Source: the human T2T-CHM13v2.0 reference genome, Homo sapiens
DNA: 64,000 nucleotides
Assembly: GCF_009914755.1 (NCBI RefSeq)
Contig: NC_060933.1
Strand: one strand, 5' to 3'
Shown: positions 1 through 64,000 of the stretch, piece by piece
Numbering within the stretch: position 1 is the first letter of the stretch
How the letters are laid out: every line of letters starts with the position of its first letter
Notes under the pieces: model-generated
Databases searched by the model: none
Told to the model about the DNA's origin: nothing
Seen by the model: the letters and a program-made list of their open reading frames with translations, nothing else
Translations under genes and position numbers: made by a program

Positions 1-229
1 CCCAGGCAAACAAAGCCCAGGGTCTCTCTCCTAACTGGGGACTTTCCCAAAGTGCCAGGCCCATTTCCTGGAGGTGGGATAAGGAACAAACAAACCAGAG
101 GCCCAGAAACTGAAACAGAGAGAGGGACAGAATCATCAGGCTGCAGAGTGGAAAGGTGGCCAGAAAAAGAGAGAGAAGCTGCAGAGGCTTGGGCAGAAAA
201 TATGAACACAGAGAGAAAGGGGAGACGCA

Positions 230-420
230 GTCGGAGGGAGGGAGGATGACAGAGAAATTCAGAGTGGTGAGGGTTGGGGAGAGAAGAAATGAGAGCGAGA
301 AGAAATGAGGAAGAGAGAGAGAGTAGGGATGAGAGAGATTCAGACGGAGAGAGAGAGACTGAGGCAGAGAACGAGAAGCGGGAAGGGCCGAGGCCTGGAG
401 AGCTGGAGGTGGAGGGAGGG
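230..420. repeat. GA-rich low-complexity tract
   Basis: Purine-rich GAGA/GGAG runs. Confidence 0.7.
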
Positions 421-451
421 TGGATGTGGAGACCCCGTGCAGGGCAGCGGA

Positions 452-592
452 GGGGGCGGGCCTGCTGGCGGCAGCAGAGGCTGTTTCCGCTGCACCCCTT
501 ATCAGCCTGCTGCCAGATGTTCAGATCCGATGCCAATGTCAGAGAAGTCCATAGTGCTGGGTCAAGGCCGTGGCCAGCGGGAGCCTCAGCTG
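452..592. promoter_or_regulatory. Candidate enhancer upstream of NR5A1 (GC box, GATA, two E-boxes, SF-1/DR0-like site)
   Basis: GGGGGCGGGC 452-461, CTTATCA 498-504, CAGATG 514-519, TGCCAAT 531-537, GGGTCAAGGCCG 559-570, CAGCTG 587-592, in non-repetitive DNA. Motif evidence only. Confidence 0.5.
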
Positions 593-2905
593 CAGTGTGG
601 GGAGGGGGGCTAGGGGCCTGCAATAGACCTGCTCGCTCTTCCCCCTCTGCCTGGTGGCTCTCTGGGCTGGACCACCTCGTGGGGATGGGAAAGGCCAGGT
701 GCCCCTGGGGCCAGTTCTCTAGACTGAGAGCAGGGACTTGTGGAGGCAGATTGGGGCTCCTGGCAACACGTGGACACATACATCTTTGCACATTCGAGAA
801 AGCACATGGACACACACTCAGGCACATGAGTGCACAGTGCCACATGGGGACAGCTCACAGAGTGAAGAGCTGCGCCCCCACAGCTCTCCTCAGCACCCCA
901 CAGCCTGCTAGAGCCCCTGCTCTGCGTGTTCAGCTTAGGGCCCCTACCCCCCCGACCTCTCTCCTGACCCAGGACTGCAGCCCGCACTGGAGAAGCAAGA
1001 TAGGAGCCTCTTTGTGGCTGGTACTATTCCTAGGGCCCACACTGCTCTTCTGTGAACTGGATGCACCCAGAACCTGCTGCCCCAAGGGCTGGGCAGAGGA
1101 CCTGGGACCCTTAGAACATGAGGCCTGGGGGAGCCCCCGTAGGAGGTGCAGAAGGTGGCATCTGGCAGAGCTGGGCTCCAGCCTTGGGTCTGGCCTCTCC
1201 ACCAGGCTCCTGGAGCGTGCAGTGCAGCTGGGGCCCCCAGCCTGGGGTAGCTTATCTCTCGGTGCACACGCTTGGCCCTCAAGGGGTGACCCAGCCTTGC
1301 TCCCCACATTCCACTTCAGCCACGCAGCCGGTGGGCGCCCCCACAGCCCCGAGACAGGGCCTGTGCTTGGAGGGTGGTCAGAAGCCATCATGCTGCACCA
1401 CCCCCTGCTCTCGGCTCCAGCCCTGCACAGCCATCTCTGGTGTCTCTTCGCTTGTCTCTGCTTTCATCTCTGTCACGATGAATCTGTCACTGTCGGTATC
1501 TTAATCATGTTCTAATTTGTTTCTCTCTGCTATTTTCAGCCGCCTAGTCTGTTTTTCTTTTCTCTCTCTGGGGTCCTTGAATGGGGCCACATCTAAGGAT
1601 ACTGACACTTTTCTTTCTAGCTCACAGTGGCCAGCTGAGTGGGAATGTCTATGAGAACTCGGGCTTGGGTGAGGGACAAAGGGCTTCAGAAAGCAGAGAC
1701 CTTGGAACTGTAGTGGGTGAGCTGGGGCAGCCCAGGGAGCCCAAATTCAGGCCCCCTCCCACCCACTGCTAGGAGTCAGCCTGGATGATGGACACTGATA
1801 GGGCCTGGTGCTGGAGGGCTCCCCCATGTAGTGGAGAAGCCTGGGGGTGGCAGCAATGGGGAGGAAGCTGGGGCTGGAGGTCTCCCAGCCTGAGAGCCTC
1901 CTTCCTGTTTGTAGGGAAGTCACTGCCTCACAAACCTGCTAGCGGGAGAAAAGGGAGGCCATGGGGACTTCCGGGAAGCTGGCCAAGGGCCCCAGGCTAC
2001 CCTCCCTGTGCCCACAAGGGGCCCTCTGGCCCTGGCTTAAAATAGTACAGTTCCTCCTGTAATGGTGCTGGGCCCAGCCCAGACCTCAGAGGGCTGCTGG
2101 CTGGCTGCTCGTGCTGCTGGCAGAGGCCCGGGTACCCAGCCCTCCTCAGATTGTGGCTGGAGGCTTTGTCTTGGTAACATGGGTGGGAATGGGGAGTTGC
2201 AGAAAAAGCATGGGTTCCTGAGTCAGAAGCCCTGGATTCAGGTCTCAGCTCCAACACCGACTAGCCGTGAGACTTTGGGCTGGTCCATGTTGCCTCCCTG
2301 AGCCTCAGTTTCCACTTACGGAAAACAGGGTGAGCACGTGGCTTTTAACCTGAACGAGACCACGTATGTAGCTGATGCCTATGGACCTTGCCACACATAA
2401 AGTGGACACTCAAAAAATGGGAGTTCCTTTTGCCTCCAACTCACCTGAGGAAGTGCCTCCTGGAAGCACTCCTCAGTACCTACACTGCTCCTAGGACTGG
2501 GTGTTGAACAAGGGTTTGTGGAGAGGCAGCATGCAGGGAGGGCAAGGATGGGGCTGTGGTCTCCATGGTGAGACTTGTTGCCAAGGGAACAAGACTCCAA
2601 GAGCCCCGGGTCTGGCAGTTGGGCACTTTTGCCATAGGATCTGAGAGACTGATTACCACTGTGGACCTAAAACCCTGATGGGCAGCCAGGCCAAGGCTCC
2701 TGGCTCTGCTAAGTTTCTGCTCTTGGGGTGTAGGGGCGACAGCTCCCCGTACCTAGCCTCCTTTCATGTATTGACTTCACTGAGACCCAACTTTAAGCCA
2801 GCCACACTCAATCTTCCTTAACACTGCCCCCTGTCCCCCAGGACACAGGTACCAGCACCTCCATTTGTCTGACAGGGAAAGTGAGGATCAGAGAAGCATC
2901 TGTCT

Positions 2906-2917
2906 GGGTCAAGGTCA
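2906..2917 (+). promoter_or_regulatory. DR0 nuclear receptor element GGGTCA-AGGTCA (contains TCAAGGTCA)
   Basis: Exact RGGTCA direct repeat with zero spacer, inside a MIR remnant (~2860-2960). Confidence 0.5.
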
Positions 2918-3758
2918 CATACAACCAGGAAGGGCAAGAGCTGGAATGAGAACTCAGGTGGTGAGATCTCTGGTTGACGTGCCTGCTGTCTCATAGACTG
3001 CTTGAAGGAAACGACCCCTGGAAAGAGCTCTGTGTAGTCAGACTCAACCTCATCCCAGCACTTTCCCCTGCCATCATTTCCAGGGGCTTCTGTCTTCAGA
3101 CTCTGACTTAATTCGGAGTAGCCAGCCTTCCCTGTTTCTTCAGGTATGCAGATGGTCTTACGTACCTCTGAGGGTTTGCACAAGGATAAGAATCACAGCA
3201 CAGATCCTGCCGAATAGTAGGTGCTCAATCGATGCTGGTTTATATTCATTCCTGACATCTTGCCAGTTATGTAACCTCAAGCAAATGACTTACCCTTTCT
3301 GGGCCTCTGTTTTCTTATCTGTAATATGGGATCATTATAGCATTAACCTCACCGGGTTGCTCTGGGGAATCAGTAGTACTCTAATGCACACAAAATACTC
3401 AGCACAGAGCTTTGCTTTGTTTTCTAGATGTTACTTTATTATTCCTCCATATTATTGGCTGGCACCCAGGAAACTGAAAGCTCAGTGTCACATAAGCAGC
3501 AATTTATGTATTTAGAGCAGTGTCCTTTTATTCCATGGAATATTATCCCAACAGAATTTTAACAGGAGGCAAAAATGTCCAATGCTCAAATGCTTTTGGT
3601 AGAACCTGGGTTAAACAACATTAGTTTTCTTCAGGTGGGACTTCTCGAGACTTTAATATGCCAGTAAGGGCTGAGAATCAATGAGGATGATAGAGCGAGT
3701 GCAGCACTTCCCATATTTTTGGCAACAGAATTCAGGCTTCTTCCATGGAACCATCTCT

Positions 3759-3781
3759 GGGGGTGGGGTGGGGTGGGGGGG
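3759..3781 (+). other. G-quadruplex-forming motif G5TG4TG4TG7
   Basis: Four G-runs of 4 or more with single-T loops. Confidence 0.7.
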
Positions 3782-5494
3782 AGGTTCCTGAGCTCTGGGA
3801 AGCCATACCAATGTAGCGCCTGCAGTATTCCACATGACTGGGCAGCACCGCTTTTCAGCTCACTTTGGTTGGGTCTGTTCATCCACCTCTTACAGAATTA
3901 ATCCTTTATTAATGTTTTTTATTTTTTTGTTTCTATGGCAAAAGGTTCACCCAAAGGCCATTACTGAGCTTTGCTACAAACTCTGGATATCCACATTCAG
4001 CACTACTGAATTGCTAAGGCTGAGCAGGGAGGAAGCCAGTTGTAACTTTAGTATCAGATAGACCTGGATTCAAAAGCCAATTCTGCCACTGACTAATGTG
4101 TCATCTGAAGCAAAAGGCTTAACTTCCTTGAGCCTCAATTTGCTTATTAGAAAAATGGGGCTGAGACCTACCCCTTGCAAGGCTGTTATGAAGATTACTG
4201 AGACGACATGCGTGAAGCACCAATTACGGCGCCTGGACTCACGAGGCGGTGGGCCAATGCGTCCCTTCTCCTCCCGGCACCTCTGTGTATCTGTTCCCTC
4301 TTGTGGGGGCAAGGAAGACAGTCTATTAATTCGTTCTGCAGCATTTGCTTTGTTCTAAACCCATCTCTTTCAAAACTCAAGGGCTCTCTGGTTTCTTGTG
4401 CTGGAGGCTGAGGAATGGGAAGGCAGCTGGGCTTCCCTCATTTCACACAAGAGGATTAATAGACTTTGATCAAACCCTCCTCAGCCTTTATCTTCCCAGC
4501 CTGAGAAGCCTTCATCTCTCCCATCTGTCTTCATACACCCCTCAACCCAAACTCTGCCACTTCTCTGATCATATGAGCAGGCCTACAGGACAGTTGGGCA
4601 GATCTGAGTTCAAGTACAAACTTAACACTCCTGTGTGATTTGGGCCACATCCCTTGATCTCTTAGAGCCTCCATTTTTTCAGCTCTAGAAAAGCTATTAA
4701 TAGACCTCACCTATTTTCTGGAAAGACAGTATTACTTTGCTAGAGCACAGTGCATCCTAGGCCATCCATTGGCCTCTCATGCACTATGATGCTGCTCTCT
4801 TGCCCAAGACTCAGCAAACAGCTTTCTTTCCCCACACTCTTGAATGTGGCATCCAAGGCTCCCAACTGCTTCTCCAGCCTCAACTCTTGCTAATCCCTCC
4901 CACCTGCCATCATTCTTGCCATGACAGTCCCTTGTTTTACCTGAACACTCCCATCTTTCTGATACACAGCCAGGCCTTTGGACATGGATCCCTCTACCTG
5001 GCCTACCTGTGGATCCCTTTGCCTCGTGACTTTCTTCAAGGGCCACCTTCAACAACACTCATCTGTGAAGCTCTTCCTGACTATCCTCCATAGAACAAGC
5101 CACTCCTTCTCCAGGCCCTTACAACCCCACATACATCCCTAATGACAACCTCATCCCCCCTGCACTGCAAAAGTCTGTATCTGCCTCTCCACTAGGCTCA
5201 CTTCTCTGGTTGTGCCACTCACCTTGGGAGAGTCTTTTCACCTCACTCAACTGTAGTTTCTTCACTTATAAAACAGAATAATCCTTGAAGTTCAATATGG
5301 TGCCTGGCACACAAGTTGGGCACTTCAGTCAGTGCTGGTTCATTGATTCAGGCAGTTCCGAGACACCACCTTCTGCCAGAGCCTCAGCAACAGAATTGAG
5401 GTGGGTGTCAGCTATGAGCAAGAGACACAGGTCTGAAGGCACAAGCCGGCGCCTCAGGACACGCCATCATCCCTCCCCAGAACCCCAGACAAGC

Positions 5495-5547
5495 TTCACA
5501 GACAGATGCCATGTGCAGAAGGATTCACATTTATTGGTTCAAATACA
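5495..5547 (-). terminator. Polyadenylation signal of NR6A1
   Basis: Minus strand reads TGTA (5547-5544), AATAAA (5535-5530), CA dinucleotides ~16-18 nt later, then GU-rich TCTGTCTGTG. Confidence 0.8.
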
Positions 5548-7852
5548 GTACCTAACACTTGCTAAACATGCATTTCACACTAATTGGTCACATTTCCACA
5601 GGTAGTCAATTCACAGAACAGGGCCCATCCCTTGCCAGCTGGCAGGGTGGGAGGTAGCAGAGGGCCTGGGTAGCCTGCAGAGCCCGCCAGCTATCATTTG
5701 GTCATGGAGGGTTGATGGAGTCAGGCTGGCGGGCAGCCCTTGGCCGGCCCTTTGGAGACAAGGGCTCAGGGACATCCCGTTTCCTCGATTCCTACACACA
5801 GGACTGTGGGTGGAGGTGGACCTAGGGCAGGTAACCTGGGGGTAGGCTCGTGGATGTGTGTGCCACTAGAGCCCTTAAAGGTGGTGTCTGTGGGAGTGGT
5901 GCTCCCTATGCCCTGGAGCACAGGAAGGAAATGGAGGCCTCTTCAGGGGGGTGACTAGTCCCTGGCTGGGTAGGTGGGAAGGAATCCCCAGACACAGCCC
6001 AGACATCACAATGCAGCCACCAGCCCCTATGGCAGACCTGGGATGGCAACACAGACAAAAACACCAACACCCCAGGGCAGGCGGGGCTTCTTTCCCGACA
6101 GAAACATGTAAACAGAGCAGGAGCTACAGTATTCTTTTCCCACAGGATTCCTCAGAGAGGAATCGACCAGGATGTCGCTTAAGAGGTAGTTTTTTTTTTC
6201 TTTTTCATGGAAATTTGAATCAACAACATTATCACCTATTACAAGACATTTTAGAGAAAGAAAACAATGGTCATTAAAGGGCAAAGACGGCAGGGCTAGA
6301 TCTGGGGGACTAGCCTCCACCCATAACACAACTTTTGTTCTTGGGCTTGGAGCAGGCTCTGACCTTACTCACCGCCTCCCTTTGAGCCTACAGTTGATTC
6401 CTGTGCAGGCTGTGGTCCATTTAGGGCTTCAGGCCCAGAAGACGGATGCTAGATGGGAACTGGGCTAGACAGAGGGACCAGGCTTCTATGAGCGGGGAGA
6501 GGCAGGGCCACCGTGGCTCGTGTCGTAGGACAGCTAGAAGCCTTCAAGTCTCATGGTGGCCCAGGTCTGGCCAAAGCAGAAGCCCCAGCTTGCTCCAGAC
6601 TTGGCAGGCTCTCTGGAGTTCCCGCCTTGGAGGAAACAGTTCAGGTATGGCTCCCAAGCCCAGAAAAAATGTTGCTGTGGCAGCCTAGAGAGGAGTTTCT
6701 GGGGATCCTGTAATTAAATACACATCCCTGAGCTGTGGCCCCAGAAACCCTTGTCTCCAGGCTAACCAGTTTCCAACACTTGGTGGAATGACTGCCGTTT
6801 CTCATCCTGACACACAGATAAAACATCATTTCACAGATACTGGACATAGATGCTTCAAGCCAAGGAGAAAGGGAGGATGATCAGTTGCAAAGGCAGAGGG
6901 GAGTGCAAGGGAACTCTCATGGGCTGGGGTAGGGGGAGGCAGGGGAGTAAGAGTAGCGGATTTTTTTGTTAAATTTTGTTTGTTTTTTGGGTTTTTTTTT
7001 TTTTTACTTTAAAAAAATCAATTAAAAATTCAAAGCTTAATAAAAGGGCTGGTCTGAAAGACTGGATTCTTAAAATAATTGCAAAAATTTCAAAAGCAAC
7101 AAGGAAAAAAGATACACACCAGGGGCCCAGAGAGGAGGGCCTGGAACCACAGCTCAGCTTTCTGTCCTGCTGAGAGGCCAGGGTTCCCTTAATTCGACCA
7201 ACCTTGGACATGGCTTAGATGCTGCCCACAGTGGGTTTGTCTGTCTCCATCAGTCCCATTCCCCCAGGAAATCAAGAACAAACAAACAAATGTAGGAAAT
7301 GGGTAACAGAGCAATGCACCTAGCTCAGAGCCCAGGATTTTAAGGATCTGGTAACAGTGACCATGGCAGGTACTCACCTCCCTGAAAAAGGGTGGCAGGT
7401 GAGAGGCAGGTTGATGTGGAGTGGGTGACATTCAGTGATGCCACAGAAACCCTTAGGATTCCCCATTCCTTGCTCTGGTTCTGGGAAACAGGACAGGGAG
7501 GATCCTGCTTACTTCCTCCTATCCCTGGGGGCTTGCCCACCTCTCTTGTGAGTGGGGCATAGGGGCTGGGTGTCCTCTGAGCCAGGTTGAGCGCTTTGAG
7601 ACAGATTCTGGGGAATTTCTCCAGATTAACGACGAGACCACCAAACCTTGCAAAGGACTCCAAAAGTCTACAAAGGCAGCCAGAGAGCATGAATAAGTTC
7701 CAAGATGCCAAACTTTTGTCTTGGGACAAGAAAACATCAAAAAGGAGAGGGAGGGAAAGGCTTGCATGTTTCAATGTAGTGCAAGGAGGTGGGATTCTCC
7801 TTTTCCATGTAGCTTTCAGAGTCGTATTTTTATGGCATAAAAATTCTCACTC

Positions 7853-8171
<319 letters not shown>

Positions 8172-9179
8172 TCAAAGTGAGTGCTTTTGGTGGTTGGGGA
8201 TCAGAGAGAGGGCAGAAAGAGAAATTAGAGAAAACATGCACAACTTTTCTCTCCTTCCACTCGCAAAAAGGCTACCTGTTAACCAAACATTATGGGGAAG
8301 AAAGCAAAAAACAAACACACCAAACCTCCCCTCCAACCTTTCTCCGTGTCCTTCAAACCAAATTCACAAATACATCTAGTGGCTGACCTAATGTCTCCAC
8401 GCTGCTAGCTACACTCCTACCTTCTCCTCATAATACCTGAGTTTGCAATGCAACACATTCACTTTACCCTGTTTAAAAAAAGCCCACGTCATAAAAGGAC
8501 TGGTGCAGAAGACATTAAAGACGGTCCACAGGTCAGGCTCCGGCTCGGAACACACAGCCACTTTGCTCTGAGATTCTGCAGGGCTCTCGGCAATGAATGG
8601 GCTCTTTGTTCTGTGGAATCTGCTGCAAACATTTGTAAAACTGGATTTGTACAATGGCAACTTGCAGAACCTTTCCCCTACTCCACAAATTAACAACTTG
8701 CTCTGTTCAATACTACGTTGTTGGAGAGACATGTTCTTGCCTCATCAGAGAGCAATTTCTTTTGACACCCAACACAACGGGTAAAATGTTTAATTTGAAA
8801 AGCAATTTCAAAAATAATAATTGGACAGATAGAGGCCTCAGCAAAGAACGATGCTGTACACAGGAGCTGTCTTAGAGAAGGCATCTGTGATATGTGTCTC
8901 CTTCCCGATCTGGAGGAAAGCAGCTCAGAGTCTGACCTGTGGCCAAAGAATGTGATCTAGTTGGTTAAATAAAATTCAGGGGAACAAGTATCGTGAACTT
9001 AGAAATAAACAGATACACACGAACACACAAGAATCTTCCCACTGACGTGAAAAACATGCTAGCTGGAGCTTTTCCTGAGGAACATGTCTCTTCCTTCTCA
9101 GAGCAACTGGGGAAACGGCATTGAGGAGTAATGTTCCGAGTTTTAGATCCATCAAGGGCCAAAATCATCACTCTGCTGG

Positions 9180-9187
9180 TACCCGTA
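9180..9187 (-). promoter_or_regulatory. miR-99/100 8mer site
   Basis: Plus TACCCGTA = mRNA UACGGGUA; a rare CpG-containing seed match. Confidence 0.75.
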
Positions 9188-9507
9188 ACATTTCACCAGA
9201 AAGAAACAATTACAATCAGACATGGACTACCCAGTATGCACACGACGTGGTGCCCTCCTGGGTAGCTTTACTAGGTTGAGTTGAGGAGACAGCAAACAGC
9301 CTTTGACTAAATAGGCAGAAGAAGGTGCCGTGGGCCCTTCCAACCTACCCAGGCATGCAGCCAACTAAGTGGTCTGCTTGCCACACTGGCTGTGAAAGAT
9401 ACCTGGGTGTAGGCAGGACAAGCACCTGAAAGAGTTCAAAGACAGACCTGGTGTAGCGCTGGCCAAAGTCAAGAGGGTAAGGAACACGTCCTGGGATAAG
9501 GTGGGGC

Positions 9508-9710
9508 AGGTAGTGAGAGGTCAAGGAGTCCAGGCCATGTCTGCAGAGGTAGCAGCCGGGCCATTAGGAACCTGAGGTAGTTTAAAGCCCCCCTTCCCTT
9601 CCAGGTGCTTCTGGCTCCAGCCCTCCAGGCCTTGGCTGGCCAGTCCACTGCTGAAGTAAGGGGCAGCTGAGCCACTCTGGGCCTTGGGCTTTGTGTCCTG
9701 GGTCCCTGAG
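9508..9710 (-). promoter_or_regulatory. miRNA site cluster: miR-196 (9508-9514), let-7 7mer-m8 (9546-9552), let-7 8mer/miR-196 (9573-9581), miR-125 8mer (9703-9710)
   Basis: Plus-strand AGGTAGT, GAGGTAG, TGAGGTAGT and TCCCTGAG at these positions. Confidence 0.75.
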
Positions 9711-10544
9711 GAAAACTGGTCTCACTCTGGAGAGAAAAGGAGAACTTGGAGAAGAACTTAGGGGCAACATTTCTGGTCAGCAGACAGGTGAATGGTCCTT
9801 CTCATTGTTTAAAAAAGCCTGAAGTTTTCGGATTTAGACCTGAGGGTGCGGTAGGAAGGGGAGGGGAGAGGAACAGATTTCAAAAGGGGAGTGTCTATTC
9901 TTTTTGCAGTCTGGCCTTGCCCTACTACCCTTTGAAGAAAACAAGGTGAAAGGAGAATAAATCAGTAGTGGGCACCAGGCTTCAGAACATGGCATTCTGC
10001 TCAGCTGGTTTTTCAAAGGGCCAATAGGAAGTCAAATGTGTAAGGGAGTGGGAAGGAGGAAGGTGGGCCTCAGGAGATCCAGGTAAGGAAACTAGGTAGC
10101 TGGGGGCCCCGAGGGAGCTGGGAGGCGAGTCCTGTGGATCAAGTGATTGCCAGGACTTTGCCTAGATGGAAAGTTCGCAGTGGTAGACAATGATGGTGGT
10201 GCAGGGGTAAGGGGGGCAGCAAGGTGTGAGAACAGAAATTCTTCTGCCCTTAGGACTTGTTGGGTGGAAGGACACCTGCCTTAAATATGGTCACTGTGCC
10301 CCTACTCTCTTAATTTTCACGCTTTCCAAGGAAAGGACGTGGCTCAATCCTCACCTCCTACCCTGTTGCCGTCTCACCAACCTTGCTTAGTGAATCTCCT
10401 AACAACACTTTGCCCCCTTACAGTGTGCCGTTTTATCTGGCAATTCTGTGGCTAAAAAAGGCAATTTGCTCTCTGACAGACAAATGTATGAGTCTGCTGA
10501 GAAAATGTGGAAAAAGTAGGGATGGCCACACCCCCCATTTCCAT

Positions 10545-10553
10545 TGAGGTAGT
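10545..10553 (-). promoter_or_regulatory. let-7 8mer overlapping miR-196 7mer-m8
   Basis: Plus TGAGGTAGT = mRNA ACUACCUCA. Confidence 0.8.
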
Positions 10554-10736
10554 CATCTTTGTCAACATTATGGAAATAGTCATCTTAGCCCCATCCCACC
10601 CTCTCCCTCAAAATACAAAAGAACTATTTCTAAACAATGACAACACTGTAACATTAAACATCTTCACATTCTGTAAACTGTAAGAAAATGCATTGGCTGC
10701 ATTCACACAAAAGCATGTGCATCATGTTGAAGGCCA

Positions 10737-10757
10737 TACATTCAACTCTGTCGTGAA
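10737..10757 (-). promoter_or_regulatory. miR-181 8mer site with extensive 3' pairing
   Basis: Plus strand TACATTCAACTCTGTCGTGAA aligns to miR-181a-5p AACAUUCAACGCUGUCGGUGAGU, so the mRNA is its complement. Confidence 0.85.
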
Positions 10758-10939
10758 ATAAATATATAGAAAAATGAGGTTAAAAAAACAGACAAACAAA
10801 CAAAAACTCTTCTTGCTATGGAGGCAACGGGAAATGCTGCTCCACAGCCTCCATCTTGGTCTCTCTGGCTTTTCCCTCCAGAGCCTGTCCTGCCCACCCA
10901 AGACGCTGTGGTTGGCCTGAGGAGGGCGCCTGGAACAGG

Positions 10940-11028
10940 TCATTCCTTGCCCACACTGGTCTTGCAGGAATGCAGCACCACCTTAAAGAGGAGGGGCAGC
11001 TGCTCCAGGGGCACATTCACCATCTTTC
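10940..11028 (-). CDS. NR6A1: NR6A1 last exon, coding part (89 nt including TGA)
   Basis: (G)KMVNVPLEQLPLLFKVVLHSCKTSVGKE*. Acceptor CCCAG| at 11029-11030, stop TGA at 10942-10940. Confidence 0.97.
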
Positions 11029-11629
11029 CTGGGAACAAGGGGGGAGAAGAAGAGTTAGCAGTGGTCACTCTAGTGGACAGGCAAGTCAGCCTCCTTGGGC
11101 TGGTGGAGGCAGAGTATCACCTTGCTGAGTGACTGGGGCAAGAGAAGTGCCAGGAGTATCACAAAGGTTGGACACACTGGGCTAACATCCTAACATCCAG
11201 ACCCCTTTGGGTGCCCAGGGAGCCTAGTAATGGTGCCAACTCATCATCATTCTACTACTCAGGGAATACTTAACTCTGTTCTAGGTGGTTAAATGCATTA
11301 CCTCGTTGAATTCTCACACTATTTCTGTGTACTACTTTTTACCCTCATTTTATAGATAAGGAAGCTGAAACTGACAGGTAGTCCAAAAAACTTCTGTCCT
11401 GTTTTCTTCACCCCCTCAACCCCCGGTAGATTTTCTAAGTAATATTCTATAAAATATTGCACTTCAGAATGGTTTAATAGGTTAATAAAAGTACTAGGGG
11501 AAAAAGAAGCAGGGGTAAAGAGGCAAATACATTTGAGAAACTCAGGGTTAAAAGAGCTTTACAGATTTCTTGATTGAAGGACTTCTCAGAGCATTCAGTG
11601 TGCTAATATAATTTATAAATACCTAAGGC

Positions 11630-11820
11630 TGTGTTTCTTCTGGCAAACAGTACCTCTGAGTGACCTGGGGAGCCGTTCGAAAACACTGATTATCTCCAGG
11701 CTCTACCCCATTCCAATTAAACCAGAATTCTCCAGGTGCAACTCAAACATTGATTTTTTTTTTTTTTTTAAGTTTTCCAGGTGATTGGAAGTGCCGCCAA
11801 GGCTGAGGACCCAGTTCTAT
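11630..11820. mobile_element. MER5-like hAT-Charlie DNA transposon relic
   Basis: Diverged similarity to MER5 segments (...CCAGGTGATT...AAGGCTGAGGACCCAG). Confidence 0.5.
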
Positions 11821-12364
11821 GGAGGAGAGTGGCATGTAATTGTTGACTTCCTTTTATTTCACAGAGTGCCTGCTTAATATCTCATGTGGTAAACTCTAGC
11901 TTAGAAAATACTGAGACAAACTGTCAAAATATCCCTAAAATTCCAATAGTTTAGGCCCAGCTCACATTTGCTAGACTGCTTTGTGGCCCAAGAAATAGAA
12001 AAAAAAATTCCCTTGTCAGATTGAAATAATTTTCCTTTAAAATCGTATTGCTTTCTCCAGAATTTTTATGTTGAATTAAAAAACTGTATTGCTGAATTTT
12101 ACAGGAAGAATCCCGGTCTATAGGTCACATTTCTGAGCTGCCCCTCAGTATCTGCTGGACAGCCAGAACAAGAATCTTTACCACATGAAGCAAGGCAACA
12201 ACCAAAAAAGCCAGGATTTTATATTGAAATAGACCTATTTAAATGTCAGAAAGCTCAGAAGGGGTCAAGACCACATAGAAACATACATACATACACACAC
12301 ACCCCAATACATAAAATTCCTCTGCAAATACAGGATTTTAAACTTTATTTTTCCTATTCTTATT

Positions 12365-12490
12365 TTAAATTTTTTAGAGATGAGGTCTCACTATGTTGCC
12401 CAGGCTGGTCTTAACTCCTAGCCTCAACTGATCCTCTCGCCCCAGCCTCCTGAGTAGCTGGGATTACAGGCAGGAGCCACTGTGCCCAGC
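12365..12490 (-). mobile_element. Alu monomer (FLAM-type)
   Basis: Reverse-strand single Alu arm with T tail. Confidence 0.85.
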
Positions 12491-12955
12491 TAAAGATATC
12501 ACTTTAAATAAATGATCCCTCAAAGCTCATGGGAAATTCTGTGAAATTAAGATAATTTTAAAAATTGAGATATAATTCATGTATCATAAAATTCACTCTT
12601 TTAAAGTACACAATTCAAGAAATTAAGTTAATTTGAGATACTCTGAGTCTCTGTTTCCTCATCCATAAAATGGCTATAATATTGCCAACCACCAGCGGAG
12701 ACTGGTATGAGATTAAATGATATAAGGCCACAAAGTACCCTGCATATCATAAGAGCTCAGGAAATTAACTTCTCTTCTCTATGGAGAATGCAAGCTTCTC
12801 ATTATAACAGACCTTTTTTGAGGGCAAGGGTGAGAACTCTTTCATGCAGTTGGTGATGGGCTGGAAAGAGCACCCTGAAAACACTGCTTGCCTCATTCCC
12901 TTCACAAGCTAAGAGAAGCAAGGAAGGGTTGGGAGCCCAAGACCCAGAATGTTAC

Positions 12956-13108
12956 CTGCAATATATCGAATCTCAGGTAAGCACATCATGAGATCAGGAA
13001 AGCGGTTCGGCTGATGTGTGTATTTATATTCAGTAAAATCCTGGCAAATGTACCAGTATCGTTTATTCAATTGTTCCAGCTGTGAGGCACTGGTCAGACC
13101 CCTGATAT
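12956..13108 (-). CDS. NR6A1: NR6A1 exon 9 (153 nt): LBD
   Basis: (D)IRGLTSASQLEQLNKRYWYICQDFTEYKYTHQPNRFPDLMMCLPEIRYIA(G). Acceptor (TG)6T12CCACAG|, donor |GTAAC. Confidence 0.97.
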
Positions 13109-13516
13109 CTGTGGAAAAAAAAAAAACACACACACACATACAGGGAATGGGATGGGCATTCTAATGTGGAAGAAACACCAGCTCCTTAAATATGTTCATT
13201 TTTCAACTAAGTTACTAAACATTGTCACAACAGGAGATCTCCTCTGATAGGGAGGAACTAAGTTCTACCTAAGGGAAGAGAAATGAAGAGAGAGAGGAAA
13301 AAAATACAGAGGACAGTAAGCAGACAGAGCCCCTCGAGGGTTAAGGCTTCTCTCAACTTCATACCAAACTCCCAAAACAACCAGAGAATACCAGTAAACA
13401 CTAAACAAATGACTGAATAACCTACCTTTCCAAATTAATCCTTCACAATATCTTTAAATTTGCCCTTCGCTGGAACCAATCAGAAACCTTGCCAATACCT
13501 ACACATTCATGCTTGT

Positions 13517-13519
<3 letters not shown>

Positions 13520-13562
<43 letters not shown>
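13520..13562. repeat. (CA)~21 microsatellite
   Basis: Perfect CA run. Confidence 0.95.
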
Positions 13563-13563
<1 letters not shown>

Positions 13564-13614
13564 CACCCTCCTATGCGCTTCTGTTCTTAATCTTCTTCCT
13601 GGGCTGTCCCTCCA

Positions 13615-13894
13615 TTTTTTTTAGATAGGGTCTCACTCTGTCACCTAGGCTGGAGTGCAGTGGTGTGATCAACAGCTCACTGCAGCTGGCTCAATAGATT
13701 CTCCCACCTCAGCCTCCTGAGAAGCTAGGACTACAGGGTGTGTGCCACCATGCTCAACTAATTTTTTAAATTTTCTGTAGAGATGGGGTCTCACTACGTT
13801 GCTTGGGTTGGTCTCAAACTCCTGGGCTCAAGTGATCCTCCTGCCTTGGCCTCTCCAAGAGTTGGGATTACAGGCATGAGCCACTGTGCCTGGC
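13615..13894 (-). mobile_element. AluJ-type SINE
   Basis: Diverged dimeric Alu; TSD CCCTCCATTTTT. Confidence 0.9.
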
Positions 13895-13915
13895 CCCTCC
13901 ATTTTTTCTAAATAG

Positions 13916-13916
<1 letters not shown>

Positions 13917-13950
<34 letters not shown>

Positions 13951-13963
13951 CACACACACACAC
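13917..13963. repeat. Compound (TC)n(TA)n(CA)n microsatellite
   Basis: Seen directly. Confidence 0.9.
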
Positions 13964-14511
13964 CTTTTTTATATATAGAATATGAACATAAATATTCTAT
14001 ATATAAATCTTACCGGCCCTTTGAGGCTCAGCTCAGATTTCTCCTTCTTCAAGAAGTTGCTACTGTTCTCCCCCAATCTGAGGCACAAGTAATACGTCAA
14101 GTGCCATCAGAATGTATACTTCTTGAGACCAGAGACCTGAGTCTAAGTTTTCTCAATGTCTTTAATGCTCAGCACAGGGCTTGGCCAAAGGGAAGCATGC
14201 AGAACACCAGATAAATGCATGAATGGTGTAAAAGCAGGAAGAGGTTTGGCCAATGTAGGGGTGAGTAGGCCAAGAGGAGAGGAGCTCTGGACTGGAAATG
14301 GGACACAGGACGAGGGCACTTGCAATGCCACAGGCAGCAGAACAGCCCAGTGCCACTATAGGAGCAGAGTACACATTAGCTATTTTGGAAAAAAGAGAAT
14401 ACAACCCTCCTCCCTATACTGGTTTTACCAGCAGCTGCCAAGTGCCCCTTTGCAGGTAAGATACCACATAAATCACATCTGGCATTCTTTTAATTAAAAG
14501 CCATGCTTGAT

Positions 14512-14522
14512 TGTGTGTATGT

Positions 14523-14556
<34 letters not shown>
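14512..14556. repeat. (TG)n microsatellite
   Basis: Seen directly. Confidence 0.9.
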
Positions 14557-14559
<3 letters not shown>

Positions 14560-15017
14560 TGCACCCCTGCTCTGCCCTGAAGGGGCTGTCAGAACCACTG
14601 CCAGCCTGTCACAGAGGCCTTATCTCCAACAGTTTCATCAGTCACTCTGCTCTTCTTCAGTCACTGGTAAACTTGGTACATATTTAAAATGACGCATGTA
14701 CTGTCCTTGGTGTCTGTGTGCAAATGCATTAAAACTGACTAAACAAAGCGAATCCTCTTCCTTCCTCTATGAGTTATAGAGATTGTGGCATTTCAGTTTG
14801 AAGAAAAAAAAAAATCCAAAGCATTCTCGCATTCCCTGTACTATAAGGGTCAGGGTGATGACAAGGGGGTGCACAAGTCTTCCTGGATTGAAACCCAGAT
14901 GGTGTGATGGATTCTGTGTGATAGTCCTGAGGGTAAGGAGGGGTGAAACAGGAGGGCAAATGCTCACTGCCTGCCTCCCGCACTGCAAACGTCCCTTTTC
15001 CCACCCCAGCCACTCAC

Positions 15018-15139
15018 CTTGATTTAGGAAGTTAATTGCTTTCATGCAAGCATACTCCTCGTTGCTGACCTTTAGCTGATGGAACTTGTGATAGAGGTAG
15101 ATGAGCCGCTCGATCACCTCCATCCCTTCATCACTAAAT
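15018..15139 (-). CDS. NR6A1: NR6A1 exon 8 (122 nt): LBD
   Basis: FSDEGMEVIERLIYLYHKFHQLKVSNEEYACMKAINFLNQ. Acceptor CTCAG|, donor |GTGAGT. Confidence 0.97.
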
Positions 15140-16539
15140 CTGAGGAACAGACACAGGTGTTAACAGTTGGCTGTGACACCAGTAGGGGCCAGGAAAGGGC
15201 AGCCAGAGAGCTCCTACAGCTCCTTAAACAGGCTGAGCTTGGGGGAAATGGGATCCAAAGCCACTTGGGAAGTACAGGCAGATCCATGCTTTGTCTACAG
15301 GCCAACGTAGCTCATGCAAGCTGCTTTTTCCAAGGTCAGGTAGAGTCAACCTAGGTTCAAATCCAGCTCCATCACACACAAGCTATGAGATCTTGGCAAG
15401 GTCATCTGACCCCTCTATGCTTTGAGGTCCTCCTCTGCAAAATGATAATGCTTGCATTCTTGGGCTAACAAGGGCCCAAGAAGGTCTGGGATATAAATGT
15501 GGAGAAGTACAACATTATTAAGATACAGCTATTGTAGAGATTCAGCCTCTGGTATCAATGGCAGCTGCCATGGTGACTCTATGTGAGCCTCTGCCACACT
15601 GCAAAAAAAGCTGCTGATTGTATTTGCTTGTGTTAACTGTTTCCAGCAGAGCTGAGGTTATGCATAGTGAAAATTTTTATTGGCATCCCTGACTTTGGCA
15701 GGAGGGAGGAAAACGTTAACTGAGTTTCCATACCACGCCATCCTCTGTGCTGGGCACTTTGTGAGCATTATCACATTTAATTCTCTCAACCCTATGAGCT
15801 AGGTGAGATAATCATCAGCACTGTACAAATGAGCAACTGAAGTTCAAAGAAGGGAGGGTCTGGTCCACAAATACAGTTAATTGGTGACAGAGTAGGAATT
15901 TGGAACCTGAACCCAAAGCCTTGGTTTTTCCAGTATCTAAGGTGGTGTACCCTAGCAGAAGTGGCTCAAAGCCCCCATGCTCTTTTCTTTGGGTCTAGGA
16001 GTGAGCTCTCTGAGGAAAGACCAAGTTTTAGGCAACGGAGCCCCAGGCTAGGCCACCCCAGGGGATTAATGTTTTGGGTATACTTCATACCAGAGATGGA
16101 GATACCATAAAACCAAGGAGGCAAACACTTAATCAGGAAGCAGGAGTTTATAAAAGACGAGGTCAAGTCTGGCCTGAGTCATTCTAGGAGTGGCCTGGCT
16201 AGTGGGCAGTGGGTCCCAGAATAGGCCTTAGATACAGCTCAGTCACAAAGAGAAGCAGCTTAGCTTCAGGCATGCTTCCTGGTGAGATCTTCAGATCTGC
16301 GCACTACAGGCCTGTGCCAAGCCAAGAAGGCCCTATCTGGGTAGGGTCCAGAACACCTGGGGATGAACTATTGCTTTCTGGAATCTACTGCTTTCTGTGT
16401 TAACTTTGAAGGCTTTGCAGGCTTAGGCTTCCTGGACAAGCAGGACACTTTCTCTTGCTTGGGGAAAGCCTGGCTCTGGTTGGGGCCAGAGGCTCCTGCC
16501 CTTTTTAAGTACCAAGGGGAGCCTCAGCAGCAGGTAGAA

Positions 16540-17247
16540 CTAGTTCTCTGTATCCATGGGTTCTATATCTCTGGGTTCCACCAACTCCATCAAAAATATT
16601 TTTTTTACAAAACAATACAACAATAAAAAAAGACAAATTTTTAAAACACAATATAATGGCTGGGTGTGGTGGCTCACACCTGTAGTCCTAGCACCTTGGG
16701 AGGCTGAGGTAGGCAGACTGCTTGAGCCCAGGAGTTCACGACCAGCCTGGGCAACATAGCAAAACTCCATCTTTACAAAAAATACAAAAATCAGCTGGGC
16801 ATGGTAGTGCGTGCCTGTGGACCCAGCTACTCGGGAGGCTGAGGTGGGAGGATCACCTGAGCGTGGGAGGTTGAGGCTGCAGTGAGCTGTGACTGTTATC
16901 ACTGCACTGGCCTGGGCAATAGAGTGAGACCCTGTCTCAGAAAAAAAAAATAAAACAAAAAACCAAAAACCAAACCAACCAACCAACCAACCAAAAAACC
17001 TAAAAAAGAAAAAAAACAACCTCCCCCAACAAAAAACCAGTGTAATAACTATTTACATGGCATTTACATCACTTATATCGCATCCAGTATTATAAGGATT
17101 CTAGAGCTGATTTAAAATATATAGGAAGATATGCGTAGATTATACACAAATACTACACCATTTTATATGAAGGACTTGAACATCTGTAGATTTTGGCATC
17201 CATGGGGGTCCTGGAAGCAATCCTCCACGGATACTGGAGATGACTGC
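16540..17247 (-). mobile_element. MER2 (TcMar-Tigger) element split by an AluJ
   Basis: End GGGGGTCCTGGAAGCAATCCTCCACGGATACTGGAGATGACTG and internal CCATTTTATATGAAGGACTTGAACATC match the reverse complement of MER2 as I recall it. Confidence 0.75.
16658..17020 (+). mobile_element. AluJ-type SINE with (AACC)n-containing tail
   Basis: Dimeric Alu nested in MER2. Confidence 0.9.
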
Positions 17248-19869
17248 ACATGCAATCTGGAACGTTGACCTTCGGCCTTGGCATGGCTCCTAGTATGAGC
17301 TGGGGATTCTTTTAGCTGATTTGAGCTACTATGGCTGACTCAGTTTCTCTCTACCTGGCCCAATGGCTTTTACAACTTTACTGATACATTCCCAGCCTGG
17401 CCGATACATTCATATTGAATAACCACAATAACCACCAATCTATAATACCGTTTCTACCACTCTACCATTTGTTGAGTGTCTGCTACCTGCGAGGCACATT
17501 AAGTATTCTACATTTAATCTTATTGATATTCCCAATAAATTCACAGAATGGATACAAATCATAACCCCCTTTGTTTACATGTGGAAATGAAGGCTCAGGG
17601 AGTTATTTACTGAGTCTCTATTATGTATTAGGCCTTTTCATATGCATTCTTACACTTTACCTTCCTGATAACCTGGAAGGATACATAGTAAGTATCACTT
17701 CCATGTTAGGGATGAGGAAGCAGAAAAAGAGATGGCTACCCCAAGGTTGCACGGGAAGTAAATGGTAGTGGTGGTGAGGCCAATGTTCAAACCTAGGTTT
17801 TCTAATTCCAAGCATATGGACTTTTCTCAGCACTACACTGCCTACCCTTGATCCTGTCTTGTTCTTAGCTGCTACCTGGAAAAGGCTAACCACATACTAC
17901 CACAGGGGACCTCAGGAGTTGTGTCCCCACAGCAACTCAGAGCAGGGCCCAACCTTGGGAGGATGTCAGGTCTGCTACAGTGCACAGAACTGCCACTGCA
18001 AGTGCCTCCAGGATGCTAAGACTTGCAGGAGGCGGTGTGCCTGGGAGTGAAGACCACTCCTCATCATAGCACTGTGTTGGATATTTATGTTCTTGGGAGT
18101 GGGAAAAAAAGTTCTTTACTGCCAATTTCTTTCAGTATCTGACTGGAGGGGTGGGGATGAAATGGGGTAGGGCACAAAAAAGGAGGACACAACGGGAGAG
18201 GCAGTGTCAGCATCTGTCTGGTGGCCTAGTATGTAGCAAGCAAAGATAATGCTCTGTCCTTTAATCAGCAACCCCTTGCCCCAAGTGTTCACTCTGGCAC
18301 TCCAGACCCTGCAGGTGTGTGGCTATCAGCCAGACCCCTAGCCAGGAGTGCCAAACCTGTTCCTGGCTGACTCTTGACCTGAGGGACACAAAGGAGTTCC
18401 CAAGTGCCTGGCCTGTCCATACACCCTAGATCTGCCCTTTCTCTTGCGGACAGCACATCCTTCTTTTCCAAAATTCCTCCAACAGGCAGCCACCGTGGAC
18501 CCCCAGCAGTGATGGGGGCTGGCAGCCAGCCTAGCAGCCCCCACTCAGTCTCCACAGCCTGACTGCAAAGCTTTCCTCCACACCCCGCATCCCACCCCTT
18601 GATAAACAAAGTTGTTCTCTGTTCCACGGGCCTGCCTTTGCCTGCAGCCGTGCCTCCTCCACATCTGCCCACTCCAGTTTTAATGCCCCTGTATTCACTG
18701 TCTACAAATTATCAGCATTCAAAGCCAGAAAGTTGGACAAACACACCCATTCTTCTTCTAGGTTCCCATTACACAAGCATGCTGGGACAAGGAAAACATT
18801 CCTGCCAGGATCCCCCAAACCACTGGACCATTCAGTCAGCAATTGAAACTGACACTATGTAAGTTATGTCCCATTAAGGGGGCTGAGAAACTCAGTTGTC
18901 TCTTTTTCATTGATCTAAATGCACCTACCCCCAGGAGTGGCCATCAGCCACAACCTTAGAGAAACTGCCATCTCAGCACCCATGTAAAGACTCCAAGACG
19001 AAAACTAAGACTAGTTTCAGGACAAATTCCAGAAAGTCAAACCTTTTGAAAATGCTCTGGGAAAATAAGAATTTAGTATAAGGCAATGTTAAAGAGGCTG
19101 GGCATTGGAGCACAACAGATACAGGTGATAAACTTAGCTCCATCTCTATCTTTGTAGCCTTTAATTTTCACCTCTCAACCTCATGCTCCTCATCTCTAGA
19201 ACAGGGATAATATTAGTGCCAGTCACACAAGGTAGCAGTAAGAATTCAACAAATAATGTATGTAAGGCACTTAAGATAGAATTTGGCATAATTGTTAGCT
19301 GTTATCATTACAAATAGCATCATCATCTCTCTCCCATTATTGTAGCAAAAATAAAAGCCTGTTTCCTGAGCCTTATAGTTAGGCAGGGAAGCTGGGAGGC
19401 AACTTTCCAGAGATCTAGCAGAAATGGAGCTGGTGCTCATGAGATAGAGGTACCCATTAAAGCCCATCTAGCTCAAGGCATCTTCTCCTGAGAGGAGTCT
19501 TGATTAGGGCCAGGAGCAGTCACTGGCTGGTGCTACAATCTGCTTTAAATCAAATTCACCCGGTTCACTGTCTGATAACGGTGTGATTAAGGAATATGGG
19601 CACCATAAATTTGATTCAATATTTGAGAAGAGAAAAGGAGGTGATCATGTATCATCTGGGAAAAGCCTTTCCATGACAGCAGGAACTCACTTGCACTCAA
19701 GAGTTGTGAAGAAGTAAAGGCCATCTGGGGGAGTGGGAGCAAGGCAGTAGCAGGCAAGGTAGGAGAGTGCTATGGCCAATTACAGACTCCACAGCCTGGG
19801 TTTCTAGCAGAGCGGTTACTGCTTTCCAGTGGTTAACCTGACTCTAGAGGTTCTTCCACTTCCTATGAC

Positions 19870-20820
19870 CTCCTAGGCAGTCCTACATGCACCTCAGACT
19901 CCACAGACACCTAAACCAAACTCAGAGTTACTCATCTCCCATCCTGATCTTCCCTGCTCCTTCATCCTGGCTAAGAAAATTGGTGCCCACCTGCCTGGCT
20001 AGTCCAAAAAATCAGCAGTCATCACCAACATTTTCCACTCGCTGAAGTCCCACTGACTTTATCTCCTTGACATCTCTTGGCTTTGTGCTCCACTCTCTGT
20101 CTCCACAGTCACTGCTGCTTTGTCCAGGCCTTGTTCCCTTTTACGTGGGCTATGGAACAGCCTCCTTCCTACCCAGCCACCATGCTCCGGTCTTGTCCAC
20201 GCCAATCCATCCTGAACTTTACTGCCATAGAGATCTTTCTAAAATGCAACCTGACTCTGTAATTCCTCCACTTAAAAACTTCCCAAGACTTAATACTAGT
20301 TACACAACAAACCCCAAATTATTTAGATTGACATTTGAGCACCTTCATGACCTGTCTTGCCTGTATCTTTCTCTCTAGTCAATTCTCCCCTCATTTCTCT
20401 GTCTTAGATACATTCTCTTTATACCCTAAATCCACAAAATTGCTTTTGATTCCCTGCACATAGCAACCATCCAGGATCTCTAACTTCTAGGACTTTGTGT
20501 TATCTCCTGCCTTCCTTCCTTCCTGTTCTCTACAACGTTCCTAGAAATTCCCACTTCAAGGTGCAGCTCAAATGTCTGTTCCTCTGGTAAGTCTTCCCTG
20601 ACCCTGTGAACAGACGTACTCACTCCTTGGTCTATGCTTGTACAGTTCTCTTCGGATGCCCCGCCATCTCCACCAACACAACCCTGCACTGTAAGCTGTA
20701 TCTGCTTCTTTTTGCCTCCCAGTCCACTAAATCAAGGATAGGGACTCTGAGTCAGAAACCATGTCTGCATCACCTGTGATCCCAGCTTCCTCCCCACAAA
20801 ACACATGATACTCAGTAAAT
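19870..20820 (+). mobile_element. L2 LINE 3' fragment
   Basis: Pyrimidine-rich diverged L2-like motifs (GATCTTTCTAAAATGCAACCTGA..., ...CTCAGTAAAT). Confidence 0.6.
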
Positions 20821-20959
20821 GGCCATGGAATCAGAACTAACATGTTGAAGTTTAACTGTTATTTTTGCATCGATGGATTCCACAGTAGAGTCCTAACAAC
20901 AAATCCATTCCTATTCTCAGAAGCCACTTGACAGCTCAGCAGCAACACATGTTCTAAAG

Positions 20960-21150
20960 ACAGCAACGCTCAATAAAACTTTATGTGATGATAAAAATGA
21001 TCTTTATTTGTACTAGTAGCCACTCGCCACGTGGCTACTGAGCACTTGAAATGTGGCTGGTGCAAATGAGAACTAAATTTCTAATTTTAATAAATTTACA
21101 TTTTAAAAGCCAAATGAGGCTAGTGGCTACTGTAGTGGACGGTACAGCTT
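20960..21150. mobile_element. MER3 (hAT-Charlie)
   Basis: GTAGCCACTCGCCACGTGGCTACTGAGCACTTGAAATGTGGCT and GGCTAGTGGCTAC hallmark segments. Confidence 0.75.
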
Positions 21151-21894
21151 TAGATCCTCCTTGATGAGAAAAATTCCTACCAAGGAAGGAAAAGTTTCCT
21201 CACTACTTCTGCTGTTACTGACTTCTGCCTTGGTCTTGGGGCTTAAGGGACTGGCTACAGTGAGATGGGATGCATTATGAAGCTCAAAGCCAGAGAACCC
21301 TGTACTGCCAGTGACCCCTGCCTGCCTGCAGAGGGCCTGGGCAAACCCATTACTTGGAAGTGGAGTCCAAAGGCTGATCCTGTAGTCCCAGGCCGAACTG
21401 GTAGATTCCAGGCACCCAGAGAGGCTGGGATCCTTGGGCCAGCTCTGCAAACCCTGACAGCATCAGAGCAGGCTGACTGCTATCCAAACACCCCTATGGA
21501 GCAGAGTTATGGAGCAGGAGACAGGAATTTGATGGAAACAATGAATTAGAGTCTCTGGACAAGGGGTTAGGTCAACTGCAAAATCAGATAGCTCTATTTA
21601 CCAGACAGAGTGTCAGCTGGGTTCAAAACTCTGTCATTTACAGATCACCCTGAAGCCAGTAAGCATCATTAATAAGGAAATATTAGAAAACAAGTAGAGA
21701 GAGTCAGCAAGCTGACTCCTCCCTCCCCTAGCTGTGCAAAGGGCCCTTGCAGGTCTTGGAGCACTGTGCTCTTCCTGAGTCTTGGCTTGTCTTTATGCCA
21801 CAACTGGGTGGGAGGGGGAGATGGATCCCAGTTCTGTGAAGAAAGTGTAAGGGCTGCTACTTTCCCCTCTCCAACTTTCATGGATAGGGGCACC

Positions 21895-22187
21895 TTTTTT
21901 TTTTTTGAGACGGAGTCTCGCTCTGTCGCCCAGGCTGGAATGCAGTGGTGCAAACTTGGCTCACTGCAAGCTCCACCTCCCTGGGTTCACGCCATTCTCC
22001 TGTCTCAGCCTCCCAAGCAGCTGGGACTACAGGCGCCCGCCACCATGCCCGGCTAATTTTTGTATTTTTAGTAGAGACGGGGTTTCACCATGTTAGCCAG
22101 GATGGTCTCAATCTCCTGACCTCGTGATCTGCCTGCCTCAGCCTCTCAAAGTGATGGGATTACAGGGGTGAGCCACCGCACCCGGCC
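21895..22187 (-). mobile_element. AluY/Sc-type SINE
   Basis: Full Alu; TSD AGGGGCACCTTTT. Confidence 0.95.
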
Positions 22188-22308
22188 AGGGGCACCTTTT
22201 CTTTTCTCCTTCTTGGTGCCCTGGAATCCCATGACTTCCAGTATTTTGAATTGGCCAATAAAGGTCATTTATTGAAATGTCTATTTAAATACAAACTAAG
22301 CATTATAA

Positions 22309-22630
<322 letters not shown>

Positions 22631-23087
22631 TAACAAGGCAGAAAGTCATCTCAGCAGATCATCTGTCTTGATTTTAGGGGTCAGAAAATATGGTCACCCT
22701 GTGCTCCAGGTCTGCAGAGTAAATGAGTAAAAAGTGTGCTTGGACAGGCCCCAGAACAGCAGGGAGACAACCCACTCTGGACAGGGAGGTTTTAAGGATA
22801 CTGGACAGCTGGGATAAAATTTTATGCCAGAAAATGACAAAGAGAATAGCTCAGTCTTTTAGTCCTATCCTTTCAACATCTCACCACATCTCAGACGGAG
22901 TCAAAGAACCTAAGCTTTTCAGGCAGGCAGGCATATGCTCAAATCTAAGGCTCTGGATTCAAATCCCAAACCCTTATGGGAAAGTCTCTCTGAATTTCAG
23001 TTTTCTCATCTATAAAATAGGCACAACACCACCTATAAGGCTGGAGGCTGCGAGAAAGAAAGAAGACAATTAAAAATATCTAGTCTA

Positions 23088-23379
<292 letters not shown>

Positions 23380-23506
23380 CTAATGCCTGGCACACTATAG
23401 GCACCAAAATGACCCCTAGGTCTCTTTCTTGGATTGTAAACTCCAGTTCAGAGCCTCTCTTGCCTTGTAGGCAGAATTTATATTTTTATTTTTCCTGGAT
23501 GCGTTA

Positions 23507-23848
<342 letters not shown>

Positions 23849-24116
23849 TTAGCATTCTGCTAAGCTTGAATGCATAAAATGTATTCCTAACAACCATCTT
23901 ACTGGGGAAATTGTGTTATCACCCCATTTTACCAGTTCAGAACCTGAGGATCAGAGACTTGGCCAAGGTCACAAATCTAGTCAGTGGCAGAGTGAGGATT
24001 CAAATCCAGGCCTATGAGGTGTAGTGCCTATCCTCTGAAGGGCCAGGCAACTCTGCCTTACAGGGATGACAATTGTTTGGTTGTTTGGTATTTCCTCCCC
24101 AGCCAGGAGGCCTCAC

Positions 24117-24371
24117 CTGTGTAGTTCTTCATCGGAGGGCGAGTACTTGGCAGTGACATCAGCCAGTTCCCCAAAGATCTGCTTGCTGTAAACGGTGAGG
24201 GAAGACAGCAGGATTAGCTCCTGCCACGTAGAGCTCAAGAGGCACGTGTAATCCTTGATTGAGAGCTCGCAGAAGAAAGGCAGTTTCTTGATCCAGGCAA
24301 TCTGCCTAAAGAGCAGCTCGTCGGCCAGGCGGCAAAGCAGGGCAAATAGTTCTGCCTGTGTCACAGCGTAT
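24117..24371 (-). CDS. NR6A1: NR6A1 exon 7 (255 nt): LBD including the nuclear receptor signature region
   Basis: YAVTQAELFALLCRLADELLFRQIAWIKKLPFFCELSIKDYTCLLSSTWQELILLSSLTVYSKQIFGELADVTAKYSPSDEELH(R). Acceptor CTCAG|, donor |GTGAGG. Confidence 0.97.
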
Positions 24372-24631
24372 CTGAGGGGCAGGGACAGGGGAAAGTCACT
24401 TCCATTGGTCAGAGGGTGAGGATAAGGGTACAGAGAGAAGGTAGTCCCAAGGGCACAAAGGGACCCTGGCAATGGGCTCCTTGCTCCATGCCCACGGGTC
24501 TCCAGTTCCATTCAGTGTGATTTTCTGATAAAGGGGGAAGGCTGAGGCCAGCAGCAAGTTCAGGGCTGGAGAGGCGGGTCTGGTGAGGAAAGGCTGCTAA
24601 GGGGAAAGGAGACTTAGAAATGTGTGCAATT

Positions 24632-24918
24632 GGCTGGGTGCAATGGCTCATGACTGTAATCCCAGCACTTGGAGGCCACTTGAGTTCAGGAGTTCGAGAC
24701 CAGCCTGGCCAACATGGTGAAACCCCATCTCTACTAAAAATACAAAAATTAGCCGGGCGTGGTAGCACATGCCTGTAATCCCAGCTACTCGGGAGGCTGA
24801 GGCAGAGGCAGAAGAATCACTTGAACCTGAGAGGCGGAGATTGCAGTGAGCTGAGATTGCGCTAATGCACTTCAGCCTGGGTGACAGAGCAAGACTCTGT
24901 CTAAAAAAAAAAAAAAAA
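24632..24918 (+). mobile_element. AluS SINE with small internal deletion
   Basis: TSD AGAAATGTGT(G/C)CAATT. Confidence 0.93.
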
Positions 24919-25309
24919 GAAATGTGTCCAATTGTCAGGGAATATGACTTTTATTGTTGGTGTTCTCTAATGTTCCATGTCTTAGAGAAAATCCAAGTCA
25001 CTCCTGTTCAAGTTCTGGCAATGGAACTCTAATGGGGTGGATCTGATGCCCACCTAACAAAGGAACTGGCACAAAAATAAGCCTCGCGTCCAGACCACTG
25101 AAGGAAAGAGAACAAGTTCAGAAGATTTTTCTGCTCTCACTCCACCCCCTGGTGGTGAGTTCAGGAACCAGCATTGCTCAGCCTTTCCTTTAAGCTAAAA
25201 CTGGAATAAAAGCCGGCTTTGAGACCACAGACTCACAGACCCAAGAGTTTCAGCTTTCTTCCTCTCAAGGCCCCTTGCCAAGACTTTTCCTCACACTCCC
25301 ACATCTAAA

Positions 25310-25625
25310 TTTTTTTTTTTTTTTTTTTTGAGACGGAGTCTCACTCTGTCACCCAGAGCTGGAGTGCAGTGGCGCAATCTCGGCTCACCGCAACCTCAGC
25401 TCGCTGCAACCTCCACCTCCTGGGTTCAAGCAATTCTCCTGCCTCAGCTTACTGAGTAGCTGCGATTACAGGCGTGTGCCACCACACCCAGCTAATTTTT
25501 GTATTTTTAGTACACACGGGGTTTCACCATGTTGGCCAGCTCGTCTGGAACTCGTGACCTGGTGATCCGCCCACCTAGGCCTTCCAAAGTGCTGGGATTA
25601 CAGGCATGAGCCACCACGCCCGGCT
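25310..25625 (-). mobile_element. AluS SINE
   Basis: Full reverse Alu with T tail; flanks CACATCTAAATTT / TACATCTAGATTT. Confidence 0.93.
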
Positions 25626-26330
25626 TCCTACATCTAGATTTACAAAGGGTTTGTGTGACCTCCTTGTGGGTAGATATTTTAATCTCCTCTTCTGAAACTG
25701 GAGACTAGCTTAAGAAATCTCAGGATACCTTCCTGGGAGGTCTAAGCTTGATAACACTCAAATCGTTTATGCTCTAGGCCAAAGGAGTAATGGATGCAGC
25801 AATGGGTAGGCCCGAAGGCTGAACTGTTATCTCCTCAGGTAGAAGTGACTAAAGACTGAAAGAATACTCCTTCTACCCACTCAAGCCTGCACTTAAAGTG
25901 GTCACATGCCACCAGGCTAGCCATGGGGATGCTGGTGAGGGGTGCAGACAGGCTACAACCAGCCAGGGCTTTGTGAAGGAGCCTATATCCGATATATAAC
26001 TATTCCCAGAATTACTGCTCATCTCTAGCATGGAAGTGCTCTGACCCATCCCAGCACCTGGCTTACCTAGGCCCAAGCAGAATCAAAGGCCCTTCTATCT
26101 CAATTCCATAGGAACTGGAAAGTAACCTCAACTCTATGAGAAAGGATGCTTAAGGAAAAAATAAGGGATCACTGGTTTCAAAGATAAGCACAGATTTGTC
26201 CCCTGACACTTGAGTCATTATCCCCCCAACTCATTCTGAAGCCACGGGTATAGGAGCCAGGGACGCGAGTGGGTGTGGGGTAGGGACACTTTGAGACTGC
26301 AAGGGGCCAAGAAGGGCGGAGCTCACTCAC

Positions 26331-26558
26331 CCATCTTCAATCAACATGGGCGTGCCCAATGGTTCCAGGTCCTCGGCTGATAACAGCTGGTGAATCAGAC
26401 TGTATGACTGGGGATCCAGGCTGCGAGCTTGTTGGGGCAGAAGTGGTGAGTGGCCAGAATAGCTAAAAAGGTGCGGTATATATTGGTAATGTGGAGGCAC
26501 AGACATTCCCATGTACTGTTCCCTGAAGGCCATGAATCCATTCAGTTCCACAGACCTA
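26331..26558 (-). CDS. NR6A1: NR6A1 exon 6 (228 nt; 225 nt with the distal NAGNAG acceptor): hinge/LBD start
   Basis: RSVELNGFMAFREQYMGMSVPPHYQYIPHLFSYSGHSPLLPQQARSLDPQSYSLIHQLLSAEDLEPLGTPMLIEDG. Acceptor CAG|TAG|, donor |GTGAGT. Confidence 0.96.
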
Positions 26559-27163
26559 CTGGAGAGAAAAGTCTTGCGTCAAACAGAGCCATGGCAAGTC
26601 TAGTAATTACTCAAAGGAAGTGAGCCAGAAGGTGACTTTAGGTATTCTTTGAACATGAGGTATGTGTCTTCATCAAGCCAGGGGGCATAATTAATAGTTA
26701 AATTCATGTCTCTCCTACTAGATTCCCATCTGTAAGACAAAGACTCTATGGGTATATGAATGTTGGGGTCGCCACTGGACACTCAGTGCATGGCAGAGTA
26801 GGTAATGAATAAATATTGGTTGAATGAATTCTTTGTATAGGTGCCATGTCTGGACAGTTTTTTAACAGATACTTGTAGACTATGATGACAAAGTAGGTAT
26901 TTATATTATAATACTGCTAGGAAAACTAAGGCACAGACAGGCTAAGTCCTGGCTAGGCCACAAAACAAATCCAGCATCTAGCAAGGAACCCGGCATGTGG
27001 CAACAACCCCCTAAATAGTCCAAGGAAAGAACAAACGAAGGGGCACCTGAATGGGATAAAAGCTTTAATTAAATATGAAGACAAAGGTAGATTTTTGCCT
27101 TCCTTTCCTTTCTTGGAGAAAGCTAACCACTCTGTCAACTAATTAAAAAAAAAAAAAAACCTA

Positions 27164-27441
27164 AGCCAGCCACAGTGGTGTGCACCTACAGTTTCAGCTA
27201 CTTGGGAGGCTGAGGTGGAAGGATCACTTAAGGCTAGGAATTTGAGACAAGCCTGGGCAACATAGCAAGACTCCATCTCTTTTTTTAAAAAAAAAAGTAT
27301 TTAATTAACAACGACAACAACAAAAAAAGACAGAGTCTTGCCATGTTGCCTAGGCTGGTCTTGAACTCCTGGACTTAAGCAATCTACCCACCTTGACCTC
27401 CCAAAGTGCTGGGAATACAGATGTGAGCCACCATGCCTGGC
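27164..27441. mobile_element. Two Alu monomers in inverted (tail-to-tail) orientation
   Basis: Plus monomer 27164-27296 and minus monomer 27328-27441. Confidence 0.85.
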
Positions 27442-27496
27442 ATCTCTTAAGAAAAAAAAAAATCTTCCAGCTTTTGCCTAAATGTATCTCCTATAA

Positions 27497-27706
27497 CTGG
27501 GGTTGGCAAACTTTGGCTTGCAAGCTAAATCCAGCCCACTGCCTATTTTGGAACACAGCCATGCTCACTGGTTCACATAATGTCCATGGCCATAGCTGTT
27601 TTCACACTACAAAGGCAGAATGGAGAAGCTGAGATCCAAACCATTAGGCCCGGAAAGCTGAAAATATTTACTATCTGGCCTTTGCAGAAAAAGTTTGTCA
27701 ATCCAT
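27497..27706 (+). mobile_element. MER58A (hAT-Charlie)
   Basis: GGGGTTGGCAAACT...TTGGAACACAGCCATGC...AAAATATTTACTATCTGGCCTTTGCAGAAAAAGTTTG. Confidence 0.85.
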
Positions 27707-28270
27707 ATCCTATAAGAAAGGTTTCTGGGGAAAGGAAAGCTTCCCTAATAGCTGAAGGATCTATTTCACACTCGACAACTAACTAAAGATATGCTTGAAC
27801 CAAGAGTTTCTAAGTTTGTATTCTCTGATAGCAGCAAATTTGACTGGCTTAAAAAGCCTTCAATGTTTCTTAAAATTTATAAAGTGAAAAACATTGACTC
27901 TTGTGAGGCAGAGAAATTACAGTTTAATTCAAAACTGTCAAAAAGGTTTATTTCAGTGATAAAATAAATGAGGGAAAATGGCAACATTTAAAATGTTATT
28001 CTGTTAGGTGAAGAATGCACGGGCATGGATAGAAGCTATAGCACTTTATCAGTCTGCAGAAGAGACCACTGACATTTTCAAGGTCTTTAGCATAAAAGGG
28101 GCTGGGAAACACTGTTTTTAATCTTCCTGACCCCTACTCCAAGAGTCTGAGGGAGCAACAGTACAATGGCTGAGACAGCCTGGCAGGGATACTCAGCCAG
28201 AGGTTTTCTGTAGCTCTCCCTTTGGTGGGGGATCCCTAGATGATGACCATGGGTTTGCCTTAAAGCTCAC

Positions 28271-28425
28271 CTGGAAGACAGTGTGGAGCCTGGTGAGGGC
28301 TGGTTGCTCTCCGAAGCCCTGTTCCCAGGGGAACTGTGGTCACTATCACCATGGTTGCTCCAGTGATTGGCCTCTTCCTCAAACTCCTGCCCAGACATGA
28401 TCCTTTCGATTTCTTCTTCCGATAT
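28271..28425 (-). CDS. NR6A1: NR6A1 exon 5 (155 nt): hinge
   Basis: ISEEEIERIMSGQEFEEEANHWSNHGDSDHSSPGNRASESNQPSPGSTLSS(S/R). Acceptor CAAAG|, donor |GTGAGC. Absent from the ORF track, read manually. Confidence 0.95.
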
Positions 28426-28779
28426 CTTTGACAAGGAATTGAGACATGTTAGATGGGTGCTCAGGACACTTGCTCTTTCTTCAGGACTGAGAGCTTATTT
28501 AAATCTCATAGGATTTCCCAGAAACCTAGGTTCCCTCTCCTCCATCCCCATATTCCGGGCCTCTCACTAATCTTAGGACGGCGTGGCTTCCTTCCTACTG
28601 GCACCATGGCCCTTCGTGGCCTTCCTCCTGCTCATTTACACTACTCTCAAGCCGTGAAGCCTCAAGGTTCTTTCAACTCCTTTTTGTCCTTGAGGCTATT
28701 CTTTCCTAACCCTGAAACACCACTCCTCAATGACAATCTCCTACTTGCCCTTTAAGATTCAATTCAAATGTCACCTCTT

Positions 28780-29070
28780 GCCAGGCATGGTGGCTCATGC
28801 CTGTAATCCCAAAACTTTGGGAGTTCCAGGAGTTCAAGACCAGCCTGGACAACACGGTGAAACCCGTCTCTACAAAAAATAGAAAAATTAGTTGGGCCTG
28901 GTGGTGCATGCCTGTAGTCCTACCTACTCTGGAGACTGAGGCAGGAGATTCTGGCCTAAGCTCAGAAGATTGAGGCTGTAGTGAGCCATGATTGCACTAA
29001 CCCACCCCAGCCTGGGTGACAGAGCAAGACCCTGTCTTAAAAGAAGACAAAACAAAACCAAACAAAAAAC
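28780..29070 (+). mobile_element. AluJ-type SINE
   Basis: Diverged dimeric Alu. Confidence 0.88.
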
Positions 29071-29129
29071 CCCAAATGTCATGTCCTTTGTGAGGCTTTC
29101 TACCACCACATTTTGGATACTCTCTTCAA

Positions 29130-30440
29130 CAAATAGTGCTGGGAAAACTACATCCACATGCCCCGCCCCCAGCCCCCAAAAGACATCGACCCCTTATACC
29201 GTTCACAGAAGTCAACCTCAAAATAGATTAAATATTTAAATGTAAGACCTAAAACTATAAAACTCCTTGGAGAAAACACAGGGGAAAATCTTCATAAAAC
29301 TGGTCTTGCCAGTGATTTCTTGGATACAACACCAAAAGTACAGACAACAGAACAAAAACAGCCAAGTGTGACTACATTAAACTAAAAAGCTTCTGTGCAA
29401 CAAAGGAAACAATCAACAGGGTAAAAAGATAACCTATGAAATGGGAGAATATATTATCATACATTTGATAAGGGGTCAACATCCACAACATACAAGGAAC
29501 TCCCATAACTCAGGAACAGAAAAAAAACAAAACAAAACCCACTGAAAAATGAACAAGAAACTTGAACAGACATTTCTCCAAAGAAGACAAATGACCAATA
29601 GGTATATAAAAAGATGCTCAATATCACTTATCATCAGGAAAATACAAATCAAAACTTGAAGATATTACCTCACACCTGTTATGTCTGTTGTATGTAAAAG
29701 AACACAACAACAACAAAAAAACCCCAAAACAAACAAACAAACAAACAAAAAACCAGTCCAGAAAATAACAAGTGCTGGTAAGGATGTGAAGAAATGGAAA
29801 CCCTTGTGCACTGTTAGTGGGAATGTAAAACGGTGCAACCACTATGGAAAACAGCATGGAGGTTCCTCTAAAAGTTAAAAATAGAAACACCATATGATCC
29901 AGCAATCCCATCTATGGGTATTAATCCAAAAGAACTGAAATCAGGATTGTGAAGAGATATCTGCACTCCCACGTTCACTGCAGCATTATTCAAAATAGTC
30001 AAGAAGTGAAAACAATTTAAGTGTCTGATGACAGAGAAATGCATAAAGAAAATGTGATATATACATAAAACACCTTAAAAAAGAGGAAAGTCCTGTTATA
30101 AGCTATACCAAGGGGGAACCATGATGACATTACACCAAGTGCAATAAACCAGTCACAGAAGCACAAATACTGCATGATTCCACTTTATGAGGTATCTAAA
30201 GTAGTCAAACTCTTATAAGCAGAAAGTGGAATGGTGGCTGCCATGGGCAAAGGGAGAGGAAAATGAGGAACTGCTGTCTAATGAGTATAGTGTTTCAGTC
30301 ATGTAAGATGGAAAAGTTCTAAAGATTTGCTGTATCAGAGTGTGTATATAGTTAACAACACTGTACTGTATAATTAAAATTTTGTTCAAAAGGTAGATTT
30401 CATGTTATATGGTTTTTACTTCTGCCATAATAAAAAAGAG
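29130..30440 (+). mobile_element. L1M (MA/MB-type) LINE: ORF2 end and 3'UTR
   Basis: AATGTAAGACCTAAAACTATAAAACTCC, GACTACATTAAACTAAAAAGCTTCTG, CCATATGATCCAGCAATCCCA; no intact ORF. Confidence 0.9.
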
Positions 30441-30944
30441 CAGCTATTAGTCCAGACCAAGAAACAAAAAGAATTTGTAAGACATATATATGACTTGAAT
30501 AACGAGAATAAAAATGTTTTAGAAAAAAAGAATAAACACAGCAGAGTTGGGAATCACACAGCCTGATTGAATGTACGCTGTGCTCATATGATAAGAAATC
30601 CCCCAAACATCATCAGTGTATGTCTTAAGACAACTCCGAACACCTTTCTTTCATTCCCTCACATTTAACTGGCTAAATCCTATAAATTTACCCAGTAAAT
30701 ATCTCTTGAGTCTATTCTCTCCCCTCTATCTGCACTGCCATTGCTCTGCTTCAAACTATTATCTGTATCTCTTGCCTGTACTTCTGTGAAAACCTTCTAA
30801 CTGCTTTCTCTCTCCCTCAGTTTTACTCACCCTCACCTCACTCCTCACAAACCATTTCTACCTGCTAGAATGATCTTCCTAAAATGCAAATCTAAATAAA
30901 ACCTTTTAGTGGTTGCCTCTTGGCTCATACCAGTAACAATAATA

Positions 30945-31095
30945 GTTTTTTAAAATTTTATTTGATTTTTTGGTAGAGACAGGGTCTGTCTTGCTATGTC
31001 GCCCAGGCTCGTCTTGAACTCCTGGCCTCAAGCGATCTTCCTGCCTCAGCCACCCAAAGTGCTGGGATTACAGGCGTGTGCCACTGCTCCTGGCC
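30945..31095 (-). mobile_element. Alu monomer (FLAM_C-like)
   Basis: Single reverse Alu arm. Confidence 0.85.
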
Positions 31096-32039
31096 ACTAG
31101 TAATTCCTAAGGCATGCTCTCTGCCTACTAATGTGCCAAGGGATTCACCTGATGGGCAGAGATATATCCAATTTTCTACCCTCATGAAGCTCTTCTGCTG
31201 GCAAGTAAGAACAACGGGTAAGAACAAGTGGTGCAGGCTGGCCCAACAAAGACTTTTCCTAAGGAGCTGTAGTCAAAGACTTGAAGGCCACTCCCTAATG
31301 AACTGATTCCAAATTCAAGGATTCTGCCTTATCTTCTGCCACTCTACTACATGTGCCCAATGTTGCAGCCTAATTGAACAAACTCCTTGTCATAAAGATT
31401 CATCGTTGGGTCTCTTCACAGTCTATTTTCTTGAGTGTCTCTAGTCCCCAACCACGGCTCTAGCCCAAGCAGAATAGATGCCCCTCCCTCTGTAGTCCCT
31501 GGGCATCCTCTGTTACCTCTCACCTTACTATGATGTCTGTTTACCTATCTGTTTCTCCCATTAGACTGAGTTCACAGTATAGGGCCTGGAAGAGTAGGAA
31601 CTCAGTAAATGTTTGTGGGATTGAATGGGGGTATTATCATTCCTACTCTACAATAAGACAATAATATTCTGCTGATATATTTTTTAGATGAAATGAACAA
31701 AGCAAAGTAGTCTTGCTCATTTCTGCCAGGCTTAGTTATCTATAACCTTAAGGACTGATCAAAAAGTCCTCTGGATGGTTCAGAACCATAACTGGGTTCA
31801 CTGTCTGTGAAATCCTTAGGAAAGGCTGAGGGATCACAGGAAGAGCTTTAATCATTAACTTACATATTTAAGATTTTCAAAGCACTTTCACATCCAGGAT
31901 GTAAAAGCACTTTTACAGAAATGAAAGCAAAGATGGCTCTCCTCAGCAGCAGATGAAAGAGTCAAGGTGAGCAGTTTCAGGAACAGCTGGAGCCCTGGGC
32001 TTCCAGGACGGACCACAGAGACTGAGGTCTAGAACTCAC

Positions 32040-32095
32040 CTGGACTGGCCCAATGCTCTTATTCCGGCCTCCAGGCATGCCATCTTCTCTGATAG
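32040..32095 (-). CDS. NR6A1: NR6A1 exon 4 (56 nt): C-terminal extension of the DBD
   Basis: (A)IREDGMPGGRNKSIGPVQ. Acceptor TCCAG|, donor |GTGAGT; phases match exons 3 and 5. Confidence 0.96.
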
Positions 32096-34071
32096 CTGGA
32101 AGGAAAGATAAGTCAAGAAAGGCAGTCAGAAGCACACTCATATAAGTCTTAGCACAAAAAGAGAGTTTACTTGGCCAAAAGCATAAGACAGTAATTAGTG
32201 AATCCAACATTAAAACACAGGTCCTTCTGGATCCAAAGCACACAATTCTTTCTATTATTCCAGGCTCCTTCATAGGCAGCAATATTTTGGGGCCCCCAAG
32301 GCATTGCGTACATACTACACACACTGTATACATTCAATATGTTCGAAAAAGGTGATAGCACTGCTCACTAGTCCTTCAGTTACAAACATCCTGCCAGGAT
32401 GATGCATCTTAAGGTTTTGACAAATTCTAGGGGAGGGACAGAGTATTTCCATTTTTAAATAAAATAGTTTGTATTCCCAGCCTAAGTTTAGATTTGATTT
32501 GTAGAATCAGAACAGGTTTTTTGGTTTTTTTCATTAATCAGAATTTTGACCTCAATGGTTTCTCCCTGCAAAGGCAGTCAGTAGAGCACCTGTGTAGTCG
32601 AAGGAACTTACCTAGCATTTACTAAGTATAAAAAGCATCCTTTAAGTAGTATCTCCTGACTAAGAATAACAACTACTACTAATATTATCATCACTCTTTA
32701 TGGAACACTTAATACGGGGGGCATAGAGAAGAACCCCTGATTTGCAATTATAGTAGGACCACGGTATTAGGCAATCCTTTCTGGAAAAGAAAACTTCTGA
32801 ACTGAGTCTTAAAGGTTAAGTAGGATTTAGGCAGCCAGGAAAAGAGTGCTCCAGGTTGAGCGAACAGTGTACAAAAAAAGCAAGCTGAAGGTAAGAATAA
32901 GCTCTTCTTTCTGGGAATTTCCAAGCGGCTTAATCTGGCTAAAGCATAGGGGAAGGGTGGCCTATGTGGGGGAAGAGTAGCATGAGATAAGGGTGGAAAG
33001 GCCAATTGGGCCTAGATTATAAAGAGCCTTGAATGCCAGACTAGGGTATAACTTTAGCTAAGGAGCTTGAGGACAAGAAGGAATGTAGGGGGGCACTGTG
33101 GTCATATTGGGATTTTTAAAAAATCTTTCTGACAGCCACTGTGGAGGGTAGCTTGGAAGGGGTTAATGTTAACAATGACAGAAGATAAGCTAATGACATT
33201 ATGTAATAGCAGGCCTTGCTAGGATATACCTGCCACTTAAAAAAATTAACATAAGGAATCTAGGAAGTTCCCCAGGCAGGGACTGATTGCCTCAAAAGGT
33301 GGGAGCTCCAAGTATATAACCCTGTTTCTGAGGTAACTAAAAGGCTGACAGGAAATTCAGAATTAAGTAAGTTAGGGTCCAAATCCTGTTTCTTCCTGGT
33401 CTGTATAATTATGAACAAGTTTCTCTGCCTCTCTGGACTTCAGTTTACTGAAATGAAAAGAGAAAATACTGGTACTTGTTTTATGTTACATTACATAAAA
33501 TGGTATGGATAAAACACCAACCTTAGGGCCTTGCATGTAAAGTAAGCACTTAGTAACTAATCCTTCCCTCTCCCTAGCCTCTTTGAGTTAAAAATCCAAG
33601 GTTCTATTCTCAACTTTGCTAGAATCTTAATATTTTCATCTGCTAAATGGAGGCAACAGGGTCGGTCTGCTTTATAAAAAGCTGTTGTGAATTTGGAGTA
33701 AGAAACATACATAGCCTATGTTAGAGCTAGATGTATGCTGCTTGTTGGCTGGGAGGTCTCTTTCAATCTAATTTCAAGTTCTAAAATCTTTACAATCGCT
33801 TCTCTGCTGTTCCATGGTCAATGACAGTCTTTGGGTATTTCTATTTCCAATAATAACATCTCACATGTCTTTATTTCAGCTCATAGGTAGAGAACAAAGA
33901 TCTGTCACTGGAATACAACACCAAATGTATTAATAGTTCGGCTGTTACCTCATTTTCACTGTCCTGGAGGTGTGAAAAGAAAGCAACATACTTTACTTTT
34001 CATTTAAAGGGCCACATGTCTTAAAGATTTACATCTTGCCAATCTCTTGTTCTGAAATTCAAAAGCTCATC

Positions 34072-34360
<289 letters not shown>

Positions 34361-35759
34361 TGTTCATCTTCTTCCTCGACCCCACCCAGAGTAACAAAAT
34401 ACGTATATGATAGAAATCTACTATGTGTTACATACTGTTCTCTGAGGTAAAATCACTCATGAGTAAAGTATTAGTATCACTCCCATTGAACAGATGGATC
34501 TAAGGCTCACAGAAATGAAGTATTTTGCTGGAAGAGACAGAAACTAAAGAGCAGAATCAGGGTTGGAACCCACACTATCAGACTGTAAGACCAGACTTCT
34601 TTCTACTACTACTATGTATGCATCCTAGTGGAGAAACATAAGATACTTTTAGGTGGTGCATAAACTCTTAATTATACATTCTTAATTATTAATTATTCTT
34701 AAATTATACATTTATTCTGATGTGCAACTCACATGGCAAAATGTTAACAATTGGTGAATTTGGGTAAAGGGCAGATGAGAATTCTTACTACTGTTGCAAA
34801 TTTTCTGTAAGCTTGAAATTACTTCAAAATAAAACAGAACAAAGTTTTAATGAGGTGGTAAAGAATTGCCTTTAAAAATTAACTTTGATTTTTAAAAGTT
34901 ATTGAAAGACTAATATAAACAGCAGTACCCATTTAGAGATGATAAAATCGGTCAAGATGCCATGAAACCACCTGAAGTGTGGAAATCAATACAATGTGCC
35001 ACACTGCCTCTGTTAAAAACAAAAACTTGGACCATATTTTCAAACTTATAATGTTCTTGCACATATGTATGTTATCTCATGTGATCCTCACAACCACCTT
35101 GGAAGGTGTATTATTCTCCCACGCATTTTTGAGATGAGGAAACAGAGCTCAGAGAGGTAAAGAGATTTGCTCAGGGAAGAACTGACAGAGCTGGAGTTTC
35201 CATTTAGATCTTCTGATTCTAAAGCTGTACTTGTTCCTTGATGCCATACTGAACTAACAAGTTTTTCAGCAGGGCTAAAATCTATTTGGCAGTGATTTGA
35301 TTAAAAAGAACAAATGGCTCCTGTGTGCAGTATTACAGGAATGGTTCTGCTGTAACTCTTATCTAAGTCTAAGAAAGAGAATGGCCCTAGCCATGGCTCT
35401 TCTATCTTCTCAGAAGGCACCACAAACACTTTTTCTGCTTTGGAACTCATATGCCTACCATTCTTCATTTGCTTGGGCTTAGGCAGTCAACAAAACCCAG
35501 AAACCATAAATAACAAAGCTAACTACATCAAAGCTCCACTCAAAACCTGTCGGTGGTGCCTTTGGTTCATGGGCCAAATCTAAGCTCCTTAGCATGGCAT
35601 TCAAGACCATCTATCATCTGGTTCTGGTGGGACCCCTCATCCTCATCTCTTGCCATAAATGCTATACCCTACATGTAGATAACTATTTGTTAGTCTTTAA
35701 ACATGCTATTCTGTTTTACATAGTTCTGTCTCTGCATATGTTGCCTGTACTCAGAAAGA

Positions 35760-36550
35760 AACTTAAAGTGGAAAAATCTGGCAACATCACCTTCCCTAAG
35801 TGACATCATCATAACCAAGTGATTCAAGTTAATATCACCAATAATGGGTATACACTTACATCATGTGCTCTTGATATTATGGTCTAAGAAGGACACAACA
35901 TCATTTCTATGGCATTCTTGCGAAAAATGCATAACCTGCATGTATTCGTGAGGAAACTGACAAGCCCAAATTAAGGGATATTCTACAAAATACATGACCT
36001 ATTTGCTTCAAAATCGACAATGTTAATAAAGACAAAGAAAGACTGACGAACTATTTCAGATTAAAAGAGACTGAAAAGACATAAAAACTAAATGTAATGT
36101 GATTTCCTGAAGTGGCTTCTAGATCAGAGAAAATAAAATTGCTATAAAGGACACTGAGATGACTGGCAAAAATTGAATAAGATCTGCTAATAAGATAGTA
36201 CTGTGTCAGGTTAAATTTCCTGATTTTGATAACAGTACTGTGATTGCTAGAAATAAAAGGAACACTGCCTATGCCTCACTCTCAAATGGCTAAGAAGGTG
36301 CGTACATGCAGGCACACACACACTTACTTACCTGTGGGAAGTGGGGAAGGTGGAAGAGAGAGACAGAAAGAAGAGCAAGGGGGAGGGGGGAGGGAAAATA
36401 ATAAAACAAATAGCATGATAAAGCAAATGTGGCAAAATGTTAACAATTGGTGAATTTAGGTAAAGGGCATATGGGAATTATTACTACTGTTGCAACTTTT
36501 CTGTAAGCTTGAAATTATTTAAAAATAAAACAGAACAAAATTTTAAAGTC
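35760..36550 (+). mobile_element. Old L1M (MC/ME-type) 3' fragment
   Basis: GACAAGCCCAAATTAAGGGATATTCTACAAAATA and ...GCAACTTTTCTGTAAGCTTGAAATTATTT 3'-end motifs. Confidence 0.75.
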
Positions 36551-36575
36551 TTAATTTAAAAACAAACAATCTTTT

Positions 36576-36720
36576 GGCAGGCATATGCTCATGCCTATAA
36601 TCCCAGCACTTTGGGAGACTGAGGCGGGAGGATTGCTTGAGCTCAGTTTAGCTCAGCTGAACTTGATCCTCAGTTCAAGAGCTGCCTGGGCAACATGCTG
36701 AAAACTTGTCTCTACAAATT
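36576..36720 (+). mobile_element. Alu monomer (FLAM)
   Basis: Single Alu arm with small insertion. Confidence 0.75.
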
Positions 36721-37909
36721 TTTTTGGTATAATAAAATGTAAAAAAAAAAGTTCATAAGGAAAATGTAAGAAATGTAAAAAAAATGTTTGTAAGGAACAC
36801 GAACTTTGATTTCTTTAAGATTCTGCTCAAATGTTATCCCTCCTTGAGATTTCTCAGTGCTTCATGCAGACCTCTGTGTTGTGTCCTGGGGCACTTTTTA
36901 CCCTGGTAAAGTGATATGGCGATGCCACAGGATCACTGCCTCACAATGCCATTCTGCAAACATCACCTCCTCCAAGAAGCTTTCCTTGACCTTTATACTT
37001 TTGAACTAGTTAGCAAGTTATGAGACCACAGAGTTAAGGAAATTTTTTATTTTTTCACAGTTACTTAACTAACATGACACCCACCCCCACCACCCGCCAC
37101 GAAGCTGACTGTATCCTCATTTCTCCTCTGACAATATTTTCCCCATCCCACTTCCTGCCATGGCCCTCCATCACAGTCAATCCATCTAACCAGGGAGCAT
37201 CCTATCACTACTGAGTTATTTGCTGAAGGACCAACAGAAAAGTAGGACTTGATCATGGCCCTTGAGGGGCTCATTGTCTAATAATGAGGGAAACAGATGA
37301 GTGAACAGAGAAAGATAACACAAGATGACCAGGGTTATGGCAGAAGGCATGCAAAAAAGCTGTGGAAGCACAGGAGGGTTATCTGGTGGGGGATGGTGTC
37401 AGAGAAGGCTTCTTAGAGGATGTTACAAATAAACGCTGAACCTTGAAGTCAGGAGTAGAAGAAGGGGTGGATGTTTAAACCCCCTCTTCTTCCAGGCAGA
37501 TGAAACCACATGTGCAAAACAGGAAACATCACTGGGTTTTTGAAGAACTAGGATGGAATGCAGATTGTGAGTGGGGAACACCAAATGGAGAAGGAAAGGG
37601 ATCAGGTGGCTGATGCCAGTGTCAGAGGGGCCTTGAAAATCACCTTAAGGAGCCTGACTTTATCCCGAAGACTGCAAGATGGGTAAGGAACATACATGGG
37701 GGATACTAGTGCAGTAGTGGGGATGGACAGACAGGGCCCAGTCTCCATTCACCACCCTTCTTTAGATCTTCCTCATTGCTTTGCTAAGGAGTTTTCTGAC
37801 CAGCCAACTTTCAGGTCTGAAAAGATACTCAGTTCCATATCCAAAGATGGAGAACAACAGAGAGCTGTCTTGCACATAGGTGAAAAAGCCCCAGCCACAA
37901 ATGGCAGCT

Positions 37910-40110
37910 GCATTTTTTTAATAGTTAATTTTTTAAATTTTGAGGTAAGTTTAGACTTTATACAAGAGTTGCAAAAATAGTATGGAGAGTTCCCATACAC
38001 CCTCCTCCTTTTAACAATGGACATAATCATGTCTAGTCATCAAAACTAGGAAATTAACCTTGGTACAATACTATTAACCAAAGTACATACTTTATTTTGA
38101 TTTCTCCAGTTGTTTCACTGATATCTTTTGTTCCAGAACACAATCCAGGGGCCCACATTGCATTTAGCTGTCATGCCTTCATAGTCTTCTCCAATCTGTG
38201 ACAGCTCAGTCTTTCCTTGTTTTTTTGTGACTTTGACACTTTTCAAATGGGTATTTTGTCAAATGTCAGTTATTCTGAAGAATGTCCCTCAATATGGGCT
38301 TGTTTGTTTTCTCAGGATTAGATTGAGTGAACTTACCTCTCTGTGTGTGTATATGTGTGACCTTCTCAGTGTTTCATATCAGGGGGTATATACAATGTTG
38401 GTGTGTTTTATTGGTACTGTTAATCTTGATCACTTGGCTAAAGTTATGTCTGTCAGAATTCTCTAAATAAACTTACTATTTTTCCCTTTGTAATTACTAT
38501 ATATTTGCAGACTATGCAAATATTCTGTTTCTGTTGACACTGATGCCACTTATTTAGCATCCATTAGTAGGTTTTGCTTGTCGCAATTATTACTGTGATG
38601 TTCTAATGGTGAATTTTTTTTTTTTTTTTTTTTTTTGGTTTGTTGCCCAGGGTGGAGTACAATGGCATGATCTTGGCTTACTGCAACCTCCGTCTCCCAG
38701 GTTTACCTTAGCCTCCAGAGTAGCCGGGACTGTAGGCACATGCCACCGCGCCAGCTAATTTTTGTATTTTTTTTTTGTATAGACGGGGTTTCAGCATGAT
38801 ACCAAGGCTGGTCTTGAACTCCTGAGCTTAAGCAATCCACCTGCTCCGGCCTCCCAAAGTATTGGGATTACAGGCATGAACCACTGTGCCCAGCCCTAAT
38901 GGTGATTTTTCTATTTCCCTCATTCCTTCTACATTTATATTTATATTTATATTTTTAGAGATGGAGTCTCACTATGCTGCCCAGGCTGGTCTTGAACTCC
39001 AGGGCTCAAGTGATCCTCTTGCCTTGGCCTCCCAAAGTGCTGGGATTACAGGTGTGAGCCACTAAGCCTGGCCTCCTTCTACATTTGTTAATCAGAATTC
39101 ACTTAAAGGAAAAATGATCACTTCTCTTTATTTATTCACTTATTCCTTTCGGTATGAACTCATGGATATTTTTATCCTTTGGGTTATAAATTAATCCTAC
39201 AGTTATTGTTCCTCAAGTTGTTCCACCGTTGGCCATCAGAAGTTCTTTCAGGTTGGCTTCTGTGCCCTTTGATATGCTTCCTTTCTTTTTTTAGAAAGCA
39301 CTTCCTAGCTTGCTGGCCCCTTAAGATGCTCCAGGATCATTTTATATTTCCCCTACCCCAGCCTTGGAATCAACCAGTTTTCCAATGAGTCCTCATTCCT
39401 TTCATTGATATTTGGAAGCCAAGATCTGGGTGCTGGGTGTACTCATTGCTCCTGGGGTATCTGCTTCTAGCCCCTCTCAGTGGCTAGAGCTTGGAAATAT
39501 ACATATGTACACTAACTCACCTACCCACACAAGGTATCTATGTATTTTTAAATCTATCTGAAACACGAATACATATTGATACACTGATTCCAATCTAGCA
39601 CGAGGGGATTCATTCTGGCCTTCTCCTTTGCTGATTTATAACTTCTTTCTTTCTCTGATGTGAGAAACCTGACTCTCATTGTCCACAATATATTTACTTG
39701 CTGATTCTACTCTATTATACAAATGAAGTAGTGAAAAAATTCCTAACACATAACCTTGAGAGAAACAAATTTTACAAACTAGAGTGCTTTGTTTGTATGT
39801 AATTCTTTTTGTTTTTAGCCTTACAGTATACAGTCAAAATACTTTTCAAAGGTTAGCTCCTTTTTTCTCCAACCCCTTAAGTGTGGTTATGTGACTAATT
39901 TGTAACACCAGCTAGATTCATTTGTCATAGTGTGCATTCTTTCTCTCTGCCCTTTAACCCCCAAAACATCCTAGCTGATTAAACAAATTTTCACATATAG
40001 TAACATTTATTTTTTTGTGGTGTAAAGTTCTATGGGTTTTGACAAATGCACAGAATTATGTGTCAACCACCACAGGTCCATACAGAACATTCCTTACCCC
40101 CAAAATACTC
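37910..40110 (-). mobile_element. Old L1M (MC-type) 3' fragment, interrupted by AluJ (38614-38895) and FLAM (38950-39072)
   Basis: GAGTTGCAAAAATAGTATGGAGAGTTCCCATACACCC and AGTTCTATGGGTTTTGACAAATGCA reverse-L1 motifs. Confidence 0.8.
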
Positions 40111-40151
40111 CCACGGCAACTGCAATTTTAATCCTGCTTTCGCAGCACCAA

Positions 40152-40165
40152 CCAGGAGGTGGCAG
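40152..40165 (+). promoter_or_regulatory. Candidate CTCF motif
   Basis: CCAGGAGGTGGCAG matches 13 of 14 positions of CCASYAGRKGGCRS. Confidence 0.45.
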
Positions 40166-41449
40166 GGTTTCTCTCCCTGACGCAGACTTCACCAGGCAAC
40201 TGGGTCTGCCTGCTCTGCATGCAAACAGTCCTAAGGAGACAGCTAGCTCCCTGTCCCTCATACTCCGTGTGTCTTCTGACTATGGTCAGAGGGGTTATAA
40301 GGTTAAGTTTCTTCTTCCCTAAAACAGGTGAGTTTTGCTGGAAGCCTCAGAATCTCACACTCCAGCTGAACAAGCAGGATGATTCATCAGAGACAGCAGT
40401 CAAGAAGGCAACCCATAATAACTAAGCTTTCATAAGATACTCACAGTGAGGGCAACAAAGGGAGATGAGAGAAGTGGAGGCCAAAACCAAAACAGGGTGA
40501 GGGCAGGAAGTTGACAGACTCTTCAGACAGTACATGTTTGGTATTGGTGGCTGGAAAAGATTTCAATAAGAGGAAACTGACAGTGGGGAAGGGAAAAGAT
40601 CTCCAAGTAGAGGAAAAAACCTGAGTACAGGCACAGCAGTGTAAGGCATCCCTGAGGCACAGTGTTCAGAAATGAGTTAGAAAGACAGGCAGGGGACAAA
40701 CTTGGTAACACTTCAAATGTCCTACTATGGCATTCATCATCCAGTAAACACAGGGCATTCCAACATGTAAACAGCTATGCCACATGGTAGACATGTGAAG
40801 CAGTACATTGTCCGTGTCCGTATTAAGCAGGTACAAGCTCTGCTTAATAACAAATTATAATTTAGTTAACTGTTAACTGTCAACATAACCACCCCTAAAC
40901 TATTGCTAACTCATTTTACCTCCCTAAGCTGTATCTGTAAACTGGGGATAATAGTTAATAACAGGGTTGTTGTATGTATTCAGTGGTAGAATATATATAT
41001 GGAGGGTACATAAATAAGTGCTCAATATTAGTATTTATAATAAATTATAAACCACCTAAATTTATCTAAATGCACTTCCACATCTCTCTTACCTTTCTTC
41101 ATGATGGGCAAGTTTTTAAAAGGTCCTTCTTATCTCATACACAATAAAACCAGTCTGAGTATATCTGGATGTCTGCATTCATAATGCTATAAAACCAGTT
41201 TGAATAGTTCACTATATCTGACTAACACCCCCATCCCTGAACACTGCTGCTATGAACCCCTAATACCTTGCTGGGTATTTTATATGTTATCATACTTAAT
41301 CCCGTAGAGAACTCTGAAGGGTAAGTAACATACCATCTTAAAGGTAAGATAATTGAATATTGGAGATATAAAGCAAACTTCCTAAGGTCACAGAGCTAAA
41401 AGCTAGTCTGTTTGCCTCTAGAGCCTCTCTTCTTTCTGCTGAATGACAC

Positions 41450-42150
41450 TGCTCTATTCTACTCTCCACTCTCCATGGGAATACCACTCTAGGCTTCTGA
41501 CACCGGCCCTTCTCTCTTCTGTATCTAAGCTCTCTCTGTGGGTGATTTCACCTATGGACTAGACTTTTACTACCACCTCTGTGCCAACAGCTCCATGAAG
41601 CCTGTTTGCAGGCAGGACTTTTCATCTCAGTTCCAATCCTATATAACCAACTTCCTTGGTGGACATCTTTATGCATCCTTCTCAGGTATCTCAAACTCAG
41701 TATTGCCAAGGCCAACATTTTGCCCCACCCTTTTTCTTTTCTTTTCAGAGGGTCCTATAGAGAAATCACCCTGCTTTTTAGCTTGACTTTTTTTTTTTTT
41801 TTTTTTTTTTTTCGTTTTTTTCTCCCTGGTAAGGTCATTACTCTTAATCCACATCCTCGATTTCAACTTCTGGTGCTGCTCAATATTCAGTATGTCACCA
41901 ACTCCTATCAGATGAGTTTCTTCAACATCTCTGTGTGCCATTATTTCCCCCGTTCCTTCAGATCCTTCAGATTTCCTTCTAGACTCTACTAAAAACTTTC
42001 TAGGTGGTTTTCTGTTTCCCCTGCCCCAATTCACCCTCCAAAACAGCCCTTCATATTCATCCTACTAGAACGTCAGTTTGTTCATATTATCTCAGGCTAA
42101 TGGCTCTTGGAAAGCTTCCCAATAAATTCCAAACTCCTCACCAACCTAGA
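41450..42150 (+). mobile_element. L2 LINE fragment
   Basis: CAGGTATCTCAAACTCAGTAT and GTCACCAACTCCTATCAGAT L2-like motifs. Confidence 0.55.
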
Positions 42151-42565
42151 CACAGACTTCTGAGCATGCCTAGCCTCTGAGTACACCGTGGTTCTAGCAA
42201 ACAAAATGATACCGCATTCAGCAATCTCCTACCTCATGCCTTTTCATCCAAAAATTTCTACTTCTGTCATCATTCCTGAAATAACTAGTGAAGTATATTA
42301 ATCCCAGTTAAGACCTGATTGTTAAGTGGGTTCTTGGTCACACAGGGCCTGTGCACTCATTCCCACCTTAACATCTCACTAGTTTTCTTCCCCCCACCTA
42401 GTTTAGGAAGGTCTTATAGGCAAGAATGGTTCATTTTTGGTTATGAGTACAAACTATAAGGCCTGATATGTAGTGCAAGCTTGAGGAATAAGTAACTAAA
42501 CAGCTGACACTAAAGGTAAAGTTTTGAATGAAGGATGGGCCATCAGAGCCATCAGCACCACTCAC

Positions 42566-42808
42566 CCTTCCGGTTCATCCCCATCTGGAGGCATTTGAGC
42601 AGGCGGCAGTACTGGCACCTGTTCCTCTGCTTCCGAGACATGACACAGTTCTTGTCACGACTGCATCGATATACCCGTTTGTTGCAAATGCTCCGCTTGA
42701 AAAACCCTTTGCAGCCCTCACAGGAGATGATCCCATAGTGCAAGCCTGTAGCGCGGTCCCCACAAATGAGACAGGTTCGTTGTTCAGCCCGATCATCTGA
42801 AACAGAAA
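42566..42808 (-). CDS. NR6A1: NR6A1 exon 3 (243 nt): complete two-zinc-finger DNA-binding domain; alternative acceptor at 42796
   Basis: Encodes (I)[80 protein letters not shown]. Acceptor ATCAG| at 42809-42810, donor |GTGAGT at 42565. Confidence 0.97.
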
Positions 42809-43660
42809 CTGATCATGTTCAAGTTAGAACACAGTGGAAATAATGGCTTTAAGCCTACAGTTCCTAAAGTGAGCAACTCTGCTCTGGGTAGATTAAGACC
42901 ACCACTATCTCCAGGCTAAAGGGCAAACAGGGGGCCCATCTTCGGATCCTTGTCCCAAGAGTAGTCCCTGTATCTGTGGTTGCAGATACCACAACACAGT
43001 CTACCTAAACTCTTCCTCCTGGGTTTCATCAACACTTGGATCAGTATCTAAGACTGAAACCTAGAAAGAATCTTTGACTCCTCTATCACCCTTACCCTGC
43101 TCATCTATAACCCATCAATTCTACCCTGTAGGAGCACGGTAAGGATTACTTACCATATATGTAAGGGCCTAACACATGATATACAGCCAATAAATGACAG
43201 CTGTAATTGAGTTCTAACCATACCGAGCTAAGCCGGTCAGCCAGACATCCAGCCAATAAATATTTACTGTGCAACTCTTCTATCCTGGGAACTGCTGTAA
43301 GGCACAAATACAGCAGTGAACAGAAGCCCCTGGTGAAGCTTACACTCTAGCAGAGTATCTATTCTGTGTCCAGGCCCTGTGCTAGGACATAAATAAATCA
43401 TCATGATCCCCAGAGTCATGGAACTCACTGACGAGCAATAAACAAGTTACTCAAGGAGGAAATTCAGGATAGAATATAGCTCTTCACTTCCTCTTCCTTT
43501 AAACTGCATTTACTCAGGACCAAGCAACTGCTAAAGAGCAGGCACACGACAAAAAAGCACCCTGTGAACTGTGATGTGAAGCTATGCCAGCAGGTACAAG
43601 AAATCACCAGGGAAGGTTCCGATCAGAGGCCAAGACAAGAAATCAGATATTTCAACCTCA

Positions 43661-43909
<249 letters not shown>

Positions 43910-44297
43910 TTATAATTAGAGAGATTCTAATTTGAACCCTAGCTCTGAAACTAGCTGGGTGAACTAGGGAAAAATTGACCTTCTTTACTTTTCTAATTTC
44001 TCTCATCTGTTAAATGGTGATTATAATAATACCTATATCCCATGGATAAAGTTCTCATTGCAGTGTGTGGGCTATAATAGACATTTGATAACTGTCAGCT
44101 ATTATTTTCATTATTATTACCCCAGCAGGTACACATTTAATGTGATAATGACATTCCTGAAAGGAAAAGCTTTCGAAGGCAATGTTAGCAGAGGGTCATG
44201 GTAGTATATACAGGAGGGATGCAGAGAAAGGAGGTGGCTTGCATTTCTGGAGCCCTTAATATATGCCAACTTTGAGATGAGTCTTTATGATTGCCAT

Positions 44298-45104
<807 letters not shown>

Positions 45105-45370
45105 CTTTTTTTTTTTTTCGCAAACAGGGAAACAGGCAATATTAAGACTTGTCTCAAGTCAGCTGGCAAACAGCAGGTACTCACAGACAAGTACATACAT
45201 GAGATTATACAACCAGGGAAATGGAGAACGACAGATATGGAAAGACTGCCTAGGTTCTTGAGGACTCTACAGTTCTTGGTTACAGACTTTTCTAAGGCTT
45301 GGATACACTTCCTTTGAGAAAACAGCACAGTGACAAATTGACATAACCACGTTATTGTAATACAATCCTC

Positions 45371-45670
<300 letters not shown>

Positions 45671-47731
45671 AATCCTCCTTCTTTTCTTTCTTAAGCTAAC
45701 TTAAGTGAGTTTCTGTTGTTTGCAACACAAACAAAATACAAAAAGCCCTATTAAGAAAAAAAAGATACCCTATAAAAATGGCCCTGGTGTGATCAGTATT
45801 CCTTTTATTTTCCTTTTGAAAACATAAAGAAAGCTCAAGGTAAACACTACAGAAAAGTTACAATAGCAAATTTTAAAAATTAAAACAGGTAAGGCCAAAC
45901 AGGCAAAATGAATAGCATAAAAATAGCACCCACTATGTTTGAGATGGGATTTCCTAGAGTGCTGAAAAGGCCTGGAAATGGAACATGGAACACTGTTGGG
46001 AAACCATGATTGGCTATGGAAGAATCTAAATTTTCTAATTTTAAAACCTTCAGTGTTCTTTTAGATATGACTATAATGTAAACCAGAGCCTTATTAGAAT
46101 AGACTTAAAAACAGTTATAATGAATATATCCACAAGGACACACCTTCCTTTCTTCACTGATACGATTTCACTGAACACCCACCACAACTAGGTAGGCTTT
46201 ACTTCACTGACTCATGTAATCCTCAAAACCCCATACATAGGTGAGTACAATTGTTATCACCCTTTTGTAAATGATTAAGTGGAAGCTCCAAAATGGTTAA
46301 ACAATTTGTCCACCTAGAAAGTGGCTGACCCTGAACCACCAATATCAGAAATGGAGTTCAATAACCTCTGCATAAAGCATTCCTATGGCATTCTGTGCAG
46401 CATCTGGAGCCAGAGCAAAGAACCTACAGAACGACAATCAAATATAGACCTGTTAAGAACCTGCTCATGTCTCGTAACACTGCTTGCTTTTCTCATGATA
46501 GTTTTAAAAGGCCACACTGAGATCAAAGACTAAAGGGCCATATTTCTTTAAGGAGCCTGAAGCCCTAGGACTGCTTCTCTGTCTGGCTACAGCTATTCTT
46601 ACTGCCTGCCATGTTCTGTTTCTTCAAAAAATGGTCTATGCCATGGATGAGGAACTAATTCAAAAGGGAGTTTCTCAGTGGTACAAAAGAAAGGCTCTCT
46701 CCAGATCAATCTAGTAGCCCTTCAAAGAAGCATTTGGAAAACTTCTCTCCCAGTATGTGAAAAATAACAACAGAATCAGCTATTGTTAACTGACCACTTA
46801 GGTGCTATGCTCTGGCCAAGCACTTAACATACATTACTGTGCTGAATAATCACAATTATTCCTAAACAAGGTGCCCTCAACATTTTACAGATGAGGAAAT
46901 GGAGGCCCATGAGGTGCTATCACTCCCTAATAGTCATCCAGCTAGTAAGGGAAAGCTGGAAGCCTCAAAAGTCTATGTTCCTAACCATTACATTCTTTGG
47001 CCACAGCAAGGTAAATCTACACATTCTACATGCAGGTAAGTCAGTCCCTTCCCCACTGAAAACCAACCAACCAACCACCCAACCAACCAACCAAAAAAGC
47101 CAGGGCCCCCCTTTGTAAATGAACAAACTGAAGCAAATGCCCCTAATCGTGCCTGGCCAGATGTCAGATACAGATTTCTGCACTTCCTATTGCAAAGGAT
47201 TTGAAGTGTATAAGTGTATTTATAGCATGTTTACATGCATTATCTTGCTGGTACCAGGCCAAAGCAAGGGTTATTCTTATCTTATAGATAAGGCAAAAAA
47301 CAGTCAATGAGCACCAACTGTGTACCATGCAATGTGCAAGAAGTTTTTACATACACTATTTACCACAGTAACTTCGAGACATATTATTCCTATATTACTG
47401 AATCTGGAATCTTAAGAGTTAGAAAAGGCCTTAGAAATTGCCCTGTACAGATCTTTACCTGAGGCATGAATTCCCTCCACAATGTTCCAAGACAAAGAGT
47501 TGCCCCATACTCTTACTTGCACATCTCTAGTGACTCAATAAGGTACTTCATTCCATTCATTCTACTTTTAGACAGTTATAATGGTTCAAAGGCTTTTCTT
47601 TATATGGAGCCAAACCTGAAGCTTCCCGCACTGCCCTGAATAATGTGTTCACGGGTAAAAAATAAATGTACAATCTAACCTAGCTCATATATAAACCATT
47701 TAGAGATTTAAAGATAATAATGGAGTTTTCA

Positions 47732-48038
<307 letters not shown>

Positions 48039-48752
48039 TGGAGTGTCCAACTGTGATTTTTTTCCTTCTCATTTCTTAGTCTTAATGAATTATATAGTAT
48101 CAAAATCTCTCTTAAAACAAAGTATCCAGAACTGAATGATTTTTCTTAATATCATTTAAGACTGAATTAATTTTGCTTCTATGTTTCTGCAGCTGGCAAC
48201 ACTAGTAAGTACATACATTTTACAATGACTGAATCTCTGTGGCATGCCACACATTTTATAACAGGAAAAACGGGTGCTGAAAGAGTAAATAATCTTGGTT
48301 ACACAACCAATCAGGAGTGGAGCTGGAATTGCAATTCAAGATCTTCCAATTCTACGACTGCTGTATTTTCAATCCTCCCTGCCACCTCCTACTCAACCAC
48401 ACACATATTTAATTCACATCTGTTTCACAGGCACCTAAAACCTGAAGTATTTGCCACACATACCATTAACCAGTATCTTTCTTATTCCATTCTTGGGAAG
48501 CAGAATGTTGAACCCAAGGGTAGGACTTTACATTTGCCCTTGATCCATTTTATCTTTATATAATAAATTCTGCATGTCATTCTGGTCTATTGAAATATTT
48601 GGGGATCTGGGTCCTGCCACCTAGTATATTATTTCTTCCATCTCCTTCTTGTCTACATGTGTGGTCGGCGTTACATTATTTTCATTTCTATCCTTAAAAC
48701 AGTATTAAACAGAACGTGGCCTTCTAGCAAAACACTGAAGTCCTTTCTCTAA

Positions 48753-49111
<359 letters not shown>

Positions 49112-49391
49112 TAACAAACTTTAAACTTTAATTGATGAGACTGGGATTAGGTGAACAGACATACACTGCAATCAAGGGGACAGGCTTGGGTGGCAATGTA
49201 GAGTTGATCTCAGAGCCCATGGCAAGGTAAGCCTCAACTTGTGGATAGAAAAGAAAATGACAGGCTGAGCACCGTAGTCCCAGCACTTTGTAAGAGTGAG
49301 CACTTAGATGTACCTCTGTTTCTCTTCTATAGAATGTGGATATTATATTATATTAAATTATATTAATAATTTTTTAAAAGAACTGCTGTGA

Positions 49392-49702
49392 GACCAGGCA
49401 CAGTGGCTCATGCCTGTGATCCCAGCACTTTAGGAGGCCAAAGTGGGTGGATCACTTGAGCCCAGGAGTTTAAGACCAGCCTGGGCAACCTGGCAAAACC
49501 CTGTCTCTACAAAAAATACAAAAAATTAGCCAGACGTGGTGGTGCGCCTATAGTCCCAGCTACCCAGGAGGAGGCTGAGGTAGGAGTATCACCTGAGCCC
49601 AGGTGGTCGAAGATGCAGTGAGCTGTGATCATGCCACTGCACTCCAGCCTACGGGGCGGCGGAATGAGATCCCATTTCTAAAAACAAAACAAACAAAAAC
49701 AA
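49392..49702 (+). mobile_element. AluJ SINE
   Basis: Diverged dimeric Alu. Confidence 0.9.
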
Positions 49703-49764
49703 CTGTTTGAGAATGAATAAGGCAATAGATTACCCATAAATGACACAGAGCTCTAGCTTCCTCA

Positions 49765-50275
<511 letters not shown>

Positions 50276-50658
50276 TTAGACAACTGAAGGTGGAAGAGTG
50301 GGTATAGACAAAGAAACAATTGGCATATAAAGTCATGTCTTAAATTTGGTGCTGGAAAACTCCTCTCCAACTTGGGTTTCCTCTGAGAAGAATCTCATTC
50401 CTTTCTAAAAGAGCTGATATAGTTCACTAAGTTTCAGCAAGACTATCAAGAAGAGCTGCACAGAAGTAGCCACAAATATAATATCAGGCTATGTTTTACC
50501 CCTTTGTATGTAAAAGTCATGATCTGCCCACAATTTTATTCCTGCAAAATATTCTATATATTGCTGGTTACCATAACTAAACACAAACATTATTAGAAAA
50601 AAGGTAACATGCTTGGTCTTTGCTATAGACTTTCAAACCTTAGGTTCAATGTAAAATG

Positions 50659-50832
50659 TTTTTTGTTTTTTTTTTGGATACAGGGTTCATTATGTCGCCT
50701 AGGCTGGAGTGCAGTGGCTATTCACAGTTGCAGTCATACCACTCTGCAGCCTTGAACGCCTGACCTCAAATGACCCTCACGCCTCGCCTCCCGAGTAGCT
50801 GGGACTACAGGCATGCGCAACTGCACCTGGCA
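50659..50832 (-). mobile_element. Alu monomer (FRAM/FAM-like)
   Basis: Single reverse arm containing GCAGTGGCTATTCACAG. Confidence 0.8.
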
Positions 50833-51889
50833 AGAGTTTTTTGTTTTTAAGTCAGAGATTATTCTAGCAAAGGTAAAAGAACTATCATATTAAATTGCAT
50901 TTCTTAAACTCCTGCTGATAAATAAGAGCAGATTCAGAGCTCAGTTAGGGTCTCTGTGGACACATATTTTCAGAGGCAAAAATGTCAAATTCAAAGGAAG
51001 TAAAATGATAAATAAAGCTGCTGATATGGTTGGCCTAGAAGATTAGTAACAATCTGAACCAGCTACAGAGCCCTAGCAACATCTCTTCAGAGCACCATTG
51101 ACATGTGTCTGCTGAAATAAATGGATATGCCCATCTCCACATCATTTAGCAAGAACAAAAAATAAATGAGGATAAAGAGATTTATAAAGGAATCTAGTCA
51201 TCGATCTGACAAGAATTGTACAATCTGGGGTCTTGTTTTACAACAGCTGCAGGACTTCTCAGTTACACCTAACCAAGGTTCTGCTGCAGGTAGGTTTTGA
51301 TTAAAGATGTTAACAGTAAAATCTGGCACAATGAATGCTATAGAGAAGATACACAATTTGTTGAATGAATGAATGATCAATAAATGAACAAATGGTATGG
51401 CTTGGTGCAATGTTTTCCAAATTACAAGTCATAACCCACAGCATCATGTTTGGAAAAAAATGAAATGAAAAATATCAAGTGCATCATATGTACCGAGAAA
51501 GGGTAAAATTCCGTGAAACTTCAGTTTCAATTAAAGTGTGTGCATTTGTGTGTCTGTGATGTGCAAGTGTGCAGTGGAGTACTGGATCACAATGTATGTA
51601 GAACTGTAAAAAGTTTTAAACACATTGGCCTAGCATTTCAGACATACTAATATAAACTCCAGCTCTGCCACTTGCCAGTTTTATAATTGTGGGTAAATAA
51701 TTCAGTTCTCTTAGTCTAACTATTAACTGTAAAATACAAATAATATTAGTACTTACCTCATACAGATTTGCTAGGGATGAAATGATACAGTACAAGATGC
51801 TAAGAACATGTACATGGTGCTTACTATGTACCAAGTTCTGTCCTAAATTTGTTACACTGAATCACTCACTCATTCCTTACAACTCTAAA

Positions 51890-52075
51890 CAGACAGTCCC
51901 CTGCTTATAGAGTTCAACTTAAGGACTTTTCTACTTTATGATGGTATGAAAGTGATATGTATTCAGTAGAAACAGTACTTCCAATTTTGAATTTTCATCT
52001 TTTCCCCAAGCTAGCGATATATGATATGATACTCTCTTGCAATGCTGGGCAGCAGCAAGCCGTAGCTCCCAGTCA
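51890..52075 (+). mobile_element. MER47/Tigger5-type DNA transposon fragment
   Basis: ATTCAGTAGAAACAGTACTT...GATACTCTCTTGCAATGCTGGGCAGCAGC...GCTCCCAGTCAG. Confidence 0.65.
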
Positions 52076-52345
52076 GGCTGGGGTGGGAGAATCATTTGAG
52101 GCCAGGAGTTCTAGACCAGCCTGGGTAACATAGCAAGACCCCATCCCTACGAAAAATAAACAAATTAGCCAGGCATGGTGGCACACACCTATATGGTCCT
52201 AGCTACCTGGGATACTGAGGTGGGAGAATCCCTTGAGCCCAGGAATTTAAAGCTGCAATGAGCTCTGACTGTGGCACTGTACTCCAGCCTGGATGACAAA
52301 GCAAGACGCTGTCTCTAAAAAAACCAACAACAACAACAAAAAGAA
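52075..52345 (+). mobile_element. AluJ SINE (5' truncated)
   Basis: Diverged Alu with (CAA)n tail. Confidence 0.85.
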
Positions 52346-52379
52346 AAATTCATCTTAAATAAAGCTATAAATAGTGCTT

Positions 52380-54650
<2,271 letters not shown>

Positions 54651-55064
54651 AAAACACAGCAGAGCACTCCAAGAAAGGGAAATGATATCAGCAACGGCAA
54701 AAGGAAGGAAAACAAACGCAAGGTGTGTTTGAGAGAATTGCATAGAATATTGATGTTGCATAGAGACATCTTACGGAGGAATGGTGGGAGATACATCTTG
54801 AAAACTGATTTGGAATAGACTGCAATCGATATTATCCTGCTGAGAGAAAGCTACTGAAATGTTTGAACAGGAGCCTAGAAAGGGCTTGCTGACCGACTGG
54901 ACCACAGAGGAGAGATGAAGAGAGGAGGGGATAGGAAAGTGGCAGAGAGGAACTCAAGGTTCTAAACCACGTGGCTGTGAGAAATGAGGCAACACTAACA
55001 GAAAATTGGAAAACAAAAGCTGAGTGCGGGGCAAAAGTAATGGCTTTAGTTTAAAGAGAGGACA

Positions 55065-55419
<355 letters not shown>

Positions 55420-55718
55420 TTAGGGGACAATGGTCAGGGCTAAAATGAAGAATCTGGGAGTCCTCAACACACAGAAGAGTTGAAGCTATGGGAACAGATC
55501 AGAACTCCAAGGGGTGGGGGTTAGGGGGTCAGAGAATGTGGAGAAGCAGCAGCAGGATAAAACAGAGAGGGGAAGCTGAGACCTTAGGGAAGTAAAGTGA
55601 GATGACATGGTCAAAGAAGAAAAGGGTAGAATATAAATCCATGATTATCAGAAAGATAAGGGACAAAAGGATTCCACAACGAAGACTGCATTGTCAAATG
55701 CAACATCAAAACATATGA

Positions 55719-55868
55719 GGGCCAGGTGCGGTAGCTCACATCTGCAATCCCAGTACTTAGGGGAGGCAGGAGCAGGAGGATAGCTTGAGCCCGGGAGTCG
55801 GAGACCAGCCTGGGCAAGACAATGAGACCCTGTTCTCCACAAAAAGGAAAAACAAACAAACAAAAAAG
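55719..55868 (+). mobile_element. Alu monomer (FLAM-like)
   Basis: Single arm with A-rich tail. Confidence 0.8.
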
Positions 55869-56131
55869 TGTGCAGAATAAAAAAGGCTCAAAGGTCACTA
55901 TTGAGAACCACTTTGGTGAACTAGTTAGGACAAAAACCATACTGACTTAAAAGTGAGTGGTAAAGAAATAAAATAATTAGCTATACATCATGATCCATTG
56001 GGAGTGATAGAGAAAATACATTTTGTAGGAGGCAGCAAAGATTCAAGCAGATGCTTTTTAAAAATTTGCTTTTTTTTTTTTTTTTTTTTTTTAACTAGTA
56101 CAGAGTCATACGCATTTAAAAAAGAGAAACA

Positions 56132-56833
<702 letters not shown>

Positions 56834-57069
56834 TTAAACATTTGTGTATCTTTTTCTGTATTTTATTTTTATTAAGAAAAAAATTAAGTGACTTGCCCAG
56901 GGTTAGAAAAGCAAAGTGATTCACCCAAGGACACAGCAAATCAGTGATGGAACTGAGTTTTAACCTTATTACTCTTCAAAAGATAGACTTCCCATTACAT
57001 AAACTACCTCCTGTGAAGGTGGGGGAAGAGAAGGATGGTTGGTATGGCAGGTATCAAGACTGAGCCTCA

Positions 57070-57365
<296 letters not shown>

Positions 57366-58202
57366 TCAGTGCTGCTGCTGCATCACCCATCCCCCCCTTT
57401 AAGGAAACAAAGAAATGACAGGAGTCACAACAAAATCTGTGAAACAGAGAACTACGTGCAATCTATCTTGTAAGTGAGCACAACACACCCTCCCCTTCTA
57501 GCAATCGGTTCTACCTTAATTTGGTTAAACACAGGACAAAACCTGTTACAAAAAGGCTTCATACTCTCATACCTTCACTCAGCCTTGCTGTTACAAAAAT
57601 ACCTCCTCCACCCCAGGAAGGGCATTTTACCCATTCCAAGGGCTCAGGTTACGCAAATTACATTTGGAAACCGATTTTTATCAAAACCTGCTTTTCAGAC
57701 TGTGATGAAGGCCAGATTTAGGAAATGGAGAATACAGCCACTCGCTTGACCAAAATTTTATTGACAACTAAGGCAATCTGGAACTTGCCTGGCTAAAGGG
57801 TATTTAAAACAAAAGGGATCTGTTTCAACTGGATTACTAGTTCCAACTCTCTGATCAGTTGTACATTCTAAGGACTGACTCCAATCAGTTTCATGAGGTT
57901 GCCACTATCTGAAATGAAGGCCTCAGGCTGTACAGCAGAATTGAAATTGGGAACAGGTACCCTCAAAATTTCATTTGCAAACACAGAATTTAAACACAAA
58001 TAATAAAAAAATCATCGCACTGTTCCTCTATTTACATACCATGTCCATTCCACCGCACATACTACTATAAAATTCCATTTCCAAGGTCACACATGGAGTT
58101 CCTCAGAGGACATTTCTAAAAATTGACATCAGCTGAATGAAAACAAGTGAGCAATTTACAAGACTGATGGACTATTTGGGAGTTATTCTTACTGATCACT
58201 AG

Positions 58203-58628
58203 TGTGAAAGGAAAATAAAAGTCTGGGAGCCCAATTTACTATGCCAAAGGAAAAAAAAATTAAGCTGAAAGTTGAGTCATGCAAGAAGCTGCCTTTCCTT
58301 TTGTTCCTAAGCAGATAGCTACAGATAAAATGTTACCTATCTCCATGGGCAGCAACTCTATGTTCACCTTATCTTAAGTAAAGTGCTGATTTACTGAGAT
58401 GAATACATAATTGACTATTCCCCTAGCTGCTCCTTTTCTCTTGCAACATGTGGATTCAGTAATGTGACCATACCTTTCCCCTTTCCCCTCCAGCCTGCTT
58501 TTCCCGTTTCAATTCTAAAACCCTCTTTGGAGAAAGGCACAGACCTGTCTACTAGGCGTGTCCTTAAACCTTGGCAAAATAAACTTCTAACTTGATTGAG
58601 ACCTGTCTTTGATACTTTTTGGTTTACA
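58203..58628 (+). mobile_element. ERV1 solo LTR, MER4D-like
   Basis: TG...CA termini, 4-bp TSD CTAG (58199-58202 and 58629-58632), AATAAA at ~58578; 5' end TGTGAAAGGAAAATAAAA is typical of the MER4 group. Confidence 0.85.
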
Positions 58629-61600
58629 CTAGAAGAAAAAATGAGAAAAAGACAAAAGAAAATGTTACTGATGCCATTAACTGTGTAGGCCTAGAAACAA
58701 ACTACAATGAACTGAAATGAATCCAGGAAAAAGGCTACTCCATCATCTGACTTCTCAACTGTAGGTGAGGGCAAGAAAACAAAAATTCAGAAGACAGTCC
58801 TTAATTCCCTTCTTATCTCCTCTATGTGGGGATCTCTGAATTAGAAACTAAGCTGTTATTTGTAATACAAGGTTTTCATTTTCATAGCAAACTTAGGTTT
58901 TCTAGTTGGAGAAATCTATTATTTGTCTTATGTCACTGGAAACTTTTAAGGATTCCTTGTTTACTTGGTGGGGGGTGGGGGGGCAGGGAAACAGTTGCTT
59001 GAATCTAAGGCAAAAATATAAATCGTTCTCAGTGGAAAAAATATACAGGCATTTCATTCATAGATAGCTTGGATCCATGCACTGTATCTAAACAAATAAG
59101 TATTTTTGAAGTTGGAAGTATAAAGCAGACATTGATTATTTAAAATTCTTACTTCTTGTCTCAAATCATTGCAACATTTACTCACTGAATAAATATTTGA
59201 GAGCCCCTCTATGCCCTTTATGTATCTCATGGCAGTGGAGGAGATGGACATCAATCCCATAATTTAAATACAGAGCAGTCAATACTAAACTAGCAAGAGA
59301 CGATGTAGTGGACACTGAAGAGTGAATGAGTCATTCTGGAGATAGATGGGGAGGCAGAAGGAAAGATTATCTAGAAGAGGTATCACCTGAACTGAGCCTT
59401 AGAGTAGAAGTATGTCAAAAAGAATTTCAGCCAGAGGGAAGAGTACAGACAAAAGGGCTTGCTGGCTGTGGGTATTTAACTGTGTCTTAGGAGTGGGTTA
59501 GTTGAGGTAGTGGGAGATGAGGAGAGCCACAATGAACACAAACATGCAATTCTGGAGTTAGATTGACCTGAGGAGTCCTTCTGTAGGGAGGCTGTGGGCA
59601 TGGATGCGATTGCAGAGGACAGGATATGAAGAGAGACTGGAATCTGCAGTAGATATCTTTCTGGCTGTCTGCTCAGCCCACACCAATCTTTTCTTTGAGA
59701 GCAGCCACTGCCCTGCCTGTGGGGCACTATGTTTACACTGCTAGACAAGTTGACTGGACCAGGGACAGATAATGGCCACTGCTGACGGGACTGGAAAAAG
59801 GCACTGGTTTAATGCAATTCTCTCTATTGCCAAGATTTCACAGGGCTTGCTAACTTCGGATGAGAGTGAGCTGTGAGGTGACTAGTGAGATGGCTTTGTT
59901 CCTGAAAAGCAAAGGATATTTGTCTAGGTGGTAGTGGTGATCATGAGGGTTAGGGGATGAAGTAAAGCAGAGGTACTATGCTTCATGGCTTCAGAGGGGC
60001 TGAGAGTAGTTCCTGTGGCTCCTGATGACTCCTGCCATCCCTCCTGAATCCCAACTCTTCCATGTTTCTCTGTGTTCCATGCTCTAACCCAGTTTCTTTC
60101 CAATAACTTCCATTCAGGGCTTGAGCTAGTTAAGTTTGATGAGTTTCTCTTACTTACCATAAAAAAAAAAAATTGACTATGACAGACCTTAATGAAAGCC
60201 TGCCTATATTTAGAGATCAGGAAGAACAAGAAGAGATAGAAAAAAGGTACCCTAGGAGCAAAGGAAAATATGGACAGTACAATGCCAGGGAAGTCAAGGA
60301 AACAAAGAGCTGTACTAAACAGAGAGCAGTCAACAGTATGGAGAAACTGAGGCTATGAACTGAGAACAGGCTGAGGGACGAGGCAAAAGGCAGAGCTGGG
60401 ACTACTGCCTCTGTGCAAAATTTAGGCAGGTGCCAAAACACTCAATCGATATAAATATTTTAATACAAACTTTAAAAATCAAAATACAAAATTAATGCAA
60501 GAAAAAGTTTTAAACAGATGACTATCACTAGAATTTTCCTTTTGCCTCAAGGCTCCAATAATGGCCTGGTATGGCAATCATACTAATCTTGTCACTAATC
60601 ATCTAAAGACAACTTCAAGAACATGGAGGGAAGGAGGTAGATTTCAAAATGTCAAGAAAAAGGTAGGAACAACTGCTAGAGACTATTCTTTCCAATATGT
60701 TTGATGAGAGAACCTCCATTTTGCAAGTGAGGAAACTGAATCACAGGGAAATGATTACCCAAGGTCATACGAATTGAGAACACATGAAGAAAGTGAGAAT
60801 CAAACCTGGTTTCTTGCCCTTTTCGACTCCACAGTGGGCTTAGCTTAGTGGAGGAGATCTGTGGTATGTTCGCACACGTCAGTGGAAGGAATTCCAGCAA
60901 ATTAATTGGGTGTCAGCAGTACTTCTATAATGAAGCATTTCCACAGGCAAAACAGGCAAGGTGAATTTTCTAGAAATTCGTAAGGGCAAGCTATAGACAA
61001 ACTGGAGCTCTAAGAAGCTACAGGAAGAGCACTGTGGACATGACAGAGATGATGGTCTTTTCCAAGGTCTGAGGAAAAGGTCACCAGAAATCCTGGGTAT
61101 TGGAAACTATGAAATAATTGTTTTTCCAACCAAAAAATGAGCATCAAAAAGCATTAAAGTGAGGCCTGAAGGATACTGAGTACGGTTTTGGCATTAGGAA
61201 GATTAACTGTGCAACACGAGACTTCATGGTCTTTGCAATTTACTTGTTCTGAACAGTTCATGGTTCAAAGTTGTATTAAGCTGAAACTTTTATAACTAAA
61301 AATAGCTGCCAACTTCTAATATCTTCACAGCGACAATGGGGTGGGAAAAAAGAAGGCTCACAGGATCTAGTCTTTGGAGGAAAAATCATCTCTGAATCCC
61401 CCCTGGGTAATTCATCTGAAAATGGTAAATGGGCAAAGTACGAAGCCCTCAGCTCTTTTGTCTGAAGAGAGCTGTGAACGCTGTAATTTCTCCTACATGG
61501 GTAAAATTTCAGTGCTTCAGTGCTTAAAGGGGTATCAAGAGATCATCTACTCCAACCTAAGGAATGAACACTAGCATACTTCCATAAGTAAGGCATTCAC

Positions 61601-62267
61601 TACCTCACAACTACATAACAGCTTGGACTATTATTAAGTTCTTCCTTATTCTAACTTGAAATCTTTCACCCTGTAACTTTCTGCCTACTAGACCTAACTC
61701 CGCTCTCTGAGGCCCCATGGGACAATCTTTCACAGAAGACAACAACATGGTCCCCTAAGCTTTCTCTTTCATGCAGTAACTATTTACTGAGGAAGCCAAC
61801 ATTCGTGTTCCCTTTAAAAGTATTTCATAGGGCATGTCTTTCTGACACCTATCTTCATTATCTTCCTCCACATTTTTATGTCCGAGTTCTTTTTAAATAC
61901 AGCCGCTACATTGTAATAGTGAAAAGTTGGGCAACCTAAATACTAATCTATAGGAGAGGAGAATGATTAAGTAAACTAACATACATATACAATGGAATAA
62001 GCAATCACTTAAAAAGGATAAGACACATCTCAAAAACCACTGTTTTTTAAAGCCGTAACATATATACATATGAACATACACATGCATGCTTTGGTATATA
62101 CATGGATAAAACTTTGGAAGCAAATTTACCAAACTATTATCAGTGATTATTAGGGTAGAGAGGGAGAATGAAGGGCACAGAGGACAGACAAGAGGACATT
62201 TTTACTCTATTTTCTCTTTAGCACAAGTATGTACTACTTTTGTGCTAAAAACATCAATATGTAAATA

Positions 62268-62304
62268 TGTACTGACACTGGAATATTTGTACTGACACTG
62301 GAAT
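62268..62304. repeat. Short tandem duplication, period 20 (TGTACTGACACTGGAAT x2)
   Basis: Seen directly. Confidence 0.85.
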
Positions 62305-63529
62305 GTTTCTTTATTGCTGAATGAAAAAAGCAGACATTAACCTTTTCTCTCCACCAGGAATATAAATTTCAAAGACAGGGACTATGTCCTGCGTACTCTT
62401 ATATCCTAAGACTTAGCAAAGTAGGTGCTCAGAAATACTGTTGAATGGGTATATGTATGAATGAATGAATGGCACCTATATGTTTGTCATATTAGAAATT
62501 ATGACACTGGTTTCAGAGTTTCAAGATACTTCCCAGATGTCACACTTGCTAGATACCACTCTGATCAGAGGCAGGAGGTAGTAGAAAGAATATTAGATGA
62601 GGAGTAAGAATTTAGTCTTAACTATAATATTACTGAAGGAGCCTTAGCAGAGTCATTTAACTCCTTTATCTAATTTCATAACTGCATTTTTACAGTAACT
62701 TTCCTACATGAGCTTGAACATCTCCAGTGATAAAGAGCTTACTTCCTTATTTGATGCTAAAATATAATTCCCTGCAATGAAGACATCCTGGTCTTAATAT
62801 AATCTGTGAACACTGAGCAACCTGCCCAAGCCTGCTCCCTCCCGTTTTCCACCAAGAGTTTGACAACCTTTGGAGTTTAATACCCCTAGTCCCACAACTG
62901 ATTTATATATCATTTCCCCATCACAGTGGGTGGCCATCTGCCTTTCCTCTGGACATATTCTTGCTTGGAAATGCCACATGAAAATATCATGCTCAGAATC
63001 TACTGTGGCTTGATGAGTACAGGAAAGAGAGGGAAATCATTCTTCCCACTCCCTTTTGGATACTACGTTTTAAATGAATGCAATAGAATTTATTACCTTT
63101 CGGGTATAAAGTATACACTCTACAACTGCATAAAAGATAATGGGTTAATATTATTGATCAGTCCTGAGTGTATAGTAACTCAAACCTCTCAGTCCTTTTT
63201 ATTTTCTACTGCTAAGCTGGCTGATTCACATCCTGTAATGGTAAGCTAGGTCTTTGCACGAAACACAGACTTGTTTATTGCCTTGAGTCACTGTGATGTT
63301 CCTGCCTATTGAAATATGGGCTTTCCCTCTTAGCTCTGGGACATCAAAAGAAGCCTACCGCCTGTATTACACATCTGTACTCCCCACCTTCATACAAAAT
63401 TGGTGAGGATTAAGCTAGGCCTGTGATCTCAGGCTGGTCACTAATTTCTCTATCAAAACCTAGTACAGTATATAGTGATTAAGAGCGTGGGCTGTGAAGT
63501 CAAACTGCCTGGATTAAAACCTGAGCTTT

Positions 63530-63832
<303 letters not shown>

Positions 63833-64000
63833 TTAAATCTCAGCTTTAACATTTACTGAATGTGTCATATTGCTTAATCTACATGTCTTAGTCTATATTG
63901 CTTAGTCTCTCCATGCCTCAGTTCTTCAGCTATAAACTGGGGATAACAATAGTACTTTTATCACATCGTAACTGTGAGGACTGAGTTATTACATGTAATG

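What the first reader, a model, noticed from the sequence alone, without database searches (positions are those of the whole stretch)
10726..10758. Near-full-length miR-181 complementary site in the NR6A1 3'UTR: possible miRNA-decay (TDMD) trigger or local feedback loop
Seen: ~185 nt past the stop codon the plus strand reads T-ACATTCAAC-T-CTGTCG-TGA-A. Against miR-181a-5p (AACAUUCAACGCUGUCGGUGAGU) the mRNA gives an A1 anchor, Watson-Crick pairs at nt 2-10, a single G:A mismatch at nt 11, pairs at 12-17, a bulged G18, pairs at 19-21 and a G:U at 22. That is 18 Watson-Crick pairs, far beyond an ordinary animal seed site. With miR-181b the duplex becomes seed + central mismatch/wobble (9-11) + 3' pairing. 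A 6-bp hairpin (GTTGAA 10726-10731 / TTCAAC 10741-10746) partly covers the seed match. Further miR-181 7mers lie at 7428-7434, 8455-8461 and in the CDS at 11013-11019. Established: AGO2 slices between nt 10 and 11; seed + central mismatch + extensive 3' pairing is the geometry of ZSWIM8-dependent target-directed miRNA degradation; MIR181A2/B2 lie within an NR6A1 intron outside this window. Inference: NR6A1 mRNA and its resident miR-181 cluster may be mutually antagonistic, either through strong repression/slow slicing or through miR-181 destruction when NR6A1 is abundant. I do not know whether this extended pairing has been characterised.
Basis: partly seen in the sequence, partly recalled or inferred. 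Interest (0 to 1): 0.85.

Follow-up and report, generated by a model that had tools for sequence, protein, structure and literature searches.

The report
Known extended miR-181 site in NR6A1
The NR6A1 3'UTR carries a real, non-random, near-full-length match to miR-181a that was predicted in 2004 and reporter-tested in 2012, most likely acts as a repressive target site, and has not been tested as a trigger of microRNA decay.

Summary
At window 10737-10758 the NR6A1 mRNA pairs with miR-181a-5p at nt 2-10, 12-17 and 19-21. There is an A opposite nt 1, a G:A mismatch at nt 11, one bulged G and a G:U at nt 22 (duplex -25.2 kcal/mol).

It is not chance. The pairing pattern occurs 3 times in the genome: the two MIR181A genes and this site.

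An unbiased scan found only two seed-intact near-full-length sites on the mRNA-complementary strand of the UTR: this one and a near-perfect miR-129-5p site at 9900-9920.

It is not new. John et al. 2004 ranked NR6A1 the second-best miR-181a target and noted that miR-181a lies antisense in its intron. A 2012 paper cloned this exact 22-mer and saw 18% reporter repression with miR-181b.

Best reading: a miR-181a/c-preferring response element that represses NR6A1.

The TDMD idea is open but weak:
- The 3' helix has only 6 contiguous pairs.
- The central gap is 1 nt.
- No ZSWIM8 data I could read name miR-181.

A preprint does claim NR6A1 mRNA triggers TDMD of miR-129-5p. Slicing is disfavoured by the nt 11 mismatch. 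Vertebrate conservation could not be tested with these tools.

The parts
10737..10758 (-). Extended miR-181a/c complementary site in the NR6A1 3'UTR. A opposite nt 1 (10737); nt 2-10 (10738-10746); G:A mismatch at nt 11 (10747); nt 12-17 (10748-10753); one G of the miRNA bulged; nt 19-21 (10754-10756); G:U at nt 22 (10757); U:U at nt 23 (10758).
   Evidence: Genome-wide uniqueness. The printed 22-mer 'NR6A1_1' in PMC3505728 is this site.
10737..10744 (-). 8mer seed match (mRNA UGAAUGUA), the only miR-181 8mer in the UTR.
   Evidence: One search lists site types. print the letters.
10734..10769 (-). Predicted local hairpin. The seed match pairs with the upstream A/U-rich CUAUAUAUUUA tract (11 bp, 3 of them G:U) plus a 3-bp extension. 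A 6-nt loop ACGACA exposes part of the 3'-pairing segment.
   Evidence: in the MFE of 161 nt. (-10.6 kcal/mol, z -3.29, 1 of 200 shuffles as good). (RNAplfold P(unpaired) of the seed 1.3e-4, 2.7th percentile). One search is milder: opening the seed costs 6.6 kcal/mol, and 15% of 150 random windows cost as much or more.
10726..10746 (-).
   Evidence: Sequence. Energy -3.9 kcal/mol and absent from the MFE.
8455..8461 (-). miR-181 7mer-m8 seed match, no notable extra pairing (-13.7 kcal/mol).
7428..7434 (-). miR-181 7mer-m8 seed match, no notable extra pairing (-12.6 kcal/mol).
10666..10671 (-). miR-181 6mer seed match.
11013..11019 (-). miR-181 7mer match inside the coding sequence.
   Evidence: + strand ACATTCA.
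9900..9920 (-). Second near-full-length site in the same UTR, for miR-129-5p. nt 1-8 paired, G:U at nt 9, nt 10-15 paired, G:G mismatch at nt 16, nt 17-21 paired. -34.6 kcal/mol against -40.1 for a perfect duplex.
   Evidence: A preprint claims NR6A1 mRNA triggers ZSWIM8-dependent decay of miR-129-5p. It shows its site only in a figure I could not see.
5509..10939 (-). NR6A1 3'UTR (5431 nt), the last exon shared by all 6 RefSeq transcripts. Canonical poly(A) hexamers only at 8789-8794 and 5530-5535, so the site lies in the part common to all isoforms.

Best explanation
This is a functional microRNA response element of the extended kind. It has an 8mer seed match plus pairing through nt 9-10 and a second helix at nt 12-21, so it binds miR-181a and miR-181c much better than miR-181b and miR-181d. 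AGO loaded with miR-181a/c binds it and represses NR6A1 mRNA by the ordinary TNRC6-dependent route (deadenylation, decay, translational block), together with two weaker miR-181 seed sites further down the UTR.

MIR181A2/B2 are transcribed from the opposite strand of an NR6A1 intron under their own promoter. The arrangement therefore wires the antisense transcription unit of the locus to silence the sense mRNA. This fits the published theme that NR6A1 must be cleared on time by several microRNAs.

Shown: the pairing, its non-random nature, its preference among family members, and weak reporter repression by miR-181b. Inferred: occupancy in cells, the size of the effect on the endogenous mRNA, and the circuit logic.
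For: Pairing and member preference: (-25.2 and -24.6 kcal/mol for a and c; -19.7 and -17.5 for b and d).

Not chance:
- 3 genome-wide matches, two of them the MIR181A genes.
- None of the 5 other loci within 3 mismatches of nt 2-22 lies antisense in an annotated gene.
- 15 of 1,000,000 seed-anchored Markov contexts do as well.
- Seed sites are enriched in the UTR, P = 0.011.
- In the scan of 11,543 21-mers from 172 precursors, the only seed-intact hits within 3 edits on the mRNA-complementary strand of the UTR are miR-181a and miR-129-5p. Both start at the mature 5' end as I recall it. The other strand of the UTR has 0. There are about 15 loci in the remaining 117 kb.

Context: A/U-rich flanks (72% against 51% for the exon) and a position in the UTR part common to all isoforms.

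Literature:
- The exact 22-mer gave -18.27% luciferase, p = 0.0152, with miR-181b (PMC3505728).
- Nr6a1 is cleared by miR-196 and probably let-7 (PMC10909835 and PMC9755267).
- Nr6a1 rises in Dgcr8-deficient neural progenitors (bioRxiv 10.64898/2026.10.02.755877).
- TGF-beta raises the antisense lnc-Nr6a1/miR-181a2/b2 unit and lowers NR6A1 in keratinocytes.
Against: - The only experiment is a small effect with the weaker-pairing member on an isolated 22-mer.
- In thymocytes, 3' supplementary pairing limited repression at long-seed miR-181 sites. Long consecutive pairing merely 'did not fully abolish repression' (PMC11317165). Stronger canonical repression therefore does not obviously explain why the extra pairing exists.
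- That study's main text has 0 mentions of Nr6a1.
- The seed is predicted to be partly hidden in a hairpin.
- Energy alone is not rare (143 of 127,958).
- I could not test conservation of the non-seed part. The 2004 ranking does not say which site in the UTR it rests on.
Confidence: 0.5

Rival explanations
1. TDMD trigger. Extended pairing of NR6A1 mRNA with miR-181 pulls the miRNA 3' end out of the PAZ pocket. ZSWIM8 ubiquitinates AGO and miR-181 is destroyed. NR6A1-high cells thereby lower the miRNA made from the gene's own antisense intronic unit. This could act together with repression as a double-negative switch.
For: - Seed plus a second helix at nt 12-21; my approximate MFE ratio to an 'optimal TDMD' duplex is 0.83 for a and 0.92 for c.
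- The same UTR holds a second near-full-length site, for miR-129-5p. A preprint reports that NR6A1 knock-down raises miR-129-5p only when ZSWIM8 is present.
- Extra pairing did not improve repression at long-seed miR-181 sites, which leaves room for another purpose.
- A circRNA with 'TDMD-like' miR-181b/d sites changes their abundance (PMC11014252).
Against: - The TDMDfinder criteria are not met by any member. The longest 3' run is 6 Watson-Crick pairs (at least 7 needed). The central gap is 1 nt for a (2-8 needed). The energy ratio is 0.60 and 0.56 for b and d (at least 0.7 needed).
- The helix is broken by a bulged G and does not reach the last nucleotide.
- No text I could read names miR-181 as ZSWIM8-sensitive. 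The EMBO J 2026 ZSWIM8 study has 0 mentions of miR-181 or NR6A1 in its main text. The TDMDfinder paper has 0 of each. NR6A1+TDMD finds 1 paper, on miR-129.
- Supplements were closed, and the two 2020 Science papers did not appear in any listing.
- The seed is predicted to be partly occluded.
Confidence: 0.2
2. Neutral coincidence. A conserved or chance seed site happens to have good flanking complementarity, with no function for the extra pairs or for the site at all.
For: - The energy-only null is modest (143 of 127,958).
- Across all conserved miRNAs a handful of such sites is expected transcriptome-wide. This is my arithmetic from 1.5e-5 per seed site and an assumed few thousand seed sites per miRNA.
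- The reporter effect was small.
- Other loose miR-181-like stretches in the window look like chance.
Against: - Genome-wide uniqueness.
- Two in-register extended sites in one 5.4-kb UTR, where I estimate about 0.03-0.06 expected.
- Seed enrichment.
- Retention of a CpG inside the pairing segment, although the pattern is strongly depleted genome-wide (9 matches against 30 for the reversed control).
- The coincidence with the gene that harbours MIR181A2.
Confidence: 0.17
3. AGO2 slicing site. miR-181a or miR-181c directs endonucleolytic cleavage of NR6A1 mRNA between the target bases opposite nt 10 and 11 (10746/10747), as miR-196 does on HOXB8.
For: Contiguous pairing of nt 2-10 and a second helix. 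John et al. 2004 discuss near-perfect sites as likely cleavage targets.
Against: - There is a purine-purine G:A mismatch at nt 11 for miR-181a, a target bulge exactly at the scissile position for miR-181c, and open nt 9-11 for b/d. By established knowledge, mismatches at nt 10-11 strongly slow slicing.
- 0 papers hold NR6A1, slicing and Argonaute together.
Confidence: 0.05
4. Relic of common origin. The + strand stretch is a decayed copy of a mir-181 hairpin arm, or the miRNA arose by inverted duplication of this UTR segment. The match would then be historical rather than selected.
For: The miRNA-sense reading is on the same strand as MIR181A2, in the same locus. One of 12 flank comparisons was high (2 of 300 shuffles).
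Against: - Rfam mir-181 (RF00076) finds all 6 MIR181 genes at 51-82 bits. It gives no match at E up to 10 at the site, either in a 7-kb or a 301-nt search.
- 11 of 12 flank comparisons are no better than shuffles.
- There is no partner arm.
Confidence: 0.03

Closest known systems
Published miR-181:NR6A1 target prediction and reporter test (John et al. 2004, PMC521178; Carroll et al. 2012, PMC3505728)
   Same: Same gene, same miRNA family. In the 2012 paper the printed 22-mer is exactly this site. The 2004 paper also notes that miR-181a is encoded antisense in a GCNF/NR6A1 intron.
   Different: Neither passage I read describes the pairing geometry, member preference, hairpin, TDMD or slicing. 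The 2004 text does not give the site coordinates. The 2012 test used miR-181b only.
NR6A1 mRNA as proposed TDMD trigger of miR-129-5p (bioRxiv 10.1101/2024.03.12.584463)
   Same: Same 3'UTR, and another near-full-length site about 820 nt downstream in the mRNA (9900-9920).
   Different: Different miRNA. The miR-129 site is closer to perfect (one G:U, one mismatch). The ZSWIM8 dependence was shown by siRNA in a preprint. Nothing comparable exists for miR-181.
Endogenous TDMD triggers (CYRANO:miR-7, NREP:miR-29b, Serpine1:miR-30b/c), as summarised in PMC8887481
   Same: Seed pairing plus a second region of complementarity to the miRNA 3' part.
   Different: Those have a central unpaired linker and a long uninterrupted 3' helix. 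Here the gap is 1 nt for miR-181a, and the 3' helix is 6 + 3-4 pairs broken by a bulge.
HOXB8:miR-196 near-perfect slicing site (recalled; mentioned in PMC521178)
   Same: Near-full-length complementarity in the 3'UTR of a developmental transcription factor. miR-196 also regulates Nr6a1.
   Different: HOXB8 pairs across the scissile position. The NR6A1 site is mismatched or bulged there for every miR-181 member.
Intronic miRNA aimed at its own locus or a paralogue (SLIT1 targeted by miR-218 from a SLIT2 intron, PMC521178)
   Same: The miRNA gene lies inside the gene family it targets.
   Different: MIR181A2/B2 are antisense with their own host gene. The coupling is therefore between two opposing transcription units, not host-gene co-expression.

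Membership tests
Canonical miRNA response element (seed site with 3' supplementary pairing) | Watson-Crick match to miRNA nt 2-8 with A opposite nt 1 | tested here: met
   8mer UGAAUGUA at 10737-10744.
Canonical miRNA response element (seed site with 3' supplementary pairing) | Lies in the 3'UTR of the mRNA, on the sense strand, well past the stop codon | tested here: met
   UTR nt 182-203, in all 6 RefSeq transcripts.
Canonical miRNA response element (seed site with 3' supplementary pairing) | The miRNA represses a reporter carrying the site | tested here: met
   Literature only: -18.27%, p = 0.0152, with a miR-181b mimic on the isolated 22-mer (PMC3505728). miR-181a and c were not tested.
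Canonical miRNA response element (seed site with 3' supplementary pairing) | Conservation of the seed match in other vertebrates | not testable with these tools
   No vertebrate genomes were on hand. Indirect evidence: the 2004 pipeline keeps only sites at least 90% identical in mouse or rat, but the text does not name the site.
Canonical miRNA response element (seed site with 3' supplementary pairing) | AGO occupancy or miRNA-target chimeras at the site | not testable with these tools
   Supplementary tables were closed. The thymus chimeric eCLIP paper has 0 mentions of Nr6a1 in its main text.
TDMD trigger (TDMDfinder criteria, PMC8887481) | At least 7 consecutive pairs in the 3' complementary region | tested here: not met
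   the longest run past the centre is 6 Watson-Crick pairs (nt 12-17), then a bulged G, then 3 pairs and a G:U.
TDMD trigger (TDMDfinder criteria, PMC8887481) | Central unpaired region of 2-8 nt | tested here: inconclusive
   1 nt for miR-181a, a 1-nt target bulge for c (not met), 3 nt for b and d (met).
TDMD trigger (TDMDfinder criteria, PMC8887481) | Energy at least 0.7 of an optimal TDMD duplex | tested here: inconclusive
   my approximation of their reference: a 0.83 and c 0.92 (met); b 0.60 and d 0.56 (not met). No single member meets all three criteria.
TDMD trigger (TDMDfinder criteria, PMC8887481) | ZSWIM8-dependent rise of the miRNA when the trigger site is removed | not testable with these tools
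   Experimental. No text found that reports it.
AGO2 slicing target | Pairing across nt 10-11 at the scissile phosphate | tested here: not met
   G:A at nt 11 (a), target bulge between nt 10 and 11 (c), nt 9-11 open (b, d).
mir-181 precursor (Rfam RF00076) | Match to the covariance model (hairpin with both arms) | tested here: not met
   No match at E up to 10. Positive control: 6 of 6 MIR181 genes match at 51-82 bits.

The most novel reading that the evidence does not exclude
The NR6A1 3'UTR is a two-site hub of near-full-length microRNA complementarity. It carries the genome's best gene-embedded complementary match to both miR-181a-5p and miR-129-5p. As I recall, both are differentiation-associated miRNAs.

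In this reading it works as a bistable switch. When NR6A1 mRNA is abundant it destroys these miRNAs through ZSWIM8, including the miR-181a made from the antisense strand of its own intron. When the miRNAs win, they clear NR6A1.

The predicted hairpin over the miR-181 seed could gate which outcome prevails.
Probability: 0.13. Interest if true: 0.75.

Novelty: already known. Interest (0 to 1): 0.38.

Why it matters
NR6A1 controls trunk elongation and exit from pluripotency, and must be switched off on time. A 2024 review names the co-regulation or anti-regulation of Nr6a1, its antisense transcripts and miR-181a2/b2 as an open question (PMC10909835).

The site gives that question a concrete, mutable handle. 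It is 22 nt that link the antisense unit's product to the sense mRNA.

What is new here is context rather than the site itself:
- The site prefers miR-181a/c over b/d.
- It is unique in the genome.
- Its seed sits in a predicted hairpin.
- It shares the UTR with a near-perfect miR-129-5p site already claimed as a TDMD trigger.

If both sites turned out to be decay triggers, NR6A1 would be a rare protein-coding mRNA with two of them.

Tried and rejected
Relic hairpin. Rfam scans of 5000-12000 and 10600-10900 gave no mir-181 match. The model finds 6 of 6 real MIR181 genes. Rejected.

Shared origin by duplication. I compared 80-nt flanks of the site with the flanks of the six MIR181 arms. 11 of 12 comparisons were no better than 300 shuffles, and one was at 2 of 300. 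Not pursued.

Energy as a measure of rarity. It gave only 1.1e-3 (143 of 127,958). I therefore used edit distance and genome-wide patterns instead. The weak energy result stands against the site.

BLAST of precursors against the window. It was dominated by long low-identity Alu-like alignments, so I replaced it with the 21-mer edit-distance scan. That scan used 172 of the 192 miRNA genes numbered up to 230.
- 10 of 130 regions (chr22 in part, chrX) were never fetched, to keep one call in reserve.
- Two regions were cut at 10 kb.
- miRNA genes numbered above 230 were not examined.
- 'In register' rests on mature 5' ends that I recall and did not verify by any tool.

Other miR-181-like stretches. 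The ones at 35535-35557 (+) and 29179-29223 (-) gave no Rfam match. The second has no 3' arm in the alignment. I treat both as chance.

It could not be done. No tool here holds vertebrate genomes, and G000 has no relatives in the genome collection.

Literature.
- NR6A1+miR-181: 80 papers, 25 listed.
- The same with luciferase and UTR: 13 papers.
- ZSWIM8+miR-181: 28 papers, 25 listed.
- NR6A1+TDMD: 1 paper.
- target-directed+miR-181+degradation+CLASH: 9 papers.
- The site's letters: 1 paper.
- TDMDfinder: 4 papers.
- NR6A1+slicing+Argonaute: 0 papers.
- NR6A1+miR-129: 21 papers, 15 listed.

I read passages only, except section 14 of PMC3505728 and section 43 of PMC11317165, which I read whole. 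PMC9498520 I saw only as a listing and abstract. PMC10899785 could not be opened. Supplementary tables were closed; these may hold CLASH or eCLIP chimeras, ZSWIM8 knock-out miRNA lists, TDMDfinder predictions and the 2004 target tables. They may already contain miR-181:NR6A1 entries. Hits that did not bear on the question: PMC11648932 (the match was miR-1817), PMC9880601, PMC10761092, PMC11110387 and PMC11763446.
Full report
What is there.

The + strand at 10737-10758 reads T ACATTCAAC T CTGTCG TGA AA. NR6A1 is on the - strand, so the mRNA carries the complement, UUUCACGACAGAGUUGAAUGUA. This is UTR nt 182-203 after the TGA stop at 10940-10942.

I did not trust a remembered miRNA sequence. I took the six annotated MIR181 genes from the genome annotation, fetched them and read the shared 5' arms. 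Only the exact mature ends are from memory.

- nt 2-10 are paired.
- nt 11 faces an A (a G:A mismatch).
- nt 12-17 are paired.
- One of the two Gs at nt 17/18 is bulged.
- nt 19-21 are paired.
- nt 22 is G:U and nt 23 is unpaired.

That is 18 Watson-Crick pairs and -25.2 kcal/mol, 61% of a perfect duplex. The other members give:
- miR-181c: -24.6 kcal/mol, with a 1-nt target bulge in place of the mismatch.
- miR-181b: -19.7 kcal/mol, nt 9-11 open.
- miR-181d: -17.5 kcal/mol, nt 9-11 open.

So the site clearly prefers the a and c members.

MIR181A2 and MIR181B2 are indeed inside an NR6A1 intron, about 117 kb beyond the window. They lie on the + strand inside their own host gene MIR181A2HG, so they are antisense to NR6A1.

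Is it more than chance?

- Post-hoc pattern. The pattern nt 2-10, any base, nt 12-17, 0-1 base, nt 19-21 has 3 matches in the 3.1-Gb genome: MIR181A1, MIR181A2 and this site. The reversed control has 0.
- Ungapped matches. nt 2-22 with up to 3 mismatches gives 9 matches, 4 of them MIR181A/B genes. The reversed control gives 30, so this CpG-containing sequence is depleted. Of the 5 remaining loci, 4 are intergenic. One lies in a lncRNA on the same strand, so it is not complementary.
- Flank pairing given a seed. nt 9-21 pair within 2 edits in 15 of 1,000,000 Markov contexts. Among natural 16-mers of the window it is 2 of 127,968, and one of those is the site itself.
- Seed enrichment. 7mer-m8 miR-181 matches in the UTR number 3, against a mean of 0.42 in 2000 dinucleotide shuffles (P = 0.011).
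- Against. By duplex energy alone the site is not very rare. 143 of 127,958 natural contexts joined to the same seed reach -25.2 kcal/mol, because G+C-rich contexts pair well with loops.

An unbiased scan and a second site.

To correct for the many miRNAs a reader might recognise, I fetched 172 of the 192 miRNA genes numbered up to 230. Ten regions were not fetched and two were cut at 10 kb. I compared all 11,543 distinct 21-mers of these precursors with both strands of the window by edit distance.

I kept hits within 3 edits whose positions 2-8 match exactly:
- 3'UTR, strand complementary to the mRNA: 4 pattern hits at 2 loci, miR-129-5p at 9899-9920 and miR-181a at 10736.
- 3'UTR, other strand: 0.
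- Remaining 117 kb, both strands: 28 pattern hits at about 15 loci.

Both UTR hits begin at what I recall as the mature 5' end. Among the other loci only one does, miR-19b-3p at about 14716 in an intron.

From these counts I estimate about 0.7 loci expected in the UTR strand for all windows. For windows in mature register the figure is about 0.03-0.06. Two were seen, so Poisson P is of order 0.001. This is my arithmetic, and the register rests on recall.

The miR-129-5p site (9900-9920) is closer to perfect than the miR-181 one:
- nt 1-8 paired, G:U at nt 9, nt 10-15 paired, a G:G mismatch at nt 16, nt 17-21 paired.
- -34.6 kcal/mol against -40.1 for a perfect duplex.

Genome-wide, only 4 loci lie within 2 mismatches of that 21-mer: the two MIR129 genes, this site and an intergenic chr20 locus.

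So for both miRNAs, the best complementary match inside any annotated gene is in this one UTR.

Structure around the site.

Instead, the seed match pairs with the A/U-rich tract just upstream in the mRNA. This gives a hairpin at 10734-10769, which leaves ACGACA (part of the 3'-pairing segment) in the loop. Its energy is -10.6 kcal/mol, with z -3.29 and 1 of 200 shuffles as good. It is also in the MFE of a 161-nt context, although that context as a whole is ordinary (z 0.20).

Two accessibility measures disagree in degree:
- RNAplfold puts the seed at the 2.7th percentile of the exon.
- A +/-100-nt ensemble calculation gives 6.6 kcal/mol to open the seed. The median of 150 random windows is 4.1, and 15% cost as much or more.
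- The same calculation gives 9.6 kcal/mol to open the full site. The median is 8.5, and 38% cost as much or more.

The site is therefore somewhat, not dramatically, occluded. I could not test the hairpin by covariation.

Not a decayed miRNA gene.

Rfam's mir-181 model matches 6 of 6 MIR181 genes (51-82 bits). It gives nothing at E up to 10 at the site. Flank comparisons with the six loci show no extended homology: 11 of 12 are no better than shuffles.

What is already in print.

John et al. [quoted passage not shown] This is indirect evidence of conservation beyond primates. The text does not say which site in the UTR the rank rests on.

Carroll et al. 2012 (PMC3505728, section 14 read whole) list 'NR6A1_1' with exactly this 22-mer. 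They report -18.27% luciferase signal (p = 0.0152) with a miR-181b mimic. A search for the site's letters finds only that paper.

The developmental literature on Nr6a1 that I read discusses let-7, miR-196 and miR-10 sites. A 2024 review calls the interplay of Nr6a1, its antisense transcripts and miR-181a2/b2 an open question, without mentioning this site (PMC10909835).

How it most likely works.

The simplest reading that fits everything shown is an extended miRNA response element. AGO-miR-181a/c binds it with high affinity and represses NR6A1.

The miRNA genes are antisense and separately driven. The circuit is therefore one transcription unit of the locus silencing the other. It fits that TGF-beta induces the antisense unit and lowers NR6A1.

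A caution applies. In thymocytes, extra 3' pairing did not increase repression at long-seed miR-181 sites, and if anything limited it (PMC11317165, section 43). 'Stronger repression' therefore does not by itself explain why the extra pairs exist. Member selectivity or longer dwell time are possible reasons, and both are inferred.

TDMD and slicing.

The TDMD idea is not excluded, and it gains some plausibility from the neighbouring site. A preprint reports that silencing NR6A1 raises miR-129-5p unless ZSWIM8 is also silenced (10.1101/2024.03.12.584463, passages).

The miR-181 geometry fits TDMD poorly, however. Against the published TDMDfinder criteria (PMC8887481), no family member passes all three:
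- 3' run: 6 Watson-Crick pairs, where at least 7 are needed.
- Central gap: 1 nt for a and c, where 2-8 are needed.
- My approximate energy ratio: 0.60 and 0.56 for b and d, where at least 0.7 is needed.

The 3' helix is also broken by a bulge and stops short of the miRNA's last nucleotide.

I found no text naming miR-181 as ZSWIM8-sensitive. Supplements were closed, and the two 2020 Science papers appeared in none of the search listings.

Slicing is unlikely. In every member the irregularity sits at or next to the scissile position.

Verdict.

As a miR-181 target site it is already known. The decay-trigger interpretation is an untested extension that the geometry only partly supports. The most interesting new point is that the same UTR holds two genome-unique, near-full-length miRNA sites.

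My confidence in each reading:

| Reading | Confidence |
|---|---|
| Repressive extended site | 0.50 |
| TDMD trigger | 0.20 |
| Neutral coincidence | 0.17 |
| Slicing | 0.05 |
| Relic of common origin | 0.03 |

Noticed in passing
window 9900-9920 (- strand mRNA): A near-perfect miR-129-5p complementary site: one G:U at nt 9 and one G:G mismatch at nt 16, -34.6 kcal/mol. It is one of only two non-MIR129 loci in the genome within 2 mismatches. It pairs through the centre, so it looks more slicing-like than the 'central mismatches' described in the preprint that calls NR6A1 a TDMD trigger of miR-129-5p.
   Followed up: partly
window 10734-10769 (- strand): A predicted hairpin in which the miR-181 seed match pairs with the upstream A/U-rich tract, leaving part of the 3'-pairing segment in the loop (-10.6 kcal/mol, z -3.29). 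The A/U-rich arm contains an AUUUA core, so an ARE-binding protein could compete with the hairpin. That last point is a guess.
   Followed up: partly
window 35535-35557 (+ strand, NR6A1 intron): A 12-nt exact match to miR-181c nt 8-19, preceded by a 6-of-7 match to the seed region after a 2-nt insertion. No Rfam mir-181 match. Probably chance.
   Followed up: partly
window 29179-29223 (- strand, NR6A1 intron): The first part matches the 5' flank and basal stem of pri-miR-181a-1 within 2 edits per 21-mer (33 of 45 columns over the whole BLAST alignment). The mature part is degenerate, there is no 3' arm, and there is no Rfam match. Probably chance.
   Followed up: partly
window about 14716-14738 (+ strand, intron between exons 12956-13108 and 15018-15139): A seed-intact match within 3 edits to the 3' arm of MIR19B1, starting at what I recall as the mature miR-19b-3p 5' end. 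It is complementary to the NR6A1 pre-mRNA intron.
   Followed up: no
window 7848-8173 (3'UTR): The only masked repeat in the 3'UTR. It gives Alu-type Rfam matches below gathering score (Metazoa_SRP, mir-1268, mir-3135).
   Followed up: no
genome-wide: A multi-copy sequence (many loci with the same 3 mismatches) resembles the miR-129-5p arm. This suggests a repeat family with miR-129-like content.
   Followed up: no
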